The translations under genes and the position numbers were made by a program. Below, piece by piece: positions 1 to 64,000 of a stretch of 64,000 bases of DNA (the stretch's first letter is position 1; each line of letters begins with the position of its first letter). The notes beneath the pieces were generated by a model. That model was not told the origin of the DNA and searched no databases. It saw nothing but the letters and a program-made list of their open reading frames with translations. The stretch covers positions 59,941 through 123,940 of the forward strand of contig JAPLCP010000078.1 of assembly GCA_026392155.1 (NCBI GenBank). The letters run 5' to 3'. Source of the DNA: Armatimonadota bacterium (GTDB lineage Bacteria; Armatimonadota; Armatimonadia; Armatimonadales; Armatimonadaceae).

Positions 1-1029
1 AAAGACAACAACTTCTCTGGCGACGATGTGCGCGAGGGCCTGGTGGCGGTGATCTCGGTGCGTATCTCGAACCCACAGTTTGAAGGGCAGACGAAAAACA
101 AGCTCGGTAACCCTGAGATTCAAGGCGTCACCAACTCCATTGTCGGTGAGGGGCTGGCGGAGTTCTTTGAGGAGAACCCCAATATCGCCAAGGCAGTGCT
201 AGAGAAAGCTTCTCTGGCCCAGCGTGCTCGTGACGCGGCTCGAAAAGCGGCGGATCTCATCAAGCGACAGAGCGCCATGGACGGCGGGGGCTGGCCCGGC
301 AAGCTCGCCGACTGCATGGAGAAAGACGCCAGCAAGTGTGAGCTCTATATTGTTGAGGGTGACTCGGCAGGCGGCTCTGCCAAGCAGGGCCGTGACCGAC
401 GGACACAGGCGGTCTTGCCGCTTCGAGGAAAGATCCTCTGTGTTGAGAAAGCCCGTATCGACCGTGCGCTCGACAACGACGGTATCAAGCAGCTCATCAT
501 GGCAATCGGGGCCGGAATCTCCCTCTCCACGTCGGCGGATGAAGAGAAAGACAAAGGCAATAACTTTGATCTGGCGAAGCTGCGCTACCACAAGATCATC
601 ATCATGGCCGACGCGGACGTGGACGGCGATCATATCCGGACACTGCTCCTCAACTTCTTCTACCGCTACATGAAGCCGCTGGTGGAGAGTGGGCATATCT
701 ATGTCGCACAGCCGCCGCTCTACTCAATCCGCGTGGGCAAAGACCAGAAAATCTACGCCCGCACGGAGGCAGACCGGGACCGTATCCTCAAAGAGATCAA
801 AAAGCGCGACACCCATGTCACCCGCTTTAAAGGTCTGGGAGAGATGAACCCCGACGATCTGGCCGACACCACCATGAACCCAGCCAACCGAACCCTGGCA
901 CAGGTCACGGTCGAGGAGGCTGCGGAAGCCGATCAGATGTTCACGGTTTTGCTAGGCGATAAAGTGGAGCCACGGCGTGCCTTTATTGAAAAGTACGCCA
1001 AAGAGGTCAAGGATATTGACTTCGTCTAG
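1..1029 (+). CDS. gyrB: DNA gyrase subunit B, C-terminal part (5' end outside window)
   Basis: TOPRIM motifs YIVEGDSAGGSAKQGRDR, QAVLPLRGKIL, IIMADADVDGDHI; C-terminal RFKGLGEMN; frame is open from base 1. Confidence 0.97.
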   Translation, partial: KDNNFSGDDVREGLVAVISVRISNPQFEGQTKNKLGNPEIQGVTNSIVGEGLAEFFEENPNIAKAVLEKASLAQRARDAARKAADLIKRQSAMDGGGWPGKLADCMEKDASKCELYIVEGDSAGGSAKQGRDRRTQAVLPLRGKILCVEKARIDRALDNDGIKQLIMAIGAGISLSTSADEEKDKGNNFDLAKLRYHKIIIMADADVDGDHIRTLLLNFFYRYMKPLVESGHIYVAQPPLYSIRVGKDQKIYARTEADRDRILKEIKKRDTHVTRFKGLGEMNPDDLADTTMNPANRTLAQVTVEEAAEADQMFTVLLGDKVEPRRAFIEKYAKEVKDIDFV

Positions 1030-1897
1030 CCGACGAAAGCATACTCTACGAGTCGCTGCGTCTCTCGCAGCGGCTCTTTTGCTTGTGGGGTGCCCTCACC
1101 AACCCTCTTCGGAAGTCACTGTGGCTGACGGGGTTGTCTTTCGCCAGGATAGAGTCGCCCTCACGCAGACCCTGACCGTGGATCGCAATCTTGCCACCGT
1201 TCGCCCGATGGTCGTTGCGGAGAACTTAGAGCCCTTGCGAAATAACATCGTCGGGGATGCCCACACGGTGCGGGACTGGGCTAGGAAATACGATGCCGTC
1301 GCCGGGGTCAATGGCGGCTTTTTTGGGGAGAGCTACGACTCACTCGGGCGGCGCAAGCAGCTTGTCCAGCTCTGCATCCTAGAGGGAAAGATCGTCGCCC
1401 CTGGAACGCCCGTTGGGGAGGCACTTCGCTCATCGGTGGGTTTCTCGGAGTCGGGTGAGGCGCAGTTTGCGTGGGCGGCAGGCACGGAGCTGTCGGGAGT
1501 GCGCCGCTACGAGAAGCCTGTCAAGACCAAGAACCCTCTGACCTGGCGTGTGCAGTCGGCGGTGGCGTGCGGCCCTCGGCTGATCCATAAAGAAAAAGTG
1601 GACATCGCAGATCGTGCCGAGAAGCTGGTCAGTGATGTCCGTGTGCCTCGTCTTGCCGTGGCATCGAACGGGCGCTTTCTGGTCTTCTGCCGTGCGGATG
1701 CCATGACCTATGGTGAGCTAGCGCGTTATCTCATGGGCTACTTTAAAAACACACTCCACAGCGCCCCTGAGGAAGCCATGTGCCTTGATGGTGGCCCCTC
1801 CGCGCAGATGACCTACCAAGAAAACGGTGGGCTCCAAGAAGTCGAGCCCACCGGTGTTCAAGTTCCTACCGCGATCTTATTAGTGCCTCGGCGCTAA
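1016..1897 (+). CDS. Phosphodiester glycosidase (NAGPA/DUF2233)-family lipoprotein
   Basis: GVNGGFF and AMCLDGGPSAQM motifs; lipobox-like LAAALLLVGC; start placed at TTG 1016 after AAGGA (ORF track starts at 977). Confidence 0.75.
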   Translation: MTSSSRRKHTLRVAASLAAALLLVGCPHQPSSEVTVADGVVFRQDRVALTQTLTVDRNLATVRPMVVAENLEPLRNNIVGDAHTVRDWARKYDAVAGVNGGFFGESYDSLGRRKQLVQLCILEGKIVAPGTPVGEALRSSVGFSESGEAQFAWAAGTELSGVRRYEKPVKTKNPLTWRVQSAVACGPRLIHKEKVDIADRAEKLVSDVRVPRLAVASNGRFLVFCRADAMTYGELARYLMGYFKNTLHSAPEEAMCLDGGPSAQMTYQENGGLQEVEPTGVQVPTAILLVPRR

Positions 1898-2682
1898 CCG
1901 CCGCCGGGCATCATGGGCATCGCAGGAGCCGTGTAGGGCACCTGCTTATAGCCAGCGGGCGGTGCAAAGAGGCTAGCGGGAAGAGGCGCTTCGGAGAGGG
2001 AGACTGTCTTGATGGACATGTTCAGCTTCTTTCCCATGATCTCTTGGTTCATGGTAGTCAGAAGCGGAATTCCCTTGATGGTTTTGAGCTTCTCGGTCAT
2101 ATCCTTCACGAAGGGCATACTCGCCATCCCACCTGGCATGTTTTGCTTTGCCATGCTGGGAGAGAGCGTGACTCCAGGAAACTCCGCGGTCCATAGCTCG
2201 GTTCGGGTGGTAAAAGAGGGAAGCTGGGGAGCTTCCCCTTTTTCTGCGCCACCTGCGCCTTGCTTCATTCCCAGCTTCATGGTCATGGTCATCACGTACT
2301 GTTTGGCCTGTTTCCCTTGAATCGTCTGGGTCTTGCCCGTCACTTTCACGTCCACACTGGCCTTGATATCCATCATCGCCATCATGGGATTAGCCATTTC
2401 GGCAGCCGCGTTTTTGGGAATAGCCTGGTAGGTTTTCTTTGCCGGGTTGAGCAAGAGAACACGCTCACCATCAAAGATCGTCACCCGGTCTCCCGACTCC
2501 GTGCGCGTTTTATTTCCCTTGTAGAACATCGTCACAGACGGCGGTGTGGGCGGCCCTCCTGCTCCCTGAACCCTCTTGCTGAGGTTCCCCTCCATGATGG
2601 TTTTCTGCACCAGTTTTAGGTCCGCGTGGGCGGCAGTGCTCAGAAGTGTCGCCGCAAAGATCGTGAAAGCCACTCTCTGCAT
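1894..2682 (-). CDS. Secreted DUF4412-like protein
   Basis: Signal peptide ending AHA-D; MFYKGNKTRTE, LNPAKKTY, GIPLLT, C-terminal LPASLFAPPAGYKQV; ATG 2682 sits 1 nt from the upstream paralog stop. Confidence 0.7.
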   Translation of the reverse strand: MQRVAFTIFAATLLSTAAHADLKLVQKTIMEGNLSKRVQGAGGPPTPPSVTMFYKGNKTRTESGDRVTIFDGERVLLLNPAKKTYQAIPKNAAAEMANPMMAMMDIKASVDVKVTGKTQTIQGKQAKQYVMTMTMKLGMKQGAGGAEKGEAPQLPSFTTRTELWTAEFPGVTLSPSMAKQNMPGGMASMPFVKDMTEKLKTIKGIPLLTTMNQEIMGKKLNMSIKTVSLSEAPLPASLFAPPAGYKQVPYTAPAMPMMPGGG

Positions 2683-2683
2683 T

Positions 2684-3586
2684 CTAACCTCCAAACCCAC
2701 CCGGCAACTGTGGAGCCTTGTAGGGAACCTTCTTGAAGCCTGCGGGAGCGACAAAGAGGCTTGCGGGGAGCTCTGCTTCGCTCAGCTCGACAACCTCTGT
2801 CTTATTGCTAATAGGCTTGGAAAGATCCTGTCCTTGTGCTTCGGCAAAAGGACTCTTGATGGTGATCTTCATGTTGGTCAGGAGGGAGAAGCCCTTGATC
2901 TTGGCCATTGTCTCCATCATGCTCTTCATTCCTGGCATGTTGTTCATCATCTTCATCATGCCGCCCATCATGCCGCCTCCGATCCCTGGAATTTGAGGAG
3001 CCGCTGCGGTCGAGGTGGCAGGTAGCTTGATCTCTTCCGTGGTCCACTGCTCGCCTTCCATCGTGATATTGGCAAGCTCCCCTGCCCCCTCGTCGCCGCC
3101 CTTCATTCCCATGCTCATCGTTGCTGTCCAGAGATAGTCGGTCGCTTTTTTGCCTGCGATTTGGCGCTCATGGCCTCCTGGCTTAACATCACTCTTGACC
3201 TTCATCTCCATCATCTCCAAAAACTGTGCGGCAGGGCCACCGCCTTCGTTGAGCGCACCAAGCATCTCCGACAGCTTGACCGTGGAGTAGGTCTTCTTCT
3301 TCGTGTCAATCTGAGTCATGGTTCCCGCATCATTGTCGGTGATCGTGATCATTCCCGATGCATCCTCGACACGGACTTTATTGCCCTTGTAGTAGGTTGT
3401 GGTCTTGGATGGCTCACCAGGCTTGGACGCGGCTGCACCTCCCCCGAGGCCACCGGCCAGCCCCGCCATCGAAGGACCATCCATGGTCATCTTCGAGATC
3501 ACTTTGATGTCTGCACGTGCATTTCCTGCAAGTGCCATTACAACAAGACCCGGAACAAAAACTCTTTGTATTCGCTTAAAAAACAT
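2684..3586 (-). CDS. Secreted DUF4412-like protein (tandem paralog)
   Basis: Signal peptide ending ARA-D; YYKGNKVRVE, IDTKKKTY, LPASLFVAPAGFKKV shared with neighbour. Confidence 0.7.
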   Translation of the reverse strand: MFFKRIQRVFVPGLVVMALAGNARADIKVISKMTMDGPSMAGLAGGLGGGAAASKPGEPSKTTTYYKGNKVRVEDASGMITITDNDAGTMTQIDTKKKTYSTVKLSEMLGALNEGGGPAAQFLEMMEMKVKSDVKPGGHERQIAGKKATDYLWTATMSMGMKGGDEGAGELANITMEGEQWTTEEIKLPATSTAAAPQIPGIGGGMMGGMMKMMNNMPGMKSMMETMAKIKGFSLLTNMKITIKSPFAEAQGQDLSKPISNKTEVVELSEAELPASLFVAPAGFKKVPYKAPQLPGGFGG

Positions 3587-3690
3587 GGTCGAAATTTACC
3601 TCACTTGATTTACCAAAGACACTGATGAGAATACCCTAATCTACCCAGAATTAGTACAGTAAAAACCCGTGTCCTACGTCACACCTACTA

Positions 3691-3720
3691 TTGACAACCC
3701 ACAGCCCTCTGGGTTACACT
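3691..3720 (+). promoter_or_regulatory. sigma70-type promoter of the NlpC/P60 gene
   Basis: TTGACA (3691-3696), 18-nt spacer, TACACT (3715-3720). Confidence 0.7.
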
Positions 3721-3772
3721 CAATTCTGCGATTGTCCAAAAACAGGAACGCTAAGGATTAAGGAACGAAATA

Positions 3773-4492
3773 TTGACGCGCTTTAGAACGAACCGCCTGC
3801 AGACACAACTTACCATCGCCTTTACTTTGTTTGCCCTCACTGCCACCACCTCGGTGGCCACGGCCCAGAACCGTACTCGCTTTGAAGGAGCCAAGCGCTC
3901 CAAGACCACCATGGTCGCCACCAAAGCCACCAAGCCTTCCCCCACCACCAAGCCAGCTCCTGCTGTTAAGGCAACCGATCCCGATGACGAGAGCACGATC
4001 AACCTGACTCTTGAGACGGGCGACGAAGAACTCGACCACACGCTAGCAGCGGGCGAAGATACCATCGGCAAGAGCCGCGCCGCCCTCGAAGCCAATGGCC
4101 CGCGCAGTGGCCGCGTTGGTGTGAATAGTAAGCTGATCTCTCGCGCAATCTCCTACCGTGGTTCCCGCTATGTCTTTGGAGCATCAGGCAACAATGGAGT
4201 TTTCGACTGTTCCAGCTTTGTACAGCACCTGATGCGTGGCGAGGGATTGTCTCTTCCCCGCACGGCTCGCGAGCAGTTTCAGGTTGGAAAGCGGCTCTCG
4301 CGGAGTGAGCTTCAGCCCGGAGATGTGGTCTTCTTTGCCGGAACGTACCGCGCTGGAATCTCCCATGTGGGAATGTTTGTGGGCAACGGGATGTTTGTCC
4401 ATGCCGCCAGTAGCAAGCGTGGCGTTGTGCTGGATCCCCTCGACCTGCCCTACTACGCTAGCAAGTATGCCGGGGCGCGTCGCTACAAGTAG
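3773..4492 (+). CDS. NlpC/P60 (C40) cell-wall peptidase, secreted
   Basis: FDCSSFV (catalytic Cys), GDVVFF, SHVGMF (His), FVHAAS; signal peptide; TTG start after AAGGA. Confidence 0.92.
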   Translation: MTRFRTNRLQTQLTIAFTLFALTATTSVATAQNRTRFEGAKRSKTTMVATKATKPSPTTKPAPAVKATDPDDESTINLTLETGDEELDHTLAAGEDTIGKSRAALEANGPRSGRVGVNSKLISRAISYRGSRYVFGASGNNGVFDCSSFVQHLMRGEGLSLPRTAREQFQVGKRLSRSELQPGDVVFFAGTYRAGISHVGMFVGNGMFVHAASSKRGVVLDPLDLPYYASKYAGARRYK

Positions 4493-4514
4493 GCTCACTC
4501 ACACAACACCTTTG

Positions 4515-4550
4515 AGACGAGGCGCGGTGCGCCTCGTCTTCTTTATTTTT
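4515..4550 (+). terminator. Intrinsic terminator
   Basis: AGACGAGGCGC-GGT-GCGCCTCGTCT 11-bp stem followed by TCTTTATTTTT. Confidence 0.85.
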
Positions 4551-4596
4551 GGAACTCTTAGCCCCGAAATGCCGTAGAATATAGAGGGGATCCATC

Positions 4597-5721
4597 ATGA
4601 AACGCACCGTCGCACTCACTGCCATTGCTCTTTGTCTCGGAGTGACAACTGTCTGGGCACAAAAACCACCCCCCCCACCTGCCGAAGACCCCGAGGTCAA
4701 GATGGGCCGCGAGGCTCATGAGGAGATGCTCAAGAGCGGCCTTAAGCTCGTGAGTGATCCGGCCTTGGTCAAGCGCGTGGAGACCATTGGGCAGAAGCTC
4801 GCGGCACTTGCCAATATCACGCCCATACCCGCCCTCTATGGCACCGAGAATAAGCTCTCCCGCCCACTCAACTACAAGTTCTTTATCGTAGATGACCCCG
4901 ACACCAACGCGTTTGCGCTCCCCGGGGGCTATGTCTATATCAACAAAGGCCTGCTTAAGTACGCACAGTCTGACGATGAGCTTGCAGGTGTGATGGGCCA
5001 CGAGGTCATCCACGCTGCCCACAGTCATGGTGCAAAGCTCCAGCGAGAGCAGAGCAAGCTCAATACTCAGATGGCGATTGCGGCACTGGGTGCCATCCTT
5101 GCCAAAGTCCCGATGCAGGATACCGGTAATCTCCTGACGGGCTTTCAGCTCCTGGCGATTCAGAAAGTCAATGGCTACGGACAGACCGCTGAGCGCGACG
5201 CCGATCAGGGGGGGATTATCCTCGCACAGAAAGCGGGCTACAACCCTGTCGGGATGCTGACATTCATGGAGCGCTTGGCGCGTGATCAGCGCAGCCGCCC
5301 TGATGTTGAGATGGGAATTTTCCGAACCCACCCGCCTGAGAAGATCCGCGCCGAGTCGATGATCACCCAGATCTCCCAGATGGGGCTGCCGATCAACCGG
5401 CGCGCCACGTCGAATATTCTCAAAGTCACCACGCGTCCCGACGGCCCCGCGACTGAAGTTCTCTTGGATGGCAAGGTGTTTCTAAGAACTACCAAACCCG
5501 AGCGTGCAAAAACCGTCGCAGAAACGCTGGATAAAATGCTCAACCAAGATCTTCAGGTCTACGATGTTCGCAAGATGGGGGCGACGATTCAGGTTCGCGG
5601 AGAGAACTTGGTCACCCTGGATACCAGTGATGGGAGTGCAGTGCCAGAAAAGCTCGCCGAGGATGCTTTAAAGATGCTGCGCCTCTCTCTCTATCGCTAT
5701 GTCCTCAATGGAACATTGTAG
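4597..5721 (+). CDS. M48 family metallopeptidase (BepA/YfgC-like), exported
   Basis: NAFALPGGY, HEVIH (HExxH), ERDADQGG, RTHP; signal peptide. Confidence 0.9.
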   Translation: MKRTVALTAIALCLGVTTVWAQKPPPPPAEDPEVKMGREAHEEMLKSGLKLVSDPALVKRVETIGQKLAALANITPIPALYGTENKLSRPLNYKFFIVDDPDTNAFALPGGYVYINKGLLKYAQSDDELAGVMGHEVIHAAHSHGAKLQREQSKLNTQMAIAALGAILAKVPMQDTGNLLTGFQLLAIQKVNGYGQTAERDADQGGIILAQKAGYNPVGMLTFMERLARDQRSRPDVEMGIFRTHPPEKIRAESMITQISQMGLPINRRATSNILKVTTRPDGPATEVLLDGKVFLRTTKPERAKTVAETLDKMLNQDLQVYDVRKMGATIQVRGENLVTLDTSDGSAVPEKLAEDALKMLRLSLYRYVLNGTL

Positions 5722-5727
5722 CCCCGA

Positions 5728-6927
5728 ATGCCCGCTCTCTCTCGTCGTGCGCGCCGCTTGAGCCGTCATGTACGTCAAAATCCCAATGGTATCTACTGGG
5801 CCTGTGTTGTCGGAATCGTTATCTGGGCATTTGTCCGCGCTGCTGGAGTCGACACGCATGCGCCGCCCATTCAGCTCAAGCCCTTCGTGGCCGTCTTAGT
5901 ACTGGCGGCGGCAAACCTTGGGGTGCGTAACTGGGCCTCGGCACGGCGGGATCAGGCGGGAATCGCCTCCCGTGCCTACTATGGGCTTGGCTGGCTGTTT
6001 GTCAGCCTAGACCTGATCTCGATTGCCTTGGGGTTGCGCTTTTCCGGTGGGCTAGACAGCGCAATCTGGGTGGTCGCCTTCGTGGTTCTCGCAGGAGAGA
6101 CACTGCTAGAGAACCGTATTGAGGCAAGTATCACGCGCTCAGGGGCCTGCCTTGCGCTGTTTCTGGGCACTGTTCCCTCCCCGTCTACGCATCCTGACTG
6201 GGGAGCCTACGTCCTGGAGATGGTTGTGCGAATGGGCCTGCTTTTAGCCGTCAGCTCCGTAGTTCGGCGTCTGCGAGAGCGCTCCGAGCAGGTCTCCATA
6301 GAACTGGCAAACCTAAAGTCGGAGCTCGGGTTGGCAGAGCAGCGCTCCTCGCTCTCTCGTGAGGTTCATGATGGCGTGGGCAACAGCCTCGCCGCCGCTG
6401 TCTTGCGCTTGGAGCTGGCGGCACGCGTGCGGGAGAAAGCCGATCCGCGCGATCCTAGTATCACCGTGCTCAAAGAAGAGGCCCAGCAGCTCCGTGACTC
6501 CATGCAGCAAGTTCGGGACTGGACCTTTTTCAACCGCCCTTGGTCCACTGAGGTCTCGCTGGCAGAGGAAGCAGAGCGCCTCTCTCACCGCACGGGATTG
6601 CCTATCGTCACAAGCGGCGCGGAGCTACTAGCCGGTCTGCCAGAGCCCATACGCCTGACGATTCTTCGGGTTGCTCAGGAAGCGCTGACCAATGCCGCCA
6701 AGCACGCAAAGGGAGCGACACTAGCAACCGTTACCCTGACCCGTGATGGTAAAGTCCTCACGATGACCCTCCACGATAATGGAGAGGGCTTTGACACCTC
6801 AGAATCAGGATCAGGAATCGGGCTTTCGTCCATGCGCGAGCGAGCCGAGGGACTAGGCGGAGAGCTCTTGATCGAGAGTACCCCCTCCTTCGGCACCACG
6901 ATCACCCTCCGGCTCCCGCTGCGCTGA
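5728..6927 (+). CDS. Membrane sensor histidine kinase (HisKA_3/NarX-like)
   Basis: Several TM segments; REVHDGVG H-box; QEALTNAAKHA N-box; DNGEGF, GIGLSSMRER, GTTI ATPase boxes. Confidence 0.9.
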   Translation: MPALSRRARRLSRHVRQNPNGIYWACVVGIVIWAFVRAAGVDTHAPPIQLKPFVAVLVLAAANLGVRNWASARRDQAGIASRAYYGLGWLFVSLDLISIALGLRFSGGLDSAIWVVAFVVLAGETLLENRIEASITRSGACLALFLGTVPSPSTHPDWGAYVLEMVVRMGLLLAVSSVVRRLRERSEQVSIELANLKSELGLAEQRSSLSREVHDGVGNSLAAAVLRLELAARVREKADPRDPSITVLKEEAQQLRDSMQQVRDWTFFNRPWSTEVSLAEEAERLSHRTGLPIVTSGAELLAGLPEPIRLTILRVAQEALTNAAKHAKGATLATVTLTRDGKVLTMTLHDNGEGFDTSESGSGIGLSSMRERAEGLGGELLIESTPSFGTTITLRLPLR

Positions 6928-7759
6928 ACTGCCGCTCAAACGCGGCGATATTCTTGTCTGGGCCGCTCCGTGGGTTCATGATCGCAAACGTGATCTGCGT
7001 AAACCGTCCGGCTAGCTTTGGCTCGGCCAGCGCATCAGCAAAGAGCTGCGCGATCATTTCCGGGTCGCAGCGAAAGACACCGCAGCCCCATGCCCCTAAT
7101 ACTAGTGCCTCGATCTGATGCGCTGCCGCCACCGCCAGCACCATTCGGACGCGCCGAGCCATGACCTCACGAACCCAGCCCAAGCTCTGCGGCGAGTTTT
7201 TCGCCAGGGCACCCACATTGACGGCCGCACAGGTGAGCATGGAAACGATCCATGGCTCTAGCACAGGGCGGTGGTCATCGTCGGCGAACACAGGGACATC
7301 GGGTGAAAAAATGACCCGGTCTGTGTAGAGGCACGAGCGCTGCTCACGGTGGAAGGCATAGAACTCCGGCTGGCTACGAATCGCAAAGTACAAGCCCGAC
7401 GAGCGTGCGAGGCTCTCTTCCTGCGCCCGTGCACCACTAAGAAACCCGCCGCCAGGGTTCTTCGCCGAGGCAAAGTTCAGCAGTGCAACACGTCGGAAGC
7501 GCTGACGAAGTGCCTGCGCGGCCTCCAGTGTCGAGAGGTTCTCTACCGTGATGATCGTCTGACCGCCTGTCGGCTCCAGCGGCTCCCAGAGATTCTCAAA
7601 GTCCTCGGGGAGGTAGAGCTTGCTCCCCGTACACGCCGCGCGTAGCGCTTTCTCAATCGAGACCGTCTTGCCACCGGGGAGCCGGTACCAGCCCCTCTCT
7701 TGAACCTCAAGAGCTTCGGTCGCCGCAAGGGCCAGGCTTTTGGATTTTATATTGTTCAT
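6902..7759 (-). CDS. TIGR02452-family protein (bacterial-type PARG/macrodomain ADP-ribose glycohydrolase)
   Basis: LNFASAKNPGGGFLSGARAQEESLARSS and LVLGAWGCGVF motifs. Confidence 0.85.
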   Translation of the reverse strand: MNNIKSKSLALAATEALEVQERGWYRLPGGKTVSIEKALRAACTGSKLYLPEDFENLWEPLEPTGGQTIITVENLSTLEAAQALRQRFRRVALLNFASAKNPGGGFLSGARAQEESLARSSGLYFAIRSQPEFYAFHREQRSCLYTDRVIFSPDVPVFADDDHRPVLEPWIVSMLTCAAVNVGALAKNSPQSLGWVREVMARRVRMVLAVAAAHQIEALVLGAWGCGVFRCDPEMIAQLFADALAEPKLAGRFTQITFAIMNPRSGPDKNIAAFERQFSAAGAGG

Positions 7760-7861
7760 AACACACCATTATTGCCCAGCCCTCCCGTTTTGCTAAACTC
7801 CCCTAGCCATCATGCGCCCCTAAGATTTTTATGCACAGCGGCTCGCCGTGTATTCTCATCC

Positions 7862-8629
7862 CTAGTTCACATCAATCCGAATTACTTTGGAGAAATCCGC
7901 CACTGCCAGATGCTCTCGTCGAATCAGCCAATTGTGGGTAAACACCCCGCCGCTAAACTCTGACTCCTTGAACAGGCAAACCCAGTCACGATACGTTTGC
8001 CGTCGCCCTTCAGTGGAAAGCTCACGCATAGGTCGCCCGGTATAGATCTCCTCACACAACGGCTCCAACTCTCCCTGGTAGTCATCAGGATGCCCCAGAA
8101 GCTGCGTGTCACCATTTCGCATGTCCTCAATTATATTAAACTCTAGCTTCGCACCTGGATAATCTCCTCCACAAGGGGCACTCCAACACGGCCAGTATTG
8201 AACACTCGTTTCACTATGCCCCGTAAAGTGGCCTTCAGGAAACTCCCGTCGTTTTAGGGATGCGAGTTCGGGGAAGTAGAAAACCCCGCAAGCACCAATC
8301 TGATTCCTTCCCTCCCCATACAGGCTCAAGAAAAACGAAATGAGACCAGATGCAGGTAACTGCTTCTCAACATCGAAACGTGCAGCTTCCTCCAGATTGA
8401 ATTGCGCTACAAATCCCCAAGGTTGATCAGATTGGTCACACGGCCAGGAAAACTCGGGAGGCAGATCCGGTTTTCCGTAGCGCTTGGAGCCACCGGTAGG
8501 AATGGCATCTCCACGAAGTCCATAGTCCAAAAGATCAATGGCAGGCACAATCACTGTATCCAGCTCAGCCAGCAAAGTTTCCATACCTGCGGCAACAATC
8601 GCCTCATGAATCTCAGCACGCGTTTTCAT
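7862..8629 (-). CDS. YwqG/DUF1963-family protein
   Basis: GSKRYGKPDLP, FVAQFNLEE, LPASGLISFF, QLLGHPDDYQG, IRREHLAVADFS. Confidence 0.8.
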   Translation of the reverse strand: MKTRAEIHEAIVAAGMETLLAELDTVIVPAIDLLDYGLRGDAIPTGGSKRYGKPDLPPEFSWPCDQSDQPWGFVAQFNLEEAARFDVEKQLPASGLISFFLSLYGEGRNQIGACGVFYFPELASLKRREFPEGHFTGHSETSVQYWPCWSAPCGGDYPGAKLEFNIIEDMRNGDTQLLGHPDDYQGELEPLCEEIYTGRPMRELSTEGRRQTYRDWVCLFKESEFSGGVFTHNWLIRREHLAVADFSKVIRIDVN

Positions 8630-8632
8630 CTT

Positions 8633-9487
8633 CTAGTTCACAGCAAACGTAATTGTCTTTGAAAAATCCACCTGGGCGAGATCGTTGCGGCGGATGTGGC
8701 AATTTAACGTGAAGACACCTCCCGCACAGTCGGCGTCTTTGAGTAGACAGAGCCAGTTCTGATAGGAGGCAAGTTCGACCTGGTTCAAGAGGGCACAGTA
8801 GTTCTCCGGGCGGTTTTCAAAACAGTTCTTGACCACACCCAGATAGGCAAGTTCACACTCCGGCTCATGGTCTCCCTGGTAGTCGTCGGCGTGCCCCAAT
8901 AAGTGACTCCCAGACTCCACGCAGTGGTGGAGCGGATCACCTGGTGCCCCCTCACCCCAGTCGTAGAGCACATCAGCCACGGACTCAAATGCTTCCCGAG
9001 CCTCGGTGTTCTTTCCGAGAAACTCTAATTTCCCAGAAGATTGGTAGTTGGGAACCGACCAAGTCGAGCGAAAGTAAAGCAGTTCAGCAATATCCTCCGA
9101 GCCGCGACGCTCCAGCAACAGGCCAGGAGGAAAGTAATACACAGGATCGCCGTCAATATCGCCTAGGCCAAATTCGTCACGAAGGAAAAAGCTCAGCATC
9201 CCGACCTCAGGCAAGAGTTTCTCGGTATCGAAAACGGCTACTTCCGCTAGATTAATCTGACATAAAAATGGACAGGGTTTCCCATCACGCTCTGGCCAGA
9301 CGAATTCGGGGGGGAGATCGGGTGCACCCCATCGCTTCGATTGTCCCACGGCAAGTGTCGCATCGGAGCAATGGTAGGATTTTACAAGGATTGCAGGGCG
9401 AACGAGCGGCTCTAGCTGCGGCCAGAACGATTCTAATCCTGCTTCATCAAACCGCTCCCGGAGCATCTCTTTGGTAACATGCGCCAT
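8633..9487 (-). CDS. YwqG/DUF1963-family protein (tandem paralog)
   Basis: SKRWGAPDLPPEF, FLCQINLAE, LPEVGMLSFF, HLLGHADDYQG, IRRNDLAQVDFS; ATG 9487 lies 5 nt after TAAAAT. Confidence 0.8.
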   Translation of the reverse strand: MAHVTKEMLRERFDEAGLESFWPQLEPLVRPAILVKSYHCSDATLAVGQSKRWGAPDLPPEFVWPERDGKPCPFLCQINLAEVAVFDTEKLLPEVGMLSFFLRDEFGLGDIDGDPVYYFPPGLLLERRGSEDIAELLYFRSTWSVPNYQSSGKLEFLGKNTEAREAFESVADVLYDWGEGAPGDPLHHCVESGSHLLGHADDYQGDHEPECELAYLGVVKNCFENRPENYCALLNQVELASYQNWLCLLKDADCAGGVFTLNCHIRRNDLAQVDFSKTITFAVN

Positions 9488-9580
9488 GCCACATTTTACA
9501 ACAAAAGCCTCTCTTCCCGGCGAGGCACGAGCCATTAGGGGAAGAGAGGTGGCGAGCCCTAGCGAGCCGGAGAGATGGCC

Positions 9581-11254
9581 CTACCCATCTTGTCCCCCAC
9601 TCACTCCTGCGTGCAGTGGCTCGTAGCAGGAGTAGTAGTAGGGAGTTTTGGCCTCAAACTCGGCGGCGCAGGTGTCCACGATCTTGAAGGTCGGGATGAT
9701 TCCAGCAGCCTTACGGCGGTTGCGAATGTCAAGCTCTACTTGCCCCGTCAGCTCGGCGATCGTACGATCAGGGAAGCCTAGAGACTTTGCCTCGGCGAGG
9801 AGCGCATTGTCGAGGCTTGCGCCCGCTTGCTCTAGCCGAAGTTCCATGTCCACCAGGTTCTTGATCTTCACCAAGAACCATGGATCGTAGTGTGCTAGGT
9901 TGGCAATTTCCTCGACCAGCATCCCCCGACGGAAAGCTTCCGCGATGGCGAAGAGGCGCTCGTCGGTGGCGACCCGGAGCAGGTTTTCGAGCTGCATCTC
10001 GCTCCAGCCTGAGGCGTGCCGGTAGCGCAGGCTATGAACGCCGATTTCGAGCGAGCGCACGGCTTTCATGAGCGCACTCTCGAACGACCGATCCAGTGCC
10101 ATCACCTCGCCTGTGGCCTTCATCTGGGTGGTGATGCGCCGATCTGCGCTGACAAACTTATCAAAGGGCCAGCGGGGAATCTTCACCACGCAGTAGTCGA
10201 GCGCGGGCTCGAAGCAGGCGAGGGTCTTACCGGTCACTTTGTTCTCGATCTCATCAAGGTGCAAGCCAATGGCGATCTTGGCAGCGGTGCGGGCAATCGG
10301 GTAGCCCGTGGCTTTACTGGCCAGCGCCGATGAGCGTGAGACTCTCGGGTTCACCTCGATAATATAGTAATCAAAGCTCTTGGGATCAAGCGACATCTGG
10401 ACATTACAGCCCCCCTCGATCCCCAGCGCCCGGATAATCTTGAGGCTTGCCGTGCGGAGCATCTGGTACTCTTTGTCCGAGAGGGTCTGCGACGGCGCGA
10501 CGACGATAGAGTCTCCCGTGTGGACGCCCATTGGGTCCAGGTTCTCCATGTTGCAGATCGTGATACAGGTGTCGTTGGCATCGCGCATGACCTCGTACTC
10601 GATCTCTTTCCAGCCATTGAGGTAGCGCTCCACCATCACCTGGTTCACCGGCGAGAGGCGCATCCCTCGGCGCGCGATCTCCAGCATTTCGTCCACGGTG
10701 GGCGCAATTCCCCCGCCGGAGCCACCAAGCGTGTAGGCAGGACGAATGATCAGCGGCCACGGCAGGCCCTCTTGCTTGGCGAGTTCGAGGAGCGACTCCT
10801 CCGAGTCAATGATCCAGCTCTCAGGGACAGGCTCACCAATGCGCCGCATGAGCGAGCGGAACTCCTCGCGGTCCTCGGCCATCTGGATCGAGCGGAGCTG
10901 CGTTCCCAGGAGCTTGACATTGAACTCTTCGAGAATCCCTAGCTCCGCGAGCTTGGCCGCCATGTTCAGACCCGTCTGCCCTCCCAGTGTGGGAACGAGG
11001 CCGTCGGGGCGCTCGCGCTCGATGATCTTGCGCAGGAACTCCGGGGTCAGCGGCTCGATATAGACTCTATCGGCCATCTCGACATCGGTCATGATGGTCG
11101 CCGGGTTGGAGTTGACCAAGACCACCGAGCAGCCCTCCTCACGGAGCGCACGGCACGCCTGCGCCCCCGCGTAGTCAAACTCGGCGGCCTGACCGATCAC
11201 GATCGGCCCGGAGCCGATCACCATTACCTTCTTAATTGCTGGATCTTTTGGCAT
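9581..11254 (-). CDS. carB: Carbamoyl-phosphate synthase large subunit, N-terminal half only (557 aa)
   Basis: [62 protein letters not shown] then TAG; no second ATP-grasp or MGS domain follows. Confidence 0.93.
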
Positions 11255-12149
11255 TTCTTTTCCTCGTCAGGAGTATTCCTGTAATAATCAAGCCGCCCCC
11301 TAGCACGTGCCAAAGGGTGATGGGCTCATGAATCAGTGCAAATGCGCCCAGTGCAGCAGCAAAGGGCAGGGCATACATGGCGCTGGTGGCGGCGACGGTT
11401 CCCACTTTACCGACCGCGGCGTTCCAGGCGACAAATCCAAAGAGTGTGGTGGGTACAGCGGTCCAGAAGACGGCGAGCCAGGTCTGGGGGGCGACAGCGG
11501 CCCAAGCAAACGAGCTTCCCCGCCACAGGACATACGGCAGGCTCCAGAGTGCCCCGAAGCCGACATTGCCGAGCGTGACTTTCAGAGCAGGCGTCGTGGC
11601 GAGCTGCTTGCCCAGAAGCGTCAGAAATCCGCCGTGTAGCGCGGCGCGAAGAAGCGCCATTGTATCGCCGCGCCAGGTTGCGCCGCCAAAATGCAGCCCC
11701 CCTGGCGCATGGGTTGCCACCAGCGCCACCCCGATCAGTGCAATTCCTGCCCCCAGAAACGCCTTCTTGCCAAACTCCTCACCGTAGAGCCCCCGTGCCC
11801 AAAGCGCAGTCGAAAGCGGAATCGTCCCGTGCGAAAGCAGTGTTAGATTCGCCACCGAGGTGTAGCGCACCGCGAAGGCTTGTAGGATCTCCCCCACCAG
11901 CATCGAGGCCAACCCGAAGCAGGCGTACATGGCCAGCTCACGGCGGGTAAAGTGCAGGAGCGACCTGTTCTGCCAGCCCAGCCCTAGTGCCAGTAGCGGC
12001 GCGACAAAGCAAAAGCGAAGTCCTGAGAGAAAGACCGGGTCAAACGCTTCGCCACTCAGCGGGCGCATGGCGACTTTCAGTGCCGTGGCATTGATCCCCC
12101 AGAGCACCACGCAGAGGACAATCACCGCCCAGGCAAGTCGTCGGCTCAC
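11232..12149 (-). CDS. DMT/EamA-family transporter
   Basis: About 10 TM segments, LWGINA at the N terminus, [18 protein letters not shown] at the C terminus; GTGA overlap with upstream gene. Confidence 0.88.
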
Positions 12150-13780
12150 TTGGAACGATCTCCATCCACGGGCAGGGAAGCCTCTTGGGGAATCCGATAC
12201 AGCACCAAAGGCTCCGTTCCGACCACGTAGCGCGCGACCTCATTTGTGGGCAGAATGACCTTGGGGGCGACACGATTCCAGTACTTGAGCCGAGCAGGAA
12301 CGCGGGTGATGAGAAGATAGTCGGGGCGGAGCTCGTGAAGCGGATCGCGGTCGTTTGCAAGTCCTGGATAGAACACAGGAACTCCCCGAAGCCGATTCTC
12401 CAGGCAGAGTGGCGCCGCTTCACCGATCACAACAGCTTGCGGGGGCAAGAGCTTGCCAATTGCTCGGCTTGCATCACGGAGTCTCGTGGTATGTGTGGCC
12501 GCCCAGTGCCCCAGAAACCCCGTATTGAGCAAGAGTGCCAAGCCAACGAGAACGTTATGGGTATGAGGCATGGTTCGGAACTTACCCCGAGCTACCAAAA
12601 GCGCCAGTGTTCCCAGTGCCAGCGCGGCGGCTACCCACTCGGAACCACCCGCACCAAAAAGCGGCGCAAGTGTGGGGGCAAGCAAGTGACTACTCAAAAA
12701 AAAGAGAGGGATTCCCAGACCAATCGTGCGTGTTCGTGGCCGCGTGCGCCAGAGCCGCCAGAGTGCGGGGAGCCGATTGAGTGTGATGGCAGCGAGTCCG
12801 GCGAGTGCGGGGAGAAAAAGTAAGAAGTAGCGAGTGGGAATGTAGCGGGTCAGCATCAGCGAGCCCATGCCCAGCGCAGCCCAGCTCACCAGGGCACGCC
12901 AGAGAAAGTCGCGCTTACGCCGTCGCCAACCGACTCCCAGGAGTCCGATCAAGCCGAGGGTCGTCACCACAGGGGCCTGCGTCTCCAAGCAGTACATCAT
13001 GTAGCGCTTGTTCGTGCGCTGGGAGCCAAAGAGCGCGTAGCTGACACACCGGCCCGCCTCTGCCACCGAGCGCGGCTGCGACTGGCGTGTGCGGTAGAAG
13101 TTGGTCATGTGGGCAATCTCGGCCCGGTGTGGAATCCCCCAGAGCGCTCCGTAGATCGCCAGACCGGCAATGGCTCCCGCGACATAGGGAAGTGCTTGTT
13201 TGCGGCGTGCCCAGCCCAGCGCCAGGAGTGGCACGGGTAGAAAGATCACATAGGTTGCCTTGAAGGCAAGAGTGGACGCGGCAAGTAGCCCCGCAATAAC
13301 GAGTCCACCACTTGTCCCCAGAGAGAGGCACCAGAGCGTCGCGCAGTGAATGAGAGTGGCAGGGAGCTCCATCAGGGCGAGGCGGCTGTAGCCCCAGAAG
13401 AAGACATCGGTTCCCAAAAGCGCCAGCCCCGTTACCGCTATCCTTTTGCCAAAACCCCGTCGCAGACCATCCCAAAAGAAAAATAAGGCGAGCAGTGAGG
13501 CAAGCACCGAGAGGCTACGTGCCGCGATGAGATGGACACCAAATTTTCCAAAAACCAAGCGCTGCGCTAGGTCGAGGAGTGGCATCAGGTTGGCGTTGTT
13601 AAACCCATCTAGGCGTGCCTGCCCAAAGAGAGTGGCATTACGGGCATTGTAGGTATAAAACCCCTCGTCCGTCCAGATTCCCGAGCTCCAGTCCAGCAGT
13701 GGCCACGGGTCTGCATCGAGCCAGAGAAGGCGCGAGACAACCAAGAAGACCACCAGTAAGACCAGCGCGAGCTTTTTTAT
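12146..13780 (-). CDS. GT-C / family 39 (ArnT/PMT-like) membrane glycosyltransferase
   Basis: WTDEGFY motif, RSLSVLA, multiple TMs, YFLLFLP; N terminus extended to ATA 13780 giving (M)KKLALVLLVVFL (ORF track starts at GTG 13753). Confidence 0.75.
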   Translation of the reverse strand: MKKLALVLLVVFLVVSRLLWLDADPWPLLDWSSGIWTDEGFYTYNARNATLFGQARLDGFNNANLMPLLDLAQRLVFGKFGVHLIAARSLSVLASLLALFFFWDGLRRGFGKRIAVTGLALLGTDVFFWGYSRLALMELPATLIHCATLWCLSLGTSGGLVIAGLLAASTLAFKATYVIFLPVPLLALGWARRKQALPYVAGAIAGLAIYGALWGIPHRAEIAHMTNFYRTRQSQPRSVAEAGRCVSYALFGSQRTNKRYMMYCLETQAPVVTTLGLIGLLGVGWRRRKRDFLWRALVSWAALGMGSLMLTRYIPTRYFLLFLPALAGLAAITLNRLPALWRLWRTRPRTRTIGLGIPLFFLSSHLLAPTLAPLFGAGGSEWVAAALALGTLALLVARGKFRTMPHTHNVLVGLALLLNTGFLGHWAATHTTRLRDASRAIGKLLPPQAVVIGEAAPLCLENRLRGVPVFYPGLANDRDPLHELRPDYLLITRVPARLKYWNRVAPKVILPTNEVARYVVGTEPLVLYRIPQEASLPVDGDRSK

Positions 13781-14868
13781 TTCCGCGTCTCCATGAGACC
13801 TAGAAAGCGCTCGAAGTAGAAACGGGAGTCCATCGGGCCGGGGGAGGCTTCGGGGTGGTACTGGATCGAGAAGACCGGCAGGGTTTTATGGGTGAGTCCC
13901 TCAACCGTGCCATCATTGAGGTTGATCTGGCTGACTTCGAGCTGGTCTTCGGGGAGAGTGTTGGGATCGAGCGCGTAGCCATGGTTCTGGCTGGTGATCA
14001 CGACCCGGCCTGTCGGGAGATCTTTCACGGGATGGTTTGCACCACGGTGGCCAAACGGAAGCTTGAAGGTGCTGCCGCCAAACGCACAGCCGAGGAGCTG
14101 GTTCCCTAAGCAGATTCCCATCACGGGCTTCTCGGAGGCGACAAGCTTTTGCACGGTCTCGACCGCGTAGCCCAGTAGCGCCGGGTCGCCGGGGCCGGGA
14201 GAGAGAAAGATGCCGTCGGGGTTGCTGACGAGCATCTGATCGGCGGTGGCGGTGGCAGGAAAGACCTCGGTGCGGATGCCCAGCTTGGCCAGCTCTCTTA
14301 AGATATTGAACTTGATGCCGCAGTCCAGCACGCTCACGGTGAACTTCGCATCACTCGCCTCAGGCCCCCAGAAGTAGGGCTCGGGCGTGGTGACCGTCTT
14401 TACCCAGTCAATCGCGTCGTAGCTTGCCGTGGAGGACTGGAGGCGGGCGAGCAGCTCAGCGCCTGTCTCTTCGGTGCTGAGCGCCCCCATCATCACGCCT
14501 TCGTGGCGAATCCGTCGGGTGAGGGTGCGGGTATCAATGCCCGTGATTCCCAGCACGCCCGCTCGCTTTAAGTAGCTATCCAGCGACTCGGTGGCGCGCC
14601 AGTTTGAGTAGGTATCGGCCAGCTCACGCACCACAAAGCCCGCTACTTGAACCCGCTTGCTCTCAAAGTCTTCGGGGGTGATGCCGTAGTTGCCGATCAG
14701 CGGGTAGGTTAAGGTGACGAGCTGTCCGGCATAGCTCGGGTCGGTGAGGACTTCCTGGTAGCCGGTCATCCCCGTGTTAAAGACCACTTCCCCGCTGGCT
14801 TTCCCCGTCGCCCCAAACGACTCGCCCTCAAAAACCGTCCCATCCGACAGTGCTAGAATTGCTTTCAC
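13777..14868 (-). CDS. carA: Carbamoyl-phosphate synthase small subunit
   Basis: GEVVFNTGMTGYQE, LSPGPGDP, GICLGNQ (nucleophile Cys), SQNHGY, QYHPEASPGP. Confidence 0.97.
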   Translation of the reverse strand: MKAILALSDGTVFEGESFGATGKASGEVVFNTGMTGYQEVLTDPSYAGQLVTLTYPLIGNYGITPEDFESKRVQVAGFVVRELADTYSNWRATESLDSYLKRAGVLGITGIDTRTLTRRIRHEGVMMGALSTEETGAELLARLQSSTASYDAIDWVKTVTTPEPYFWGPEASDAKFTVSVLDCGIKFNILRELAKLGIRTEVFPATATADQMLVSNPDGIFLSPGPGDPALLGYAVETVQKLVASEKPVMGICLGNQLLGCAFGGSTFKLPFGHRGANHPVKDLPTGRVVITSQNHGYALDPNTLPEDQLEVSQINLNDGTVEGLTHKTLPVFSIQYHPEASPGPMDSRFYFERFLGLMETRK

Positions 14869-16133
14869 GAAAAGACCACCTCTCCTCCCACGATTGTCAT
14901 CACCGGCTTGCCCGTCAGCTTCCAGCCACCAAAGGGCGTGTTCTTGCCCTTACTCACGAATGACTCGGGGTCTACTATCCACTCCATCTCAGGGTCAAAG
15001 ACCGTGATATCGGCGACAGTTCCCAGCTCCAGAGTTCCTCCGGGCAGGCCCAGAATCCGTGCGGGGGCCGTGCTCATCTGTCCGATCAGCGCGGCGAGCG
15101 AGAGGTGCTGCGGCTTGACTAAGTACGTAATTCCCAGTGCCAAGCTCGTCTCTAGGCCATGAATACCAAACGGCGCAAGAGGAAACTCCTGGTCTTTCTC
15201 GTAGCCCGCGTGCGGGGCGTGATCTGTGGCAATGCAGTCGATGGTTCCATCTTTGAGGCCCGCGATCATCGCCTCGCAGTCCGACTCCGTGCGTAGCGGC
15301 GGGTTCATCTTGGCGTTGGTGTTGTAGCCCTTGCACGCTTCGTCGGTGAGGCACCAGTAGTGCGGCCCAGTCTCAGCTGTCACGGGGGCTCCCCAGCGCT
15401 TGAGGAAGCGAATGATCTCCACTTCCCGCGCCGTAGAAACATGGAGCACGTGTAGGTGGCAGCCCGTCATCATCGCCAGGAGCCCGTTGCGCATCACGTC
15501 CATCTCATAGGCTTCCCGTGGCAGACCTTTTAGCCCCAAGGCACTTGCCATGTAGCCCTCGTTCATCACACCGCCGTCGGAGAGCGTGGTGTTTTCACAG
15601 TGGGCCAGCACGGGCAGCTCCAGCATCGCGGCATACTCCATGACCTTGCGCATAAATCCCGCATCTTGCACTTGAAAAGCATCATCGGAGACCGCGATTG
15701 CCCCTGCCCACTTCAAATCGCCCATCTCCGCCAGCTCCGTATTTTTTAGGCCCTTCGAGAGCGCCCCAATCACATAAAGTCGGGCTTTCTTCTCCATCAT
15801 GGCGCGTGTGAGAAGATCACGAACGATCGGCGCGGAGTCTATGACCGGGTTGGTATTGGGCATACAAGCCACCGCTGTAAAGCCACCCGCAGCCGCGCTC
15901 CCCAGCCCCGAGGCCATGTCCTCCTTGTACTCTTGGCCAGGTTCTCGTAGATGAACATGAATGTCAATCAGCCCCGGACAGACCACTTTCCCGGTGCAGT
16001 CGTATTCTTCATGATCACCTGTAGCCCCCCCACCCAGCCGGATTTCGGTAATCATGTCACCTTCGATCCGAAGGTCCCCAATGCCATCAATCCCGCTCAT
16101 TGGGTCAATAATTCGTCCATTTCGTAAAATCAT
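14865..16133 (-). CDS. pyrC: Dihydroorotase (type I)
   Basis: PGLIDIHVHLREPG, HCE, HVLHVST, KMNPPLR, IATDHAPH; start placed at ATG 16133 (MILRNGRIID). Confidence 0.95.
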   Translation of the reverse strand: MILRNGRIIDPMSGIDGIGDLRIEGDMITEIRLGGGATGDHEEYDCTGKVVCPGLIDIHVHLREPGQEYKEDMASGLGSAAAGGFTAVACMPNTNPVIDSAPIVRDLLTRAMMEKKARLYVIGALSKGLKNTELAEMGDLKWAGAIAVSDDAFQVQDAGFMRKVMEYAAMLELPVLAHCENTTLSDGGVMNEGYMASALGLKGLPREAYEMDVMRNGLLAMMTGCHLHVLHVSTAREVEIIRFLKRWGAPVTAETGPHYWCLTDEACKGYNTNAKMNPPLRTESDCEAMIAGLKDGTIDCIATDHAPHAGYEKDQEFPLAPFGIHGLETSLALGITYLVKPQHLSLAALIGQMSTAPARILGLPGGTLELGTVADITVFDPEMEWIVDPESFVSKGKNTPFGGWKLTGKPVMTIVGGEVVFS

Positions 16134-16205
16134 AATATTAATCCCGCCGATTGAAATCGGCGTCAATAGGCGCAATCGCCAAAAAGTCGCTCCGCGAATG
16201 CTGCA

Positions 16206-16577
16206 TCAAGGGGCTAGCCCTTCAACAGCAACAGAGCCGCCTTCCGTCACGTCTAAACAGACACGATAGCCTTCAAAAGCCACCAAGCCAACCAGCGGAT
16301 CACCTTCCACTGCGAGAACCTCAACAATTTTCTCCAGCCCGCTCCAGTTCATGCGCCCCAGATAAACGTCTACAATAATTGAGGTTCTATTCGCTAACGT
16401 AGCTGGTTGGCTACGATCCCAGACGAGTGCGAGCTGCTCACAAAATGCCTCTGGTAGAGCCAATGTCCCACTGTAGCCGGTATCCAGCACAAACGGAATC
16501 GTTGCCCGTCTGCCATCCGAACCGATGACAGCAAACTCTACCATCGGGCGAAACTGGCGAATCGCTCCCCGAAGCAT
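16206..16577 (-). CDS. Clan AA (retropepsin-like) aspartic protease, AF_0612-like
   Basis: FVLDTGYSGTLALP (DTG), TLANR, PLVGL (equivalent of LLG); TGATG overlap with upstream gene. Confidence 0.82.
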   Translation of the reverse strand: MLRGAIRQFRPMVEFAVIGSDGRRATIPFVLDTGYSGTLALPEAFCEQLALVWDRSQPATLANRTSIIVDVYLGRMNWSGLEKIVEVLAVEGDPLVGLVAFEGYRVCLDVTEGGSVAVEGLAP

Positions 16578-16855
16578 CAGGCAGCCTGCTTTCGGCGGGG
16601 AAGAACTCCACCAATGGTCTCGACAGCAGTGTAGCCGATCCGCAACGCACAGAAAACGCCCTCAGGCCGTCTGACTCTAATCTGCCGACTCGCCTCTAGG
16701 CCGGTATTCGCGATCACGTAATCCCCCGACTCGACATCAATCATGACAATCTTGCCAAGGTTCTCGTCGTTTTCAATGGAGGTGCGAAGCTGGCTCGTAT
16801 AAATTGCCTCACCACGAGCAACAATTTCCTCTTTTGTATACTGCTTCTCTTTCAT
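16577..16855 (-). CDS. Small hypothetical protein typically found upstream of clan AA proteases
   Basis: GEAIY...GKIVMIDVESGDY...RIG pattern; ATGA overlap with upstream gene. Confidence 0.7.
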   Translation of the reverse strand: MKEKQYTKEEIVARGEAIYTSQLRTSIENDENLGKIVMIDVESGDYVIANTGLEASRQIRVRRPEGVFCALRIGYTAVETIGGVLPRRKQAA

Positions 16856-17361
16856 GCTAACTTTTCCTCCAACCATTCCAACAAATCCGGTGATTCCTCA
16901 AATGCCTCACGAGTGATGGCATTCACCCCGACAAAATCAGGAATATTCGCAATACCTTGAGTCAAAGCCCAGTCGCGAAATGCGAGTAACTCAGGGGAGT
17001 CAGGCAAAGCAGACTCAGGATCGTCAAAGTCTTCCAGTCCTGCCGAAAGTAGCGCCAAAAACTCAAGGTACGACTTTGCCACCACTACCGAGTAGTCTGC
17101 ATCCGAGTCCAAAAGCACGATGGGCTGCTGCGCCAGCGGAGCTTCTTCGACAAACCAGAACGCGTAGAGAGAGCCATTTCGCGTCCAGCCAAAGGGAGCT
17201 AGAAATGCATCAAGCCCCGGTTTTCCCGACCAGTAATCTACCAGCGAAGCCCCCCGGCCAGGTTCAAAAATCTGGAAGTTCAGCGCGTCAGGGTGGCCAC
17301 TAGGATTCGTCTCAAACCACGCCGCAAGCGGCTTGAGGAGTTCCTTGATTCCTCCAATCAC
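16852..17361 (-). CDS. SMI1/KNR4 (SUKH)-like protein
   Basis: PFGWTRNGSLYAFW...QPIVLLDSD...VVAKSYLEFLALL; GTGA overlap with pyrB; visibly more AT-rich than pyr genes. Confidence 0.6.
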   Translation of the reverse strand: MIGGIKELLKPLAAWFETNPSGHPDALNFQIFEPGRGASLVDYWSGKPGLDAFLAPFGWTRNGSLYAFWFVEEAPLAQQPIVLLDSDADYSVVVAKSYLEFLALLSAGLEDFDDPESALPDSPELLAFRDWALTQGIANIPDFVGVNAITREAFEESPDLLEWLEEKLA

Positions 17362-18280
17362 CCTTCCGCTCCCAAAAGAAGATAGAGAACAGCCATTCTT
17401 GTGGCGACGCCGTTGGTGACTTGCTTCTCGATCACGGAGCGGGGCAGGTCGGGGACGTCGCCGGAGATTTCGAGGCCGCGGTTCATCGGGCCGGGGTGAA
17501 GAATAATCGCATCGGGCTTGGCGGCGCGGAGGGCTTTCTTACTCACCCCAAAAAGGTTGCAGTACTCACGGGGTGTCGGGAACAAGGCTTTGGACTGGCG
17601 TTCTAGTTGCAGCCGCAGCACCATCACGACATCGGCGTTTTCCAGGCCCTCTTCCAGGTTGGTGTGAACCGTGACAGGGAGCTTATCGGACTCCGTGGGC
17701 AGGAGGGTTTTCGGGCCAACTAGGTGCACATCGGCACCGAGCGTGTTGAGGCCCCAGATATTGCTCCGGGCGACACGCGAGTGCAGCACATCCCCAACAA
17801 TGGCGACTTTGAGGCCCTCGATACTGCCTTTTGCATCGCGGATCGTGAGGGCATCGAGCAGGCCCTGGGTCGGGTGCTCGTGCATGCCATCGCCGGCGTT
17901 GACCACGGGAATATCCACCCACTCGGCAGCTTGGTGGCACGCACCGCTGAACGGGGTGCGCATGATCACGAGGTCTGCCGTGAGTGCTTGCAGCGTCAGA
18001 AACGTGTCGCGGAGGCTCTCGCCCTTGCTGGCGCTGGACGCATTGCCGCTGATATTGATCACATCGGCGCTCATGTACTTGCCCGCCGCTTCGAAGCTGG
18101 AGCGGGTGCGGGTGGAGTTTTCAAAGAACATCGTGATAATCGACTTACCCCGCAGGGTTGGGACTTTCTTGACATCGCGGCGCAGCACTTCTGAGAACGT
18201 GGTGGCGTTGTCGAGAATTGCCTCAATCGCTTCTTTTTCGAGCCCTTCTAGGCCCAGCAGATCTCGTCCGGCTAGGTTCA

Positions 18281-18281
<1 letters not shown>
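17358..18281 (-). CDS. pyrB: Aspartate carbamoyltransferase catalytic subunit
   Basis: FFENSTRTRSSFE, HEHPTQGLLD, GDVLHSRVARS, LRLQLER, HPGPMNRG. Confidence 0.97.
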
Positions 18282-18910
<629 letters not shown>

Positions 18911-18935
18911 CTAAGTTCTCACGCACATCCTTGTT

Positions 18936-18969
18936 TGTCTCTCGGGACAGTGTCTACCTCACAGGATAG
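18936..18969 (-). promoter_or_regulatory. Two tandem PyrR-binding RNA loops
   Basis: UAUC-CUGUGA-GGUA (18955-18968) and UGUC-CCGAGA-GACA (18936-18949) fit the ARUCCNGNGAGGYU consensus with CNGNGA hexaloops. Confidence 0.85.
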
Positions 18970-19000
18970 CGTACAAGGCAATTTGCAGTTGTCTGGAATC

Positions 19001-19030
19001 AGTGTAGCACGCCCACGGCGCACTTGCCAA
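19001..19030 (-). promoter_or_regulatory. pyr operon promoter
   Basis: TTGGCA, 18-nt spacer, TGnTACACT extended -10. Confidence 0.65.
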
Positions 19031-19032
19031 TC

Positions 19033-19722
19033 TTATTCAAAGGTCTCGCGCTTGGGCTCGTTACTCTCGTCCTTGGGCTTTTCACGCTTGATCTCCGGCG
19101 CATTAGCCATACGAATCGTGCCCATCTCCTGAGGCGTGGCCACGGGAGCCACCACAGGTGCCACCAGATCGCGGGGAGCGGATTTGGCAACCGCCCGAAA
19201 TGGCAGGGCGATATAGAGTTCCACATCCCCGGAGCTAAAATCCATCAGTGCCGTGGCACTTGAGGGAATGCGCTTGGGTAAAACCCGATCGTCTACGTTC
19301 ACGTCGCGATGGGCCAGTTCCCCGCCGGGAAGGGAGACTTGGTACTTGACGCTTCGAGCATAGGTGTCCCCATTGAGGTTATCGGCCGAGAGTAAGCGGG
19401 CCATCACCGGTGCGCCGTTGGTAACCAGATGCTCCGCCCGCGCGAGGTGCTGGCGAAGTTTCATGGGGAAGTACACCAGGCCTGCAATGCCTGCGAGTAA
19501 CAACGGGATACTAAGTGGAATACTGCCCCCACGCTTCGTAATGGCAAGACCAAACAGAGCAAAGCCAACCGCGAGCAACACTCCGGCGACTCCGGTGAGA
19601 AGAAGCACATTGGGCCGATTGCGGTCGGGATAGTCCTCAAAAGCGATAATCCGTCGTGGAGCCGCATCCATCAGCTCAAGCTCGGGTACCCAAGCATCAT
19701 CGACGTTTATATTCATAGCCAT
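19033..19722 (-). CDS. Hypothetical membrane protein (2 TM)
   Basis: Coding-like ORF with two hydrophobic segments; no family recognised. Confidence 0.7.
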   Translation of the reverse strand: MAMNINVDDAWVPELELMDAAPRRIIAFEDYPDRNRPNVLLLTGVAGVLLAVGFALFGLAITKRGGSIPLSIPLLLAGIAGLVYFPMKLRQHLARAEHLVTNGAPVMARLLSADNLNGDTYARSVKYQVSLPGGELAHRDVNVDDRVLPKRIPSSATALMDFSSGDVELYIALPFRAVAKSAPRDLVAPVVAPVATPQEMGTIRMANAPEIKREKPKDESNEPKRETFE

Positions 19723-19734
19723 GGTGAAAAATTC

Positions 19735-20613
19735 CTAGTGATAGTAGTACTGTCGCCAGCCCGGTTGGTTATCCGGGACAAGATGGCTGAGTTGTGCGGC
19801 CAGTACGGCAATGGCTGTCTCGGAAAGTGAGAAACCGCGCTGTTGAGACGCATCCAGTGGGTCTCGGAGAAGCCGAAGCCGAAAGAGCATGTCATCGGAG
19901 GCAATCGTGAGGATCTGCCGAATCTGGTAGCGCTCCAAAAGGTCAATTGCCATCCGACAGGCTTCCTGAAGCTCAGGCTCAGGGCTTAGCTCCAAAGTAC
20001 GCTGGAATGCCTCACAGGAGCCCGAAAGATGTCCCGCTTGCTGCAGGACGACACCGCGCTTAAAGTGGTGCGCAGGCTCAAACGGATCGAGGCGAATCAT
20101 CTCATCGGTGAGGCGCAGTGCACGGTCGTACTGACCACGGTGAAGATAGGCGGTGGAGAGAAGATCACGCGCATGAATGGAGCGCTTTTTGAGATCAAGT
20201 AGGGCTCGTCCGTGACGAATCGCATCATCGTAGCGACCAATCTCCAGACAGACATCGGCGAGGGCTTCGCGAGAGACGGGGCAATTGGGGACATGCGCCA
20301 CTGCCGTCTCTAGTATCTCACGGGCCTCTCCGGCCCGACGCCACTGCCGAAGAAGGTTTGCCAGGCGGACGTAGCCACGGGTTGAGTCGGGGAGCGCGTG
20401 CACCAGGGTTTTGAGCTGGGCTACAGCCTCCTCAATCCGCCCGGACGCAACCAGCGCATCGGCTTGATGGAGCCAGCGCCACTCGTCCGCGGGGAGAGGA
20501 AGGGAGTCCACCTCTGAAATTATAGACGTTGCCTTGCCTGCCACCGATCCTCCATGAAAGGCATTATACTCATTTTTTCTAAAAAAGCTTCTCTGGCATA
20601 GAAATTGCCGCAC
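19735..20613 (-). CDS. Tetratricopeptide-repeat protein
   Basis: Repeated TPR-like units (GRIEEAV, GRYDDAI, GQYDRAL, AHHFKRG); start uncertain. Confidence 0.8.
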   Translation of the reverse strand: MRQFLCQRSFFRKNEYNAFHGGSVAGKATSIISEVDSLPLPADEWRWLHQADALVASGRIEEAVAQLKTLVHALPDSTRGYVRLANLLRQWRRAGEAREILETAVAHVPNCPVSREALADVCLEIGRYDDAIRHGRALLDLKKRSIHARDLLSTAYLHRGQYDRALRLTDEMIRLDPFEPAHHFKRGVVLQQAGHLSGSCEAFQRTLELSPEPELQEACRMAIDLLERYQIRQILTIASDDMLFRLRLLRDPLDASQQRGFSLSETAIAVLAAQLSHLVPDNQPGWRQYYYH

Positions 20614-20627
20614 AATTGCGTGTTTTC

Positions 20628-20921
20628 TTACCAGAAAAAAGGATGAGGCACACGCCCCTTGGTATCAAAGACAACCCCTTCAAGCTCAAGACGACGGCGC
20701 TGCTCTGCCGCAAGCACGGGCGAGTAGCGTGCGACCCGTAGTGTGCCATCACTGCCCACCACGCGGTGCCAAGGGACTTTATCTTCTTCCGCACAGTGCG
20801 CCATCGCGCTCCCGACGGTTCGAGGGCGTGAGCCCACCCGATCCCCCACTTCCCCATAACTCAGCACAAAGCCCGCCGGAATCGTGCGGACAAAAGCATA
20901 AATCGCTTCAAAATCGTCCAT
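20628..20921 (-). CDS. Alkyltransferase-like (ATL) MGMT-family DNA-binding protein
   Basis: IPAGFVLSYGEVG, RTVG, VPWHRVV (Trp replaces the PCHR catalytic Cys), QRRRLELEGV. Confidence 0.85.
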   Translation of the reverse strand: MDDFEAIYAFVRTIPAGFVLSYGEVGDRVGSRPRTVGSAMAHCAEEDKVPWHRVVGSDGTLRVARYSPVLAAEQRRRLELEGVVFDTKGRVPHPFFW

Positions 20922-20956
20922 ACTCCGGCGGGCCTCTCAGGGGGTCTTTGGAGATC

Positions 20957-21637
20957 CTAGTCTAGGATCACGACCCGGACTTTACGGCGACCATACTGAT
21001 TGGCCACACGATCCGAGTCGAAGGCGAGGTCAATGCGCATCCCCTTGATCGCGCCCCCCGTGTCTTCGGCGCGGCACTCGCCATAGCCTTCGACATAGAG
21101 CCGCGTTCCAAGCTTGATCACGCGGGGATCCACGGCAACCACGCCAAAGCGCACACGGGTGTTCATGAAGGTGCGGTTACCCCACGGCCCATTCTCGCCG
21201 GGGCCGTAGCCCGTAGCCATCAGAGTGAGAACGCGCTTGCCCTCGTAGCGGGAGAGTGAGCCGAGGCTAGAGCGGGAGCTGAGTGTTCCACGAGAGACTG
21301 CCGTCTCTTTTTTTGCCGGGGCAACGACCTTCATGGACGCAGGAGCAGCTTTGGGAGCACTTGCGGGAGCGGCTTTGGACTCGATCGCAACCTGCATCCC
21401 CTCGCTCAGAGGAGTGTTAAGTGGCACGGAGATCTTCTGATCTTCCGTCAGGGTGAGGTTCTGCTCTTGCAGAAGCTGACTCACCGTCGGGGCGCTAGTA
21501 CGGAGAACGTGATTCTCCCCCTTGATCGTCAGGATCACGGTTTGCACCCGGGTTGCGCTCGTCTGTGCAAAGGCTACAAGGCTGGTCAGAGCGACCAAGG
21601 TAGCGGCGACAGGGCGCGTATGGGTTGTGAAGGGCAT
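20957..21637 (-). CDS. DUF348 + 3D-domain cell-wall protein (YabE/RpfB-like architecture)
   Basis: Signal peptide; TVSQLLQEQNL ubiquitin-like DUF348 unit; 3D motif VAVDPRVIKLGT...AEDTGGAIKGMRIDL; ATG 21637 after AAAGGAGG. Confidence 0.88.
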   Translation of the reverse strand: MPFTTHTRPVAATLVALTSLVAFAQTSATRVQTVILTIKGENHVLRTSAPTVSQLLQEQNLTLTEDQKISVPLNTPLSEGMQVAIESKAAPASAPKAAPASMKVVAPAKKETAVSRGTLSSRSSLGSLSRYEGKRVLTLMATGYGPGENGPWGNRTFMNTRVRFGVVAVDPRVIKLGTRLYVEGYGECRAEDTGGAIKGMRIDLAFDSDRVANQYGRRKVRVVILD

Positions 21638-21770
21638 GGATGCCTCCTTTCTCGGTGGGGAGGCGCAAGGCCACCCTCCGCAGTCAGAGACGAACGCCAA
21701 TTTGGGTCCGCCAATCGGCAGGATTGCCGACATGGTGTGTTTTAAAAAACGTTTCCGCTTTTGTTAAAAC
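21638..21770 (-). promoter_or_regulatory. Structured 5' leader (candidate cis-regulatory RNA) of the 3D-domain gene
   Basis: About 130 nt between promoter and ATG with hairpins at 21739-21770 (GAAA tetraloop), 21715-21730, 21689-21712 and an anti-SD GCCUCC. Confidence 0.5.
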
Positions 21771-21776
21771 CAGTTG

Positions 21777-21805
21777 AGTATAGCCTTGATGACTGCTACT
21801 GTCAA
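21777..21805 (-). promoter_or_regulatory. sigma70-type promoter
   Basis: TTGACA, 17-nt spacer, TATACT. Confidence 0.85.
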
Positions 21806-21935
21806 CCTATCCTTCTCTATATACTTATTATTTGACAGTTATTCATATATGATTAGTTGTAAAAAAATATTAAATCGGCACAAAGAAGGAACGCCACTTT
21901 GTGGTGCCTAACCCTAGAATCGAGTATCCTAAACT

Positions 21936-22823
21936 ATGTCTTTTGACCCCAAGCGCTATGTCATTAAAGTCCAGGGAAACCGTGAGTACCTCCCTGTCTC
22001 CGCCCGCCTCATCTGGTTTCGCAGTGAGCACCCCGACTGGGGAATAGTCACCGAGGCCATCGAGATCAACCACGAGAAGCAGTTCGCGGTCTTCCGTGCA
22101 AGCATCTTCAACGAGGACGGTCGCCTGATCGCCACGGCCACGAAAAAAGAAGACCTGAAAGGCTTTGGCGACTATATAGAGAAGGCGGAAACCGGCAGTG
22201 TTGGCCGTGCACTGGCCATGTGTGGCTACGGTGCCCAGTTCGCTCCCGAGCTTGAGGAGAGCGGTCCGCGCCGTGGAGCCTCCGCCGGGCCGCGTATGGC
22301 TCCGCCGCCTCCGGGCCCAAGCAACTATGGCCCCCCGCAACGCGTTGCTCCCGCCCCGCAAGCCGCGCCTCCGCTGCAGCAGCGCCCACCCGCTCCGGTG
22401 ATGCGCGACGAGCTTCCCCCGCCCTTTGACGAAGACGAGGCACCGCGCGCTCCTGCTCCTGCGCCACGCCCAGCTCCAATGCCCCAACAAGCGCGTCCCC
22501 TGCCCCCGCAGGCCGATCTACCCGCCGACTTGCCGCCCATGCGCACGGCTGCCTCGCTACCCCGTCCCGCACCGCGCCCCATCCCTAGTGACCCCGGTCC
22601 TGGCATGCAAGCACGTCCGGTCTCGGCGAATGCCCCGATCCAGCGCGTTCGCGAGCCTGAACGAGAGATGCCCGATCCCGGCGGCGATGATGAGATGGAC
22701 GATCTCGATGATCCGTTCGCCGATGAAGATGCCCCACCACCGCCCCCACGCGGTGTAGCGCGTCCTCCGCAAGCCCCCGCGCGACCTGCGCCTCGTAAGC
22801 CCGCGCCAGATAGCTTGCTTTAA
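21936..22823 (+). CDS. Putative Rad52/Sak-like ssDNA-annealing fold with long Pro-rich/acidic tail
   Basis: YLPVSARLIWFR...AVFRASI...IATAT...EKAETGSVGRALAMCGYG resembles Rad52-superfamily cores; tail rich in P/A/R with a DDEMDDLDDPF stretch. Confidence 0.55.
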   Translation: MSFDPKRYVIKVQGNREYLPVSARLIWFRSEHPDWGIVTEAIEINHEKQFAVFRASIFNEDGRLIATATKKEDLKGFGDYIEKAETGSVGRALAMCGYGAQFAPELEESGPRRGASAGPRMAPPPPGPSNYGPPQRVAPAPQAAPPLQQRPPAPVMRDELPPPFDEDEAPRAPAPAPRPAPMPQQARPLPPQADLPADLPPMRTAASLPRPAPRPIPSDPGPGMQARPVSANAPIQRVREPEREMPDPGGDDEMDDLDDPFADEDAPPPPPRGVARPPQAPARPAPRKPAPDSLL

Positions 22824-22825
22824 TT

Positions 22826-23668
22826 TTGGAATTAACACGTCCGACGGAGCTGAAGGCCCTGCTGGAGCGGCATGGGCTTCAGCTCGCCCGGCGCTTTGGG
22901 CAGCACTTTCTGGTGGACCGTAACCACCTCGATAAAATTATCGCCGCCGCTGCGCTCACCCACGACGACACGGCTCTGGAGATCGGGCCGGGCGCGGGCG
23001 TGCTGACGCGTGAGCTGGCCAAGCACGCAGGCTCAGTTATCTCCATCGAGCTGGATCGCAACTTACCTGCGGTGCTTGCGGAGGTGATGGCGGAGTTTAG
23101 TAACTGGCGCTTGATCGAGGCCGATGCCCTCAAGTACGACTGGAGCACGCTGGGGGCGACCAAAGTGGTGGCCAATATCCCCTACAACATCACCTCGCCC
23201 CTTATTGTGAAGATGCTGGAGCACCGCCCTGTGTTCTCGTCCATCACGCTTCTGGTACAGAAAGAAGTCGCGGATCGGGCAAAGGCAACTCCAGACTCTG
23301 GTATCTACGGCTCCCTCTCGGTGTTTATGCAGTTCTACGCCACCGTGAGCATCCCGGCAACCGTCCCACGAAACGCCTTTTTCCCACCGCCAAAAGTCGA
23401 GTCAGCGATCTTGCACCTCACGCCACACGCCACGCCTCCTGTGGATGTACCCTCTACCGAAGCCTTCTTCGCCGTCAGCCGCGCCGCATTTGGCCAGCGC
23501 CGAAAAGTGCTTCTGGGAGCGCTCTCGCACGGCATGGATCGCCCCCGCGACGAGATTCTCGCCGCGCTTGAAAAAGCAAATGTAGATCCCCAGCGCCGCG
23601 CCGAGACGCTCCACCTGGAAGAGATCGCCGCGATTGCACGCGCTCTTTTTAGCCGCCCCATGGAATGA
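22826..23668 (+). CDS. rsmA: 16S rRNA m6,2A1518/1519 dimethyltransferase
   Basis: FGQHFL, LEIGPGAG, IELD, VVANIPYNIT, FFPPPKVES, AFGQRRK. Confidence 0.96.
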   Translation: MELTRPTELKALLERHGLQLARRFGQHFLVDRNHLDKIIAAAALTHDDTALEIGPGAGVLTRELAKHAGSVISIELDRNLPAVLAEVMAEFSNWRLIEADALKYDWSTLGATKVVANIPYNITSPLIVKMLEHRPVFSSITLLVQKEVADRAKATPDSGIYGSLSVFMQFYATVSIPATVPRNAFFPPPKVESAILHLTPHATPPVDVPSTEAFFAVSRAAFGQRRKVLLGALSHGMDRPRDEILAALEKANVDPQRRAETLHLEEIAAIARALFSRPME

Positions 23669-23680
23669 GGCGTCTGCAGT

Positions 23681-23711
23681 AGCCTGCGGCTGCAAAGCCC
23701 GTGCCGGGCTG
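23681..23711 (+). repeat. REP-like double-hairpin element, copy 1
   Basis: AGCCTGCGGCTGCAAAGCCCGTGCCGGGCTG; 30/31 identical to reverse complement of 59459-59489. Confidence 0.75.
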
Positions 23712-23773
23712 GCCTCCCCCCCCCGGCGGCATCACCACCGACCCCCTCCGGCACGCGAAGAGCTCGTCGGTGG

Positions 23774-25123
23774 TTAGGGTCTGCGCCAGAGTCCTTCCAG
23801 TGTGTCTTGTGGTTTCCAGCCCAAGAGGCGCTGCGCTTTTTCGGTGCGGCACTGGTCATGCGGAAAATCGGCGACGCAGTGAAACTCCTCGTAGGGGCTG
23901 GGTAGCGACGGTGCTTCCAGAGCGCACTTGATCGCCCGCGCCGCGTCCTGCCAGGTCAGCATCATCGCCGAGGTTCCGTGCTCGCTCACCGTGTCAGGCT
24001 GGGCGAAGCCATTGAACATGAGATTCGGAACTTCTAGGTCGTACCACTCCGCCAAGACTCGCATCGCTTCATTGCCTAAAAACTTGCTGTGGCCGTAGAG
24101 ATGCCGACCAGGCCGGGTTGGGGTATCCGAGGCAAGATGGTAGTCGTAGAGAGAGTCGTTCTCGCCGTGGAGCGTGATGAGCTGTGGCCCGGTCTGCACA
24201 ACGCGGCGAATGCCCAGTATCGCCGCCGCCTGCCCGATATTCCACGCCCCCAGCGCATTGACCGCAAACGCCCCCGCAAAGTCAGGGCGCACCACCGTGA
24301 GATTGATAATCGCGTCGCAGCCTGTACAAGCATCTGTCACAGAGCTAAGCTGGCGCACATCCAGATGCACCTCCTCATGCGGCGCGGGCAACGGACGGGC
24401 AATCGGTGCTTTGGGATCTTGCGGCTTCGCTTCGGCCAGCGGCGCGATATCGGCGAGGCGCAGTGTGTAGTGGTCTTTAAGTGCATCGGCGACGGTGCGC
24501 CCAATCGGCCCACCGGCACCTAGAACTGCCACTTTTCGAATTGCCTCTCGCGAGGCAATCGGCTCCACTGGCCCCAGAGTCTCGCGCCAGGGCTTGCCGC
24601 CGTCGGTCTCGGGCCGCCCTGGTGCCTCACCCACGTGCCGCACTACCCAAGGCTTCGTATCATTCAGAGATTGCCGTACTGCCTCGGCCGCCTCGCCTAG
24701 AGAAACCTCACCCAGCCGTAGTACCGTCACGCCCAGCCCCGTCGCACGCGCCACTTCTTGAAACGAGAGCTCGGCGAGTAGCGGCAGCAGCGTCTCTTTG
24801 TTGCGCGTGGCGCGAGGTCGCCAGTTGGTGCCCAGGTGCCAGCTCTGGGGAATCCGTGAGAAGAGCTGCATGGTCGAGATCACGACCACGCGCTTTAGCC
24901 CCACATCGGCGGCGGCGCAGGCCAGCGCGTAGCTTGCCTGAGTTGCCGCGAGAAAATCCAATGGTGGTGGCGCCCAGATCGCTGCCGTTGCGCCACTCTC
25001 CACTAAGATCGCGCCCAGCACGCTTGGGGTTGTCTCGGGTGCGCCGTAGTCGAGCTGCGGCGCTCGTGCAAAGCCGAGAACCTCATTGCAGGGCAGCGCC
25101 CCAAAGACCAGTGTACTGCTCAT
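23774..25123 (-). CDS. NAD-dependent epimerase/dehydrogenase with duplicated (degenerate + intact) Rossmann domains
   Basis: C-half KVAVLGAGGPIG, YGHSK (YxxxK); N-half VVISTMQLF...VTVLRLG lacks GxxGxxG; TAATG overlap with upstream SDR. Confidence 0.7.
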   Translation of the reverse strand: MSSTLVFGALPCNEVLGFARAPQLDYGAPETTPSVLGAILVESGATAAIWAPPPLDFLAATQASYALACAAADVGLKRVVVISTMQLFSRIPQSWHLGTNWRPRATRNKETLLPLLAELSFQEVARATGLGVTVLRLGEVSLGEAAEAVRQSLNDTKPWVVRHVGEAPGRPETDGGKPWRETLGPVEPIASREAIRKVAVLGAGGPIGRTVADALKDHYTLRLADIAPLAEAKPQDPKAPIARPLPAPHEEVHLDVRQLSSVTDACTGCDAIINLTVVRPDFAGAFAVNALGAWNIGQAAAILGIRRVVQTGPQLITLHGENDSLYDYHLASDTPTRPGRHLYGHSKFLGNEAMRVLAEWYDLEVPNLMFNGFAQPDTVSEHGTSAMMLTWQDAARAIKCALEAPSLPSPYEEFHCVADFPHDQCRTEKAQRLLGWKPQDTLEGLWRRP

Positions 25124-25836
25124 TAGTAGGTGCAGCGCCCCCCCGAGATATCGTAGCACTGGGCCGTGACAAAGCTTGCGGCGTCCGAGCAGAGAAAGTG
25201 CACGACGCTGGCAACTTCATCAATTGTGCCGGGCCGCCCCATCGGGATTTTTGAGAGGAGCGCGTTCACTACTTCTGGCGTCATCTGCTCCAGCATCGGG
25301 GTGGCGATCTGTGCGGGGGCAACGCAGTTGACCCGAATCCCCTCTTTTGCCACTTCCTTGCCGACGGATTTTGTGAAGCCAATCACGCCCGCCTTGGCCG
25401 TGGAGTAGGCCGACAGGTTCGGGTTGCCTTCCTTGCCCGCCACCGACGCAATACTCACAATCGCGCCACGCTGGGCCTCGCGCATGGGCCGAATTGCCGC
25501 GCGACAGAGCCGAAAGACACTGGTGAGGCAGATTTCGAGCACCGCATCCCAGTTCTCATCCGTCTGCTCCCAGAGCGGCACGCTCGCCCCGGTGATTCCC
25601 TGGCAGTTGATGAGCATATCGAGCCGTCCGTGGGTCTGGAGCACCTGCGCCACCAGCGCATCCGCCGCGCTGGCATCGCGCAGATCGGTCTGCAAGTCCG
25701 CAATCGAACCCGGTCGGTCCGCCGTCACCACCGTCGCCCCAAACACCGAGAGCCGCGCCGCCACCGCCTGTCCAATACTGCCCGCTCCACCGGCAATCAG
25801 GGCAACGCGCCCCGTAAGAAGAAGATCGTCCGTCAT
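25123..25836 (-). CDS. SDR-family oxidoreductase (resembles keto-deoxy-rhamnonate/fuconate dehydrogenases)
   Basis: GGAGSIG, NCQGI, IVSIASVAGKEGNPNLSAYSTAK, RVNCVAP, DISGGRCTY. Confidence 0.85.
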   Translation of the reverse strand: MTDDLLLTGRVALIAGGAGSIGQAVAARLSVFGATVVTADRPGSIADLQTDLRDASAADALVAQVLQTHGRLDMLINCQGITGASVPLWEQTDENWDAVLEICLTSVFRLCRAAIRPMREAQRGAIVSIASVAGKEGNPNLSAYSTAKAGVIGFTKSVGKEVAKEGIRVNCVAPAQIATPMLEQMTPEVVNALLSKIPMGRPGTIDEVASVVHFLCSDAASFVTAQCYDISGGRCTY

Positions 25837-25870
25837 GCAACCAGATTCGGCAGGGAGCAACGTGCTTCCT

Positions 25871-26602
25871 CTATGCCTGTTTACGAATAAAGGCTGCCAG
25901 CTCGGCGAGCTTGTCGGTGTTGAGGTAGTCCACACCCGCGCGCCAGCAGACTTCCCAGCCGGCGGGGTTGTCGGGGGCGGCCCAGAAGCGAATGGTGCGG
26001 CCTTGGGTGTGGGCTTGCGCCACCAGATCCGAGAGTTTCTGGCGGTCTGCCGCGCCCATCAGGCCGCTTCCGTACCACTTGAAGAGCGTAAACCAGCTCT
26101 CGCTGATGAGAGGAAAGAGCGCGACGGGGAGGTTCTTGCCTAGGTCGTCAGGGCGGCCATCCAGGGCAGCGAGGCGGTTTTGCTCAGCGGCGAGAATCTC
26201 ACGGGGACGGTCGCCGGAGAGGATTACCGTGATGGCGCGGCGCTGGATCTTGCCGTTCTCGAAGCGCGTGACCATCGGGGCGTAGGGCCTGAGCACCTCT
26301 TTGAGGGCGGCATAGACGCGTGCGCCGTCGGTCTTGATGTCCACAAGCAGTGTCAGCGGTGTGGCTTCCGGGTAGACGCTTCCTCGGTTGGCTTTCACGC
26401 GCTGCCAGAGCGGCTCCAGGTAGAGACTCGTGAGAGTGCGCTCGGGTTTTAAGTCTTTCTTGTCATGCCCGACCAGGAGCTTTCCGCCTTCTAGATAGAT
26501 ATCTGCCTCGACGCTACAAAAACCCTGCTCCAGCGCGTCTAAGAGGGGCCGTGGATGGGCGTAGTCGTTGTGGGCGTGTGCCCGAGGAAGTGGCTTGATC
26601 AT
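25871..26602 (-). CDS. PI-PLC/GDPD-like phosphodiesterase
   Basis: AHAHNDY, SVEADIYL, LLVGHD, LLVDIK, RFWAAPD, YLNTD. Confidence 0.82.
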   Translation of the reverse strand: MIKPLPRAHAHNDYAHPRPLLDALEQGFCSVEADIYLEGGKLLVGHDKKDLKPERTLTSLYLEPLWQRVKANRGSVYPEATPLTLLVDIKTDGARVYAALKEVLRPYAPMVTRFENGKIQRRAITVILSGDRPREILAAEQNRLAALDGRPDDLGKNLPVALFPLISESWFTLFKWYGSGLMGAADRQKLSDLVAQAHTQGRTIRFWAAPDNPAGWEVCWRAGVDYLNTDKLAELAAFIRKQA

Positions 26603-28833
26603 GCCAACAGTTTACCGACTCCGGGCCCAAAGATCGTCGCTTTCTCACTTCCGGGGAGTGTGACTTTGGCCTGGCAGCCCTTAGGAACCGTCAGCTCCAG
26701 CGCAAGCCGCCCGCCTTGCTTGCGCCAGCTCACTTTAATATCACCATGGGGCGTGGGCACGACTCCCTTGGCCCAGCTCAGCTCCATCGGCTTTGGGGTA
26801 ACTGTGAAGGTCGCAAAGCCCGGTGAGGTGGGCCGCACGCCGAGCACCTCCGTGGTGAGCTGATAGAGCGGTGTCCCGCCCCAAGAGTGGCTCAGGTCCC
26901 CCCGATCCCACATCTCGCGTAGTGACTGCGTGTCCTCGATAATCTTCCAGCGCTTAAGCTGCTCGGGCCCATATTTCTCGAACAATCCCGTGTGCGCCAG
27001 CGCTGCGAAGACAAAGTGCATGAAGTAGGGCTGGCAGGTAAAGTTCGCCGCCGTGATCGCCTTCTCCACAATCGCCGCCTGCCGCTCTTTGGGAGCGAGG
27101 TCGTAGAGTGCGGCCAAGAACTGGAGATGCGCCGTGAGAGTCTCGATCTCTTTATCCGCGGGAAGCCACTGACCAGGCTTGACATGGGTCTGGAACGGCT
27201 TGCCATCCCGATACAGCCCCTTCTCGGGCACCCAGAGCTCGCGCTCAAAGGCCGCCAAAAGCTCTGTTCGGGTTCTCTGGTAACCTCGCGCCCTGCTCGT
27301 ATCGTTCACGAGCTCCGCCACACGGATTCCGTCGGCGAGGGCGCGGTAGAAGAAAGCGGTCATATAACCCTGTCCGATCACAGCAGGCGGGTGGTGGCCG
27401 GGGAAGCCCGCGATATCCACCCAGTCCATGAACATGTAGTTGGGCGCCTCGGAGATCAGGCCGTTCTTGCCGATGTAGCCCGTGAACGTATCGAGAAGCG
27501 AGTGGATTTGCGGCGCAAGCTCACGAACCAACGAGTCCTCTCCCGTGTGATCCCAGTAGTCCAGCACCATCTGGAGCCAGAGAAGCGCATAGCTGGTATG
27601 AAAGTTTTGGTTCTTGCACTGCTCCAGAATCCAGGCATACTTGCGTGAGTCTTGAACCGTGAGGGCGGGCTGGAAAAATGCGGCGTAGTTGACCAGCGAT
27701 GCTATGAGATAGTCCCCCGGATCGCTGATGGGCTCCTGGTGGTGCGGCGAGTCTAAATGGTGGGTCTGGAGGCAGATCTGGGTCGCCCAGCGGCACACCG
27801 ACCAGAGCCGAGTGAGGGCAGGATCGCTACACGCAAAGCTCCCTCGGTAGGCCACGGGCTGGGAGACAAAGCTGGCGCGAATGTCTAAAATCTCTAGCGG
27901 CTCGGTGACATTCTTGGCGGAGAGATTCACCACAGAGAAGCTGTCCATGAAGGGCAGCTCGAAGGTCTGGATGCCCCCGGCGAGAGTCACGGTCGCCATC
28001 CGGTGGTGGCCCGGTGCATTGGGCTCGTTAGGCTCGATGGTCAGAGTCGCGCCCTTGCCACCTTTGATAACGAAGCTGAGATACGCCGGAAGCACGCGGT
28101 CCCACCGGATGCGCATTTCCGCCCCCCCTGCCCCCGTCCAACGGGGCAGTGTGGTGGGTAAATGCGGATACACCACCTCCATGCGGGCGGGTATCTGGCT
28201 GGGGACAAAGGGCTGCCAGAGGTCGGGGATCAGTGTCGCCGCGCTCCAGCCCGAGGCATCAAAGCCACTCTCGCGCCAGCCGTCGGGCTCGGCGGCAGCC
28301 TCGTAGTGCCAGTTGGATTTCTTGACCCAGTGCTTGCAGGGCGCCGCTTGCCAAGTCGCATCCGTGGTGGTGATGCCCGGCGCGTCGAGGAAGAATCCTC
28401 CCTGCCCGCGCGAGCCCTCCCAGCCGATCAGCTTGGTAAAGAAGACCTCGGCGGCAACAGTATTGACACCCGGCTTTAGATACGGCGCGATGTCCACCGT
28501 GTCGTAGAAGTACTTTCCGGTGGGCACGCGATGGTAGTCCATGCCAATATCGGCAGGCCCGCGTGCCACCAAGACTCCGTTGATCCAGAGGCGATACGCA
28601 TTGTCTGCACTAAGATAGGCCAGCGCCTGCTTGGGAACGCGCTTGACGGTCACCTCTTTGCGGAAGAGCGTGGCGTGGCTCTCTCCCGCGAGCCAGACCC
28701 ACTTGCCTGCCTGAGGCTTGCCTTGGGGCGCTGTGTTCTCGGCCTTGTAGCCCTTGGCCTCGACGCCCTCAGTGGTAACTTTAGGCCGGACGGCGTTACG
28801 CACAATCGGCCCACGGAGATCAGGAGCTTTCAT
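26599..28833 (-). CDS. Alpha-L-rhamnosidase-like glycoside hydrolase (GH78-like)
   Basis: FRKEV...LSADNAYRLWING N-domain; GSFACSDPALTRLW; DWVD; SHSWG; VPTPHGDIKVSW C-domain. Confidence 0.75.
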   Translation of the reverse strand: MKAPDLRGPIVRNAVRPKVTTEGVEAKGYKAENTAPQGKPQAGKWVWLAGESHATLFRKEVTVKRVPKQALAYLSADNAYRLWINGVLVARGPADIGMDYHRVPTGKYFYDTVDIAPYLKPGVNTVAAEVFFTKLIGWEGSRGQGGFFLDAPGITTTDATWQAAPCKHWVKKSNWHYEAAAEPDGWRESGFDASGWSAATLIPDLWQPFVPSQIPARMEVVYPHLPTTLPRWTGAGGAEMRIRWDRVLPAYLSFVIKGGKGATLTIEPNEPNAPGHHRMATVTLAGGIQTFELPFMDSFSVVNLSAKNVTEPLEILDIRASFVSQPVAYRGSFACSDPALTRLWSVCRWATQICLQTHHLDSPHHQEPISDPGDYLIASLVNYAAFFQPALTVQDSRKYAWILEQCKNQNFHTSYALLWLQMVLDYWDHTGEDSLVRELAPQIHSLLDTFTGYIGKNGLISEAPNYMFMDWVDIAGFPGHHPPAVIGQGYMTAFFYRALADGIRVAELVNDTSRARGYQRTRTELLAAFERELWVPEKGLYRDGKPFQTHVKPGQWLPADKEIETLTAHLQFLAALYDLAPKERQAAIVEKAITAANFTCQPYFMHFVFAALAHTGLFEKYGPEQLKRWKIIEDTQSLREMWDRGDLSHSWGGTPLYQLTTEVLGVRPTSPGFATFTVTPKPMELSWAKGVVPTPHGDIKVSWRKQGGRLALELTVPKGCQAKVTLPGSEKATIFGPGVGKLLA

Positions 28834-29777
28834 CTAGTCTCATTCTCTAGCGTGGGAAGATTTCCCTTTGTCCACACAATTCGTCGTTGTGAGAGAAACC
28901 AGGTCTTGCCCTTGTCGTTGTTGCCCTGGAAGAAAAGCACCGTCTTGCCGCGCTCGTCGAAGATGCCGGGATGGCCGGACTCCGACGCATTCCACTCACC
29001 GGGCTTGCCGTTGGCCAGAAGCGGCTGATCGCTGAGGCGCTTCCAGTGAATGCCGTCCGTGCTGGTGGCCACCCCGACCTGCTGCGGCGCGTTGTTGTAG
29101 GCTCCCGCGTAGAACAGAAAAAGTGTCTTTCCGCGCTGGCAGATCGTCGCGGCCTCGATACAGTCTCGCTCCCACGGTAGCTCTGGCGCAAGCATCGGGC
29201 CGTCGGTGGAGAGATTGGTCCATGCTGCCCGCCCAAAGTCAGACTTTAGCTCGGCGACGGCGACGCCGAGCAGCTGGATCTTAAACGCGGGATCACGGGT
29301 GGCGTAGTAGAGATAGAGCTTGTCGCCAAGGGGGAAGACTTCCGCGTCTATCGCGCGGCCACAGTTCCACGCGCCATTGGGCCGAAAAATCGGGTTGGTC
29401 GGGTCGTGGTCAAAGTGTAGGCCGTCTTGGGAGACGGCGTGGCAGATCGCGTCTTTGGGCCCCATGCCGTAGGTCTGGTAGAAGAGATGGACTTTGCCGT
29501 CTAAGACGCGAGCGCCTGGTGCGCAGATTCCGTTTTCCTCGACCGTTCCTGGCTTGCCCAGCACCTCCCCCACTTTCGTCCAGTGCGTTAAGTCCGTACT
29601 CGTGGCGATCCCAATCCCCCAGCCTTTGGGAGCGTCGGGTGGTGCAAGCTTGGGATCAAAGGGCGGCAGGGAGTAGTACATCCAGTACTTTTTTGCAAAC
29701 TTAATCACCGACGGGTCTTTGGCAAAAGGTCGTCCGAGGCGCGACGAGTCGCCGTAGTACATCTCAGGGATATTCAT
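28830..29777 (-). CDS. Five-bladed beta-propeller glycoside hydrolase (GH43/32/130-like)
   Basis: AKDPSV, CAP, AIDAEV, IEAATI, SGHPGI blade motifs. Confidence 0.8.
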   Translation of the reverse strand: MNIPEMYYGDSSRLGRPFAKDPSVIKFAKKYWMYYSLPPFDPKLAPPDAPKGWGIGIATSTDLTHWTKVGEVLGKPGTVEENGICAPGARVLDGKVHLFYQTYGMGPKDAICHAVSQDGLHFDHDPTNPIFRPNGAWNCGRAIDAEVFPLGDKLYLYYATRDPAFKIQLLGVAVAELKSDFGRAAWTNLSTDGPMLAPELPWERDCIEAATICQRGKTLFLFYAGAYNNAPQQVGVATSTDGIHWKRLSDQPLLANGKPGEWNASESGHPGIFDERGKTVLFFQGNNDKGKTWFLSQRRIVWTKGNLPTLENETR

Positions 29778-29821
29778 GACTTCATTATTTCTTGACGATC
29801 TCGCGGTATCCTCTCTCCACG

Positions 29822-30026
29822 ATGAAAAAGTTAATCTTTGCGTGCACCTGCATCTCAGCGAAGACTACGGCATCGTCCACCACCTCTCCTGGGTCGGGTC
29901 GGAGGAGCGCATCCAGCGAAAGCTCGGCACTCCCTGGAGGTTTGGTCAGGGAGCGAGCTGCGCCGTCCGCTCCTTAAGCTCGTCGGCATCTGCTGTGAGA
30001 GAAACCTACCTACCTTGTTAGTCTAG
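29822..30026 (+). pseudogene. Frameshifted gene remnant, possibly from a glycosyltransferase-like gene
   Basis: Coding-like codon bias switches frame at about 29925: HHLSWVGSEERIQRKL then HSLEVWSGSELRRPLLKLVGIC; no intact start. Confidence 0.3.
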
Positions 30027-30030
30027 GAAC

Positions 30031-31863
30031 TTACGCAGGCAACACTTGGTAGGCAATCCCGGTCAGTACCCCCATGATCACCCAGAAAACAGCACTCAGT
30101 GCATCGCCCAGAATCAGCCCCAGAAAGAATGGAAGCGCAAGGCGGTAGGCTCCCATTCCTCCGAGGCGCAAGAGCAAAGTCTTGGCGAGCCAGCCGAGCA
30201 TGACCGAAAACCAGGCCATGTGGAGCCCGTAGACAGGAGCCGTGAGAAAACCAATCGGGTGGAGGCCCACGCCAAAGCGCACCCGGCAGAGTAGCAAGCC
30301 CGCCACGGTCACAAAGCCGCCAAATACATGCCAGAGGTTGCTCAGCGCAGGACGAAGTGGCGACGAAGCCGCGCTGGCGGCGAGCTGAAGGGGAATCTGT
30401 GGCCCCGTCCGAAAGGTCCACGACTCAAACGCCGCTGTCCCACCAGAGAGATACGGCAACCGAATCAAAGCAAAGCCCGCCACCAGCACCGCCACAGTTA
30501 GAGTCAGCCCGGCGATCCCAAAATACCTTCGGGGAGGCAGGCCTGTCTCAGATGCGGCCCGTGCGCCGCCTAAAAGCCCCGGAAGAAGTAGCTCGCGGGT
30601 GTTGTAGACAAAACCGTACTCCGCACGATAGAGCGTGTAGAGCGTCGGTGGCGCAACGGTGCTCATCCCCAGAAGCGGCCCGAGCACATCGAACGTCGTG
30701 AAGGGCATCGCCATGAACAGCACGCCTGCCTGGCAGGTTGCCCAGGAGACCGTCACCAGCGCCAGAACAATCATCAACAGCGACGCCAAGATCAGCGCAG
30801 GCGGAATCCCCGCCGCCCACTCCCAGAGCACAATGCCAATCACGGAGCCAAAGAACGCCCCACGGAGCTTTTTATCGGTCTCAAGTGTGGTGCGTAGGTG
30901 CTTGCGTGCGCCCCAGAGAATCCAACCCACCAGCGCTAGTGCGCCGCCAAACGCCTGGAGGGAGTAGAAAAGCCGGAAGCTAAAACCGCTAAGTGAGGCG
31001 GGCTGATCCCAGTTCTGGTAGCCCGCCACCAAACACTGGAGCTTAAAGAGGACAAAAAAGAGCCAGAGCGAGAGCCCCACCTCACCCGATAGCAAGAACC
31101 CAATCCCCACGGCCAGCGGAAAGAGCGAGAGCTGGAGCGGCCCGATCTGGTTCCACGGTGGCTCGGTGAGAAAGTCCATTGCATTGATCGTTGTGGTGAG
31201 CTCCGGCAGCGACGGGTAGAGCTTGTGAAAGCCATTGAGCGTGTGGAGTGCCAGTGCGAGCCCCGCCCCAATCCAAAGTGTGGGCGTCCGTAAGAGAGTA
31301 CTTTTCGGCTCGGTAAGGAGCAGTGGGAGCTGTACGAGGGGGAAAGCAAAGCGCTCGCTCTCGATCCATTGCTTGCGCAAGAGCGCGGCCACGCTAAACG
31401 TCAGGATAAAGAAGCACAGCGCAAAAGCTCCCCAGGCAAGGAGCGGCAAGCCCCAAGCGCTCCAAGGAACATGCTCCTGCCCAAGCGGGTATCCATTGAA
31501 GAATGCCTTCGCCGCCTCGGTGTCGGGCATCTTGAGCCAGTCGGGCATCGTCCCCCAGACCTTGCGCTCCCAGTCGTTGGTGCTGGTGGAGAAGTAGGCG
31601 GCAGCGGGGATGTTGGGGATAAAGGTGCGCATCATCCCAGAGCCCGGAATCCCGCTTGCCAGAAGCGCCATGCTCCAGAGCATGAGCTTCTCTACCCGCG
31701 TCAGCCCGCGAAACGGCAAGAGGAGCAGTAGTAGTGCCAGCGCCAGCACCGGAAACTGATTGCCCCCCACGGGAGAAGCAAGGAGCTTGAAGTTGTTGTA
31801 GGGCGTGAAAAGACACAGTCCCACCACGATCAAGAGCCCCAGTGCTACCACCCGCTTGCGCAT
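30031..31863 (-). CDS. DUF6785/DUF6784-like multi-pass membrane protein
   Basis: QWIESERFAFPLVQLP, GIGFLLSGEVGLSLW, HPIGF, WLAKTLLLRLGGMGAY, PFFLGLILG; start at ATG 31863. Confidence 0.75.
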   Translation of the reverse strand: MRKRVVALGLLIVVGLCLFTPYNNFKLLASPVGGNQFPVLALALLLLLLPFRGLTRVEKLMLWSMALLASGIPGSGMMRTFIPNIPAAAYFSTSTNDWERKVWGTMPDWLKMPDTEAAKAFFNGYPLGQEHVPWSAWGLPLLAWGAFALCFFILTFSVAALLRKQWIESERFAFPLVQLPLLLTEPKSTLLRTPTLWIGAGLALALHTLNGFHKLYPSLPELTTTINAMDFLTEPPWNQIGPLQLSLFPLAVGIGFLLSGEVGLSLWLFFVLFKLQCLVAGYQNWDQPASLSGFSFRLFYSLQAFGGALALVGWILWGARKHLRTTLETDKKLRGAFFGSVIGIVLWEWAAGIPPALILASLLMIVLALVTVSWATCQAGVLFMAMPFTTFDVLGPLLGMSTVAPPTLYTLYRAEYGFVYNTRELLLPGLLGGARAASETGLPPRRYFGIAGLTLTVAVLVAGFALIRLPYLSGGTAAFESWTFRTGPQIPLQLAASAASSPLRPALSNLWHVFGGFVTVAGLLLCRVRFGVGLHPIGFLTAPVYGLHMAWFSVMLGWLAKTLLLRLGGMGAYRLALPFFLGLILGDALSAVFWVIMGVLTGIAYQVLPA

Positions 31864-31918
31864 GGCTTGTATTGTGCCCGAACTTTCGAAGATTCGTTTA
31901 TCCGCCGCGACGAATTTC

Positions 31919-32650
31919 TTATCCGTTTCGCTCGCACACCAAGATGCCCGCACGAGCGATAGGAACCCGCGAGCGAATCAGCATTCCCGATGCTTTCTGA
32001 CGAATCCCCACACAGCTGAACTGAAGGATAAACGCTTTTCGGGTATGTGAAGATAAATTGGGGCCACTTTTGTGCATAGTGGTGGACCAGAAGACAACCA
32101 GACTGCCGCGCACCACAGGAAGGGGTACTCCTTGATCAGGAGCCTCCAGAGAGTGGCAGGAAAGACCAAAGCCGCCTTCAGTGTGCTCCCGCAGCCCTTG
32201 TTTATGACTGGCTGGCATTACCCAGAGGCACCCATTTTGCTCATCCATGTCAGTAATGGCAATCCAAACCGTAAGATAGGGCGAGGGCACCACAGGGCCA
32301 TACGCATCGTCCTGATGCCACGAAAACGGCGTGCTTCCCCCCGGATTTTTATATACCATCTGGTTAAAGTAGAGATCCGTATCGGGGCCAAGAAAGGTGG
32401 TGGAGAGCCTGACAAAGGCATCACACTGCACAAATGCCTGCACCCAGGGATCGCGTTCCGCGACCTTTTGCGCAAAGAGCACTTCGCGGGGACGATCCTG
32501 CAGTGTGCCTGTCTGGTACTGACGCTGCTGATAGTCCTCCAACGCTTGCTCCAGAGGAAGTATTTCGGACTCCTACAGAAATCCCTCAAGGACGAGATAC
32601 CCTTGCTCGTCCATCTGCTGGATTTGATCCGCACGTAATGCCCAGGACAT
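31919..32650 (-). pseudogene. PhyH-family Fe(II)/2OG dioxygenase with in-frame TAG at codon 26
   Basis: ATG 32650 gives MSWALRADQIQQMDEQGYLVLEGFL*ESEILPL..., in frame with the ORF carrying FSWHQD and MHKSGPN; TAG at 32573-32575; TATACT 6 nt before the ATG. Confidence 0.8.
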
Positions 32651-32845
32651 GTGGAAAGTATACCCGCTCCGTCAGAGTATGATCGGCCCTTCGTCGCTGA
32701 GGAGCTTGCAGAGAGTTGGGTCTTGGAGCAGGGCCAAAAGATCGCAGGGCTTGCTCGGTAAACCCAGGGCTTGCGTGGAATCGGGACAGCCTCTCCCCGC
32801 CGCTGAGACGGCGACCCTCTCCGGCTTTGCGAAGAGGGTGCATGG

Positions 32846-34132
32846 CTACTTGGGCTCCAGACTAAACTGGTGCGCCCGTGGCTTGGCCGCATCGCGCTGG
32901 GCCTTGGTAAGCGGCTCGTCGGCGGCATCTAAGTTCTTCAGGAGCTCGGGAACCATCAGCGCCGATTGATGGTCATTTCCCATCGGCACTTGGTACTCGC
33001 GCCAGCGGCTATTGTGAACATTGGAGCGCAGCTGCGTGAGCTTGCCGACTAAGAGTGCCTGCTGGAGCATCGGCGTGTTTAGGGTAGCGAGATTCACCCC
33101 CGCGGCAAGCTGCTCTTTCGTAAACTCCCCAATGCTCTTGCTGTCAATCTTTAGCGTGTAGCGCGGTGCGGCCAGGTTGGTGACCGTGAGCAGCTCTTTA
33201 TCCAGCGCCTCGACAAAGTCTGACGACACCACGGCAAGATTATACGCCGCCGCGTTATTGGGGTCGGGCGAGCCCAGCGGGAACGGCAGTGCGTTTTCCA
33301 GGGTTCGCCAGGCGATCGTCCCATCTTTTAACGTCACAGCCTTGCTCACTTTTGCGTTCTGCGCCTGGGCCTTGCCACTGGCCGCGTCTAGGCTCACGGA
33401 AGAGACCAGTGCAGGGGCGTTCCAGGACTTCAGCAGGCACTCCGCCATGATGAGGTGACCGCCCCAGCCGGGATGGACACGATCCGGGATGATCTTTGCG
33501 GCATTGGTCGCGTCGGTGGTATTGGCTTTCTTCAGCATCGCCACGACGGGATTATTGAGATCTGCCACGCCCGCCCCCTGCTCACCCGCCAGCTGCCCGA
33601 CAAAGTTGGAGTAGCGCAGGAGCACCGCGTTGTAGCCGCCGGGGAAGTTTTCAGGCCGCGTCACGTCATCAAACGGCGAGGGCTGGATGAGCGTCAGGCG
33701 CACGCCAGGGTTGTCTTTCTTGACTTTCTCCACCAGGTGCTTGTAGCCATCGGCATAGGTCTGGAAGATGCCCGCATCGAAGGCGCGGTAGCTGGCATCG
33801 TTCATTCCGAGCATGACGGTCACGACGCTGGGCTTGTAGGCCGTCACATCCCGGTCGAGACGCAGGTCAATCGGCCCGCCGCCACCGCCCGTTACTCTAT
33901 CGCCGCCCCAGCCCGAGTGGACAAAGCGGACATTGAGATTGGGAAAGCGCGTCACAATGTACTGCTCGGTGAGGAGCGTGTACATGCGCTGGTCGGTGAT
34001 ACTATCGCCATAGAAGACCACGCGGTCGCCGTTTTTGAGGGCAAATGGAGCGGTTGACTGTGACTGGGCCGGAACGCCTAGTGCAAGTGTGCCGCCAATC
34101 AGTGCGGCAAGTGTTACGAAGCTTTTATTCAT
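32846..34132 (-). CDS. SGNH/GDSL hydrolase, secreted
   Basis: YGDSIT (Ser), SGWGG, LGMND, DRVHP (Asp-x-x-His); signal peptide. Confidence 0.9.
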   Translation of the reverse strand: MNKSFVTLAALIGGTLALGVPAQSQSTAPFALKNGDRVVFYGDSITDQRMYTLLTEQYIVTRFPNLNVRFVHSGWGGDRVTGGGGGPIDLRLDRDVTAYKPSVVTVMLGMNDASYRAFDAGIFQTYADGYKHLVEKVKKDNPGVRLTLIQPSPFDDVTRPENFPGGYNAVLLRYSNFVGQLAGEQGAGVADLNNPVVAMLKKANTTDATNAAKIIPDRVHPGWGGHLIMAECLLKSWNAPALVSSVSLDAASGKAQAQNAKVSKAVTLKDGTIAWRTLENALPFPLGSPDPNNAAAYNLAVVSSDFVEALDKELLTVTNLAAPRYTLKIDSKSIGEFTKEQLAAGVNLATLNTPMLQQALLVGKLTQLRSNVHNSRWREYQVPMGNDHQSALMVPELLKNLDAADEPLTKAQRDAAKPRAHQFSLEPK

Positions 34133-34133
34133 C

Positions 34134-34745
34134 TTATTTCTCAAGAGGCTCATCGAGCCACTTAATGCTTTTCAGGAACTGATCCATCGAAGGAGTGAGG
34201 CGCTCAAAGTCCTCTTTTTTACACGTGAGCGTCGTGATATAGATGCGGCCTTGGTGGCAGAGATAGACCTGTCGGTTCTTGATGACGACACTCTGCCCCA
34301 CAGTCTTAACGTGACCATCGAGCTGCCAGGCATCCGAGCCCGCGAGCGTGAAGCGCTGCTTTGCTGTCTGCCGGAAACCCGGATAGCGCTGTCCTAGAGC
34401 CGTGGCAATGGTCGCAGGAAGGTTGTCCGGGAGCTTGTTGCGGCCTGCGTCCACGGAAAACGCCAGAGAGAGTGTCGCCCCTGTGTTATTGGCCGGGCTC
34501 AGGGTCGCCAGAATGCCGGCCTTCTTCTCTCCCACGGGCAGCAATCGCCAGCCTAAAGGAACACGCACCGAGACTTTCTCAGGAGCGAATCGCAGTGCCT
34601 CAGTATGGGGTGCGGCCGTACGCTTTTCCACGGGCTCAGGGGTTGCTAGGGTTGCGGGAGTGCGGGCATGCTGGCTCTCTTGCGCCGCGGCAATCCCTCC
34701 AAAAACGCCCCCCAGCAGGGCCAGAATCAACACTGTCTGTCTCAT
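34134..34745 (-). CDS. Secreted hypothetical protein (PsbP/DcrB-like)
   Basis: Signal peptide; VRVPLGWR, FTLAGSDAWQL, GRIYITTLT, FERLTPSMDQFLKSIKW. Confidence 0.6.
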   Translation of the reverse strand: MRQTVLILALLGGVFGGIAAAQESQHARTPATLATPEPVEKRTAAPHTEALRFAPEKVSVRVPLGWRLLPVGEKKAGILATLSPANNTGATLSLAFSVDAGRNKLPDNLPATIATALGQRYPGFRQTAKQRFTLAGSDAWQLDGHVKTVGQSVVIKNRQVYLCHQGRIYITTLTCKKEDFERLTPSMDQFLKSIKWLDEPLEK

Positions 34746-34781
34746 GAGAATCTCCTCTCCATCGTATCATGTACGTAGGCA

Positions 34782-34810
34782 TTGACACGAATGTTCAAGA
34801 GAGATATACT
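34782..34810 (+). promoter_or_regulatory. sigma70-type promoter of mqnC
   Basis: TTGACA, 17-nt spacer, TATACT. Confidence 0.85.
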
Positions 34811-34852
34811 TTGTGAAAACAATCACGAAGTCAGGAAAGCGAGCATAAAACG

Positions 34853-35968
34853 ATGTTTCCTCTTACCCCCTCAAAACGCGCCCCGGAAAGCGATATCACC
34901 GATATTGCCGAGAAAGTCTGGGCACAGCAGCGCCTCACCGCGGAGGATGCGCTTCGGCTTTTCTACCACCCCAACCTAGACGATCTGGCTCTTCTCGCGG
35001 ACTCCGTGCGCCGCCGAATCAATCCTGAGCCGGTCGTGACCTATATTGTCAGCCGCAATATCAACTACACCAATGTCTGCTGGGTGCGCTGTAGCTTTTG
35101 CAACTTCTACCGGACGCCCGGCGATAAGAGCGGCGACTCCTATGTGCTCTCGCGGGAGCAGATCCACCAAAAGCTCCGCGAGCTCTCCGAAGTCGGTGGC
35201 GTGGAGATGCTGATGCAGGGTGGCCTGAACCCGAAGCTCAAGATCGAGTGGTATGAAGAGCTTCTGAGCTGGATGCGCGAGGAATTTCCGCATATTATCC
35301 GTCACTGTTTTTCCCCTGCTGAGCTGATTTACATCAAGAATATCTCCAAGCTCACCATGGAAGAGACACTCACGCGGCTTAAAGCCGCAGGTTTGCAGTC
35401 CATTCCCGGTGGTGGCGCGGAGATTCTCACGGATCGGGTGCGTAACTTTATCTCGAAGTATAAAGACACCGCCGACGAGTGGCTGGACTGCATGCGGGTC
35501 GCACACAAAGTGGGAATTCCGTCAACTGCGACCATGATGTACGGCTCCGTGGACACTTACGAGGACCGTGTCGAGCACTTTCTCAAGCTCCGCGCCCTGC
35601 AAGACGAGAGCATTGCAAGCTCCCCGGCTCGCTTCACCGCGTTTGCCGCTTGGAGCTACCAGCCCGATGGCACGGAGCTGGGTGGCACAAGAGCCTCGGG
35701 GCTAGACTATCTGCGCACGATCGCCATCGCCCGCCTGATGCTGGACAACTTCGCGCACATGCAGGCAAGCTGGGTGACCCAAGGCCCCAAGATCGGGCAG
35801 CTCTCTCTGCGCTACGGCGTGGACGACTTCGGCCAGACGATGATGGAGGAAAACGTGGTCTCCACCGCGGGCTGTACCTTTGCGGTCTCGATTGAGGAGA
35901 TGGAGCGCCTCATCACCGACGCGGGCTACAATCCCGCCCGCCGCAACACCCGCTACGAGCGCGTATAA
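34853..35968 (+). CDS. mqnC: Cyclic dehypoxanthinyl futalosine synthase (radical SAM)
   Basis: RNINYTNVCWVRCSFC (CxxxCxxC), MQGGLNP, SIPGGGAEIL, QASWVTQG, DFGQTMMEENVV. Confidence 0.9.
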   Translation: MFPLTPSKRAPESDITDIAEKVWAQQRLTAEDALRLFYHPNLDDLALLADSVRRRINPEPVVTYIVSRNINYTNVCWVRCSFCNFYRTPGDKSGDSYVLSREQIHQKLRELSEVGGVEMLMQGGLNPKLKIEWYEELLSWMREEFPHIIRHCFSPAELIYIKNISKLTMEETLTRLKAAGLQSIPGGGAEILTDRVRNFISKYKDTADEWLDCMRVAHKVGIPSTATMMYGSVDTYEDRVEHFLKLRALQDESIASSPARFTAFAAWSYQPDGTELGGTRASGLDYLRTIAIARLMLDNFAHMQASWVTQGPKIGQLSLRYGVDDFGQTMMEENVVSTAGCTFAVSIEEMERLITDAGYNPARRNTRYERV

Positions 35969-36084
35969 CAGGAGCTCCTCGCCGCGCTCACTGATTCCGT
36001 TCCAACTGCCTCGCCTATCTTGCGGTGGATGCGCTTCAGCTGAAGCGTTATTTGGTACACTATGCCATCAGGTAAAATAGCTCC

Positions 36085-37824
36085 ATGACTGAGCTAACTG
36101 CCACCGAAGTCGGTGCCCCTCCAGACTGGGCGCTACGAATGCGCCATCTCATGGCGGTGATGGACGAGGCAGTGCCCGCCTTTCAAGAGCGCTACTGTCG
36201 CGTCGATGGGACACTGATCTGGCGGCAGGAGTGGCCCGGCATGGATGGCAGCGACGATGGCTATGAGAGCTTTCACAACTGGCCCTTGCTTTACTCATTG
36301 GGCGGCGCAAGTGATCTGTTTGAGCGCTCGCGGTTTCTCTGGGACGCTGTCACGCGCCAGTTCACGGCTTACGGACAGGTCTGGCAGGAGTTCGATGCCT
36401 ACTACGACTGGATGCACCACGGCGAGTCCAACCTCTATCTCTACTATTTTGGGCTGTGCCATCCCGGCCATCCCGTTGAGAAAGCACGTGCACTTCGATT
36501 CGCAAGACTCTACACCGACGGTATCAACTGGGACGCAGATAAAAAACTCATCCGCTCTCCGATCACGGGCAGTAAAGGGCCGCGCTTTACCAACTCCTGG
36601 GGAGACTGGCAGACCCACCGCGAAGTGCTGGACAACTACCCACCCCCCTTCGACGACATTGAGGGTGTCCCCGGCCCACGGGCAAACTGGAGCGACGACG
36701 AGGTCTATGGTAGGATCCTGCCACTCCTCAATCAGCGCATGATGACCGGCGATGTGCCTCTCAATCTCACATCAACAAGCCTCGCCACCCATGCCTTCTG
36801 CTACACAGGCGACGATCACTATAGAGCTTGGGTGGTGGACTATCTTGAAGCCTGGGCGGAGCGCATTGCACGCAATGGTGGCCTCTGCCCCGACAATGTA
36901 GACGAAAACGGAGTGATTGGCGGACGCATGGATGACAAGTGGTGGGGCGGCTACTACGGCTGGCGCTGGCCACACGGGGTGATGAGCCTACTACAACCAT
37001 TGGTGATCGCCGCCATGAACGCCACGCTGCTCACGGGTGATCTCTCGTATCTGGACATTCCCCGGAGCCAGCTGGATCGCATGGTAGAGCTGGGCCGCGA
37101 GGAAAACGGCATCCTGCTGATTCCCCACCGCCATACGGACGCAGGCTGGACAGCATACCGCCCTCTCGCCCCAGAGTTCCCGCTTCAGCTTGCCTATTTC
37201 TCCATGGAGCAGAAGGACTTCGACCGCCTCGCGCTGTTCCCGGAGCGCAAGACGACCTGGCGCGAGGTGATGCCTGGTCGGGGTAAGGGCGACTCGATCC
37301 ATATCGCCCCGTGGCACTGCTACCTTCAAGGTGACCTCCCCAGCTACCCAACACAGATATTGGATGCCCAGTACGCCGAAGTGGCACGGCGGCTGGCCGT
37401 GATGGAAAACGATGATGGTGACCCTGAAACGTGGGATGTCCACCACTGGCAGGACATCAACCCCGTCCATACCGAGGCACTCCTACAGCTTGCCTGCGGT
37501 GGCCCCCAGGTGATCTACCATGGCGGGCTACTCCACACGCGCCTGCGCTACTTTGACACCGAGCAGAAGCGCCCCGGCCTTCCCCTAGATGTCGCCGCAC
37601 TGGTCTCAAAGCTCACACCGGAAAGTCTGACAGTGACCCTCTCCAACACGGCCCCACGTCACACCCGCCGCGTTACACTGCAAGCCGGTCAGTTTGGCGA
37701 GCACGAGTTTGTGGGGCATGGAAAGCAACTCACAATCACACTTCCCCCCGCGACGCAGCTCACACAAACCCTTGCCCAGAAACGCTTCGTACACCGACCA
37801 AGCTACCAGCACCCCTTTGGTTAA
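36085..37824 (+). CDS. Conserved hypothetical protein (probable alpha/alpha-barrel, carbohydrate-related)
   Basis: 579-aa ORF with strong codon bias; WPGMDGSDDGYE, YYDWMHHGE, KWWGGYYGWRWPHG; function not assignable. Confidence 0.75.
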   Translation: MTELTATEVGAPPDWALRMRHLMAVMDEAVPAFQERYCRVDGTLIWRQEWPGMDGSDDGYESFHNWPLLYSLGGASDLFERSRFLWDAVTRQFTAYGQVWQEFDAYYDWMHHGESNLYLYYFGLCHPGHPVEKARALRFARLYTDGINWDADKKLIRSPITGSKGPRFTNSWGDWQTHREVLDNYPPPFDDIEGVPGPRANWSDDEVYGRILPLLNQRMMTGDVPLNLTSTSLATHAFCYTGDDHYRAWVVDYLEAWAERIARNGGLCPDNVDENGVIGGRMDDKWWGGYYGWRWPHGVMSLLQPLVIAAMNATLLTGDLSYLDIPRSQLDRMVELGREENGILLIPHRHTDAGWTAYRPLAPEFPLQLAYFSMEQKDFDRLALFPERKTTWREVMPGRGKGDSIHIAPWHCYLQGDLPSYPTQILDAQYAEVARRLAVMENDDGDPETWDVHHWQDINPVHTEALLQLACGGPQVIYHGGLLHTRLRYFDTEQKRPGLPLDVAALVSKLTPESLTVTLSNTAPRHTRRVTLQAGQFGEHEFVGHGKQLTITLPPATQLTQTLAQKRFVHRPSYQHPFG

Positions 37825-37929
37825 GGACATCGCGAACCGAATCTTTTAACGTGGAGAAACATTAAAAATGAAAACTCACTCACTCACGATCAAGCCACTC
37901 GTACCCCTGCGTGGGCTGTCTTACTAGAG

Positions 37930-38790
37930 ATGCTCCTCGATCCGCGCGCCTACCGCCTCAATGATCTCCTGCGCCGCCCGCTACCTGCCAGCAAGACTTG
38001 GCACCAGCAGGGGCTGAGGCTTGCGCTACTTGCCAGCGACGAGCCCGTGCTTCCTGCCGAGGGACTCTGGCGACCGAGCCACACCAGCCTCTTTGGCAGT
38101 GAAGCATTCTCGAAGCTTCAGGTGGCACAGGACAGCTTTCTCGCTCTGGACGGCACAAGGGTTGTCTCGTTGCTCCTGCGCAACCCATCACCGTCCTCGA
38201 TTCCGCTGGAAATAACCGCACGCTGGGACGTCCAAGGGACGCAGCGCTGCACACCACCGCTCGACGATCTTTTCTTCCAGCTTGCGCCCGATACGACGGT
38301 TCAGCGTGTCTTTACCCTCTCGGAGAACCCGGATGGAAACGCCGCGCTTAAGCTTGCGAACCGGTGGTATTTTGAAAGCTCGCCCGCTGCCACGCAAGCC
38401 CAACACCTAGAGGACTGGCAGCAGCAACATGCCTTCGTCTTCGATTGCAGCGACCCGTGGCTCACTCGCCTTGTTGCCCATAGCCAAGCTGCCCGATGGC
38501 GAGGCGTCAATGCCCCCCCTGTCCCCAAAAATGGGGGGGATGCTAAGAAATGGTTTCCCGGCGGGGACTTTGACGCGTCTCTGGAGGAAGTAGCGTGCCC
38601 GGCGTGGGATCGTTGGGTAATTGAAACGCTGGTCGGCGTTTCGTCAGACGGTGAGACGCTCACGATTAGTCCCGATAATTTCTGGGGGCTCTCTAGTTTC
38701 TGTCCTTGTGCTGTCGCCGCCACCAGCGCCAGACGCGCCGTACGAATTTCTACGGGCACATCGTCGCGAAGCACCGGGCACTGGTCATAA
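37930..38790 (+). CDS. Hypothetical glycoside-hydrolase-related protein, native 3' end apparently lost at about 38703
   Basis: FDCSDPWLTRL and VIETLVGVS...LTISP...SSFC resemble GH C-terminal regions; the last 28 codons are the antisense reading of argS. Confidence 0.5.
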   Translation: MLLDPRAYRLNDLLRRPLPASKTWHQQGLRLALLASDEPVLPAEGLWRPSHTSLFGSEAFSKLQVAQDSFLALDGTRVVSLLLRNPSPSSIPLEITARWDVQGTQRCTPPLDDLFFQLAPDTTVQRVFTLSENPDGNAALKLANRWYFESSPAATQAQHLEDWQQQHAFVFDCSDPWLTRLVAHSQAARWRGVNAPPVPKNGGDAKKWFPGGDFDASLEEVACPAWDRWVIETLVGVSSDGETLTISPDNFWGLSSFCPCAVAATSARRAVRISTGTSSRSTGHWS

Positions 38791-40409
38791 AATGCGGAGA
38801 ATAGCTTCGCAAGCTGGAACGTCCACTCCGCAACGGTCGCAGGCAGGTACTTCTCACCCGCCTCACGCACCGCATGGGGCATTCGCACAAGCTGCTTGAG
38901 CAGCGCCTGCTCGGCGGGATGCACCAATATGCCCCCCTCCTCCCAGGATTGGGAGGAGGGGCTGGGGGAGGAGGGTGCTTTGCGTAGAATACTCTTGCAG
39001 CGGGCGTGGGCGTACTGCAAGTACATCGCCGTGTTTCCTGTGTCGGCGAGCATCTTGTCCCAATCGAAGGTGATATTGCGATCTGGCCCCTGGAAGAGAT
39101 CGGCGTAGATCACCGCCCCGACGCCTAGCGTCTCGGCAATCTCACCAAGCTCCGCCTCAGAAATCTCCGACTTGCCCTCGGTGACATTCTCGCGCATCTT
39201 GGCCTCGGCACGCTCCACGGCCTCGTCCAGCACATCGTTGAGGAAGACGACATTGCCCTCACGCATGGAGAACCGCCCGCCGTTGGGCGGCGAGACTTTC
39301 CCGAAGCTGATGTGAATGCTCACATCAGCGATCTTGGGGTAGCCCATGCGCCGGACGATCTCAAAGACCTGCTGAAAGTGCAGCTTCTGCTCAGCCCCCA
39401 CCACGTAGATATTGCGCGCCGGAGCATAGTTTTTGAGGCGATAGAGACACGTCGCCGCGTCGCGGGTCTGGTAGAGCGTCCCGCCGTCGGACTTTTGCAA
39501 GAGGCAGCTTGGCAGCGAGTTCTCCCCAAACTCCACGACCAGTGCGCCACCCGCATCCCGAACCGCGACGCCTTTCTCCACGGCTTCGGCCATCACGCTC
39601 GGCATCTGACTCTCAAAGTAGCTCTCGCCGTGCTGGGTCGTAAAGCTCACCCCAAGCCGCTTGTAGGTGCCGCTAAACTCCGCCATCGTGATGTCAATTA
39701 GCCGCTGCCAGGTCTCTCTCGCCCACACATCGCCGTCTTCTAGCTTCTTAAACCAGGCACGGGCTAGGTCTTTGAGACTCTCGTCTTCTTTGGCCTCGTT
39801 ATTAAACTTCGCGTAGACCTCCACGAGGCTCTGCACCGGGTCGGCATCGTCCCAAGGCGTGAGTTTCCAGAGATCAATGGCGGCGAGGAGCATCCCAAAC
39901 TGCGTGCCCCAGTCGCCTAAATGGTTGTCCGCGATCACGTCGTAGCCAAGCGACTCAAAGATGAGCCGCAGGCTATGCCCAATCACGGTTGAGCGCAGGT
40001 GGCCGACATGCATCTTGCGGGCGATATTGGGCGAGCTGTACTCAACGATTACTTTCTCGCCATTTCCAACCGTCTTATCCTGCCCAAACGCATCTCCAAG
40101 TGCATTCACTTCGGCAAGCACCGCAGCGGCGAGCTTCTGAGGGTTTACGGTGAAGTTCACAAAGCCACCCGCCGCCTCAACCGTTGCCAGTAAGCCATTT
40201 CCAGGCAGCTGCACCGCCGCCGCCAGCTTCTGGGCAAAGACGGGCGGCGCTTCACCCGCCGCTTTGGCGGCAACAAAGACGGGGCACGCCAAGTCGGCCA
40301 GCTCCCGGTTTTTCGGCTCGGCAAGCGCGAGCTGTTCCGGCGCGATCAGGCCCGTGGCGACAAGTGCCGCGCCCGCCTGCTCCCGGAGCGTATCAAAGAC
40401 ATATTGCAT
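38301..40409 (-). CDS. argS: Arginyl-tRNA synthetase; native similarity ends at about 38703, then 133 non-homologous codons
   Basis: VEYSSPNIARKMHVGHLRS (HIGH), NHLGDWGTQFG, FSMREG, YLQYAHAR, FSAFYDQCPVL...ARLALVAATAQG; normal ...LLGI-x-P-E-x-M end is absent. Confidence 0.93.
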   Translation of the reverse strand: MQYVFDTLREQAGAALVATGLIAPEQLALAEPKNRELADLACPVFVAAKAAGEAPPVFAQKLAAAVQLPGNGLLATVEAAGGFVNFTVNPQKLAAAVLAEVNALGDAFGQDKTVGNGEKVIVEYSSPNIARKMHVGHLRSTVIGHSLRLIFESLGYDVIADNHLGDWGTQFGMLLAAIDLWKLTPWDDADPVQSLVEVYAKFNNEAKEDESLKDLARAWFKKLEDGDVWARETWQRLIDITMAEFSGTYKRLGVSFTTQHGESYFESQMPSVMAEAVEKGVAVRDAGGALVVEFGENSLPSCLLQKSDGGTLYQTRDAATCLYRLKNYAPARNIYVVGAEQKLHFQQVFEIVRRMGYPKIADVSIHISFGKVSPPNGGRFSMREGNVVFLNDVLDEAVERAEAKMRENVTEGKSEISEAELGEIAETLGVGAVIYADLFQGPDRNITFDWDKMLADTGNTAMYLQYAHARCKSILRKAPSSPSPSSQSWEEGGILVHPAEQALLKQLVRMPHAVREAGEKYLPATVAEWTFQLAKLFSAFYDQCPVLRDDVPVEIRTARLALVAATAQGQKLESPQKLSGLIVSVSPSDETPTSVSITQRSHAGHATSSRDASKSPPGNHFLASPPFLGTGGALTPRHRAAWLWATRRVSHGSLQSKTKACCCCQSSRCWACVAAGELSKYHRFASLSAAFPSGFSERVKTR

Positions 40410-40432
40410 GGGGATCAGTATATCGCGAGTGC

Positions 40433-41503
40433 CTACTCGACGATGATCTGCGGCTCGCCTGCTTCCACGCGCCCGATCACAGCGCGGGTCGGGACACCGC
40501 GTTTTTGGAGGGCGGCCAGGAGCGCCGCAAGCTTCGCTGGCGCGACGGCGATGCAGAGTCCACCGGAGGTCTGAGGATCGAAGAAGACCTCGCGCTGGTC
40601 TTTAGGAACTGAAGAATCAAACGTGACAAGCTCGGCGAGGTACTCAGCGTTGCTGACGCCTCCGCCGGTCGTGAAGCCCGCGCTTGCCAGCTCGCAGGCA
40701 CGTGGGAGCATCGGGATGGCGTCGTTTTCTAGCCGTAGACGAACCCCGCTCTGTCGCGCAATGTGCGAGAGATGCCCGAGCAAGCCAAAGCCCGTGATGT
40801 CCGTGGCGGCGGCGATGCCCACCTCGCGCATTGCCTCAGCGGCAGCAGCGTTGAGGGTCGCCATGCTCTCGACGGCAACTTGCATCGTGGCCGAGTCCAG
40901 CTTGTCGAACTTGGCCGCCGTCATCAGAATCCCCGTGCCGAGTGGCTTGGTGAGCACCAGAATATCCCCAGGACGCGCTCCCGCATTGGTCGTGATCCGA
41001 TCCGGGTGCACGGTACCCGTCACCGAGAGGCCGAACTTAGGCTCAGGGTCGTCCACGCTATGCCCCCCGGCTAAGTGAACGCCTGCAAGCTTTAGCTGAT
41101 CCGCTCCGCCGCGCAGAATATCGGCGAGCACCTCACCTGGTAGCTCTTTGATGGGAAAGCACAAAATGTTCATCGCCGTCAGCGGGACACCGCCCATGGC
41201 GTAGACATCCGAGAGCGCGTTGGCGGCGGCGATCCTCCCAAAGTCGTAGGGGTTGTCCACGATGGGGGTAAAGAAGTCCAGGGTCTGGATGAGCGCGAGC
41301 TCCGGGCTGAGCCGAATCACGCCTGCATCGTCAGACGTGTCTAGCCCCACCAGAACATCGGGGTGCTTCTCCTGCGGCAGACCCGCCAAAATTGTCTTCA
41401 GAGCCGACGGCCCGATCTTGCTCGCTCAGCCCGCGCAGCGCACCCGCGCCGTCAGTCGCTGCGCCGCAAGCTCACGCTTATTGGGCTCTGTTGTGTTGTC
41501 CAT
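40433..41503 (-). CDS. selD: Selenophosphate synthetase, selenoprotein form (UGA at codon 26)
   Basis: ATG 41503 gives MDNTTEPNKRELAAQRLTARVRCAG-U-ASKIGPSALKTILAGLP...; TGA at 41426-41428; DDAG, QTLDFF, NALSDVYAMGG, TDITGFGLLGH, DPQTSGGL. Confidence 0.92.
41398..41415 (-). promoter_or_regulatory. Candidate bacterial SECIS hairpin
   Basis: UC-GGGCC-GUC-GGCUC-U-GA; apical loop begins GU, 17 nt after the UGA. Confidence 0.55.
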
Positions 41504-41510
41504 TCTCCTG

Positions 41511-41539
41511 AAGATACCCGCATTGCAGGTCAGAGTCAA
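41511..41539 (-). promoter_or_regulatory. selD promoter (leaderless geometry)
   Basis: TTGACT, 17-nt spacer, TATCTT, then 7 nt to ATG 41503. Confidence 0.7.
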
Positions 41540-41555
41540 TCAAAAAAACAGATGT

Positions 41556-41584
41556 TTGCTTTTTCGCGCTATTTTGGCTATACT
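41556..41584 (+). promoter_or_regulatory. sigma70-type promoter
   Basis: TTGCTT, 17-nt spacer, TATACT. Confidence 0.7.
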
Positions 41585-41616
41585 GTGCTCACAGAAAGTG
41601 AGAAAAGGAAAGTAAG

Positions 41617-41955
41617 ATGGCATCAGGATTTGGACTGTCCAACAAGGGCAAGCACAACAGCGCGGGTGAAGAAGTTCAGGATATTGACTGGGACAATCTT
41701 CCCGTGCCACAAAAAAACGGCTGGGGCATGCAACCGAGCAATGCCCCCACACCTCCGCCCACCACCGACGACGAGTGGCTAGACTCCCAGCTTCCTGCAC
41801 ACGAGGACGAGAGCCGTGGCGCACGGGTAAGCGACTTTGACGAAGACCAAGACGCGGGCAGTGAGCTCGGTGGGGCGCAGATGAAGACCAGTAAGAAGAA
41901 GCTCGACGACCCAACAGGCGGTGTGAAGGTCAAGAAAGCACCCCTTCCCCGATAG
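41617..41955 (+). CDS. Small hypothetical, low-complexity acidic protein
   Basis: Own promoter and AAGGA upstream; probably disordered. Confidence 0.6.
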   Translation: MASGFGLSNKGKHNSAGEEVQDIDWDNLPVPQKNGWGMQPSNAPTPPPTTDDEWLDSQLPAHEDESRGARVSDFDEDQDAGSELGGAQMKTSKKKLDDPTGGVKVKKAPLPR

Positions 41956-42035
41956 ATATTTTCACGGAGCAGATCTAGGGAACCTTGTTGTAGTGCGGCC
42001 CGACCAGCCAGCAGTCAGGCCCCACAACGGCCTAG

Positions 42036-43802
42036 CTACTTGAAGCTGGGCAGGACAATGCCACGCAAAATCACTTTTTGAGCGGCGAGGAAGACGATAA
42101 GAATCGGGAGGGCGGCCAGCGTCAAGGCGGCGAAGATGACGTACTGGGGGGCATTGGACTGCAAGTTGTAGAGCGCCACCATGATCGTCCACATCTTCGG
42201 GTCTTGACAGACAACCAGCGCGAAGAGAAACGCCCCGTAGGCTCCGGTGAAGGCATTGAGCGCGATGACAGAGAAGATCGGCAGCGAGAGCGGGAGCGTG
42301 ATCCGTGCAAACATCATCAGCTCGGTCGCGCCATCGAGGATGCCCGCTTCGTAGAGCTCTTTGGGGAGTGAGTCGAAGAAACCTTTGAGCAAGAAGATCG
42401 AGTAGCCGCTGGCAAGGCCAGGGAGAATCAGAGCGCCGAAGGTATTGAGCAGCCCCAGGCTCTTGAGCATCAGAAAGTTCGGGATCATGGCCACTTCGGC
42501 GGGAAAGGCCATGGTCGCCAGGAGAAACATCAGCACTTTGTAGGTGTAGGGCAGCGGGTAGCGCGAGAGCGCGTAGGCACACAGCGGGTTGACGATGAGT
42601 GCTCCCAGGATCGAGAGGACACAGAACACCACCGTGTTAAAGAGCGTACGACCGCTCTGCCCGCCGGTCATGAGCTGGCGGTAGACATGGACAAAGTTGC
42701 GGCCTGCAAAGTCGCGGCGTAGCTCGGAGCCGTGGCCCTTGACGAAGGCAAGGTCGGCGAGTGCTTGGGGAGGCTGGGCAGCGGGGTCGCCTAGCTTCTC
42801 GCGCCATAGGGTCTCGGGGGTTACGGCCTTGAAGGCACTGATGGGGGCATCGGTCTTGATAAACTCCATCCAGTCCGTCAGTGAGATACCATCGGCAGGA
42901 GGCGCGGCGGGCAGCGGGACTTGTGGGCGCTTGCGCTTGGTGAGAAACGCCTGCCACGCGGGTGCGGCACTTACCTCGATCTGGAGCATGCGGAGTGGGA
43001 ACTTGGTGCGCATAAACGCCTCCCAGTCCGTGTAGCTCGCTCCTGCGGGAGCTTTGGGCGAGAGAGTCAGGGCGCTCCAGTCCGCAATATCGGTTTTCCA
43101 GGCAGCGTTCAGGCCTTCTAGCTTCCCCTGGTACACATCCTCCTTGAGGTATTTTCGCCAGAGCGCATCCCCAAATGTCGGGATGAGGTAGTTCTTCGGG
43201 AGGCTCCGGCGGAACTCCTGCCAGTCCTTGACCTTGGGGCGCTCACTCTGGGGCATCCACGCCCGAAGTGCGGGTTTCTCAATCGGGGCGGTGATGGTCT
43301 CAAACCGGACATTTTCCTCGCGCCAGGTTTTATTGACGGCATCAATATCGTTGTTGTATTTTTGCCGGAGCCAGTCTCGAAAGCGCATCAGAAGCGGCGC
43401 AGGGGCGTTTTCATGCTCCCCAAAGCCCGCCCGCAAGAGGCTTTCTGGGAGACTCGCCACAAACGCGTCCCACTCCCCCACTTTATCCGTATCGCCTGTC
43501 GGAAGAGGCACCTCCGCGACTTTTTTATAGTCCGCGTGGTGGGCCGCGTTGAGCTCGTCTATGTTATTGGCGTAGCGATCCTCAAGGTACTTGACATAGA
43601 GCGCCGAATCTTCGCGCCAGTAGGCAGGGATCAGCCGAGCAGGAGCGTAGTCGTTGAAGTCCGACTGGCTCTTGGTGGCCGTCGAGAGCATCAATAAAAA
43701 CGGATAGAGAGTCGTGACCGCACCAAGGCTGAGCACGAGATATAGTGCCGCAAGCCCCGCACGAACCTTAAACGAGTTTCTCCCAATCGGCGAGATGTGC
43801 AT
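42036..43802 (-). CDS. Carbohydrate ABC transporter permease (MalG-type) with large extracytoplasmic insertion
   Basis: LYPFLLMLSTA N-terminal TM; C-terminal AYALSR, FLLKGFFDSLPKELYEAGILDGA (EAA loop); about 300-aa insertion. Confidence 0.88.
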   Translation of the reverse strand: MHISPIGRNSFKVRAGLAALYLVLSLGAVTTLYPFLLMLSTATKSQSDFNDYAPARLIPAYWREDSALYVKYLEDRYANNIDELNAAHHADYKKVAEVPLPTGDTDKVGEWDAFVASLPESLLRAGFGEHENAPAPLLMRFRDWLRQKYNNDIDAVNKTWREENVRFETITAPIEKPALRAWMPQSERPKVKDWQEFRRSLPKNYLIPTFGDALWRKYLKEDVYQGKLEGLNAAWKTDIADWSALTLSPKAPAGASYTDWEAFMRTKFPLRMLQIEVSAAPAWQAFLTKRKRPQVPLPAAPPADGISLTDWMEFIKTDAPISAFKAVTPETLWREKLGDPAAQPPQALADLAFVKGHGSELRRDFAGRNFVHVYRQLMTGGQSGRTLFNTVVFCVLSILGALIVNPLCAYALSRYPLPYTYKVLMFLLATMAFPAEVAMIPNFLMLKSLGLLNTFGALILPGLASGYSIFLLKGFFDSLPKELYEAGILDGATELMMFARITLPLSLPIFSVIALNAFTGAYGAFLFALVVCQDPKMWTIMVALYNLQSNAPQYVIFAALTLAALPILIVFLAAQKVILRGIVLPSFK

Positions 43803-44198
43803 CTATTTTCGGCTAGCCAGGAACTCTTCTTCTTTGGCCGTAAGCTCATCGGGGGTGATACGCTTGGCCTCGCCGGGGGCAAGATCCGCGACCGCAACAA
43901 GAATGGCGTAGTTGAGAGCGAATTTCTTCTCCGCCCCCGTCAGGCGGTTTCGTGCTTCCTCAGAGAGCCCATCGAGCCACTTGGTTTTCATGGCCTTCTC
44001 GTTCTCTTCGTGGCGCTTGCGAAGCTCCGTCGGAAGCGCATCACGGTCTACCAGCACCGACGCTTCCTCATCGTAGACTTTCAGGATCGTGCCGCTCATG
44101 CCAGCGTAGTGAGGATAGTAGAGTCCGCTCTTGATATCAGCGGGAGTTTGTTCGCGCACGGCGATTGTAACGGTGTCGCCGGAATTGATCTTGGCCAT
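43803..44198 (-). CDS. Hypothetical protein (possible SH3/KOW-like beta domain)
   Basis: INSGDTV...YAGMSGTILKVYDEEASV; stop codon abuts the permease ATG. Confidence 0.7.
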   Translation of the reverse strand: MAKINSGDTVTIAVREQTPADIKSGLYYPHYAGMSGTILKVYDEEASVLVDRDALPTELRKRHEENEKAMKTKWLDGLSEEARNRLTGAEKKFALNYAILVAVADLAPGEAKRITPDELTAKEEEFLASRK

Positions 44199-44219
44199 GC
44201 GGGTATTATACCCGCATGG
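44195..44219. promoter_or_regulatory. Perfect 25-bp palindrome: bidirectional leaderless promoter containing both start codons
   Basis: CCATGCGGGTAT-T-ATACCCGCATGG; TATAAT (-) and TATTAT (+) overlap, each 6 nt before an ATG (44198 and 44216). Confidence 0.75.
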
Positions 44220-44419
44220 AATCCTACGAGCACTTTCGCATCGCAGTCTGGGTCTTTGGCATCCCCACGATTATCGCCCTCACCATCCGCGCGATCCGAA
44301 AGATGCGGGCCATCAAAAAGCGCCACGAGGAGCTACTGGAAGAGGCGGAGCGCAACCCCCAAAATCCTCATCAGGCCCTCGCGGAGCTCTATGCAGAGCC
44401 CCAGAAGCAAAGACGCTAG
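44216..44419 (+). CDS. Small single-TM hypothetical protein
   Basis: TM IAVWVFGIPTIIALTI then a charged helix; ENPQNPHQALAELY end. Confidence 0.7.
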   Translation: MESYEHFRIAVWVFGIPTIIALTIRAIRKMRAIKKRHEELLEEAERNPQNPHQALAELYAEPQKQRR

Positions 44420-45696
44420 CGAATCAGCACATCACCGGGCTTGTTTGATCTTGGTGTGACAAGCGCGGGTAGTGGATGGTCGAACTCCAGCTTGATGACC
44501 GGTGTCGTATCGGCGAGGGTATTGGTAGCCAAGCCCGTGAGCCTCAGAAAGGCTTGGTGCTCCACATGGTCGCTTGGGGTCATCTCCAGGGAAAAGGCAA
44601 CGGGCTTGCCTGTATTGAGGAGAGTGGCCCGTGCCGGGGCAATAGCAAGCGGCTTGAGCTTGATGGCGCTTCCCACCAAGTCCGTGTGGCAGATAACATA
44701 GAGCGTATTGGCTTTTCGGGTGAGTAAAACGCTCTTATTGGCCGCAAGCTCCGAGCAGGGCGTCGTGCCCTCAAACGCCTCGCGCACGGCCTTGTACCAG
44801 CGCCCTATCCGCTTGAGAATCCCCGCAGACTCCACTGGAATCGTGCCGTCGCCCTTTGGCCCGACATTGAGCAGGTAGTTGGCATCCCGCGCCCGAAACT
44901 TAGCAATCGAGCGCATCAGGTGCCGGTCGGTGTAATAGTCCTCGTTTTTTCGCCAGCTCCAGCTCTCCATCCCCACGGACTGACAGGCCTCCACGCGTCG
45001 CATAAAGTCCACTTTGCTCTCGTAGTCGCGCTCGGGGGTGCCAAAATCGCCCTCATCGTAGCCCCGGTCGTTGATCACGGCCTTGGGCTGGAGCTGACGG
45101 ATGAGTGCGTTGATGCTCGTGTCGCGGTGCAGGTCCACGTTCATGTCCCACCAGAAGCCATGGAGCTCGCCATAGTGGGTGCAAAGCTCGCGCACCTGCC
45201 CCCGCACAAACTCCGTGTAGGCCAGTAAGTCGGGGCTGTCTTCTGGCTGCGCGGGGATCTCGTGGTGCCGCCCCTGGTTGGGGTAGCTCGGGTGGTGCCA
45301 GTCCGCGATCGAGTAGTACAGACACAGCGGGAACTTGCGCCTCTGGCACGCCTCAGCGAGCAGCTTGACGATATCTTTGCCGTAGGGCGTGTTCATCGTG
45401 TTGTAGCGCGTGAGCTTCGTGTCCCAGAGGCAGAACCCATCGTGGTGCTTGGTAGTGAGGCAGAGATACTCCATCCCCGCCTCCTGCGCCAGGTCCAGCC
45501 ACGCCTCGGGACTGAACTTCGTCGGGTTCCACTGCGCCGCAAGCTTTGTGTACTGGCTGCGTGGCACCCGCCGCCTCCACTGTTCCTGCTCGTGCCAGCC
45601 ATTTATCGCGTAGAGCCCCCAGTGCACAAACATCCCGTAGCGGCGCTCAAACCACCAGTCACGTCCATCACCAAATCGCGGAACCAGGCTATTCAT
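44416..45696 (-). CDS. Alpha-L-fucosidase (GH29)
   Basis: YGMFVHWGLY, LTTKHHDGFCLW, YYSIADWHHP, FWWD nucleophile, NYLLNVGPKGDG. Confidence 0.92.
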   Translation of the reverse strand: MNSLVPRFGDGRDWWFERRYGMFVHWGLYAINGWHEQEQWRRRVPRSQYTKLAAQWNPTKFSPEAWLDLAQEAGMEYLCLTTKHHDGFCLWDTKLTRYNTMNTPYGKDIVKLLAEACQRRKFPLCLYYSIADWHHPSYPNQGRHHEIPAQPEDSPDLLAYTEFVRGQVRELCTHYGELHGFWWDMNVDLHRDTSINALIRQLQPKAVINDRGYDEGDFGTPERDYESKVDFMRRVEACQSVGMESWSWRKNEDYYTDRHLMRSIAKFRARDANYLLNVGPKGDGTIPVESAGILKRIGRWYKAVREAFEGTTPCSELAANKSVLLTRKANTLYVICHTDLVGSAIKLKPLAIAPARATLLNTGKPVAFSLEMTPSDHVEHQAFLRLTGLATNTLADTTPVIKLEFDHPLPALVTPRSNKPGDVLIR

Positions 45697-45710
45697 GACC
45701 CTATTTTAGC

Positions 45711-46754
45711 TTAAAACATCGCGTGAAGCCGCCCTAAAAGTGCCTCCGTGTCGTCCCAGCCCAGACAGGCATCCGTGACGGACTTTCCGTAGACCATCTC
45801 GGGGCTGATGCTCTGTTTCCCTCCCACTAAGTTGCTCTCGATCATCACGCCTAGGAGCGACTTATCGCCCTCTAGCCGCTGACGGCCGATCTTCTCGGCG
45901 ACAAAGGGCTGGCGCTCCGGGTCGTAGCCGGAGTTGGCATGGCTGGCATCCACGACGATACCCGGGGGCAGGCTCACTTTATCGAGACACGCTACTGCGC
46001 GGGCGACACTGACTCTATCGTAGTTGGGCTGGCTCTTCTTACCACCCCGCAGGATCAGACACACATCCGAGTTGCCCGGCGTGCGAATCACGCAGCAGCG
46101 GCCCTCTTCGTTGAAGCCCAAGTAAGAGTGCTGGCTCTGCGCCGACTGCATCGCATCCAGCGCGATCTGGAGCTCACCATCCGTGCCATTTTTGAAGCCT
46201 ACCGGCATGGGCATGCCGCTCGCCATCGCGCGGTGTGGCTGGCTCTCGGTGGTGCGGGCTCCAATCGAGCCAAACGAGATCAGATCGGCGAAGTAGTCGG
46301 GAGTCGCGGTATCTAAGAGCTCGGTGGCGACAGGCAAGCCCAGCTCCGTTATTTTGACGAGAAGCTTTCTTGCCCGGCGTAGCCCCTCGCTCATGTCGTA
46401 GGTGCCATCCAAGTGCGGATCGTTGATGAGCCCACGCCAGCCCACGGTGGTGCGTGGCTTCTCAAAGTACGTCCGCATGAGCACCACCAGCTTATCGGCG
46501 TATTTTTCCGCCAGCGGAGCGAGGCGGCGCGCGTAGTCGAGGGCGGCCTCCGGGTCGTGGATGGAGCAAGGGCCGGTGACCACGAGAAAGCGGCTGTCCT
46601 GGCGGCTCAACAAGCGCTGAATCGCCACTCGTCCCGCATTGACCGTGTGGTAGGCAGCGGCACTCACCGGAAACTCTTCCCGCAGAATCGCGGGGGCAGG
46701 AAGGACGGTGCGCACCACGGCGCGTTCATCACGTTTGTCGACAATCTGATCCAT
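45711..46754 (-). CDS. aroF: DAHP synthase, class I-alpha (AroF/G/H type)
   Basis: GPCSIHD, RTYFEKPRTTVGW, IGARTTESQPHR, GFKNGT, ILRGG, DASHANS, GKSVTDACLGW; the isoenzyme letter cannot be fixed. Confidence 0.92.
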   Translation of the reverse strand: MDQIVDKRDERAVVRTVLPAPAILREEFPVSAAAYHTVNAGRVAIQRLLSRQDSRFLVVTGPCSIHDPEAALDYARRLAPLAEKYADKLVVLMRTYFEKPRTTVGWRGLINDPHLDGTYDMSEGLRRARKLLVKITELGLPVATELLDTATPDYFADLISFGSIGARTTESQPHRAMASGMPMPVGFKNGTDGELQIALDAMQSAQSQHSYLGFNEEGRCCVIRTPGNSDVCLILRGGKKSQPNYDRVSVARAVACLDKVSLPPGIVVDASHANSGYDPERQPFVAEKIGRQRLEGDKSLLGVMIESNLVGGKQSISPEMVYGKSVTDACLGWDDTEALLGRLHAMF

Positions 46755-46771
46755 GGATTTCTTCTCTTTTC

Positions 46772-46812
46772 AAAAAACAAAAAGCCCGCTCCGGTTGTTT
46801 CCGGGCGGGCTT
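46772..46812 (-). terminator. Attenuator terminator upstream of DAHP synthase
   Basis: AAGCCCGC-CCGG-AAACAA-CCGG-A-GCGGGCTT then TTTGTTTTTT. Confidence 0.88.
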
Positions 46813-46832
46813 AGCTCTGGTGTCTGGCGACG

Positions 46833-46907
46833 CTACAAAGCAGCTTCCTCCCGGTTTGGGAAAAAGTAAAAGCTAAAATACCAAAAGCTATTGTTTGTGC
46901 GTGCCAT
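46833..46907 (-). CDS. Aromatic-amino-acid leader peptide MARTNNSFWYFSFYFFPNREEAAL
   Basis: 8 aromatic codons in 9 positions (5 Phe, 2 Tyr, 1 Trp) directly 5' of the terminator. Confidence 0.9.
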   Translation of the reverse strand: MARTNNSFWYFSFYFFPNREEAAL

Positions 46908-47000
46908 GTGTTGGGCTTACTGTATCATGCTCAGTATGGTTTTGCACGAGTCGGTGCATCGTGGAACCAGAATACTCTTTTTGTCGTCAGAATTAAAAAC

Positions 47001-48449
47001 ATGTCACTCTCGGAAATTCAGCCCAAGCGCCTTGCCCACACACTCTTCTTAGACTTTGTCGGCTACTCACGGCTCACCGCCGACTCACAGGCGGCTGTCC
47101 AAGTGGTGCTGCAAAACCTGGTCTATAATCTTCCTGCCTTTCAAGCGGCTCGCAACGACAGCCAGCTGATGGTGCGTAAGACCGGCGATGGAATGGCGGT
47201 CGTTTTCTTCCAAGACATAGAGTTCCCTCTTGCCGCTGCCGTCGCCTTGGATGAAGTGATCAAGCACCAGTCCTCAGGCCTCCGGGAGCAGGTAGGCGCA
47301 CCGTTCCGTCTGCGCATGGGGATTCACTCCGGCCCGGTTGTGATCGTGGACGAAGACGGCGATGGGATTATGGATGTGGCGGGCGAGGGCATCAATATCG
47401 CCCAGCGCGTCATGGACTGTGGCGATGAGGGGCATATTCTCGTCTCGGCTGCTGTCTTTAATGCCGTTGCCGAAAAAGAACACTGGAAGTCGCTTCTTCA
47501 CGATCTGGGGATTGTTCGGGTAAAGCACGACGAGCTGGTGCACCTCTACAACCTCACGGGGCAGCGACCCGATAGCACGATCATGGGCTTTGAGGGGCTC
47601 CCTCGTAAAGTCCACGAAGCGCGTGCTCGCATTCAGCAGCTTGTCGAACAAGAAAATAACCGAGAGCAGACCGAAAACCGTGCCACTCTCACCAACTACG
47701 CGCTCCGTGCCGCCTTGTTAGTGGGCGCTTTTGTGCTGGTCGGCAGCCTGCTTTTCCTGCTCTGGCGCAACAGTACCATCAATAGCGGTGAGGTTAAGCA
47801 CGTCGCCGAGGTCATCCGCAAGAACAAGCTCGCACAAGAAAATAAAAATAAAACAGCGCCTGCGGTCACTCTAGCAACCCCAGCTCCGACCAATCCGTCA
47901 GAGAGTGCCAGTGCGATCGTCCATGCCCGTGTCCCCAATGTCGTGGGGATGCAGCGGACGGATGCAGAGAAAGCCCTTGCAGGCTTTGGCTTGACCCTAA
48001 GCCTCTCCCCGCAGACCCCTGAGGTGGGGAACGCCACGGTTCCTGCAGGGAGTATCGTTAATCAGTCTCCGCCGCCGGGTGAGCAGAATGTCCGTGGGGG
48101 CGTTGTCTACGTCACTCTGGCCAAAGGCGCAGGCACCCCGGTAGCCCCCACGCCAGAGCCACCGCCGCAGAGTGCCTATACGGGAGTCCTCGTAGATGGG
48201 CGCAGCTTTACGCAGCTAGCCAATGCGCAGACCGCAGGGCTTTTCGGCCCCAACGACGCCCCGCTCTACTCGGCAGCGAGCATGACCAGTGACGAAGTTG
48301 AGGCCATTCAGCAAGCCGGGATCAATCCGCTTCGGCTCACCGCGATCGTGGCGGGCCCGAACGGGGTTGGTCTCTCAGCGGAGGACGTCGAAAAGCTCCG
48401 CGCCCTCCCCGAGACGATCCGCGCCAAGACCGTCATCTTGCGCCCCTAG
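47001..48449 (+). CDS. Class III nucleotide cyclase - TM - PASTA-domain protein
   Basis: LFLDFVGYS, RKTGDG, RLRMGIHSGPV, DVAGEGINIAQRV; one TM; RVPNVVGMQRTDAEKAL...GSIVNQSPPPG PASTA; start at ATG 47001. Confidence 0.85.
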   Translation: MSLSEIQPKRLAHTLFLDFVGYSRLTADSQAAVQVVLQNLVYNLPAFQAARNDSQLMVRKTGDGMAVVFFQDIEFPLAAAVALDEVIKHQSSGLREQVGAPFRLRMGIHSGPVVIVDEDGDGIMDVAGEGINIAQRVMDCGDEGHILVSAAVFNAVAEKEHWKSLLHDLGIVRVKHDELVHLYNLTGQRPDSTIMGFEGLPRKVHEARARIQQLVEQENNREQTENRATLTNYALRAALLVGAFVLVGSLLFLLWRNSTINSGEVKHVAEVIRKNKLAQENKNKTAPAVTLATPAPTNPSESASAIVHARVPNVVGMQRTDAEKALAGFGLTLSLSPQTPEVGNATVPAGSIVNQSPPPGEQNVRGGVVYVTLAKGAGTPVAPTPEPPPQSAYTGVLVDGRSFTQLANAQTAGLFGPNDAPLYSAASMTSDEVEAIQQAGINPLRLTAIVAGPNGVGLSAEDVEKLRALPETIRAKTVILRP

Positions 48450-51400
48450 CCCGATCGCGTCGTGCCCGTGCGCTGAGTAGCTCACAGCGGGCGTTGATAA
48501 CATTGCTCTGAGCCTGCGTCAGAGCGGCTTGGGCATCGGCGAGGTCTAAGAGAGGTGAGACGGTGCCCTCACTCACCCCGGCGTTGTACTTCACCCGGGA
48601 GAGCCGTGCCGCCTCTTGAGCCGTCGCCTCCACTTGCAGTGCGACCGCGAGCCGCGCCTCCGCATCGCGGGTGTTGAGAACCGCTTGCCGAACTTCCAGG
48701 GCAACCGCCTCTTCCGCTTGGCTCAGCGCCGCCTGAGCGGACTCTTTTTCCGCCTCGGCTTGCTGTCTTCGTGCACGGGCCATGCCACCATCACTCAATG
48801 GAACCGTGATCCCCACCGCGACTTGCGCAATATCCCGCACGGAGAGCGCTCCGGCATTGGGGTTGTACTGGCCCCCGAGGGAGATTCCCATGCTCGGCAG
48901 GAGACTGCGCTGTGCCAGCTTCACTCCCAGCTCGGAGGCGCGAATGCCTGCCCGCGCTTGCAGAAGCTCCGGGCGCTGCGCGAGAGCCTGGTTGCGGAGC
49001 ACGACTTCATCGGCTTCGTTGGCGTCTGTTTTATTTGGAAGAGCAAGCTCGGCTAGCGAGAGTGCCGTCTCCAGCGGCAGCACGAGCTTGGTTGCCAGCG
49101 CGGCCCGTGCCAGCGCCACGCCATTCTCAGCTTGCAGTAAGCGCTGCTGAGCCTCCGCAAGCCCTGTCTGTGCTCGGAGCACATCCAGCCGAGGCGCGAT
49201 TCCCGCACGCTGGCTGGCCTCGGCGTCTTTGAGGCGCTGCTGGGCCGTCTCTTGCGCTGCTTTTGCGACTTGCAGCAGGGCTTGCCCACGCGTTAGCTCG
49301 TAGCAGGCGAGCCGGACATCTAAGGATACCTCTTGGCGTGCCTTCTCCACCCCAAGCTGGGCGATAAGTTCGTCAAGCTGGGCCGCACTCTTGGCGGTGC
49401 TCAAGAGCCCTACGATGTCCAGAGGCAGGGTCGCGGAGGCGGCGTACTGCGCTTGTTCCAGATAGGCTCCCTGGATGGTCGCTGGCCCCGCTGCAAAGCG
49501 CTGCCCTCGATTGAGGCGCACTAAGTTGGCACTAACACCAGCGGTGGGGCGCAGTGCGGCCCTTGCCTCGGTCGTCTTTCCGGTGGCACGATGCAGGCTC
49601 GCCTCGGCAAGCTGAATGCTCCGGCTTCGGCTGAGCGCTTGCGCCACCGCCTGATCCACCGTGAGCAGCTGCGTTTGCGCCTGTGCGGGGAGCGTCGTCA
49701 GTAAGAGTAGCATTACAGCACTTGGTGCTGCAATGCGCCGTGCTTCGCCTCGGGCCAGCAGGGCATAGACACTTGGGATGACGATCATGGTGAGGAAAGT
49801 CGAGACAAGCAGCCCTGCGATAATCGCCCAGTCGAGTGGTGGCCAGAGCTTACTGCCCGAGTAGGCTTGTGGCAGGAGCGCCCCGACCGAGAGAAGCACT
49901 GTCAGTAGGATCGGGCGCAGGCGGCGGCGGCTGGCATCCACGAGCGCATCCGCCATGGAGATTTGCTGGTGGCGCTGCTCCTCTTGGGCGTAGTGAAAGA
50001 CAAAGATCGTGTGGTTGGTCACAATTCCCCCCAGCGCGGCGATCCCTAGAAACGCCATGAAGCCAAAGTTCTGATGTGCGAGAAAGAGTCCCGGCACGGC
50101 ACCAATCACCCCGAGCGGCACGGAGGCCAGGATCGCGGTGACAATCGGCACAGAGTTGAACTGCACCATCAAGACCACTAAGTTAAAGACAAAGGCCACG
50201 GCAAAGACCACGATCATATTGACAAACGACTTATTTGCCTCTTCTTGCTCGCCGCCGTAGCCCAGCGCCACAGTCTCGGTGAGGGGCTGTTTTACCAGTG
50301 ACACCTTGAGGTCATCGACAATGGCGGAGGCCAGACGAGAGCCATCGAGATAGGCGCTGACGGTGAGTGTCTGCTGCCCGTTGCGCCGGACAATGCGTCC
50401 CTCACCGGGGGTCAGCGCAAGTGTCGCCACTTGCTGGAGCTGGACGCCACCGGGCAGGTAGAGATCCCGCAGGCTCTCAGGCGACACCCGCTCCTGGAGC
50501 TCGCCACGGAGCTCGATAGGGATTTCCTTATCGCCCTCCCGCAAGAGCGAGACGACCTGGCCCGTGTAGGCAAGGCGCGCAGTCTGGGCCACCACCGCCG
50601 ACGACAGCCCAAGTGCAGCGGCCCTGTCTTCATCCACGTTTACTTTAAGCTGAAGCGGGAGCTCACCGTAGCTATTATGGACACTATGCGTCCCTGCGAT
50701 CCCATTGAGCCGGGCTTCCAGCTCTGTTGCCGCACGCCGCAGGCTCTCCACAGAGCTACCCGTCACGCGTACCGCAACAGGTGCCCCTACCGGTGGGCCT
50801 TGTTCGAGCTTTTTGGCCGTCACTCGCGCCTCAGGAACGGCGACTCGGGCGGCGCTCTGAACCGTAGCGACCAGTGGGCCGGTCTGCTCCAGGGTCTCTG
50901 TATTGACGATAAGCTGGGCGTAGTTGGCCGTGGGGGTCTCGGGCGAGATATTGTAGTAGAAGCGCGGCCCCCCCTGCCCGATATAGCTCACGAAAGAGAC
51001 AATCCCTTTCTGCTCGGCTAAGAGCGCTTCCACTTTCTTGACGGCTCGCTCGGTGGCCCGAATATCGCGGCCTTCTGGGAGCCAGATATCTACGACAAAC
51101 TGGTCGCGCTCGGCGGGTGGGAAGAAGGCAAAGCCAAGCCTTGGGATCAGGGAGACAGCCCCAAAGAGCGCGAGTGCAGCGATTCCTACCACGACACCGG
51201 GCCGACGGAACGCGCTCTGCGCCAGGCTTGCTTTCCCCTCGCGGAGGGCGTCCACACCCCGGTCCAGCCCACGCTGGATCGCCGTTTTCTTTTCGTCGTG
51301 CCCCGCCCGCAGAAAGCGAAAGCAAAGCAGCGGTAGCACCGTGAGATTGAGCAGCACCGAGACCACCAGCGAGAGGGCAGTGACCAGTCCCAGATCGCGG

Positions 51401-52782
51401 ACAAAGTCTCCCACGCCACCTGGAAGAAACGCCAGCGGCAGAAACGAGCTAATTGCCACTAAGTTCGCGGTGAGAAAAGGCCCCCGTAGCTCGTCGGCAC
51501 CGAGAATCGCGGCCTGCTCACGAGCGAGCCCAGACGAGAGTTTCTCCTCGATGTTGTCTAGGACCACGATACTGTTGTCCACGACCAGAGCGAGGGCGAT
51601 GATCAGCGCCGCGATACTCATCTGCTGGACCTCGCGGCCCGTGAGCCACATGGCCGCGAACGTGGCCAGCATCGAGAGCGGAAGCATCACCCCCACTAAG
51701 AGCGCCGAGCGCCAGCCCATGAAGGCGAGCATCACCAAGAAGATAATTCCGACGGCGAGGAGCAGCTCGTGAAAAAAGCCATCCACGCGGCGCTCCACGG
51801 ACTTGGGGAGGTTATTCACCGTGGTGATCTTCGCCCCGGCGGGCAGTGCCAGCTTCCGGACGACTTCTTGGGCTTTCTTTCCCAGCTCGGAGATATTGCC
51901 CCCCTTGCGCATGGTTATGCTCACGCCCACGGAGGGAGCACCGCTGACCCGAAACAGAGAGCTGGGTGGGTCGGCAAAGCCCCGCGTGACCGTGGCGACA
52001 TCGCGCAGGTAGACCGGCGCCCCTGTCTCCGACGCTCCCACGACTAGATTTTCCAGCTCGGCAAGCTCCGCGAGGTTTCCCGTGGGGGTCAGAGTCAGTC
52101 GGGTATCCCCTGCGGTGGCTGAGCCCCCCACGTCAGGTAAGACATTCTTGCGCGAAATCGCTGCCGCAATGCTATCCGTTGTCACAGCTCCACCCCGTGC
52201 CGCCAGCCGCTGGGATGAAAGCGCGACAGTGATGACTTCTTGCTCAGCCCCTAAGAGCTGTGTCTCCCCCACTTCAGGGAGAGGCTTGAGCTGGTCGCGG
52301 AGCTGCTTAGCGAGCACTTCGAGCTGGCATGAGCTGGCACCTGGCTGGGTCACGGCAAAGATCAGCGCAGACGTATCGGCAAACCTATCGTTCACGGCAA
52401 CACTCACCACACCGGCAGGCAGCTGTGGCTTAAGATCGGCGCTACGCTTACGGAGCTGATCCATGAGCTTGTCGAGCGTGTCGGTCATCCGATCCGCTGC
52501 CTCCACTTGAATCACCGCAACACCGGGCCGCGATGTGGAAGTGACATTGCCCACATCATCAATCTCACGAAGCGTCCGCTCCAGCTTCTCGGTGACTTGC
52601 AGCTCCACTTGCGACGCCGATGCGCCCGGATAGAGGGCGACCACTTGTGCAAAGCGTCCTTTGAGATCGGGGTCTTCGCGGCGCGACATCGTAAAGAGCC
52701 CCGTAAGGCCCAGCGCCAGAACCAGAAGTGCCAGAAGCACCGTCACCGGGCGGTAGGCAAAAGCAAGCTTTGTCGGGCTCAT
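48433..52782 (-). CDS. RND efflux permease fused to TolC-like outer-membrane factor (1449 aa)
   Basis: AcrB-like aa 1 to about 1015 (RREDP, ALVVDNSIVV, FFPPAERDQF, RRRLRPILLT); linker RRIAAPSAVMLLLLTTLPAQA; OMF repeats (LDVLRAQ...L, ALAQRPEL, LDLADAQAAL). Confidence 0.9.
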   Translation of the reverse strand: MSPTKLAFAYRPVTVLLALLVLALGLTGLFTMSRREDPDLKGRFAQVVALYPGASASQVELQVTEKLERTLREIDDVGNVTSTSRPGVAVIQVEAADRMTDTLDKLMDQLRKRSADLKPQLPAGVVSVAVNDRFADTSALIFAVTQPGASSCQLEVLAKQLRDQLKPLPEVGETQLLGAEQEVITVALSSQRLAARGGAVTTDSIAAAISRKNVLPDVGGSATAGDTRLTLTPTGNLAELAELENLVVGASETGAPVYLRDVATVTRGFADPPSSLFRVSGAPSVGVSITMRKGGNISELGKKAQEVVRKLALPAGAKITTVNNLPKSVERRVDGFFHELLLAVGIIFLVMLAFMGWRSALLVGVMLPLSMLATFAAMWLTGREVQQMSIAALIIALALVVDNSIVVLDNIEEKLSSGLAREQAAILGADELRGPFLTANLVAISSFLPLAFLPGGVGDFVRDLGLVTALSLVVSVLLNLTVLPLLCFRFLRAGHDEKKTAIQRGLDRGVDALREGKASLAQSAFRRPGVVVGIAALALFGAVSLIPRLGFAFFPPAERDQFVVDIWLPEGRDIRATERAVKKVEALLAEQKGIVSFVSYIGQGGPRFYYNISPETPTANYAQLIVNTETLEQTGPLVATVQSAARVAVPEARVTAKKLEQGPPVGAPVAVRVTGSSVESLRRAATELEARLNGIAGTHSVHNSYGELPLQLKVNVDEDRAAALGLSSAVVAQTARLAYTGQVVSLLREGDKEIPIELRGELQERVSPESLRDLYLPGGVQLQQVATLALTPGEGRIVRRNGQQTLTVSAYLDGSRLASAIVDDLKVSLVKQPLTETVALGYGGEQEEANKSFVNMIVVFAVAFVFNLVVLMVQFNSVPIVTAILASVPLGVIGAVPGLFLAHQNFGFMAFLGIAALGGIVTNHTIFVFHYAQEEQRHQQISMADALVDASRRRLRPILLTVLLSVGALLPQAYSGSKLWPPLDWAIIAGLLVSTFLTMIVIPSVYALLARGEARRIAAPSAVMLLLLTTLPAQAQTQLLTVDQAVAQALSRSRSIQLAEASLHRATGKTTEARAALRPTAGVSANLVRLNRGQRFAAGPATIQGAYLEQAQYAASATLPLDIVGLLSTAKSAAQLDELIAQLGVEKARQEVSLDVRLACYELTRGQALLQVAKAAQETAQQRLKDAEASQRAGIAPRLDVLRAQTGLAEAQQRLLQAENGVALARAALATKLVLPLETALSLAELALPNKTDANEADEVVLRNQALAQRPELLQARAGIRASELGVKLAQRSLLPSMGISLGGQYNPNAGALSVRDIAQVAVGITVPLSDGGMARARRQQAEAEKESAQAALSQAEEAVALEVRQAVLNTRDAEARLAVALQVEATAQEAARLSRVKYNAGVSEGTVSPLLDLADAQAALTQAQSNVINARCELLSARARRDRARGAR

Positions 52783-54278
52783 TTCGTCCCTTCCCCTTTG
52801 ATCTGTACAGACGCGCCCTCGGTCAGGCGCTGTGGGGTCGCGGCAAGCACTTCGCCACCCAAAAGTCCGGAGCGCACCGCCACTTGCTCACCCTGGACGC
52901 TGCCGGTGACAATATCCTGGCGCTTTGCCCTGCCGTCTTCCAGCAAGAAAACATACGACTTCTTGCCATCCGTCGCGACAGCTGAGACAGGTACAAAGAC
53001 CGCGCTAGAGCGACGCGTCGGCGCAAGTGCGAGCCGGATGACCATGTTGGGCAAGAGCACCTCTCCCGGATTTTCGACGCGAACCTCGATAGCAAACGCC
53101 CGTGTCCGAGGATCGGCCTGGTAGCTGACGGTCTCAATCCGCCCTAAGAAGCGCTTTCCAGGCAAGGCATCTGCGGTCAGCGACACGCTCTGGCCGGGAC
53201 GAAGTGCCAGCCGCCCCGCCTCAGGCACGGCAAAAGTAGCCTTCACGCGACTCAAGTCCCCTAATCTGGCAATCGGCGCTCCGGGCGAGACAAGCTGCCC
53301 ACTCTCGGTGAGCTTGGCGAGCACGCGCCCCGCAAACGGCGCGACGATCCGGTGCTTCGCAACCAAGAGCTGCGCCTGCTCCACGCTCGCCGCCGCACGG
53401 GACTCTTGTGCTTTCAGACCCTCGATCTGCCGCCGGATGGTCTCTAACCGTGCAGGCCGCGTCCCCGCAACCCGGAGCTGTGCCTGCGCGGCGTCCTTCT
53501 GCGCCTGGAAACTCGCAACACCCGCACTCGCCTGCGCCACTCCCGCCGACGCGGACCGAATGTCTTCGTCGCGAGCCCCCTCTTTAGCAAGCGAGAGCCC
53601 CTGCTCAGCGGCAGTTTTGCGAGCCGCCGCCGCCTCTTGCGCTGCCTGCACTCGATCCAGCGCCTGCTGGCCGACCACACCCTCTTTCAGCAAAACGGCG
53701 ATGCGATCCCGCTCTTTGGTGGCGAGCCGCTCATCCGCTTGCGCTTGTGCCAGCGCGGCCTCGGCCTGGAGCAGCTCTTGGGCTCGAGTGGCGGAGCGAG
53801 CCTTTCGCTCGCTCTGTGCTGCCTGAGTCGCCTGCGCCACCGCCCCACGCTCTCCCGCCTCGGCCTGCGCGAGCTGGGCTCGCGCGGCTTGCTGCCCCGC
53901 ATCGGTCTCCACCACGGCCCGTGTATACTCCGCCTCTGCCTGCCGCCGCCCGGCCTGGCTCTGCTTTAGCCCCGCCTCGGCCTCGTGGAGTGTGGCAATC
54001 GCGACACTGGCATCGAGGTGTGCCAGAAGCCCACTCGCTTCCACGCGCGCTCCCACCGAGATCGGCAGAGCGCTAATCTTCGCCGCCACCTCCGAAGAAA
54101 CTGTCGCGATGCGATACGGCTCGATCTGCCCACTAATCTGAGTATTAGATTGTGATTCCACCGGAATTCCGGCGGCGGCAGGCATCTCCTGTGGCGCTTG
54201 CGCTGTTGTGCGAGCACAGCCACTAGCAAGCCCCAGCAGAGTGAGTGCTCCAAAATGGATCGTTTTTATATACATCAT
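52779..54278 (-). CDS. RND membrane-fusion (periplasmic adaptor) lipoprotein with long coiled-coil
   Basis: Lipobox LASGC; VSSEVAAKI...VGARV; IVAPFAGRV; ADPRTRAF; LLPNM. Confidence 0.9.
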   Translation of the reverse strand: MMYIKTIHFGALTLLGLASGCARTTAQAPQEMPAAAGIPVESQSNTQISGQIEPYRIATVSSEVAAKISALPISVGARVEASGLLAHLDASVAIATLHEAEAGLKQSQAGRRQAEAEYTRAVVETDAGQQAARAQLAQAEAGERGAVAQATQAAQSERKARSATRAQELLQAEAALAQAQADERLATKERDRIAVLLKEGVVGQQALDRVQAAQEAAAARKTAAEQGLSLAKEGARDEDIRSASAGVAQASAGVASFQAQKDAAQAQLRVAGTRPARLETIRRQIEGLKAQESRAAASVEQAQLLVAKHRIVAPFAGRVLAKLTESGQLVSPGAPIARLGDLSRVKATFAVPEAGRLALRPGQSVSLTADALPGKRFLGRIETVSYQADPRTRAFAIEVRVENPGEVLLPNMVIRLALAPTRRSSAVFVPVSAVATDGKKSYVFLLEDGRAKRQDIVTGSVQGEQVAVRSGLLGGEVLAATPQRLTEGASVQIKGEGTK

Positions 54279-54286
54279 TATTTTCC

Positions 54287-54299
54287 TTTACACCGTTAA
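54287..54299. promoter_or_regulatory. Putative TetR operator upstream of the adaptor gene
   Basis: TTTAC-ACC-GTTAA matches the two sites upstream of tetR. Confidence 0.65.
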
Positions 54300-54314
54300 C
54301 ATTGAGTTAAAAAA

Positions 54315-54926
54315 TTAGTGCACCAAAAAACCGCGTAGGCTTGCCTCGGCGACACTCTCGAAAAACGCAGCATGGTACTCGTCGGGGAGCATGGCCAGCC
54401 GCCGCGCCAGTGCGAGGGCGGCGGCTCCGTGAATATGAGCCCAGATGGTGTGCGAGACCACGATCTCGGGCTGGTCGGTGCGAAACTGACCGCTCGCCAT
54501 CGCCTGCGTCACCGCACTACGGATAAAGTTAAACGCCTGCATCCCTGACTCGGGCTTGGGGCCAAAAGCTTTCTCAAAATCTTCGTCGCAGAGCTCGAAC
54601 ATCAGCGCGTAGTACTGGGGGTGGTTGCGTGTGAAAGCAAAGTAGCAGCGTGCCCCCTGCCGCAGGCGCTCGACCGGGTCTTCGATCTGAATCTGGTGCA
54701 TCTGGGTGCAAAGAAGCTCAAAGCCCTCTCCAATCAGCGCGGCTAGTATCTCGTTCTTATCTTTGAAGTAGAGATAGATCGCCGTGGGAGAGTACTCGAT
54801 GCGCTCCGCGATCTTGCGTAGCGAGACAGCGGCAAAGCCGTGCTCCACGAATAAATCGCGTGCAGCATCCAGGATCGCCCTCTGGAGGTTCTCCCGCTCT
54901 CGTTTTCGTCTATCTGTACTTCCCAT
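54315..54926 (-). CDS. TetR/AcrR-family regulator
   Basis: ILDAARDLFVEHGFAAVSLRKIAERIEYSPTAIYLYFKDK HTH; WAHIHG C-domain. Confidence 0.93.
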   Translation of the reverse strand: MGSTDRRKRERENLQRAILDAARDLFVEHGFAAVSLRKIAERIEYSPTAIYLYFKDKNEILAALIGEGFELLCTQMHQIQIEDPVERLRQGARCYFAFTRNHPQYYALMFELCDEDFEKAFGPKPESGMQAFNFIRSAVTQAMASGQFRTDQPEIVVSHTIWAHIHGAAALALARRLAMLPDEYHAAFFESVAEASLRGFLVH

Positions 54927-54929
54927 CAC

Positions 54930-54958
54930 TTAACACCGTTAAGTTTACACTGTAAACT
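54930..54958. promoter_or_regulatory. Two tandem putative TetR operators
   Basis: TTAAC-ACC-GTTAA (54930-54942) and AGTTTAC-ACT-GTAAACT (54942-54958). Confidence 0.7.
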
Positions 54959-55385
54959 ATTTTTCCGCAAGTGGGTTTCCGTCACGGAGTGAAAAATCCG
55001 CAAACTCAAAGCCCGGCCCGACGGTGCAGCCCACCAGCGTGTACTCTCCGAGCGAGCGTGCCGCCTGCCAAGCCCCTGCAGGAACCGTGTGTGTTGGTGA
55101 CTGCCTCTCCCCAACAGGCCCCAGAATCCAGCGCTCGTCATCGCAGAGTAGCTCTAGGGGTGCGCCTTCATAGAAGTGCCAGACTTCGTCGGAGAGCACT
55201 TGGTGCCAGCGCGAGTAGGCGCCAGCAGGCAGCAAAAAATAGATGGTGGTGAGCGCTGAGCGAATCGGACGACCATCGCTGGGCGTGACGGTCTTGGCCG
55301 AGCGAAAGACCTCGCGAAAAAAACCGCCCTCGGGATGGGGTGTGAGCTGGAGAGTTTCGATCAGCTCCTGGGCACGTGGATGCAT
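54957..55385 (-). CDS. Cupin_5 / DUF985-family protein
   Basis: LTPHPEGGFFRE, TTIYFLL, SRWHQVLSDEVWHFYEG, VGCTVGPGFEFADF; ATG 55385 lies 7 nt after TACACT. Confidence 0.9.
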   Translation of the reverse strand: MHPRAQELIETLQLTPHPEGGFFREVFRSAKTVTPSDGRPIRSALTTIYFLLPAGAYSRWHQVLSDEVWHFYEGAPLELLCDDERWILGPVGERQSPTHTVPAGAWQAARSLGEYTLVGCTVGPGFEFADFSLRDGNPLAEK

Positions 55386-55427
55386 CGCTCCCAGTGTAGC
55401 TGATTTTGACGATACAATAGCGGCGTT

Positions 55428-56708
55428 ATGCTGGATATCCGACGAATTCGCACCGAAACTGATGCCATTAAGGCCAACCTTGCCAAGCGCGGCGAGGACA
55501 CAAGCAAGATAGATGCCCTTCTGGCACTCGATATCACGCGCCGCGAAAAACAAAGCGAGTGGGAAGTGCTACGCGCCGAGCAAAACAAGCTTGGGCCACA
55601 GATCGCCGCCGCCAAGAAAACCGGTGAGGATGCCGCGCCGATTTTGGCCCGCTCAGGCGAGCTGAAATCCCGCCTCCAGAGCCTCGATGAGGAGCTCAAG
55701 TCCCTCGACCCCGAACAAGAAGCACTGCTCTCCAAGCTTCCCAACTTGGTCTTAGATGATGTGCCTGAAGGTGGCGAGGAGTGTAACGCGGAGATTCGCG
55801 GGGCAAACAAGCCGCTCCGCGAATTTGACTTCGAGCCCAAGGCGCACTGGGATATTGCTGCAACTCTTGGCCTCTTCGACACAGAGCGTGGGGCAAAACT
55901 CAGCGGCAGCGGGTTTGTGCTCTACACCGGAGTCGGGGCGCGGCTCCAGCGTGCGCTGATCAACTACATGCTGGATCTGCACACTCTCGTGCATGACTAC
56001 ACCGAGCTCGGCGTCCCGTACTTGCTCACCCGTGAGTCCGTGACCGCGTCAGGCCATATCGTCAAGTTCGCCCCCGAGATGTACCACGATGCCGAAAGCG
56101 ATCAGTTCTTTGTACCAACGGCTGAGCCTGCCCTCGTCAATGTCCATAGAGGCGAGCTCCTAGAGCCCGGCGTCTTGCCCATTAAGTACGTCGCGCACAC
56201 CCCCTGCTGGCGCCGCGAAGCCGGGGCGGCAGGCAAAGACACCCGTGGTCTGCAGCGTGTCCATCAGTTCGATAAAGTAGAAATCTTCCAGTACACCCTC
56301 CCCGAAGAGAGTGCCAGCGCACAAAACGAGATGGTGCAGCAAGCCTGCGCCGTGCTCGATGGCCTCGAAATCCCCCACCGCCTGCTGCTGCTCGCCGCTG
56401 GCGACACAAGCTTCTCGATGGCCCGCACGATTGACATTGAGGCCTGGGCACCCGGTGTCGGCAAGTGGCTCGAAGTCTCGTCGGCGTCGGATGGCACGGA
56501 CTTCCAAGCACGCCGCGCCAATATTCGCTTCCGGCGCGAGGCCGGTGCAAAACCCGAGTTTCCGCACCTGCTCAACGCGTCAGGAACCGCGCTCGCTAGA
56601 GTCTACGCAGCGCTTCTGGAGACCCACCAAAACGCTGATGGCAGTGTCACGGTTCCGGCGGCGCTTCGTCCGCACTTAGGTGGCTTGGAGAAGCTGGAGC
56701 CAAAGTAG
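55428..56708 (+). CDS. serS: Seryl-tRNA synthetase
   Basis: MLDIRRIR coiled-coil arm, PTAEP, WRREAG...RGLQRVHQFDKVE, EVSSAS, LNASGTALAR. Confidence 0.97.
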   Translation: MLDIRRIRTETDAIKANLAKRGEDTSKIDALLALDITRREKQSEWEVLRAEQNKLGPQIAAAKKTGEDAAPILARSGELKSRLQSLDEELKSLDPEQEALLSKLPNLVLDDVPEGGEECNAEIRGANKPLREFDFEPKAHWDIAATLGLFDTERGAKLSGSGFVLYTGVGARLQRALINYMLDLHTLVHDYTELGVPYLLTRESVTASGHIVKFAPEMYHDAESDQFFVPTAEPALVNVHRGELLEPGVLPIKYVAHTPCWRREAGAAGKDTRGLQRVHQFDKVEIFQYTLPEESASAQNEMVQQACAVLDGLEIPHRLLLLAAGDTSFSMARTIDIEAWAPGVGKWLEVSSASDGTDFQARRANIRFRREAGAKPEFPHLLNASGTALARVYAALLETHQNADGSVTVPAALRPHLGGLEKLEPK

Positions 56709-56717
56709 GACACGAAG

Positions 56718-57296
56718 ATGAGCACAAACACCGCCCGTAAGTTCACCCTGGAAGAGTACATCGCCATAGAGGAAGCCTCGGAGATTAAGCACGAGTTCCG
56801 CGACGGCAAGATTCTAGCGATGGCAGGGGCCGCGCCAGATCATGTCGGAATCGTCTCTGACCTAACCTATCTGATCCGCTCCCAGCTCCGAGGCAACCAA
56901 TGTCGCGTTTATGCCGCAGACTTACGTGTCCGTGTCACACCGGAGGGGCGCTACTCCTACCCTGATTTAGTCGTGGTCTGCGGCACTCCCGTCTTTGACG
57001 ATACCAAGCCGCAGGCGTTGATCAACCCAACGCTCATTATCGAGGTACTCTCGGACTCCACAGCGGCCTACGACCGGGGTGATAAGTTTCACGACTACCG
57101 GCAAGTCCCCACCCTAACGGACTATGTTCTCGTCGCGCAAGACCGAGCCTACATTGAGCACTACCAGCGCCAAGGGGAGAGTGAGCTATGGCTGTATCAG
57201 GCGGCAGAGGGCCTAGACGCGACTTTACTGATCAGCGGCCTCAATCTCTCGCTTCCCCTCGTGGATGTCTACGCCCAAGCAGATGGAATCGCGTGA
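56718..57296 (+). CDS. Uma2-family (DUF820) endonuclease-like protein
   Basis: KHEFRDG, YSYPDLVVVC, PTLIIEVLSDST, DRGDKFHDY, YVLVAQD. Confidence 0.92.
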   Translation: MSTNTARKFTLEEYIAIEEASEIKHEFRDGKILAMAGAAPDHVGIVSDLTYLIRSQLRGNQCRVYAADLRVRVTPEGRYSYPDLVVVCGTPVFDDTKPQALINPTLIIEVLSDSTAAYDRGDKFHDYRQVPTLTDYVLVAQDRAYIEHYQRQGESELWLYQAAEGLDATLLISGLNLSLPLVDVYAQADGIA

Positions 57297-57994
57297 TCCG
57301 CGCGGTTCTGTTCGATCTCGACGACACGCTCTGTGACGACACGGGGCAGATGTTTGAGAGCATCCGTGAGGTCGCCGGGCTTGTGCCCGGCGGCGATCCC
57401 GAGACAATCGCGCAAGGGTACTGGCGCATCTCGCATCGGTTCTGGACCTACGAGATTCACACGCGCCCACCTGAGCCGCTGGAGAGTATTCGCGAGCTGC
57501 TCTGGCAGCAGACACTAGGCGAGGCGGGCGTCACGCACTCGCCGGCGCAGCTCAAGCTTCTTGCGGCACGCTACGGCGAGGCGCGGGAGAAGACCCCGCC
57601 GCCTTTTCCCGATGCCGAGCACACGCTCATACAGCTCAAAGCGCGTGGTCTCAAGCTTGGCATCGTCACCAACGGCGTCTCCGAGTCCCACACGGGCAAG
57701 CTGGCGCGGCTTGGTCTCGGGCACTTCTTCGACACCGTGCTCATGCCCGATCAGACCGGCTTCGCCAAGCCCGACCCGCGCCAATTTCATCTCGCCTGCC
57801 AGCGCCTTGGGGTAAATCCCGAGCATACCGCCCACATCGGCGACTCTCTCGTCTCGGATGTGGGTGGTGCACGGAGCGCGGGGCTCACCGCGATCTGGTA
57901 CAACCCAGCAAACAAATCCCGCCCCGAAACAGCGTCTGAACCGCACCACACAGTTCAGACGCTCGCAGAGCTTCTCGAGATCACCGCCCGTTAG
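57293..57994 (+). CDS. HAD-family hydrolase
   Basis: VLFDLDDTL, IVTNG, AKPDPRQF, HIGDSLVSDVGGA; GTGA overlap with upstream gene. Confidence 0.92.
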   Translation: MIRAVLFDLDDTLCDDTGQMFESIREVAGLVPGGDPETIAQGYWRISHRFWTYEIHTRPPEPLESIRELLWQQTLGEAGVTHSPAQLKLLAARYGEAREKTPPPFPDAEHTLIQLKARGLKLGIVTNGVSESHTGKLARLGLGHFFDTVLMPDQTGFAKPDPRQFHLACQRLGVNPEHTAHIGDSLVSDVGGARSAGLTAIWYNPANKSRPETASEPHHTVQTLAELLEITAR

Positions 57995-58010
57995 AGGGGC
58001 GGTGCTGGAG

Positions 58011-58039
58011 AGCCTACGGCTGCGAAGGGCGTGCCGCCC
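58011..58039 (+). repeat. REP-like double-hairpin element, diverged copy with compensatory changes
   Basis: AGCC-TAC-GGCT-GC-GAA-GGGCG-TGC-CGCCC versus GCCCG-TGC-CGGGC in the other copies. Confidence 0.6.
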
Positions 58040-58086
58040 ATACAGATTTTATGGCCCGAAGCGGCCTTTGTAGCGCCGCGCTATCC

Positions 58087-58113
58087 AGTCCCGCCGTTCT
58101 AATCGGCGGGACT
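58087..58113. terminator. Perfect 10-bp hairpin between convergent genes (possible bidirectional terminator or REP-like)
   Basis: AGTCCCGCCG-TTCTAAT-CGGCGGGACT; no clear U-tract. Confidence 0.5.
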
Positions 58114-58124
58114 AAAGCCGAGGG

Positions 58125-59378
58125 CTAGACCGTCCAGCCTTTGGGGAACTTTGGCTTGATGAGCGCCGCCGCTTTCGCACTGCTGGCCTTGAGCTTTTTC
58201 GCGTCCCAGTCGAAGCCCTCTTGGGCGCGGTAGGCAGTGTTTCCTAGAAGCACAGTCTCCGTCATCGGGCCGGAGTAGCCAAAGTGGCACGTCGCGGGCT
58301 TACCGCCCTGAATCGCCTCGATCCACTCTTTATGGAAGCCCGGCGACTTGGGCACTTTAACGGTCGGTTCGCCCTCCACGCCGATCAGCTGCGCTTTATC
58401 AAAGCCGCAGAGGAGCATGCCCTTCTCGCCGATAAAGAGGTTGTTCATGCCCTTGGGGTCGAGGTTTTTCTCTTTCAAGATCGCAGGAGTACCCTGGTAC
58501 CAGTGGAGCGTGATGTCTTTCTCGTACTTAAAGCTGACGTGAAACTTGGTGGGCGTGGTCACCGCGTGGAGCGGGTCACCATCGTGGAAGTTCACGCGGG
58601 TTGGGTACGTGAGCCCCAGCGCCCAGAACGGAATGTCTAAGATATGACAGCCCCAGTTGCCCGCCTCACCCGTGCCGTAGTCCCAGAAAAAGCGCCATTT
58701 ATACGGGACAATCTCCGCCGTGTAGGGCCGCTGAGCCGCGGGGCCAAGCCAGAGATCGTATTTCAAGGTACTGGGAACCGGCGGCGTGTCGGTGGGAACG
58801 GGCGGCATACCTCGGTTACTGGCGATCCAGCTATGCACCTCGGTGACGCGTCCGATCAGCCCAGACTGGATAATCTCCACGGCCTTATGGATCGCCGGGA
58901 GCGTGTGGCGCTGCACGCCAAGCTGGGTTGCCACGCGTTTCTCCGCCGCGAGTTTGGTCAGCTCCCGTACCTCCCAGACCGAGTGCGCCATCGGTTTCTC
59001 AAGATACACATGCTTGCCCATCGAGAGCGCCCGGTGCGCAGGGTGAAAGTGGGTATGATCGGGGGTGGCGATCACGACGGCATCAATCTCTTTGGCCATC
59101 TTATCGAACATCTCACGCCAGTCGTAGAACTTCTTGGCACTAGGAAACTTCTCGTAGGCCTTGCCCGCCCGCACATCGTCTACATCACAGAGCGCCACAA
59201 AATTCGTGGTGGGCTGGAGCTTGGCAAGCTCTTTGATCGAGAAATCTCCTTGCCCGCCAATGCCAATCACCGCCACATTCACACGACTATTGGCCGACTG
59301 CGCCCTCGCCTCACTCGCTCCCAAAGCCAGTGCGGCACTTCCTAAAAGCAACTCTCTGCGATTCAACTCTTGCGACAT
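58125..59378 (-). CDS. Gfo/Idh/MocA-family oxidoreductase with Tat-like signal
   Basis: NRRELL twin-Arg; VAVIGIGGQG; VVIATPDHTH; HVYLEKPMA; WGCHILD. Confidence 0.92.
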   Translation of the reverse strand: MSQELNRRELLLGSAALALGASEARAQSANSRVNVAVIGIGGQGDFSIKELAKLQPTTNFVALCDVDDVRAGKAYEKFPSAKKFYDWREMFDKMAKEIDAVVIATPDHTHFHPAHRALSMGKHVYLEKPMAHSVWEVRELTKLAAEKRVATQLGVQRHTLPAIHKAVEIIQSGLIGRVTEVHSWIASNRGMPPVPTDTPPVPSTLKYDLWLGPAAQRPYTAEIVPYKWRFFWDYGTGEAGNWGCHILDIPFWALGLTYPTRVNFHDGDPLHAVTTPTKFHVSFKYEKDITLHWYQGTPAILKEKNLDPKGMNNLFIGEKGMLLCGFDKAQLIGVEGEPTVKVPKSPGFHKEWIEAIQGGKPATCHFGYSGPMTETVLLGNTAYRAQEGFDWDAKKLKASSAKAAALIKPKFPKGWTV

Positions 59379-59458
59379 CTTTCTTCCTCTCCGAAACAGA
59401 AATATCGCCTTAAGCTTACCATAGAAAGGCCGCCCCGTGAACGGGGCGTTAGGTTCGG

Positions 59459-59489
59459 CAGCCCGGCACGGGCTTTGTAGCCGCAGGCT
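59459..59489 (-). repeat. REP-like double-hairpin element, copy 3
   Basis: Reverse complement AGCCTGCGGCTACAAAGCCCGTGCCGGGCTG. Confidence 0.75.
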
Positions 59490-59526
59490 TCTTGACGCCA
59501 CCTTTCAGGCGGTGGATAATGCCTCT

Positions 59527-62094
59527 GTGAAACAAACCAACGCTTTCCCCTTCACTCTCCCCTGGGACGATTCCAGTGCAACGGCTACCAGTGTGGCCTC
59601 TCTCAACCCTGCGCCGCTGACGGTGCAGCAGAAGCTCACGGCTAAGAACGGGCATTTCTACGACGCGACGGGGAGGCGAGTGCGCTTTGTGGGCGTGAAT
59701 ATTGGGGCGGCAGCGGCGTTTCCGAGCAAGGCGGATGCACCGAAGATTGCGGCTCGGCTTCATAAGTACGGCGTGAATTTAGTTCGGCTGCACCACATGG
59801 ACGCGCAGTGGGCGACGCCGAATATTTTTAACAGCAAGGGCAACTACACCAAGACCACATCACTTGACCCGATTAGCCTGGATCTATTGGAGTTCTTTAT
59901 CGCCCAGCTCAAAAAGAACGGCATCTATGTCGATCTTAATCTCCATGTCTCGCGCGAGTGGCTTCCCGGTGATGGCTTTCCCCTCACCAAAGAAAAACTC
60001 CCTGAGCTTGGCAAGGTGGTTGCGTACTTTCATCCACGGGCCATCGAGCTGCAAAAGCAGTTCGCGACCCAGATACTTACCCATAAAAATCCCTACACGG
60101 GCCTGCCGCTGGCGCTGGATCCGGTATTAGCCTTAGTGGAGCTGAACAATGAGGACTCTCTGATCGGCTCTGCGGGCCAAGCGGCGGCCCTTCCCGCCGC
60201 GCTCCGCAAGCCCCTGGAAGCGGGCTGGCAGGCGTATTTGCGCAAGAAGTACCTCAACACCGTGACACTACGACAAGCCTGGAACACGGGGCTGTCACTG
60301 GGAGTGGAGCAGCTCAAGCGTGATGTCGCCGCATGGACCGCCGAGACCCATGAGAAAACGCAGCTGGAGCTCGCCTCCGTCAGTGTCGCGGGACAGACCA
60401 ATGCGCCGGGTGGCCCGGTGTTGCATGTCAGAAAACTAAAGAACGACGGCACAAACTGGCACCTTCAGCTTCACCAGACCGGCCTGACACTAGAGACGGG
60501 CAAGACCTACACGGTCTCGTTTGTCGCACGGGCAGCGGCACCGCGGACGGTCTATGTCAATGCCCGCCTCGACCAAGCCCCGTGGAGCATGGTCGGGCTC
60601 GACACGAGCATCGGCCTAGGCATTGCCTGGAAACGCTACAGCTTCACCTTTATCGCCAATGGCAATGTCGTTCCGGGCCACTGTCGCCTCTCACTCATGG
60701 TCGGCGATAGCGATGCGGATATCTATCTAGGCGAGTGGAGCCTTCGTCCCGGCGGAGGCGGCTTGCAGTTTGTCTCAGGCCAGAGCCTTGAGGCGGGGAC
60801 GATCGAGCTGGGGCAGATCAGCGGCTCGAACTCCGGCGTGGACTACACGCACTATCTCATGACGGTGGAAGATACCTACTGTCGGACGATGAAAGCGGCA
60901 GTTCTTGCGACAGGCTGCACGGCGTCCATTGCCTGCTCTCAAGCCAGCTACGGCGGTATGGCAGGGGTCTACCGGGAGTCCAAGCTCGACTGGGTGGACA
61001 TGCATGCCTACTGGCAGCACCCCAACTTCCCCGGCTCGGCCTTCGATCCCAACAACTTCCAGATCGAGAACACTCCCATGACGGCCAGCGCGGGCGCAGG
61101 GGTTCTGGACGGCCTTGCGATGCACCGTGTGCAGGGCAAGCCCTTCACCGTCAGCGAGTACGACCATCCGGCCCCGAGTGAGTATAGCGCCGAGCTGACT
61201 CCCCTGATCTTTGCCTACGCCGCCTGGCAGGACTGGGATGGCGTCTTTCTCTTCGCCTACGAAACCGTGCAGAGCGATAAGATCACCGGCTTTTTCGATC
61301 AGCAGCTTCACCCCGCCAAGCTCGGCTTTCTCCCTGCCGCCGCCGCGCTGTTTCTGCGAGGTGATCTTGCTCCCGCACCCAATGCCATTGAGCTCACCGT
61401 CCCTAAAAGCAAAGTCGCTGGCCTGAAAGCACTCGGCACGGACTACGCCTTTTGGGGGCTTTCGGAGACGCGATTTGTTCAAGGCAGCCTCAAGAGTGCC
61501 CCCGAAAAAATCGAGTCGAAGACTTTTCTGAACCACCGTGCGGCGATTCGTTTTGAAGAAGACCAAGGCCCCCTTGCGCTCGTGGTGCAGAACCTCAAGC
61601 CGCTGCAAGAGAGCATTGACCCTGGTTTTGTCTGGGATCATGGAGCGCAGCAGGTTCGTGTTAGCTCCCCTGCCTCCAAGGCGCTCATTGGCAAGCTGGG
61701 AGGCAAGGCAAACCGTGTGAGGGGGTTTGTGGCGGAAGTGGCCGCTTCCAAGCGCAACTTTGCGGTGCTCACCCTGACCGCACGCGACGGCAAACCGACC
61801 GAGCTGTCGCGCTCACTTTTGCTGACGGCGCTGGACAAGGCAGAAAATCCGGGCATGAAGTGGAACGCGGATCGGACCTATGCGGCGGATGCCTGGAAGT
61901 CTGGCCCGACACAGCTCGAAGTCCCGACAGCGACCGTTCAGATTGCGACAAAAGCACAGAAAGCGACGGTCTGGGCGCTTGAGGGCACTGGCAAGCGTCG
62001 CCAAGAAGTTCCTGCGACACTAGAGAACGGTACCCTCACTCTCGCGATTGGCCCTGAGCACCAGACTCTCTGGTACGAGATTGAGACGGCCTAG
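59527..62094 (+). CDS. GH-A clan (GH5-like) glycoside hydrolase with inserted CBM4/9-like module
   Basis: RFVGVN, NLVRLHH, ELNNE (acid/base), HAYWQHP, TVSEY (nucleophile); WHLQLHQ...GKTYTVSF...WKRYSFTF CBM; promoter TTGACG-17-GATAAT 6 nt before GTG 59527. Confidence 0.8.
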   Translation: MKQTNAFPFTLPWDDSSATATSVASLNPAPLTVQQKLTAKNGHFYDATGRRVRFVGVNIGAAAAFPSKADAPKIAARLHKYGVNLVRLHHMDAQWATPNIFNSKGNYTKTTSLDPISLDLLEFFIAQLKKNGIYVDLNLHVSREWLPGDGFPLTKEKLPELGKVVAYFHPRAIELQKQFATQILTHKNPYTGLPLALDPVLALVELNNEDSLIGSAGQAAALPAALRKPLEAGWQAYLRKKYLNTVTLRQAWNTGLSLGVEQLKRDVAAWTAETHEKTQLELASVSVAGQTNAPGGPVLHVRKLKNDGTNWHLQLHQTGLTLETGKTYTVSFVARAAAPRTVYVNARLDQAPWSMVGLDTSIGLGIAWKRYSFTFIANGNVVPGHCRLSLMVGDSDADIYLGEWSLRPGGGGLQFVSGQSLEAGTIELGQISGSNSGVDYTHYLMTVEDTYCRTMKAAVLATGCTASIACSQASYGGMAGVYRESKLDWVDMHAYWQHPNFPGSAFDPNNFQIENTPMTASAGAGVLDGLAMHRVQGKPFTVSEYDHPAPSEYSAELTPLIFAYAAWQDWDGVFLFAYETVQSDKITGFFDQQLHPAKLGFLPAAAALFLRGDLAPAPNAIELTVPKSKVAGLKALGTDYAFWGLSETRFVQGSLKSAPEKIESKTFLNHRAAIRFEEDQGPLALVVQNLKPLQESIDPGFVWDHGAQQVRVSSPASKALIGKLGGKANRVRGFVAEVAASKRNFAVLTLTARDGKPTELSRSLLLTALDKAENPGMKWNADRTYAADAWKSGPTQLEVPTATVQIATKAQKATVWALEGTGKRRQEVPATLENGTLTLAIGPEHQTLWYEIETA

Positions 62095-62103
62095 AACGAG
62101 AGG

Positions 62104-63243
62104 CTAGAAATCGGAGTCCTCGGTCTTGTCCATGTTTGCTAGAGCGATCTCAAAGTCCGCCATGATAACCGCCTCGACTCCGCCTTCGTCGGCGAGGCGG
62201 ATCAGGGCCTGCATCCCCGCCTCGTTGACCAAGGCACGCAGGTCGGCCCCGGAGAACTCCTCCGCACCCGCCGCCAGCTTGTCCAGATCCACATCGTCGC
62301 CAATGGTTGCCCGCTTCACACAGACCTCCAGAATCTGACGGCGCGCTTCTTCATCCGGCAAGGGAATCTCGATCTGTCGCGAGAGCCGTCCCCCACGCAC
62401 CAGTGCGGGATCCAGCATATCGGGCCGGTTGGTTGCCCCGACCACAAAGAGCCCCTGATTCGCCACCAAGCCATCCATCTCATGGAGAAACTGATTGACG
62501 ACCTTATCGGAAGGCATGTGCATCCCTCCGACGCGGCTGGGGATCAGTGCGTCCACTTCGTCTAAGAAGATAATCGCAGGTGCGTTCTGCCGCGCTTCGG
62601 TAAAGAGCCGCGCGACCGCCTTCTCGCCCTCGCCCACCCACATCGAGTTGACTTCTGCGGGGCTGGTGGCAAAGAACTTGGACTTGGCCTGCGCGGCCAG
62701 TATGCGCGCAATGGTCGTCTTTCCCGTTCCCGGAGGGCCGTAGAGCAAGAGCCCCGTAGGAGGATCAACTCCCAAGCGTCGTGCTTGGGCCGGGTTTTCC
62801 AGCAGAAGCTGCATCTGCCGCAGCTCACGCTTGGTCTTGGCAGGTAGCACCACATCGTCCCACGTGAGTCCTGGCTTGCCCGTCTCAGCGACGGGAGCGG
62901 GCGCACTACCACTGCGAAGCGGCGGGGCGGGACGTGTGGAGATGGGCTCTGGTGACGGGTTTTCCAGAGTTCGCAAGAGACGCGCGTACTCATCACTGGT
63001 AGGAGCCAGCTCAGCCGCCTTTCGAGCCGCCACGATGGCATCGTCGCGCTGCCCTAAATGGCGCAAGGTCTGTGCCATCCAATAGTAGATCTCGGGGTGC
63101 TTCGGTGCCAGTTTACTGGCCTCCGTTAGTTGCTGGAGCGCTGTCTGCATCTCTTGTGTTGCAGATGCATAAGGGAGAAGAGACTCGCCACGGCGCAGGT
63201 GCAACCGTCCACGAGTGTAGTGCAGTTCGGCCTCAGGGGTCAC
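62104..63243 (-). CDS. TPR-domain AAA+ ATPase (single CDC48/FtsH-type AAA module)
   Basis: N-terminal TPR; GPPGTGKT Walker A; IIFLDE Walker B; ATNRPDMLDPALVRGGRL SRH; FSGADL. Confidence 0.9.
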   Translation of the reverse strand: MTPEAELHYTRGRLHLRRGESLLPYASATQEMQTALQQLTEASKLAPKHPEIYYWMAQTLRHLGQRDDAIVAARKAAELAPTSDEYARLLRTLENPSPEPISTRPAPPLRSGSAPAPVAETGKPGLTWDDVVLPAKTKRELRQMQLLLENPAQARRLGVDPPTGLLLYGPPGTGKTTIARILAAQAKSKFFATSPAEVNSMWVGEGEKAVARLFTEARQNAPAIIFLDEVDALIPSRVGGMHMPSDKVVNQFLHEMDGLVANQGLFVVGATNRPDMLDPALVRGGRLSRQIEIPLPDEEARRQILEVCVKRATIGDDVDLDKLAAGAEEFSGADLRALVNEAGMQALIRLADEGGVEAVIMADFEIALANMDKTEDSDF

Positions 63244-63265
63244 GTTCTATCTTTGCCTCACGGTT

Positions 63266-64000
63266 CTATTTTGCTTCCAAATGGGCTAGCCAGAGGGTGT
63301 TGTTTTGTTGCACACTCTCCGTGATGCCGCTGATATCTAGGATCATTATCTGCTTGACACGGGTGACATCCATTTTGTCGCGCTTGCTGTCGTCAGCGGG
63401 CTTAAAGTCACTCCAAGGCAGGGAAATTTTTCGGGGTGAGCGCACGCCTGGCACTTCTACCATGGCATTGAACTTCCCCCCCTGATCATCTTCAAGCTGC
63501 ACCATCAGGCTCGCGGACTTGGCGACGGCCAGCGAGACACCAAGGCTTGTCTTGCCTGCCAGAGAACCCGTGGGAATCGCGTGGAAGAGTCCACTAAACT
63601 TTCCTGCCCCCACACTGTAGGTTACCTCAAGGTTTGTTCCGGTCAGCGGCCCACCGGCGATGACGCGCTTGAGGCCCGCTCCCCCCACACCGATCCAAGA
63701 GAGCTGAGGTCGGCTCAGGCCATCCAGAGACGAGGCGGGCAGGGGCGCCGTGCTCACGGTAAACTCTCGCATCCAGAGCTCACGCGGCCCAGACGAAATA
63801 TCGGGAAAGAGTGTCGTCACAGCAGCACTCTCCATACGGATCAAAAACTCATGCAGGTCTACGATAGTGATGGACTCAATTTTCTCCGTGTCCAGCTTGC
63901 CATTGGCATCGGTAGGATCACCCGCATCGCGTGCTAGCGATAGGTCAGAGACAGCAAGATCAATCTCTTGCCAGAGGTTCTTGGGCAGGGTCGCCACTGC
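63266..64000 (-). CDS. CIA30/CBM11-like domain protein, 3' part (5' end outside window)
   Basis: GVSLAVA...LMVQLEDDQGGKF...ISLPWSDFKP...VKQIMILD; frame open to window edge. Confidence 0.6.
   Translation of the reverse strand, partial: AVATLPKNLWQEIDLAVSDLSLARDAGDPTDANGKLDTEKIESITIVDLHEFLIRMESAAVTTLFPDISSGPRELWMREFTVSTAPLPASSLDGLSRPQLSWIGVGGAGLKRVIAGGPLTGTNLEVTYSVGAGKFSGLFHAIPTGSLAGKTSLGVSLAVAKSASLMVQLEDDQGGKFNAMVEVPGVRSPRKISLPWSDFKPADDSKRDKMDVTRVKQIMILDISGITESVQQNNTLWLAHLEAK

Follow-up and report, generated by a model that had tools for sequence, protein, structure and literature searches.

The stretch of DNA analysed here (the window, 64,000 nucleotides) contains a perfect palindrome lying across the start codons of two divergent genes, and the question is whether this element serves as a promoter for both genes, as the binding site of a regulator, as a structural element of the DNA, or whether it stands there by chance. 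The palindrome occupies positions 44195-44219 (ccatgcgggtattatacccgcatgg) and can be written as CCATGCGGGTAT-T-ATACCCGCATGG. Its two arms (44195-44206 and 44208-44219) are 12 nt each, are 100% complementary according to a repeat finder and are separated by a 1-nt centre. The symmetry ends with the arms, with g at 44194 and a at 44220. The original prediction had described a perfect palindrome with 12-bp arms, an ATG in each arm (44198 on the minus strand and 44216 on the plus strand) with 17 nt between the genes, and the hexamers TATAAT (minus) and TATTAT (plus), each 6 nt before its ATG, with the two A's 18 bp apart. The sequence confirmed all of these points, and the repeat finder also confirmed the palindrome and its arms. 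The following features are referred to in the text, with the basis of each assignment in brackets:

44195..44219, no strand: perfect palindrome with both start codons and two overlapping predicted leaderless promoters (sequence, repeat finder, genome search)
44204..44209, plus strand: -10 hexamer TATTAT of the predicted plus promoter, with GG in front (44202-44203) and the 6-nt discriminator ACCCGC behind, predicted start A44216 (sequence, genome-wide logo)
44205..44210, minus strand: -10 hexamer TATAAT of the predicted minus promoter, with GG in front (44212-44211) and the 6-nt discriminator ACCCGC behind, predicted start A44198 (sequence, weight-matrix score)
43803..44198, minus strand: conserved hypothetical protein, 131 aa, first gene of the minus-strand operon, predicted leaderless (ORF, homologues, model)
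42036..43802, minus strand: ABC permease, 588 aa, BPD_transp_1, with a MalG/UgpE-like C-terminal part and a long N-terminal extension (ORF, domain search)
44216..44419, plus strand: single-helix membrane protein, 67 aa, predicted leaderless and monocistronic (ORF, dN/dS)

Both start codons at the palindrome are the first to follow an in-frame stop, the 131-aa ORF beginning at the ATG whose A is 44198 and the 67-aa ORF at 44216. Neither protein has a Pfam or NCBIfam match. Members of the 131-aa family were found across the Armatimonadota and their N-terminus aligns phylum-wide. The 67-aa protein has one hydrophobic helix and was found only in Armatimonas; the dN/dS of its ORF is 0.14-0.26 over four lineages, which corresponds to purifying selection and therefore indicates a real gene. 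Judged by conservation, both flanking ORFs are taken to be real conserved genes. A sub-threshold TraM match of the 67-aa protein was dismissed (17 bits against a cut-off of 22). An AlphaFold model of the 131-aa protein (pLDDT 83) consists of an SH3-like barrel with helices, and in a fold search it weakly resembled ribosomal protein eL21 and NdhS (TM about 0.4). Relatives of this protein are labelled 'ribosomal protein L21E' in some sources. A role of the 131-aa protein as a regulator was rejected on the basis of the model, which has the SH3-like fold and no recognisable DNA-binding fold.

Downstream of the 131-aa gene, the ATG of the permease gene abuts the TAG stop codon and no Shine-Dalgarno sequence was found for it. 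This arrangement suggests coupling of the two genes by termination and reinitiation. The order of a 131-aa gene followed by a MalG-like permease of 586-588 aa with a long N-terminal extension is seen in the window (42036-44198, minus strand) and at the related loci L016, L018 and L020. Together with the divergent membrane protein of 67-71 aa, these genes look, from their conserved arrangement, like a three-gene module in Armatimonas. On the other side, the stop codon of the 67-aa gene is at 44417-44419, and its 3' end overlaps a convergent alpha-L-fucosidase gene (44416-45696, minus strand) by 4 nt. Between these two genes no hairpin followed by a T-run, as in a terminator, was found.

The 25-mer palindrome is present as a single copy in the 4.77-Mb Armatimonas assembly with 59% GC. 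At this GC content the chance of a perfect palindrome with 12-bp arms is about 8.7e-8 per position, from which about 0.4 such palindromes per genome are expected for one spacer length. Because of this expectation the palindrome alone is not improbable, and by itself it is unremarkable genome-wide; what is not random is that it lines up to the base with two start codons and two -10 hexamers. A terminator reading was rejected as the palindrome carries no T-run, and no intrinsic terminator was found in a scan of 43700-44700. A different perfect palindrome of 26-28 bp (CCCTCCTCCCAAGCTTGGGAGGAGGG) was noticed in identical form at C126:18723, C129:51568 and C192:6507 and as variants at C144:10075, C215:41236 and C37:2954; it holds GGAGG/CCTCC motifs resembling Shine-Dalgarno and anti-Shine-Dalgarno sequences and may be a dispersed repeat element.

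The register of the palindrome can be described as two promoters laid over each other. Each strand reads GCGGG-TAT(A/T)AT-ACCCGC-ATG, and the minus and plus -10 hexamers are offset by 1 bp. The predicted starts are 18 bp apart, so that the base at -k in one promoter is paired with the base at -(18-k) in the other; the base pairs used by both are -7T/-11A, -6A/-12T, the CC at -5/-4 with the GG at -13/-14, and +1A/-18T. In particular, A44205 and T44209 are -11A and -7T on the plus strand and their complements are -7T and -11A on the minus strand. The 17 nt between the start codons (44199-44215) contain no GGAGG-like sequence; a gap of this length leaves no room for a Shine-Dalgarno sequence and is taken up entirely by promoter sequence. 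No two-hexamer sigma70 promoter and no Rfam family were found in the area of the locus. That the two conserved genes show no other promoter signal gives indirect support to the prediction of RNA synthesis in both directions. The reading that we favour, with a probability of about 0.78, is that the palindrome is a fused bidirectional promoter, composed of two -35-less leaderless promoters of the type standard in this lineage and placed head-to-head.

The existence of such a standard type was examined by counting hexamers at all spacings before the ATGs at which ORFs of 100 aa or more begin, in the whole genome. TANNNT was found 529 times at 6 nt before the ATG, compared with 123-228 times at other spacings of the same codon phase, and 416 times at 7 nt, compared with 222-266 times. 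By arithmetic, the excess of ATGs preceded by a hexamer corresponds to some 600 genes. For the 6-nt class the logo reads GG(-14,-13)-TAnAAT-A(-6)-N4-C(-1)-ATG with no -35 signal, and both sides of the palindrome fit it. Leaderless genes mapped experimentally in Deinococcus deserti (PMC4007540) and in mycobacteria (PMC3898074, PMC4633059) bear this signature, and by analogy the logo is taken to mark genes of the leaderless type. The pattern extends beyond the source genome: GGTANAAT-N6-ATG occurs 142-190 times per genome in six Armatimonas genomes, against 0-1 for the reversed control, and 8-88 times per genome in other genera of the family and order, with 0-7 overall for the reversed control.

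Within this class the promoters of the palindrome are good matches. With a weight matrix built from the other candidates of the genome, the minus-strand promoter scored 15.3 bits, a value exceeded by 1.7% of the 526 other candidates (median of the set 10.9). The plus-strand promoter differs only at -9, where T replaces A at a cost of about 2.4 bits by the logo frequencies, and it still lies above the median. GCGGG is the commonest 5-mer before the hexamer (20 of 528), and ACCCGC is the joint-commonest discriminator. Single-position frequencies predict GCGGG and TCAGG in front of the hexamer about 4 times less often than they occur, an excess that hints at an upstream contact specific to the lineage.

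It could also be argued that the palindrome stands at the start codons by chance or as a structural leftover, and that one or both genes are transcribed as leadered mRNAs from promoters inside the opposite gene. The chance expectation given above would allow this, and a few TANNNT hexamers do lie within 150 nt on each strand. One of them is a weak TAGGAT on the minus strand (44226-44221), from which a transcript of the 131-aa gene with a 16-nt leader is conceivable; this hexamer has no GG before it and is not kept in A. rosea. More generally, however, the alternative hexamers are without the GG context and are not conserved, and none belongs to a two-hexamer promoter. A leader would moreover carry both arms of the palindrome and fold into a hairpin of 11-12 bp burying the AUG, with no Shine-Dalgarno sequence. 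This explanation would also leave unexplained the hexamer that stands 6 nt before both starts in all orthologues (see below), and we consider it quite improbable.

If the palindrome is a fusion of two common promoters, the same layout may be met elsewhere in the genome. Divergent pairs were collected in which both hexamers stand at 5-8 nt and both ORFs have at least 60 aa, and five of these pairs have a 17-nt gap (C64:3521, C87:104136, C139:76482, C227:8298 and C179:21491). The last one was not counted as a fifth fused pair, its partner ORF of 133 aa being dubious and without a Pfam match. The sequences of the four pairs retained are:

C64:3521, 17-nt-gap pair: CATGCGCGTATAATACCCGCATG
C87:104136, 17-nt-gap pair, the palindrome locus: CATGCGGGTATTATACCCGCATG
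C139:76482, 17-nt-gap pair: CATGGAGGTACTATACCCTCATG
C227:8298, 17-nt-gap pair: CATGCAGGTACAATACCCGCATG

In the three pairs other than the palindrome locus both hexamers are at 6 nt and five of the six genes have Pfam domains, the exception being a 690-aa ORF at C139. Pfam matches beginning at residues 2-3 confirm the epimerase at C64 and the phosphorylase at C179 as real genes; the partner genes at C64 and C227 also contain domains, as does one of the partners at C139. Among the divergent leaderless pairs the 17-nt gap was counted 5 times, compared with about 1-2 per gap length, so that it is not clearly commoner than other gaps. The unfiltered histogram of CAT-to-ATG gaps was uninformative, being dominated by the shadow ORFs of a GC-rich genome with a 3-nt period.

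GTA..ATAC....ATG was found 27 times in the genome, and CAT stood at the mirror position in 6 of these (four loci), against about 0.33 expected from base composition. CATNNNNGTANNATACNNNNATG was found at 14 places among 41 related genomes and the reversed control at 0. ORFs of more than 320 aa lie on both sides at the same-genus loci with two long ORFs (C64 of the source genome, G004 and G005), while at a fourth same-genus locus (G001) and in more distant genomes there is often a gene on one side only, as would be found with chance CAT triplets. In another family of the order, a near-identical core (CATGCGGGTATAATACCCGTATG; L012, G026:C28:49961-49983) precedes a 315-aa gene whose N-terminus appears IspH-like by eye. 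The mirror-side ATG at this place opens an ORF of only 4 codons; either its CAT is accidental or non-coding transcription starts there in the divergent direction.

The fused pairs also show what degree of symmetry comes with the layout. The other three are symmetric at 8-10 of 11 positions, and in a promoter model with independent positions the perfect 12-bp symmetry of a fused pair has a probability of about 0.13% (1.3e-3). Because of this low value the promoter consensus alone does not force perfect symmetry, and the palindrome locus is the extreme of its class of fused pairs. Extra selection for symmetry was not evident in the other three pairs, in which 11 of 18 unconstrained positions were symmetric compared with about 7 expected, a difference that is not significant.

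The history of the locus was followed in other Armatimonas genomes, including the type species A. rosea, of which YO-36 is the cultured type strain. Contigs almost identical to the locus come from samples such as JGI 3300042691 and 3300042553. The divergent pair of the small protein and the 131-aa protein is kept throughout the genus, and the permease gene follows the 131-aa gene in most loci. In all orthologues with the gene pair, the ATG or GTG of each gene is preceded by TAnnnT at a distance of exactly 6 nt. With the identity of the 131-aa protein to that of the window, the gap between the start codons changes as follows:

L018/19: protein identity 66%, gap 47 nt
L002-4: protein identity 82-83%, gap 52-62 nt
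A. rosea L016/17, L020, L023: protein identity 85-87%, gap 36 nt
window, L024-26, L001, L021/22: protein identity 91-98%, gap 17 nt

The small gene starts with GTG in all separated versions and with ATG in the fused versions. The palindrome is confined to relatives with at least 91% protein identity, being absent from A. rosea, L020, L023, L002-4 and L018 (at most 87%). Even among the fused versions it can be imperfect: L021/22 has the fused layout, but position -1 of the 131-aa gene is T and position +4 of the small gene, the base after the ATG, is A. The original prediction had proposed conservation of the palindrome in related genomes as a check, and in this respect it did not hold, perfect symmetry being lost in A. 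rosea and others and imperfect in L021/22. The loss undermines a special role for perfect symmetry, be it as a cruciform or as an operator, and leaves the two-way leaderless promoter untouched. The conserved and presumably selected feature would be the -10 hexamer that each gene has at the leaderless distance, and not the palindrome. The reading of a minimal bidirectional module for two leaderless genes, also part of the original prediction, is in turn supported by three independent lines of indirect evidence: the hexamer enrichment and logo, the recurrence of the layout and the hexamers of the orthologues.

Two further observations concern changes around the promoters. At L021 (692-1277, minus strand; 91% identity lineage) a gene of opposite orientation, and not the permease, comes after the 131-aa gene, and it appears that the operon was rearranged there with the predicted fused promoter kept. 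Upstream of position 3001 the intergenic region of L003 carries a short tandem duplication (ggggactttatggggg...) in comparison with L002 and L004. From such comparisons the intergenic region seems prone to insertions and deletions, in keeping with the series of 62, 52, 47, 36 and 17 nt.

Another reading takes the palindrome as an operator, in addition to its promoter function or in place of it. A symmetric dimeric regulator would then bind the shared -10 region and switch both genes off, or on, together. The 12+1+12 symmetry does go beyond the independent-position model, as calculated above, and L001 has all 25 nt in identical form next to flanks that diverge by about 10%, although this would happen by chance with a probability of roughly 0.1 and is weak as evidence. 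Against an operator, no regulator gene lies nearby. The neighbouring genes include those of the permease, the fucosidase, a PASTA-domain protein and a DAHP synthase; domain searches gave no DNA-binding domain for the neighbours tested, and the modelled fold of the 131-aa protein is SH3-like. The genome-wide near-matches of the core (at most 3 mismatches) are all ordinary leaderless promoters beside CAT/ATG, and both -10 hexamers persist in the orthologues in which the palindrome is absent or imperfect. An operator is therefore regarded as unlikely. An action through DNA structure, in which a cruciform formed under negative supercoiling modulates or blocks both directions, is hardly credible. 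The inverted repeat is perfect with an AT-rich centre, and as single-stranded DNA it is predicted to fold into a hairpin of -13.1 kcal/mol (z = -5 against shuffles); however, the arms are short (with a 3-nt loop, 11 bp would remain), the relatives lose the symmetry and keep the promoter layout, and the other fused pairs of the genome are imperfect.

In the preferred reading of a fused bidirectional promoter, the promoter unit would be GG-TAnAAT followed by a 6-nt discriminator and ATG, present in two copies whose -10 hexamers are shifted against each other by one base. RNA polymerase, carrying the housekeeping sigma factor, would bind in either orientation and start at A44216 (plus) or A44198 (minus), and both mRNAs would begin with AUG and be translated without a Shine-Dalgarno leader. 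We infer from the sequence not only these transcription starts and the leaderless translation, but also the relative strength of the two directions. The only asymmetry would be the central base, which gives TATAAT toward the 131-aa/permease operon and TATTAT toward the small gene, so that the operon direction should be favoured. Since one shared -10 core would hold one RNA polymerase at a time, co-expression of the two sides would mean two constitutive promoters and not coupled firing.

The near-symmetry of the element can be understood because each base pair serves both promoters, and perfect symmetry would be the extreme of this sharing. Most of the palindrome would thus result from two good promoters with a common core. 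The fusion probably took place in the recent ancestry of the source genome, through the merging of two older leaderless promoters that stood back to back. To turn the 36-nt form into the 17-nt form, a 19-bp deletion joining the TAT of one hexamer to the AAT of the other would be enough, and it would have been accompanied by a GTG-to-ATG change in the small gene. From these comparisons the fused promoter looks functional and its perfect symmetry incidental. That the symmetry was kept for a reason, or was made after the fusion by template-switch (quasi-palindrome) correction, seems improbable. Possible reasons for keeping it would be a symmetric regulator acting on the shared core, or identical promoters that fix the ratio of the small membrane protein to the 131-aa/permease operon; the synteny of these three genes, divergent throughout Armatimonas, suggests that they make up one transport module.

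The elements of this arrangement are known already, namely bidirectional promoters with 18 bp between the starts, leaderless genes with a hexamer and divergent leaderless pairs, and the palindrome reveals no new mechanism. In published bidirectional promoters the -10 elements of opposite strands overlap, the starts are 7-25 bp apart with a mode of 18 bp, and +1A lies opposite -18T (bioRxiv 10.1101/2020.01.31.928960; PMC10268837; PMC12825309). The claim of the original prediction that overlapping symmetric -10 boxes cause divergent transcription agrees with this geometry (18 bp, -7T/-11A, -18T). Like the promoters described by Warman, Forrest, Wade and Grainger, the palindrome has overlapping -10 elements, predicted starts 18 bp apart, reciprocal -7T/-11A and a +1A that is the -18T of the other side, and both directions need only a short piece of DNA. 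The Warman/Grainger promoters have mapped starts, mostly in E. coli and Salmonella, whereas the starts of the palindrome locus are predicted from sequence. One of their two RNAs is often non-coding and the mRNAs are leadered, whereas at the palindrome both are protein-coding and both genes are predicted to be leaderless, which would place the start codons inside the symmetric element. In E. coli, the two directions compete to a relevant extent only under strong activation of one of them (PMC12825309).

In D. deserti (PMC4007540) and M. tuberculosis (PMC3898074), leaderless genes preceded immediately by a -10 motif have been mapped by experiment. As in D. deserti, M. tuberculosis and M. smegmatis (PMC4007540, PMC3898074, PMC4633059), the hexamer at the palindrome stands 6-7 nt before ATG/GTG with no -35 and no Shine-Dalgarno sequence. 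The likeness to D. deserti and mycobacteria extends to the number of such genes, hundreds per genome, and to the tolerance of GTG as a 5'-terminal start codon. In Armatimonas the upstream extension is GG at -14/-13, compared with TGn or the mycobacterial SRN. Closely juxtaposed divergent promoters were described in M. tuberculosis, including the divergent leaderless pair prpD/Rv1129c (PMC3898074). In known divergent leaderless pairs the promoters lie side by side, whereas those of the palindrome share one heptamer. A literature search gave no report tying leaderless mRNAs to Armatimonadota, and a search on leaderless and bidirectional promoters combined gave nothing relevant. The results presented here add computational evidence that the little-studied Armatimonadota rely heavily on -35-less promoters and leaderless mRNAs, and this usage matters for the annotation of gene starts in their genomes.

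A stretch of 25 bp that would hold two promoters and two translation starts is a clean case of compact gene control in bacteria. A further comparison is offered by the same locus in A. rosea and the other Armatimonas, which has the same two genes, the same 6-nt hexamer distance and the same promoter type. The hexamers are separate there, with 36-62 nt between the starts and a small gene beginning with GTG, whereas the lineage of the window has one TATnATA core and ATG. Read in this way, the series of gaps from 47-62 through 36 to 17 nt would show two independent promoters merging into a shared -10 core, and it could serve as a natural test set for the choice of orientation by RNA polymerase and for the competition between the two directions.

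Follow-up and report, generated by a model that had tools for sequence, protein, structure and literature searches.

A predicted aromatic leader-peptide attenuator upstream of a class I-alpha DAHP synthase gene in Armatimonas (Armatimonadota)

Introduction

Some attenuators of Escherichia coli monitor more than one end product of a branched pathway through the codons of a single leader; thrL (Thr and Ile) and ilvL (Ile, Leu and Val) are examples. For DAHP synthase itself, the closest described system is aroR-aroF of Corynebacterium glutamicum, in which the enzyme is controlled by attenuation through an aromatic leader peptide, as reported by Neshat et al. 2014 (summarised in PMC11802643) and predicted in PMC4046766. 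That organism has two DAHP synthases, of which the aroF product is one (PMC4046766). The control codons of aroR read Phe-Tyr-Phe, and limitation of Phe raised aroF transcription while the availability of Tyr was without effect (PMC11802643).

Here we describe a leader located upstream of an aroG-type DAHP synthase gene in a genome of the genus Armatimonas. The analysed window is a stretch of 64,000 nucleotides (positions 59,941 to 123,940 of contig JAPLCP010000078.1, assembly GCA_026392155.1), and coordinates without a contig name refer to it. We consider that the locus is a classical ribosome-mediated transcription attenuator, with a probability of about 85%. The mechanism is a textbook one that already has a direct precedent at DAHP synthase in C. 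glutamicum; the leader is new for Armatimonadota and uncatalogued. No published attenuator in Armatimonadetes was found in a literature search that reached a minority of subscription journals. The leader would thus represent the first concrete cis-regulatory mechanism found for amino-acid biosynthesis in Armatimonadota, which are poorly studied and have few cultured species.

Results and Discussion

An aromatic-rich ORF and a terminator upstream of aroG

The following elements are located on the minus strand:

46833..46907, minus strand: leader ORF MARTNNSFWYFSFYFFPNREEAAL; length, frame and stop (TAG/TAA) are kept in six genomes of the genus
46860..46886, minus strand: control codons 8-16 of the leader ORF, UUU UGG UAU UUU AGC UUU UAC UUU UUC (F W Y F S F Y F F)
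46769..46783, minus strand: U-rich tract UUUUUGUUUUUUG after the terminator stem; a T-run is found in all six genus sequences
45711..46754, minus strand: AroG/F/H-type (class I-alpha) DAHP synthase, 347 aa (PF00793, 254 bits; TIGR00034 aroFGH, 455 bits)

The leader ORF (46907-46833) begins with an ATG at 46907 and comprises 24 codons followed by TAG (46835-46833). The original prediction, a 24-aa ORF with five Phe, two Tyr and one Trp codons within nine positions, was correct in its coordinates and description; the ninth codon of the run encodes Ser, so that eight of the nine codons are aromatic. Such runs are exceptional: in six-frame translation of the 4.77-Mb assembly (~9.5 million codon positions), only two 9-residue windows contain eight or more aromatic residues. 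The other one (G000:C73:~24620-24655, plus strand) is a TTCTAC/TTCAAT simple repeat that reads FYFYFNFYF in one frame. It was rejected as a leader: it lacks a start codon, has no cognate gene, and lies antisense in the gap between two minus-strand genes. Because this repeat is the sole other window of the kind in the genome, the aromatic run of the leader is beyond what chance would produce.

A G+C-rich hairpin starts 20 nt past the leader stop. Its 12-bp stem (-22.6 to -23.0 kcal/mol) is formed by the 5′ arm AAGCCCGCCCGG (46812-46801) and the 3′ arm CCGGAGCGGGCUU (46794-46782), separated by a 6-nt loop (46800-46795), and is followed by the U-rich sequence UUUGUUUUUUG, which reaches ~46771. 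The strong terminator that had been proposed to follow the ORF is therefore present, as a hairpin of about -23 kcal/mol with a T-run. The stem together with UUUUUGUUUUUU lies ~15-25 nt ahead of the aroG ATG. Hairpins followed by a T-run number ~1008 genome-wide on both strands, or about one per 9.5 kb per strand; the count after long ORFs (156 vs 106) is a weak test of enrichment.

The protein encoded by the downstream gene scores below the AroG- and AroH-specific cut-offs, and we refer to the gene as aroG for brevity. A gene for an alpha-L-fucosidase (PF01120; window 44416-45696, minus strand) starts 14 nt past the aroG stop and may be co-transcribed. This neighbour is kept solely in the closest relative (L082), which makes the arrangement probably a recent one.

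Competing helices in the leader RNA

The leader RNA can be divided into segments as follows:

46858..46866, minus strand: segment 1, CUUUUUCCC, which overlaps the final two Phe codons and provides the 5′ arm of the 1:2 anti-antiterminator hairpin
46836..46854, minus strand: segment 2, CCGGGAGGAAGCUGCUUUG, partner of either segment 1 or segment 3
46801..46822, minus strand: segment 3, CACCAGAGCUAAGCCCGCCCGG, forms the antiterminator with segment 2; its last 12 nt (46812-46801) are the terminator 5′ arm
46782..46794, minus strand: segment 4, CCGGAGCGGGCUU, terminator 3′ arm; 3:4 hairpin of -22.6 to -23.0 kcal/mol
46825..46842, minus strand: 3′ strand of a closing helix, pairing with the first leader codons (46906-46893) in untranslated RNA

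Folding of the alternative structures, a check proposed along with the original prediction, recovered 1:2, 2:3 and 3:4 as competing helices. The first of them (CUUUUUCCC with GGGAGGAAG, -11.3 kcal/mol) uses the last Phe codons as its 5′ strand. The 2:3 helix pairs 46854-46836 with 46822-46801 (CCGGG-A-GG-AA-GCU-GCUUUG with C-CAGAGC-UA-AGC-CC-G-CCCGG; -24.0 kcal/mol) and uses up the 5′ arm of the terminator. An antiterminator at this place had been proposed and does exist, but the pairing as written was too short and differed slightly from the -24.0 kcal/mol helix. The three helices are mutually exclusive, and 2:3 (-24.0 kcal/mol) and 3:4 (-23 kcal/mol) are about equally stable. Folding of the whole free leader yields z = -5.4 relative to shuffled controls. 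The closing helix is present in the minimum free energy structure of the free leader, as well as in four of five genus relatives; a ribosome moving along the leader ORF would have to break it, suggesting a role for this helix in the switch.

The locus therefore possesses the features of a classical attenuator: a leader ORF, a cluster of cognate codons, an intrinsic terminator, an exclusive antiterminator and an anti-antiterminator placed on the control codons. A further expected feature, dependence of the fold on ribosome position, is seen in an equilibrium model of the nascent RNA only.

Ribosome position and antiterminator formation

In this model, we considered the transcript before segment 4 exists, blocked everything up to the leading edge of the ribosome, and calculated at equilibrium the probability of segment 3 being held by segment 2, denoted P(antiterminator). 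With no ribosome, the nascent RNA gives P(antiterminator) = 0.01, and the 1:2 hairpin forms with a probability of 0.84. With the A site on codons 8-14, P(antiterminator) rises to 0.76-0.80; on codons 15-16 it is 0.63 falling to 0.22, and from codon 17 to the stop it is ~0. The aromatic run therefore fills, in the model, almost exactly those ribosome positions that favour read-through. Equilibrium folding of the full-length RNA with a stalled ribosome was uninformative for a kinetic switch and was set aside in favour of the nascent-transcript model: the terminator persists at every stall position (P ~0.9-0.97). Since the terminator always wins at full-length equilibrium, read-through would have to be kinetic, as in classical attenuators.

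We propose the following mechanism. Transcription would start a few bases ahead of the 24-codon leader ORF, judging from the putative promoter described below. When aromatic aminoacyl-tRNAs are plentiful, the ribosome would reach the stop codon and cover segment 2, so that the 3:4 hairpin and the U-tract terminate transcription and aroG stays off. When a cognate tRNA is scarce, the ribosome would stall within F8-W9-Y10-F11-S12-F13-Y14-F15-F16, occupying segment 1 and the closing helix; segment 2 would then be free to capture the emerging segment 3, no terminator would form, and RNA polymerase would enter aroG. Without translation, 1:2 and 3:4 should form together, leading to termination. Actual termination and stalling, as well as the identity of the amino acids among Phe, Tyr and Trp that would modulate read-through, are what we infer from this scheme.

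Conservation of the leader in Armatimonas and Armatimonadaceae

The CarB half of the source genome shares 94-96% identity with its counterparts in named Armatimonas MAGs. A 24-codon ORF with an aromatic run occupies the same place in all six Armatimonas genomes, the five other ORFs following the pattern MA(R/H)(P/T)(T/P)(N/T)GYWYFSF(Y/T)FFP(N/I)R(D/G)GA(V/A)(V/L). Codons 9-13 are invariant in the genus, UGG included; elsewhere F and Y, as well as UUU and UUC, replace each other, and one Y is changed to T. The stop codon is TAG or TAA, and the DNA upstream of the -10 element diverges freely. With a translatable ATG...TAG frame whose reading frame, length and stop are kept in six genomes, the leader ORF is predicted to be translated. 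All five relatives also retain the 1:2, 2:3 and 3:4 alternatives, with energies of -9.7 to -10.8 kcal/mol for the equivalent of 1:2 and -20.6 to -29.3 kcal/mol for 2:3. The helices vary little within the genus; the lower helix of 2:3 shifts in register, and there is no column-by-column co-variation.

Conservation extends beyond the genus. AroG is 52-67% identical in the rest of the family, and an in-frame run of F, Y and W codons is present at 17 of 21 Armatimonadaceae loci, representing eight of the nine genera that possess the gene. The survival of the aromatic codons in relatives, on which the original prediction had been staked, is thus observed both in the genus (six of six genomes) and across genera. 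Each of these leader runs holds at least one Trp, and the peptides are otherwise unalike (for example, ...KFYFYYFWFPQ..., ...FFYFFWFYYFY... and ...YYFNYLFFWFYY...). At 12 of 13 loci examined in divergent genera, we found both a hairpin with a T-run and a segment behind the aromatic run that is complementary to the terminator arm of the same locus; in three genera these segments pair with their own 5′ arms as CAGGAGCAG/CUGCUCCU, CCGGGCGCAGG/CCUGCCCGG and CAGGGGCAG/CUGCCCCG. Across genera, matched segment 2/3 duplexes average -17.1 kcal/mol vs -13.9 kcal/mol for mismatched ones, a value reached in 5 of 5000 permutations; the difference, 3 kcal/mol, is modest, and z-scores are weak at some of the loci (-0.7 to -1.4). 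The proposed placement of a trp/pheA-type attenuator before DAHP synthase is supported by the layout of the locus, by the stall model and by conservation in relatives.

The one genus without the leader (g6; loci L086-L088) has neither a conserved aromatic ORF nor a terminator, and is placed in the AroG tree as the closest sister group of Armatimonas. A mini-ORF found there (MINFGSFFKHWF...) was rejected as a leader, as it is not conserved among the three genomes and no terminator follows it. The aroG gene of g6 is placed ~110 nt behind a carB half-gene, and the attenuator was apparently lost following the move of aroG behind carB. No aromatic leader ORF was detected at any of the 19 aroG loci that represent three other families of Armatimonadota, nor in the outgroup phyla that are nearest in the AroG tree. 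The sister family possesses the gene in one of 16 sampled genomes.

Putative promoter, translation start and entry into aroG

Two putative promoter elements precede the leader ORF:

46942..46947, minus strand: putative -35 hexamer GTGCAA, 17 nt upstream of the -10 element; recurs in three of six genus members
46919..46927, minus strand: putative extended -10 element TGaTACAGT; TA[C/G]A[G/C]T in all six genus sequences, with diverging flanks

The extended -10 element has the genus consensus TGnTA[C/G]A[G/C]T and ends 11 nt ahead of the leader ATG; GTGCAA was not called as a -35 element by a simple sigma-70 scan. From the position of the putative -10 element, the 5′ untranslated region of the leader transcript would be only ~4-5 nt long. 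Genome-wide, the motif TANNNT is sharply peaked 6 nt before start codons (356 vs a background of ~60), which indicates that leaderless mRNAs make up a large share of the messages of this genome.

No Shine-Dalgarno sequence precedes the leader ATG, and the Phe codons also serve as the pyrimidine strand of the 1:2 hairpin. Both observations would fit a mini-ORF that is neither translated nor sensed, its U-rich codons being a structural by-product and the hairpin acting as a constitutive partial terminator or as a switch operated by a protein or a small RNA. We consider this improbable. Translation from leaderless or nearly leaderless messages is the norm in this genome, and frame, start and stop are kept in the genus in spite of the TAG-to-TAA change and of swaps between F and Y and between UUU and UUC. 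Moreover, divergent genera with unrelated nucleotide sequences always present an in-frame F/Y/W run. The RNA also matches no riboswitch, T-box or other Rfam family: T-box and riboswitch models gave no hit to 46600-47100 even at E ≤ 10, and the Rfam gathering score was reached by nothing on the window or at the loci of 20 relatives. We thus retain the translated leader of a classical attenuator as the preferred reading.

The relation of the terminator to aroG bears on another possibility, namely that the ORF and the terminator form a unit of their own, specifying a small aromatic peptide that is itself functional, and that aroG is transcribed independently. The length of the ORF, kept in the genus, and the strong terminator after it are compatible with such a peptide. 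However, only ~15-25 nt separate the U-tract from the aroG ATG, and this gap contains no -10-like hexamer (TANNNT) at the spacing that is usual for leaderless genes of this genome; aroG transcription must therefore pass through the terminator. In addition, the peptides of different genera show no conservation beyond the aromatic run, and ORFs of this kind were found solely before aroG-type genes, in unrelated phyla included. A functional peptide is accordingly very improbable, and attenuation of aroG remains the reading that we follow below.

A separate trpE leader, a second DAHP synthase and the question of specificity

We scanned the genome for short ORFs with runs of one or a few amino acids followed by terminators. 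Besides the aroG leader, a single candidate held: a trp-type leader, MQMRKLVQWWWRTGACPVRAVC, in which three Trp codons stand in tandem (WWW), located outside the window (G000:C122:23642-23818; locus L188:343-518, plus strand) upstream of trpE, which encodes a 527-aa anthranilate synthase component I (PF00425, PF04715). Short ORFs rich in Leu, Thr, His, Arg or Pro before hairpins were rejected, their downstream ORFs being unrelated or absent. The trp leader contains a strong hairpin, CAGGCUCCCG...CGGGAGCCUG, followed by the T-run UUUUAUUUUG, 14 nt before trpE. Its RNA also carries a 34-nt tandem duplication (GAAGAGAGGCAGGCTCCCGAGTTAAGACAACCGG, twice), which may supply an alternative pairing partner. 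The Rfam Trp_leader model did not match this leader, and nothing else in Rfam reached its gathering score on it. With a 7-nt spacing, its message would be essentially leaderless too. The trpE leader makes leader-peptide attenuation plausible in this organism and corroborates the notion that, in Armatimonadota, such attenuation would work from leaderless or nearly leaderless mRNAs.

The WWW leader before trpE means that Trp is served by a separate, dedicated attenuator at the branch point, and this raises the question of which amino acids the aroG leader senses. From the codon content, the conservation of Trp in the family and the stall model, we give roughly even odds to a response to all three. 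Under the competing possibility, the attenuator is real but responds in effect to Phe-tRNA alone, or perhaps also to Tyr-tRNA; its one Trp codon would have no measurable influence, with Trp left to the trpE leader. Five Phe codons against a single Trp codon speak for this restricted response, as does the position of W9 upstream of segment 1: a ribosome halted there leaves 1:2 uncovered, and this hairpin could form first kinetically. In C. glutamicum, likewise, aroR is reported to be affected by Phe limitation only (PMC11802643). Against it, every Armatimonadaceae leader contains at least one Trp codon in spite of the rarity of this residue, the UGG codon does not vary within the genus, and a stall at W9 gives P(antiterminator) = 0.78 in the equilibrium nascent-RNA model. 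We therefore regard restriction to Phe and Tyr as rather unlikely. If the leader does respond to Phe, Tyr and Trp alike, scarcity of any one of them would be signalled by a single ribosome translating the nearly leaderless message of 24 codons.

The genome encodes a second DAHP synthase of a different class:

G000:C87:40357-41193, plus strand: class I-beta DAHP synthase, 278 aa (NF006421, 424 bits; TIGR01361, 380 bits)

The corresponding gene is located ~19 kb before the start of the window and overlaps the end of a hisC-like aminotransferase gene. The enzyme consists of the catalytic domain only (profile positions 65-335 of 338), lacking an N-terminal regulatory domain. No leader was detected in the ~60 nt of intergenic DNA upstream. 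The third PF00793 protein of the genome is KdsA, and no class II DAHP synthase is encoded in it. The original prediction had placed one leader at the entry step of the shikimate pathway; because a leaderless class I-beta enzyme is present, the leader fronts one of two DAHP synthases and does not gate the entry step as a whole. This arrangement predicts that a regulated class I-alpha and a leaderless class I-beta DAHP synthase divide the labour between them.

Similar leaders in other lineages

An aromatic leader before DAHP synthase is not unique to Armatimonas: in addition to the C. glutamicum precedent, look-alikes are common in Burkholderiales and Micrococcales. Among the Burkholderiales (within loci L006-L074), 38 aroG-type loci from Comamonadaceae and Sphaerotilaceae have a similar leader ORF (e.g., MTSAKFYFAYFWFSSATGGREIFA). 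The F/Y/W run is 7-9 codons long in these ORFs and usually includes one Trp; a terminator with a U-tract was found at all 38 loci, and segments 2 and 3 are complementary (median z = -2.4). They share the downstream gene family with the Armatimonas leader, but belong to a separate AroG clade and have unrelated nucleotide sequences. On these leaders, too, the gathering score was reached by none of the Rfam families. No published description of aroG leaders in Betaproteobacteria turned up in the literature search, which covered the lesser part of subscription journals.

Six Micrococcales loci from Arthrobacter, Paenarthrobacter and Microbacterium (L030, L055, L063, L077, L078 and L080) carry MTKRWYAYFSLALEGPASN; a conserved 19-codon ORF of the form MT(K/N/T)RWYAYF(S/E)(L/S)ALEGPA(S/P)(N/I) is located ~100-200 nt upstream of the aroG-type genes. 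The scan for a hairpin with a T-run returned no terminator at these six loci. The read-out may thus differ in Micrococcales, being Rho-dependent or translational.

In the AroG tree, the leader-bearing groups of Armatimonadaceae, Burkholderiales and Micrococcales form separate clades with leaderless lineages between them. Transfer of the gene together with its leader from Burkholderiales was rejected, since AroG of Armatimonadaceae forms a clade of its own whose nearest outgroups are leaderless. The tree favours, without proving, an origin independent of the actinobacterial leaders. The aromatic run before DAHP synthase occurs in at least three unrelated AroG clades. Rfam has no family for it, and the annotation of many genomes would gain from a curated model.

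A more ambitious interpretation can be placed on these data. We speculate that the Armatimonas leader is an independently evolved and truly trivalent sensor that drives a "boost" isozyme, with the class I-beta enzyme providing basal flux, and that it forms, together with the leaders from Burkholderiales and Micrococcales, a large, uncatalogued class of multivalent aromatic attenuators at the shikimate pathway entry that was invented repeatedly. We hold this interpretation as tentative, at somewhat less than even odds.

Comparison with known attenuators

The closest counterpart remains aroR-aroF of C. glutamicum. Both systems place a short ORF with aromatic codons directly upstream of a gene for one of two DAHP synthase isozymes. 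In C. glutamicum, ribosome stalling raises aroF expression, and the same logic is proposed for the Armatimonas leader. Unlike the Phe-Tyr-Phe described for aroR, the Armatimonas run extends over nine codons, with five Phe, two Tyr and one Trp. The Armatimonas (Armatimonadota) leader also has a canonical hairpin and U-tract, whereas none was found in the six look-alikes from Micrococcales (Actinomycetota).

The anatomy resembles that of the E. coli pheL-pheA and pheM-pheST leaders, with a Phe run overlapping segment 1, alternative 1:2, 2:3 and 3:4 helices and an intrinsic terminator. The Rfam Phe_leader model (RF01859) aligns with the Armatimonas leader over its positions 1-125 of 125 in cmscan, at 23.0 bits and E = 0.16; with a gathering score of 55, the leader is not a member of this family. 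The target differs from those of the pheA and pheST leaders, being DAHP synthase and not chorismate mutase-prephenate dehydratase or PheRS. Unlike the E. coli Phe leaders, the control codons of Armatimonas are a mixture of Phe, Tyr and Trp, and the mRNA is probably nearly leaderless.

As in E. coli trpL-trpEDCBA, competing hairpins would be read by a translating ribosome. The Trp_leader model (RF00513) gives 18.1 bits and E = 0.49 against a gathering score of 41, so that the leader does not belong to this family either. In contrast to trpL, it contains one Trp codon among eight aromatic codons, and trpE of the same genome has its separate WWW leader. Finally, the use of one leader with codons for several end products recalls thrL and ilvL, but the pathway is another one, and the three aromatic products share only the common trunk enzyme.

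What the first reader, a model, noticed from the sequence alone, without database searches (positions are those of the whole stretch)
47001..48449. Adenylate-cyclase-like domain wired to an extracytoplasmic PASTA domain
The cytoplasmic class III cyclase keeps both metal Asp residues (FLDF, TGD), the ATP-selecting Lys (RKTGD) and Asp (MDVAG), and the N-x-x-x-R transition-state pair (NIAQR). A single TM follows, then a Pro/Thr linker, a PASTA repeat and a further C-terminal domain (YTGVLVDGR...GINPL). PASTA domains normally sit on PknB-type kinases or PBPs and bind muropeptides or lipid II. Inference: a receptor cyclase converting cell-wall status into cAMP, an architecture I do not recognise as characterised.
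Basis: partly seen in the sequence, partly recalled or inferred. Interest (0 to 1): 0.65.

Follow-up and report, generated by a model that had tools for sequence, protein, structure and literature searches.

The report
PASTA-domain receptor adenylate cyclase
This Armatimonas gene encodes a membrane protein with a probably active cAMP-making enzyme inside the cell and a cell-wall-binding (PASTA) module outside, an unstudied design that could let the bacterium report the state of its cell wall through cAMP.

Summary
ORF 47001-48449 (+) encodes a 482-aa protein. It has an N-terminal class III cyclase domain (Pfam 34.6 bits, cut-off 21.9; Foldseek TM up to 0.83 to solved cyclases). Then come one TM helix, a Pro/Thr linker and a PASTA domain (40.8 bits, cut-off 23.2). 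The last part is a well-folded 90-aa C-terminal domain whose only fold match is the "uncharacterized" D2 domain of Treponema Tp0624.

One correction: the canonical ATP-selecting position holds Arg59, not Lys60. It is Arg in 52 and Lys in 10 of 62 relatives. Both metal Asp, Asp125, Arg136, Arg105 and Lys175 are conserved or nearly so.

The architecture forms a family of about 60 sequence clusters, found only in Armatimonadota. In the 301 phylum genomes sampled it occurs only in the window's own family. It is nested in a huge family of "inverted" cyclases (cyclase-TM-periplasmic TPR/TolB).

A shorter PASTA-cyclase paralogue in the same genome sits directly upstream of a CRP-family regulator with an intact cNMP-binding cassette. 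The same pairing occurs in four genomes of two genera.

Best reading: a PknB-like receptor with the kinase replaced by an adenylate cyclase. Activity and ligand are untested. I found no paper on it, and databases annotate it generically. It is a new variant of a known kind, of moderate interest.

The parts
46901..46928 (+). Sigma-70-like promoter candidate (GTGCCA-16-TATCAT), about 70 nt upstream of the ATG
   Evidence: Consensus scan only, 9 of 12 matches. It overlaps the alternative GTG start at 46908, which argues for the ATG at 47001.
47001..48449 (+). Coding sequence of the 482-aa PASTA-cyclase (P0001), stop codon included
   Evidence: ORF list and translation. Homologues share this start. 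dN/dS is 0.13-0.15 against congeneric orthologues.
47028..47555 (+). Cytoplasmic class III nucleotidyl cyclase catalytic domain (residues 10-185)
   Evidence: Pfam PF00211, 34.6 bits against cut-off 21.9. PDB phmmer: 3et6 5e-9, 3mr7 4e-7. AF2 pLDDT above 90. Foldseek: 1wc1 E 3e-12, TM 0.83 to Ma1120.
47052..47054 (+). Asp18, first metal-binding Asp (LFLDFVGYS)
   Evidence: Aligned to the metal Asp of 3et6, 3mr7 and 5o5k. Present in 61 of 61 relatives.
47175..47189 (+). R59-K60-T-G-D63: Arg59 at the canonical substrate-selecting Lys/Glu position and Asp63, the second metal Asp
   Evidence: R59 aligns with K of 5o5k and 3mr7 and with E of 3et6. Position 59 is R in 52 and K in 10 relatives. Position 60 is variable. 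D63 is present in 62 of 62.
47313..47315 (+). Arg105 (FRLRMGIHSG), the phosphate-binding Arg of the RxGxHxG strand
   Evidence: Present in 62 of 62 relatives. The role is assigned from general knowledge of class III cyclases.
47373..47408 (+). D125-VAGEGI-N132-IAQ-R136: the second substrate-selecting residue (Asp) and the transition-state Asn/Arg pair
   Evidence: Aligned to C/D, N and R of 3et6 and 5o5k. D125 is D in 57 and E in 5. N132 is N in 40, I in 18, V in 3 and T in 1. R136 is present in 62 of 62.
47523..47525 (+). Lys175 (RVKH), at the position of the triphosphate-binding Lys
   Evidence: Present in 62 of 62 relatives.
47604..47696 (+). Polar juxtamembrane helix (residues 202-232) joining the cyclase to the membrane helix
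   Evidence: The AF2 model shows a continuous helix over residues 202-260. The sequence is poorly conserved and has no HAMP or other Pfam match.
47697..47765 (+). Single transmembrane helix (residues 233-255, YALRAALLVGAFVLVGSLLFLLW)
   Evidence: The only Kyte-Doolittle peak above 2.0. A hydrophobic block is conserved in all relatives.
47841..47909 (+). Pro/Thr/Ala-rich disordered extracytoplasmic linker (residues 281-303)
   Evidence: pLDDT below 50. Length and sequence vary among relatives.
47916..48128 (+). Extracytoplasmic PASTA domain (residues 306-376)
   Evidence: Pfam PF03793, 40.8 bits against cut-off 23.2. Local match to NCBIfam PknB_PASTA_kin. 27-29% identical to both PASTA repeats of the genome's own PknB-like kinase. 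pLDDT about 90.
48177..48446 (+). C-terminal extracytoplasmic domain of unknown function (residues 393-482, starts YTGVLVDGR), with a Tp0624-D2-like fold
   Evidence: No Pfam or NCBIfam match. AF2 pLDDT 93, eight strands and three helices. The only significant PDB fold match is 5jir (Tp0624), E 8.6e-4, TMq 0.67. A faint sequence match lies at the start of its D2 domain (domain limits from PMC5104382). Related domains end secreted hypothetical proteins of a sister family.

Best explanation
The gene encodes a single-pass membrane receptor cyclase.

Layout:
- A polar helix and one transmembrane helix follow.
- A flexible Pro/Thr linker then carries a PASTA domain and a second small domain (Tp0624-D2-like) into the periplasm.

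Proposed mechanism. Class III cyclases are active only as dimers whose two active sites are built across the interface. This protein has no HAMP domain or cyclase-transducer helix and has the same domain order as PknB-type kinases. The most likely mechanism is therefore the PknB one. The outside module binds a peptidoglycan-derived structure (lipid II, un-crosslinked strands or muropeptides). This concentrates or pairs the receptors, which brings two cyclase domains together and raises cAMP. cAMP would then be read by CRP-family regulators.

Shown here: the domains, topology logic, conservation of catalytic residues, lineage distribution, and the cyclase-CRP gene pairing of the paralogue.

Inferred: the product (cAMP), the ligand, and activation by dimerisation.
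For: Domains and fold:
- Pfam Guanylate_cyc and PASTA both score above their curated cut-offs.
- The AF2 model has pLDDT 85, and its cyclase part matches CyaC, Rv1900c, Ma1120 and others.

Catalytic residues over 62 PASTA-linked relatives:
- D18 in 61/61, D63 in 62/62, R105 in 62/62, R136 in 62/62, K175 in 62/62.
- Position 59 is always basic (R in 52, K in 10).
- Position 125 is always acidic (D in 57, E in 5).
- One subclade of the long form carries the textbook ATP pair K-D plus N-R.
- The cyclase domain is the most constrained part, with dN/dS about 0.05.

Cyclic-nucleotide context:
- The genome has a cyclic-nucleotide toolkit: five cyclase domains and three CRP-like proteins. Two of the three have an intact FGE...(P/E)RSA phosphate-binding cassette.
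- The short PASTA-cyclase paralogue P0121 is followed at the next base by a CRP-family gene (cNMP_binding 83.5 bits plus HTH_Crp_2).
- The same pairing occurs in two congeners and in another genus, where the CRP is only 49% identical.

PASTA context:
- In this genome PASTA occurs only in signalling proteins: the two cyclases and one PknB-like kinase.
- PASTA kinases are described as sensing peptidoglycan fragments (abstract of PMC7286690).

Topology: one hydrophobic segment, no signal peptide, and an ATP-dependent domain at the N terminus.
Against: - Nothing here is biochemical.
- Arg, not Lys, occupies the purine-selecting position. I found no characterised cyclase with an Arg-Asp pair.
- The Pfam cyclase score is modest (34.6 bits), so the domain is divergent.
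- The long form studied here has no conserved gene neighbourhood outside its own genus and no adjacent CRP.
- The cyclase-CRP pairing of the short form is absent from four of eight genomes checked.
- 22 of the 62 relatives, all lacking the canonical 88-89-residue C-terminal domain (three carry a divergent tail of about 100 residues), replace the transition-state Asn with Ile, Val or Thr. Active cyclases lacking that Asn do exist: Ma1120 (PMC4215837) and XC_0250 (PMC3770947).
- From general knowledge, not all PASTA domains bind muropeptides.
- The juxtamembrane helix is polar and poorly conserved, so it gives no evidence for a pre-formed coiled-coil dimer or for any specific transduction path.
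Confidence: 0.5

Rival explanations
1. The enzyme is a real receptor cyclase but does not make cAMP. Arg59 together with Asp125 would select GTP or another nucleotide, giving cGMP or a pyrimidine cyclic nucleotide.
For: The canonical Lys is replaced by Arg in 52 of 62 relatives. The wider parent family has still other residues at the two selecting positions (Leu/Ile and Asn), so specificity is plastic in this lineage. There is a weak match to Pycsar cyclase models at 21.5 bits. Bacterial class III enzymes with odd residues can be guanylate cyclases, for example XC_0250 (PMC3770947).
Against: Arg and Lys interchange within one orthologous clade, and the Lys members carry the textbook ATP signature K-D/N-R. 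An acidic residue at position 125 is the adenine-N6 acceptor in adenylate cyclases, whereas guanylate cyclases carry Glu at position 59 and Cys/Ser/Gly at 125 (general knowledge; 3et6 alignment). No Pycsar effector is adjacent. The paralogue's partner is a DNA-binding CRP, not a TIR or membrane effector.
Confidence: 0.15
2. PASTA and the C-terminal domain are not ligand sensors. They only anchor or localise the cyclase on the cell wall, for example at the septum or at growth zones. Activity would be constitutive or controlled from the cytoplasmic side.
For: There is no recognisable transducer (HAMP, S-helix, cyclase-transducer element) between the membrane helix and the cyclase. The juxtamembrane helix is polar and poorly conserved. 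The ectodomain evolves faster than the cyclase. From general knowledge, PASTA domains of several PBPs and kinases serve localisation.
Against: Localisation and activation are not exclusive. Clustering at a site would itself favour dimer formation in an enzyme that is active only as a dimer. The ectodomain is under purifying selection, and the extra C-terminal domain is kept throughout the long clade.
Confidence: 0.25
3. The cyclase-like domain is catalytically dead. It would serve as a nucleotide-binding or dimerisation scaffold, with the long and short paralogues possibly pairing with each other.
For: The domain is divergent and scores low in Pfam. The short paralogue lacks the transition-state Asn. 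Both paralogues coexist in all three genomes of the genus that were compared.
Against: Every catalytic position is retained in the long form and kept over deep divergence. dN/dS of the domain is about 0.05. No reciprocal loss of complementary residues, the mark of obligate heterodimers, is seen. Cyclases lacking the Asn can be active (PMC4215837).
Confidence: 0.07

Closest known systems
PASTA-domain Ser/Thr kinases (PknB of Mycobacterium tuberculosis, PrkC of Bacillus subtilis, StkP, Stk1)
   Same: The order of parts is the same: a cytoplasmic catalytic domain at the N terminus, a juxtamembrane linker, one membrane helix, then extracytoplasmic PASTA. The PASTA here gives a local match to NCBIfam PknB_PASTA_kin and is 27-29% identical to the PASTA repeats of the genome's own PknB-like kinase. 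The proposed activation by ligand-driven clustering or dimerisation is borrowed from these kinases.
   Different: The output domain is a class III cyclase, not a protein kinase. There is one PASTA repeat instead of two to four, plus an added Tp0624-D2-like domain. The organism has an outer membrane, so the module lies in a periplasm.
Membrane-bound bacterial class III adenylate cyclases (Rv1625c/Cya, CyaB of P. aeruginosa, CHASE2- and HAMP-linked cyclases)
   Same: The catalytic fold is the same (Foldseek matches to 5o5k, 3r5g and 4p2f), and so is the set of metal, transition-state and phosphate-binding residues. The enzyme is expected to work as a homodimer.
   Different: In those enzymes the sensor and membrane parts precede the cyclase and are coupled through a helical transducer. 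Here the cyclase comes first and the sensor last. The purine-selecting Lys is Arg.
Myxococcus xanthus Pkn2 type (kinase + cyclase-like domain + membrane helix), and the wide cyclase-TM-TPR/TolB family of Acidobacteriota and Verrucomicrobiota
   Same: These share the same cyclase subfamily (40-50% identity; shared motifs AHxLFxD, QRVMDCGDxGHIL, VKH) and the same 'cyclase before the membrane helix' order. The Pkn2 architecture is listed in PMC1262709.
   Different: Their outside parts are TPR or TolB-like beta-propellers, or a kinase is fused. Their substrate-selecting positions are Leu/Ile and Asn instead of Arg/Lys and Asp. None is characterised as far as I could find.
FimV-FimL-CyaB pathway of Pseudomonas aeruginosa
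   Same: It is a known case in which a peptidoglycan-binding protein (LysM in FimV) is tied to the control of a class III adenylate cyclase and a CRP-family regulator (Vfr).
   Different: It is a multi-protein pathway. The wall-binding module is LysM and lies on a separate scaffold protein, and the input is pilus or surface signalling. Here the wall-binding module and the cyclase are one polypeptide.
Treponema pallidum Tp0624 domain D2
   Same: It is the only solved structure with a fold like the C-terminal domain. It is periplasmic, and Tp0624 also carries an OmpA-like domain (PMC5104382).
   Different: Sequence similarity is negligible. D2 is 120 residues against about 90 here. The function of D2 is itself unknown.

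Membership tests
Class III nucleotidyl cyclase (Pfam PF00211) | Profile match above the curated threshold | tested here: met
   34.6 bits against cut-off 21.9, residues 14-176.
Class III nucleotidyl cyclase (Pfam PF00211) | [quoted passage not shown] | tested here: met
   AF2 model with pLDDT above 90 in the domain. Foldseek: 1wc1 E 3e-12; TM 0.73-0.83 to CyaC, Rv1900c and Ma1120.
Class III nucleotidyl cyclase (Pfam PF00211) | Two metal-binding Asp residues | tested here: met
   D18 and D63 are aligned to the metal Asp of solved cyclases and are invariant in relatives.
Class III nucleotidyl cyclase (Pfam PF00211) | Transition-state Asn and Arg (N-x-x-x-R), phosphate-binding Arg and Lys | tested here: met
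   N132, R136, R105 and K175 are present. R136, R105 and K175 occur in 62 of 62 relatives. N132 is kept in all long-form members.
Adenylate-specific class III cyclase | Lys and Asp (or Thr) at the two purine-selecting positions | tested here: inconclusive
   Asp125 is present. The Lys position holds Arg59 here and Lys in 10 of 62 relatives. The effect of Arg on specificity is unknown.
Class III nucleotidyl cyclase (Pfam PF00211) | Dimer with active sites at the interface; measurable cyclase activity | not testable with these tools
   No multimer prediction or assay was available.
PASTA domain (Pfam PF03793) | Profile match above threshold and the small alpha/beta PASTA fold, located outside the cytoplasm | tested here: met
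   40.8 bits against cut-off 23.2, residues 310-375. The model shows one helix and a beta-sheet with pLDDT about 90. The domain lies after the single membrane helix.
PASTA domain (Pfam PF03793) | Binding of beta-lactam, muropeptide or lipid II | not testable with these tools
   No sequence motif is diagnostic of binding. A binding assay is needed.
PASTA Ser/Thr kinase (NCBIfam NF033483 PknB_PASTA_kin) | Hanks-type kinase domain and a full-length match | tested here: not met
   Only a local PASTA match at 30 bits against cut-off 450. No Pkinase hit.
Pycsar anti-phage cyclase (PycC) | Strong PycC match and an adjacent cNMP-activated effector (TIR or membrane protein) | tested here: not met
   PycC scores 21.5 bits, explained by general cyclase homology. 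The neighbours are DAHP synthase and an RND pump.
Tp0624 D2-like domain | Two four-stranded sheets flanked by helices, with fold similarity to 5jir D2 | tested here: inconclusive
   There is a single Foldseek hit: E 8.6e-4, probability 1.00, TMq 0.67, rmsd 6.3. The model has eight strands and three helices. A faint HMM match lies at chain residues 143-153 of 5jir_B, which I take to be about Y198, the start of D2; this assumes the crystallised construct begins near native residue 56, which I did not check (PMC5104382). The aligned residues were not shown by the tool.

The most novel reading that the evidence does not exclude
PASTA-cyclases are a cell-wall-to-cAMP receptor class that works by ligand-driven dimerisation, the cyclase counterpart of PknB. 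Peptidoglycan precursors or fragments in the periplasm would pair the ectodomains, assemble the two-chain active site and switch on a CRP regulon. This would be the first single-polypeptide link between peptidoglycan status and cAMP. It would also be the first mechanistic handle on the very large, unstudied family of 'inverted' receptor cyclases (cyclase-TM-periplasmic domain) of soil Acidobacteriota and Verrucomicrobiota.
Probability: 0.3. Interest if true: 0.7.

Novelty: new variant of a known kind. Interest (0 to 1): 0.55.

Why it matters
Bacteria are known to report cell-wall status through PASTA kinases and two-component systems, not through cAMP. A one-protein PASTA-to-cyclase receptor would add a second-messenger route. 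It would also give a simple, testable model of how a class III cyclase placed before its membrane helix is switched. That model would apply to thousands of related, uncharacterised receptor cyclases in soil bacteria.

The protein also offers a compact chassis for engineering: an output easily read in E. coli cya strains, coupled to a wall-binding input. In addition it gives the orphan Tp0624-D2 fold a second context in an envelope protein.

Tried and rejected
1. Pycsar or other defence cyclase. Only weak generic matches were found, with no effector nearby. Rejected.

2. Conserved gene neighbourhood for the long form. Synteny (fucosidase, DAHP synthase, cyclase, RND pump) holds only within the genus. 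More distant orthologues have unrelated neighbours, so there is no partner gene.

3. Identity of the C-terminal domain by sequence. There were no hits in Pfam or NCBIfam. PDB profile hits were spurious ankyrin-like matches. The word-indexed search found only close relatives. A search seeded from the related secreted protein found only 'hypothetical protein' entries from Armatimonadota.

4. Literature on PASTA with a cyclase. Co-occurrences are bacterial two-hybrid uses of adenylate cyclase. Searches for an Arg at the substrate position and for the TolB/TPR cyclases gave nothing specific.

6. The GTG start at 46908. Rejected in favour of ATG 47001.

7. Architecture outside Armatimonadota. A scan of GTDB genomes returned PASTA-covering matches only from Armatimonadota.
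Full report
**1. What is there**

The window holds an ORF at 46908-48449 on the + strand. All 27 aligned homologues begin M-S/E-L-S/T-E at that point. The 93 nt upstream carry a sigma-70-like site at 46901-46928.

The product, P0001, has 482 residues. The last 17 nt of the gene overlap the end of a convergent 1449-aa RND pump / outer-membrane-factor fusion gene.

**2. Domains**

- Pfam gives Guanylate_cyc (residues 14-176, 34.6 bits, cut-off 21.9) and PASTA (residues 310-375, 40.8 bits, cut-off 23.2).
- NCBIfam gives only a local PASTA match to the PknB-type kinase model.
- phmmer against PDB sequences finds class III cyclases only, with 3et6 at 5e-9 and 3mr7 at 4e-7.
- An AlphaFold2 model built on 28 homologues has mean pLDDT 85. 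It shows:
  - a cyclase domain (residues 10-185);
  - one long helix (202-260) that includes the only hydrophobic segment (233-255);
  - a disordered Pro/Thr linker (281-303);
  - a PASTA domain (306-376);
  - a second short linker;
  - a compact C-terminal domain (393-482).
- Foldseek places the model among solved class III cyclases: CyaC 1wc1 at E 3e-12, and TM 0.73-0.83 to Rv1900c and Ma1120.

**3. Catalytic residues**

In the HMMER alignments to 3et6, 3mr7 and 5o5k, the residues fall as follows:
- D18 and D63 match the two metal Asp residues.
- D125 matches the second purine-selecting residue (Cys in the guanylate cyclase 3et6, Asp in the adenylate cyclase 5o5k).
- N132 and R136 match the transition-state pair.

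The first purine-selecting position lies four residues before the second metal Asp.

Over 62 PASTA-linked relatives:

| Position | Residues |
|---|---|
| 18 | D in 61/61 |
| 63 | D in 62/62 |
| 105 | R in 62/62 |
| 136 | R in 62/62 |
| 175 | K in 62/62 |
| 59 | R in 52, K in 10 |
| 60 | K/R/P/F/T (variable) |
| 125 | D in 57, E in 5 |
| 132 | N in 40, I in 18, V in 3, T in 1 |

All members with the canonical C-terminal domain keep N132. Lys at position 59 arises once, inside that long-form clade, and gives the textbook adenylate signature K-D/N-R.

Loss of the Asn is not proof of inactivity. Ma1120, an active adenylate cyclase, has Ala there (PMC4215837). The guanylate cyclase XC_0250 lacks both Asn and Arg (PMC3770947).

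Against two congeneric orthologues, the cyclase domain has dN/dS of about 0.05, PASTA 0.16-0.31 and the C-terminal domain 0.12-0.22. dS is near saturation, so the figures are rough.

**4. The C-terminal domain**

- It has no Pfam or NCBIfam match.
- Modelled alone, it folds with pLDDT 93 into eight strands and three helices.
- Its only significant PDB fold match is Treponema pallidum Tp0624 (5jir): E 8.6e-4, probability 1.00, TMq 0.67.
- A faint profile match places the YTGVLxDxR start at chain residues 143-153 of Tp0624. If the crystallised construct starts near native residue 56, which I did not check, this is about Y198, the start of domain D2.
- The authors describe D2 as a previously uncharacterised pseudo-beta-sandwich of two four-stranded sheets (PMC5104382).
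- A related domain (YTGILIDARGL...) ends secreted 360-440-aa proteins of a sister family of Armatimonadota. All of these are annotated as hypothetical.

Its function is unknown.

**5. Relatives and distribution**

The word-indexed search found about 45 clusters at 90% identity with both Pfam domains. The exhaustive representative search added some 20 more clusters at 50% identity. Public names are generic: 'adenylate/guanylate cyclase domain-containing protein [Armatimonas sp.]', 'PASTA domain-containing protein' and 'class 3 adenylate cyclase'.

Among 301 genomes of the phylum:
- the long form occurs in the window's genus (3 of 3 sampled) and in one other genus;
- the short form (no C-terminal domain, or a divergent one) occurs only in the same family.

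A scan of GTDB species genomes returned PASTA-covering matches only from Armatimonadota.

The cyclase domain itself belongs to a very large family: 6900 representatives at E up to 0.001. In this family the cyclase is N-terminal and is followed by a membrane helix and periplasmic TPR or TolB-like domains, or is fused to a Ser/Thr kinase. It is mostly found in Acidobacteriota and Verrucomicrobiota. That parent family has Leu/Ile and Asn at the two purine-selecting positions. The PASTA-linked clades are therefore the ones closest to a canonical adenylate signature.

In an unrooted tree, the long clade, the short clade and the outgroup form three groups.

**6. Functional context**

The genome (96.6% complete) has the following:
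- five class III cyclase domains;
- three CRP-like proteins, two of which have an intact FGE...RSA cNMP-phosphate cassette;
- PASTA in just three proteins: this one, a 433-aa paralogue (P0121) and a PknB-like kinase with two PASTA repeats.

The paralogue's stop codon is followed at the next base by the start of a CRP-family gene with cNMP_binding at 83.5 bits and HTH_Crp_2. The same cyclase-then-CRP arrangement is present in two congeners and in another genus, where the CRP is only 49% identical. It is absent from four other genomes that have a short form.

This is the best available evidence that PASTA-cyclases feed a cyclic-nucleotide/CRP circuit. It concerns the paralogue, not the gene in the window. 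The window gene has no conserved neighbours beyond its genus.

**7. Mechanism**

Three things can be read from the sequence and models:
- The order of parts is catalytic domain, polar linker helix, one membrane helix, flexible linker, PASTA. That is the order of PknB kinases and the reverse of characterised receptor cyclases, where sensor and membrane parts precede the cyclase and are coupled by HAMP or cyclase-transducer helices (general knowledge).
- No such transducer is detected.
- The juxtamembrane helix is polar and poorly conserved.

Class III cyclases need to dimerise to build their active sites. The simplest mechanism is therefore that the outside module controls proximity: binding to lipid II, nascent strands or muropeptides would cluster or pair receptors and assemble active dimers. 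This is inference.

The main rivals are:
- a different nucleotide product, because of Arg59;
- a pure anchoring or localisation role for the ectodomain;
- a catalytically silent scaffold.

**8. Comparison and novelty**

- The protein is a member of the class III cyclase superfamily; the defining features tested were met.
- It carries a bona fide PASTA domain.
- It is not a PASTA kinase and not a Pycsar cyclase.
- It works most like PknB with the output exchanged.

I found no paper describing the combination. M. xanthus Pkn2 (kinase + cyclase-like + membrane helix) is the only published relative of the parent family that I met (PMC1262709). I rate the protein a new variant of a known kind: a real, conserved, lineage-restricted receptor cyclase with an unusual input and an unusual polarity. 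It is already present in databases but unstudied.

**9. Limits**

- All evidence is computational.
- No multimer model could be made.
- Foldseek output does not show which residues of Tp0624 were aligned.

Noticed in passing
L001 5491-6792 (+) and 6793-7482 (+) (own genome, contig C151:13491-15482): A 433-aa short PASTA-cyclase paralogue (P0121; Ile in place of the transition-state Asn; low-complexity acidic tail) is followed with no gap by a 229-aa CRP-family regulator with an intact FGE...PRSA cassette. The same pairing is seen in G026, G193 and G226.
   Followed up: partly
Loci L046-L116 (Acidobacteriota, Verrucomicrobiota, Methylomirabilota and other MAGs); proteins P0047-P0120: There is a very large, apparently unstudied family of 'inverted' receptor cyclases. 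An N-terminal cyclase domain is followed by a membrane helix and then periplasmic TPR or TolB-like propellers, or is fused to a Ser/Thr kinase. Metal and transition-state residues are conserved, but Leu/Ile and Asn sit at the two purine-selecting positions, so the product is unclear.
   Followed up: partly
L035 1529-2764 (+); L036 1551-2672 (+): These are secreted 370-410-aa hypothetical proteins of a sister Armatimonadota family. They have DUF5666-like repeats and end in a domain related to the cyclase's C-terminal domain (motif YTGILIDARGL). There are over 100 clusters, all unnamed.
   Followed up: partly
L002 4124-6130 (-) (own genome, contig C83): This is the only PknB-like Ser/Thr kinase with PASTA repeats (two) in the genome. 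No penicillin-binding protein of this genome carries PASTA, so PASTA is used only in signalling proteins here.
   Followed up: partly
window 48433-48449: The cyclase gene and the convergent 1449-aa RND pump / outer-membrane-factor fusion gene overlap by 17 nt at their 3' ends. The same fusion gene (ACR_tran + OEP, 1451 aa) is the neighbour in a related metagenomic contig (L027).
   Followed up: no
window 47001-47560 (protein residues 13, 109, 139-145, 176, 181): Family-specific invariant residues lie outside the classical catalytic set: His13, His145, His176, His181, the motif QRVMDCGDxGHIL and Trp162. They are shared with the whole inverted-cyclase family and could mark a metal or regulatory site.
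   Followed up: no
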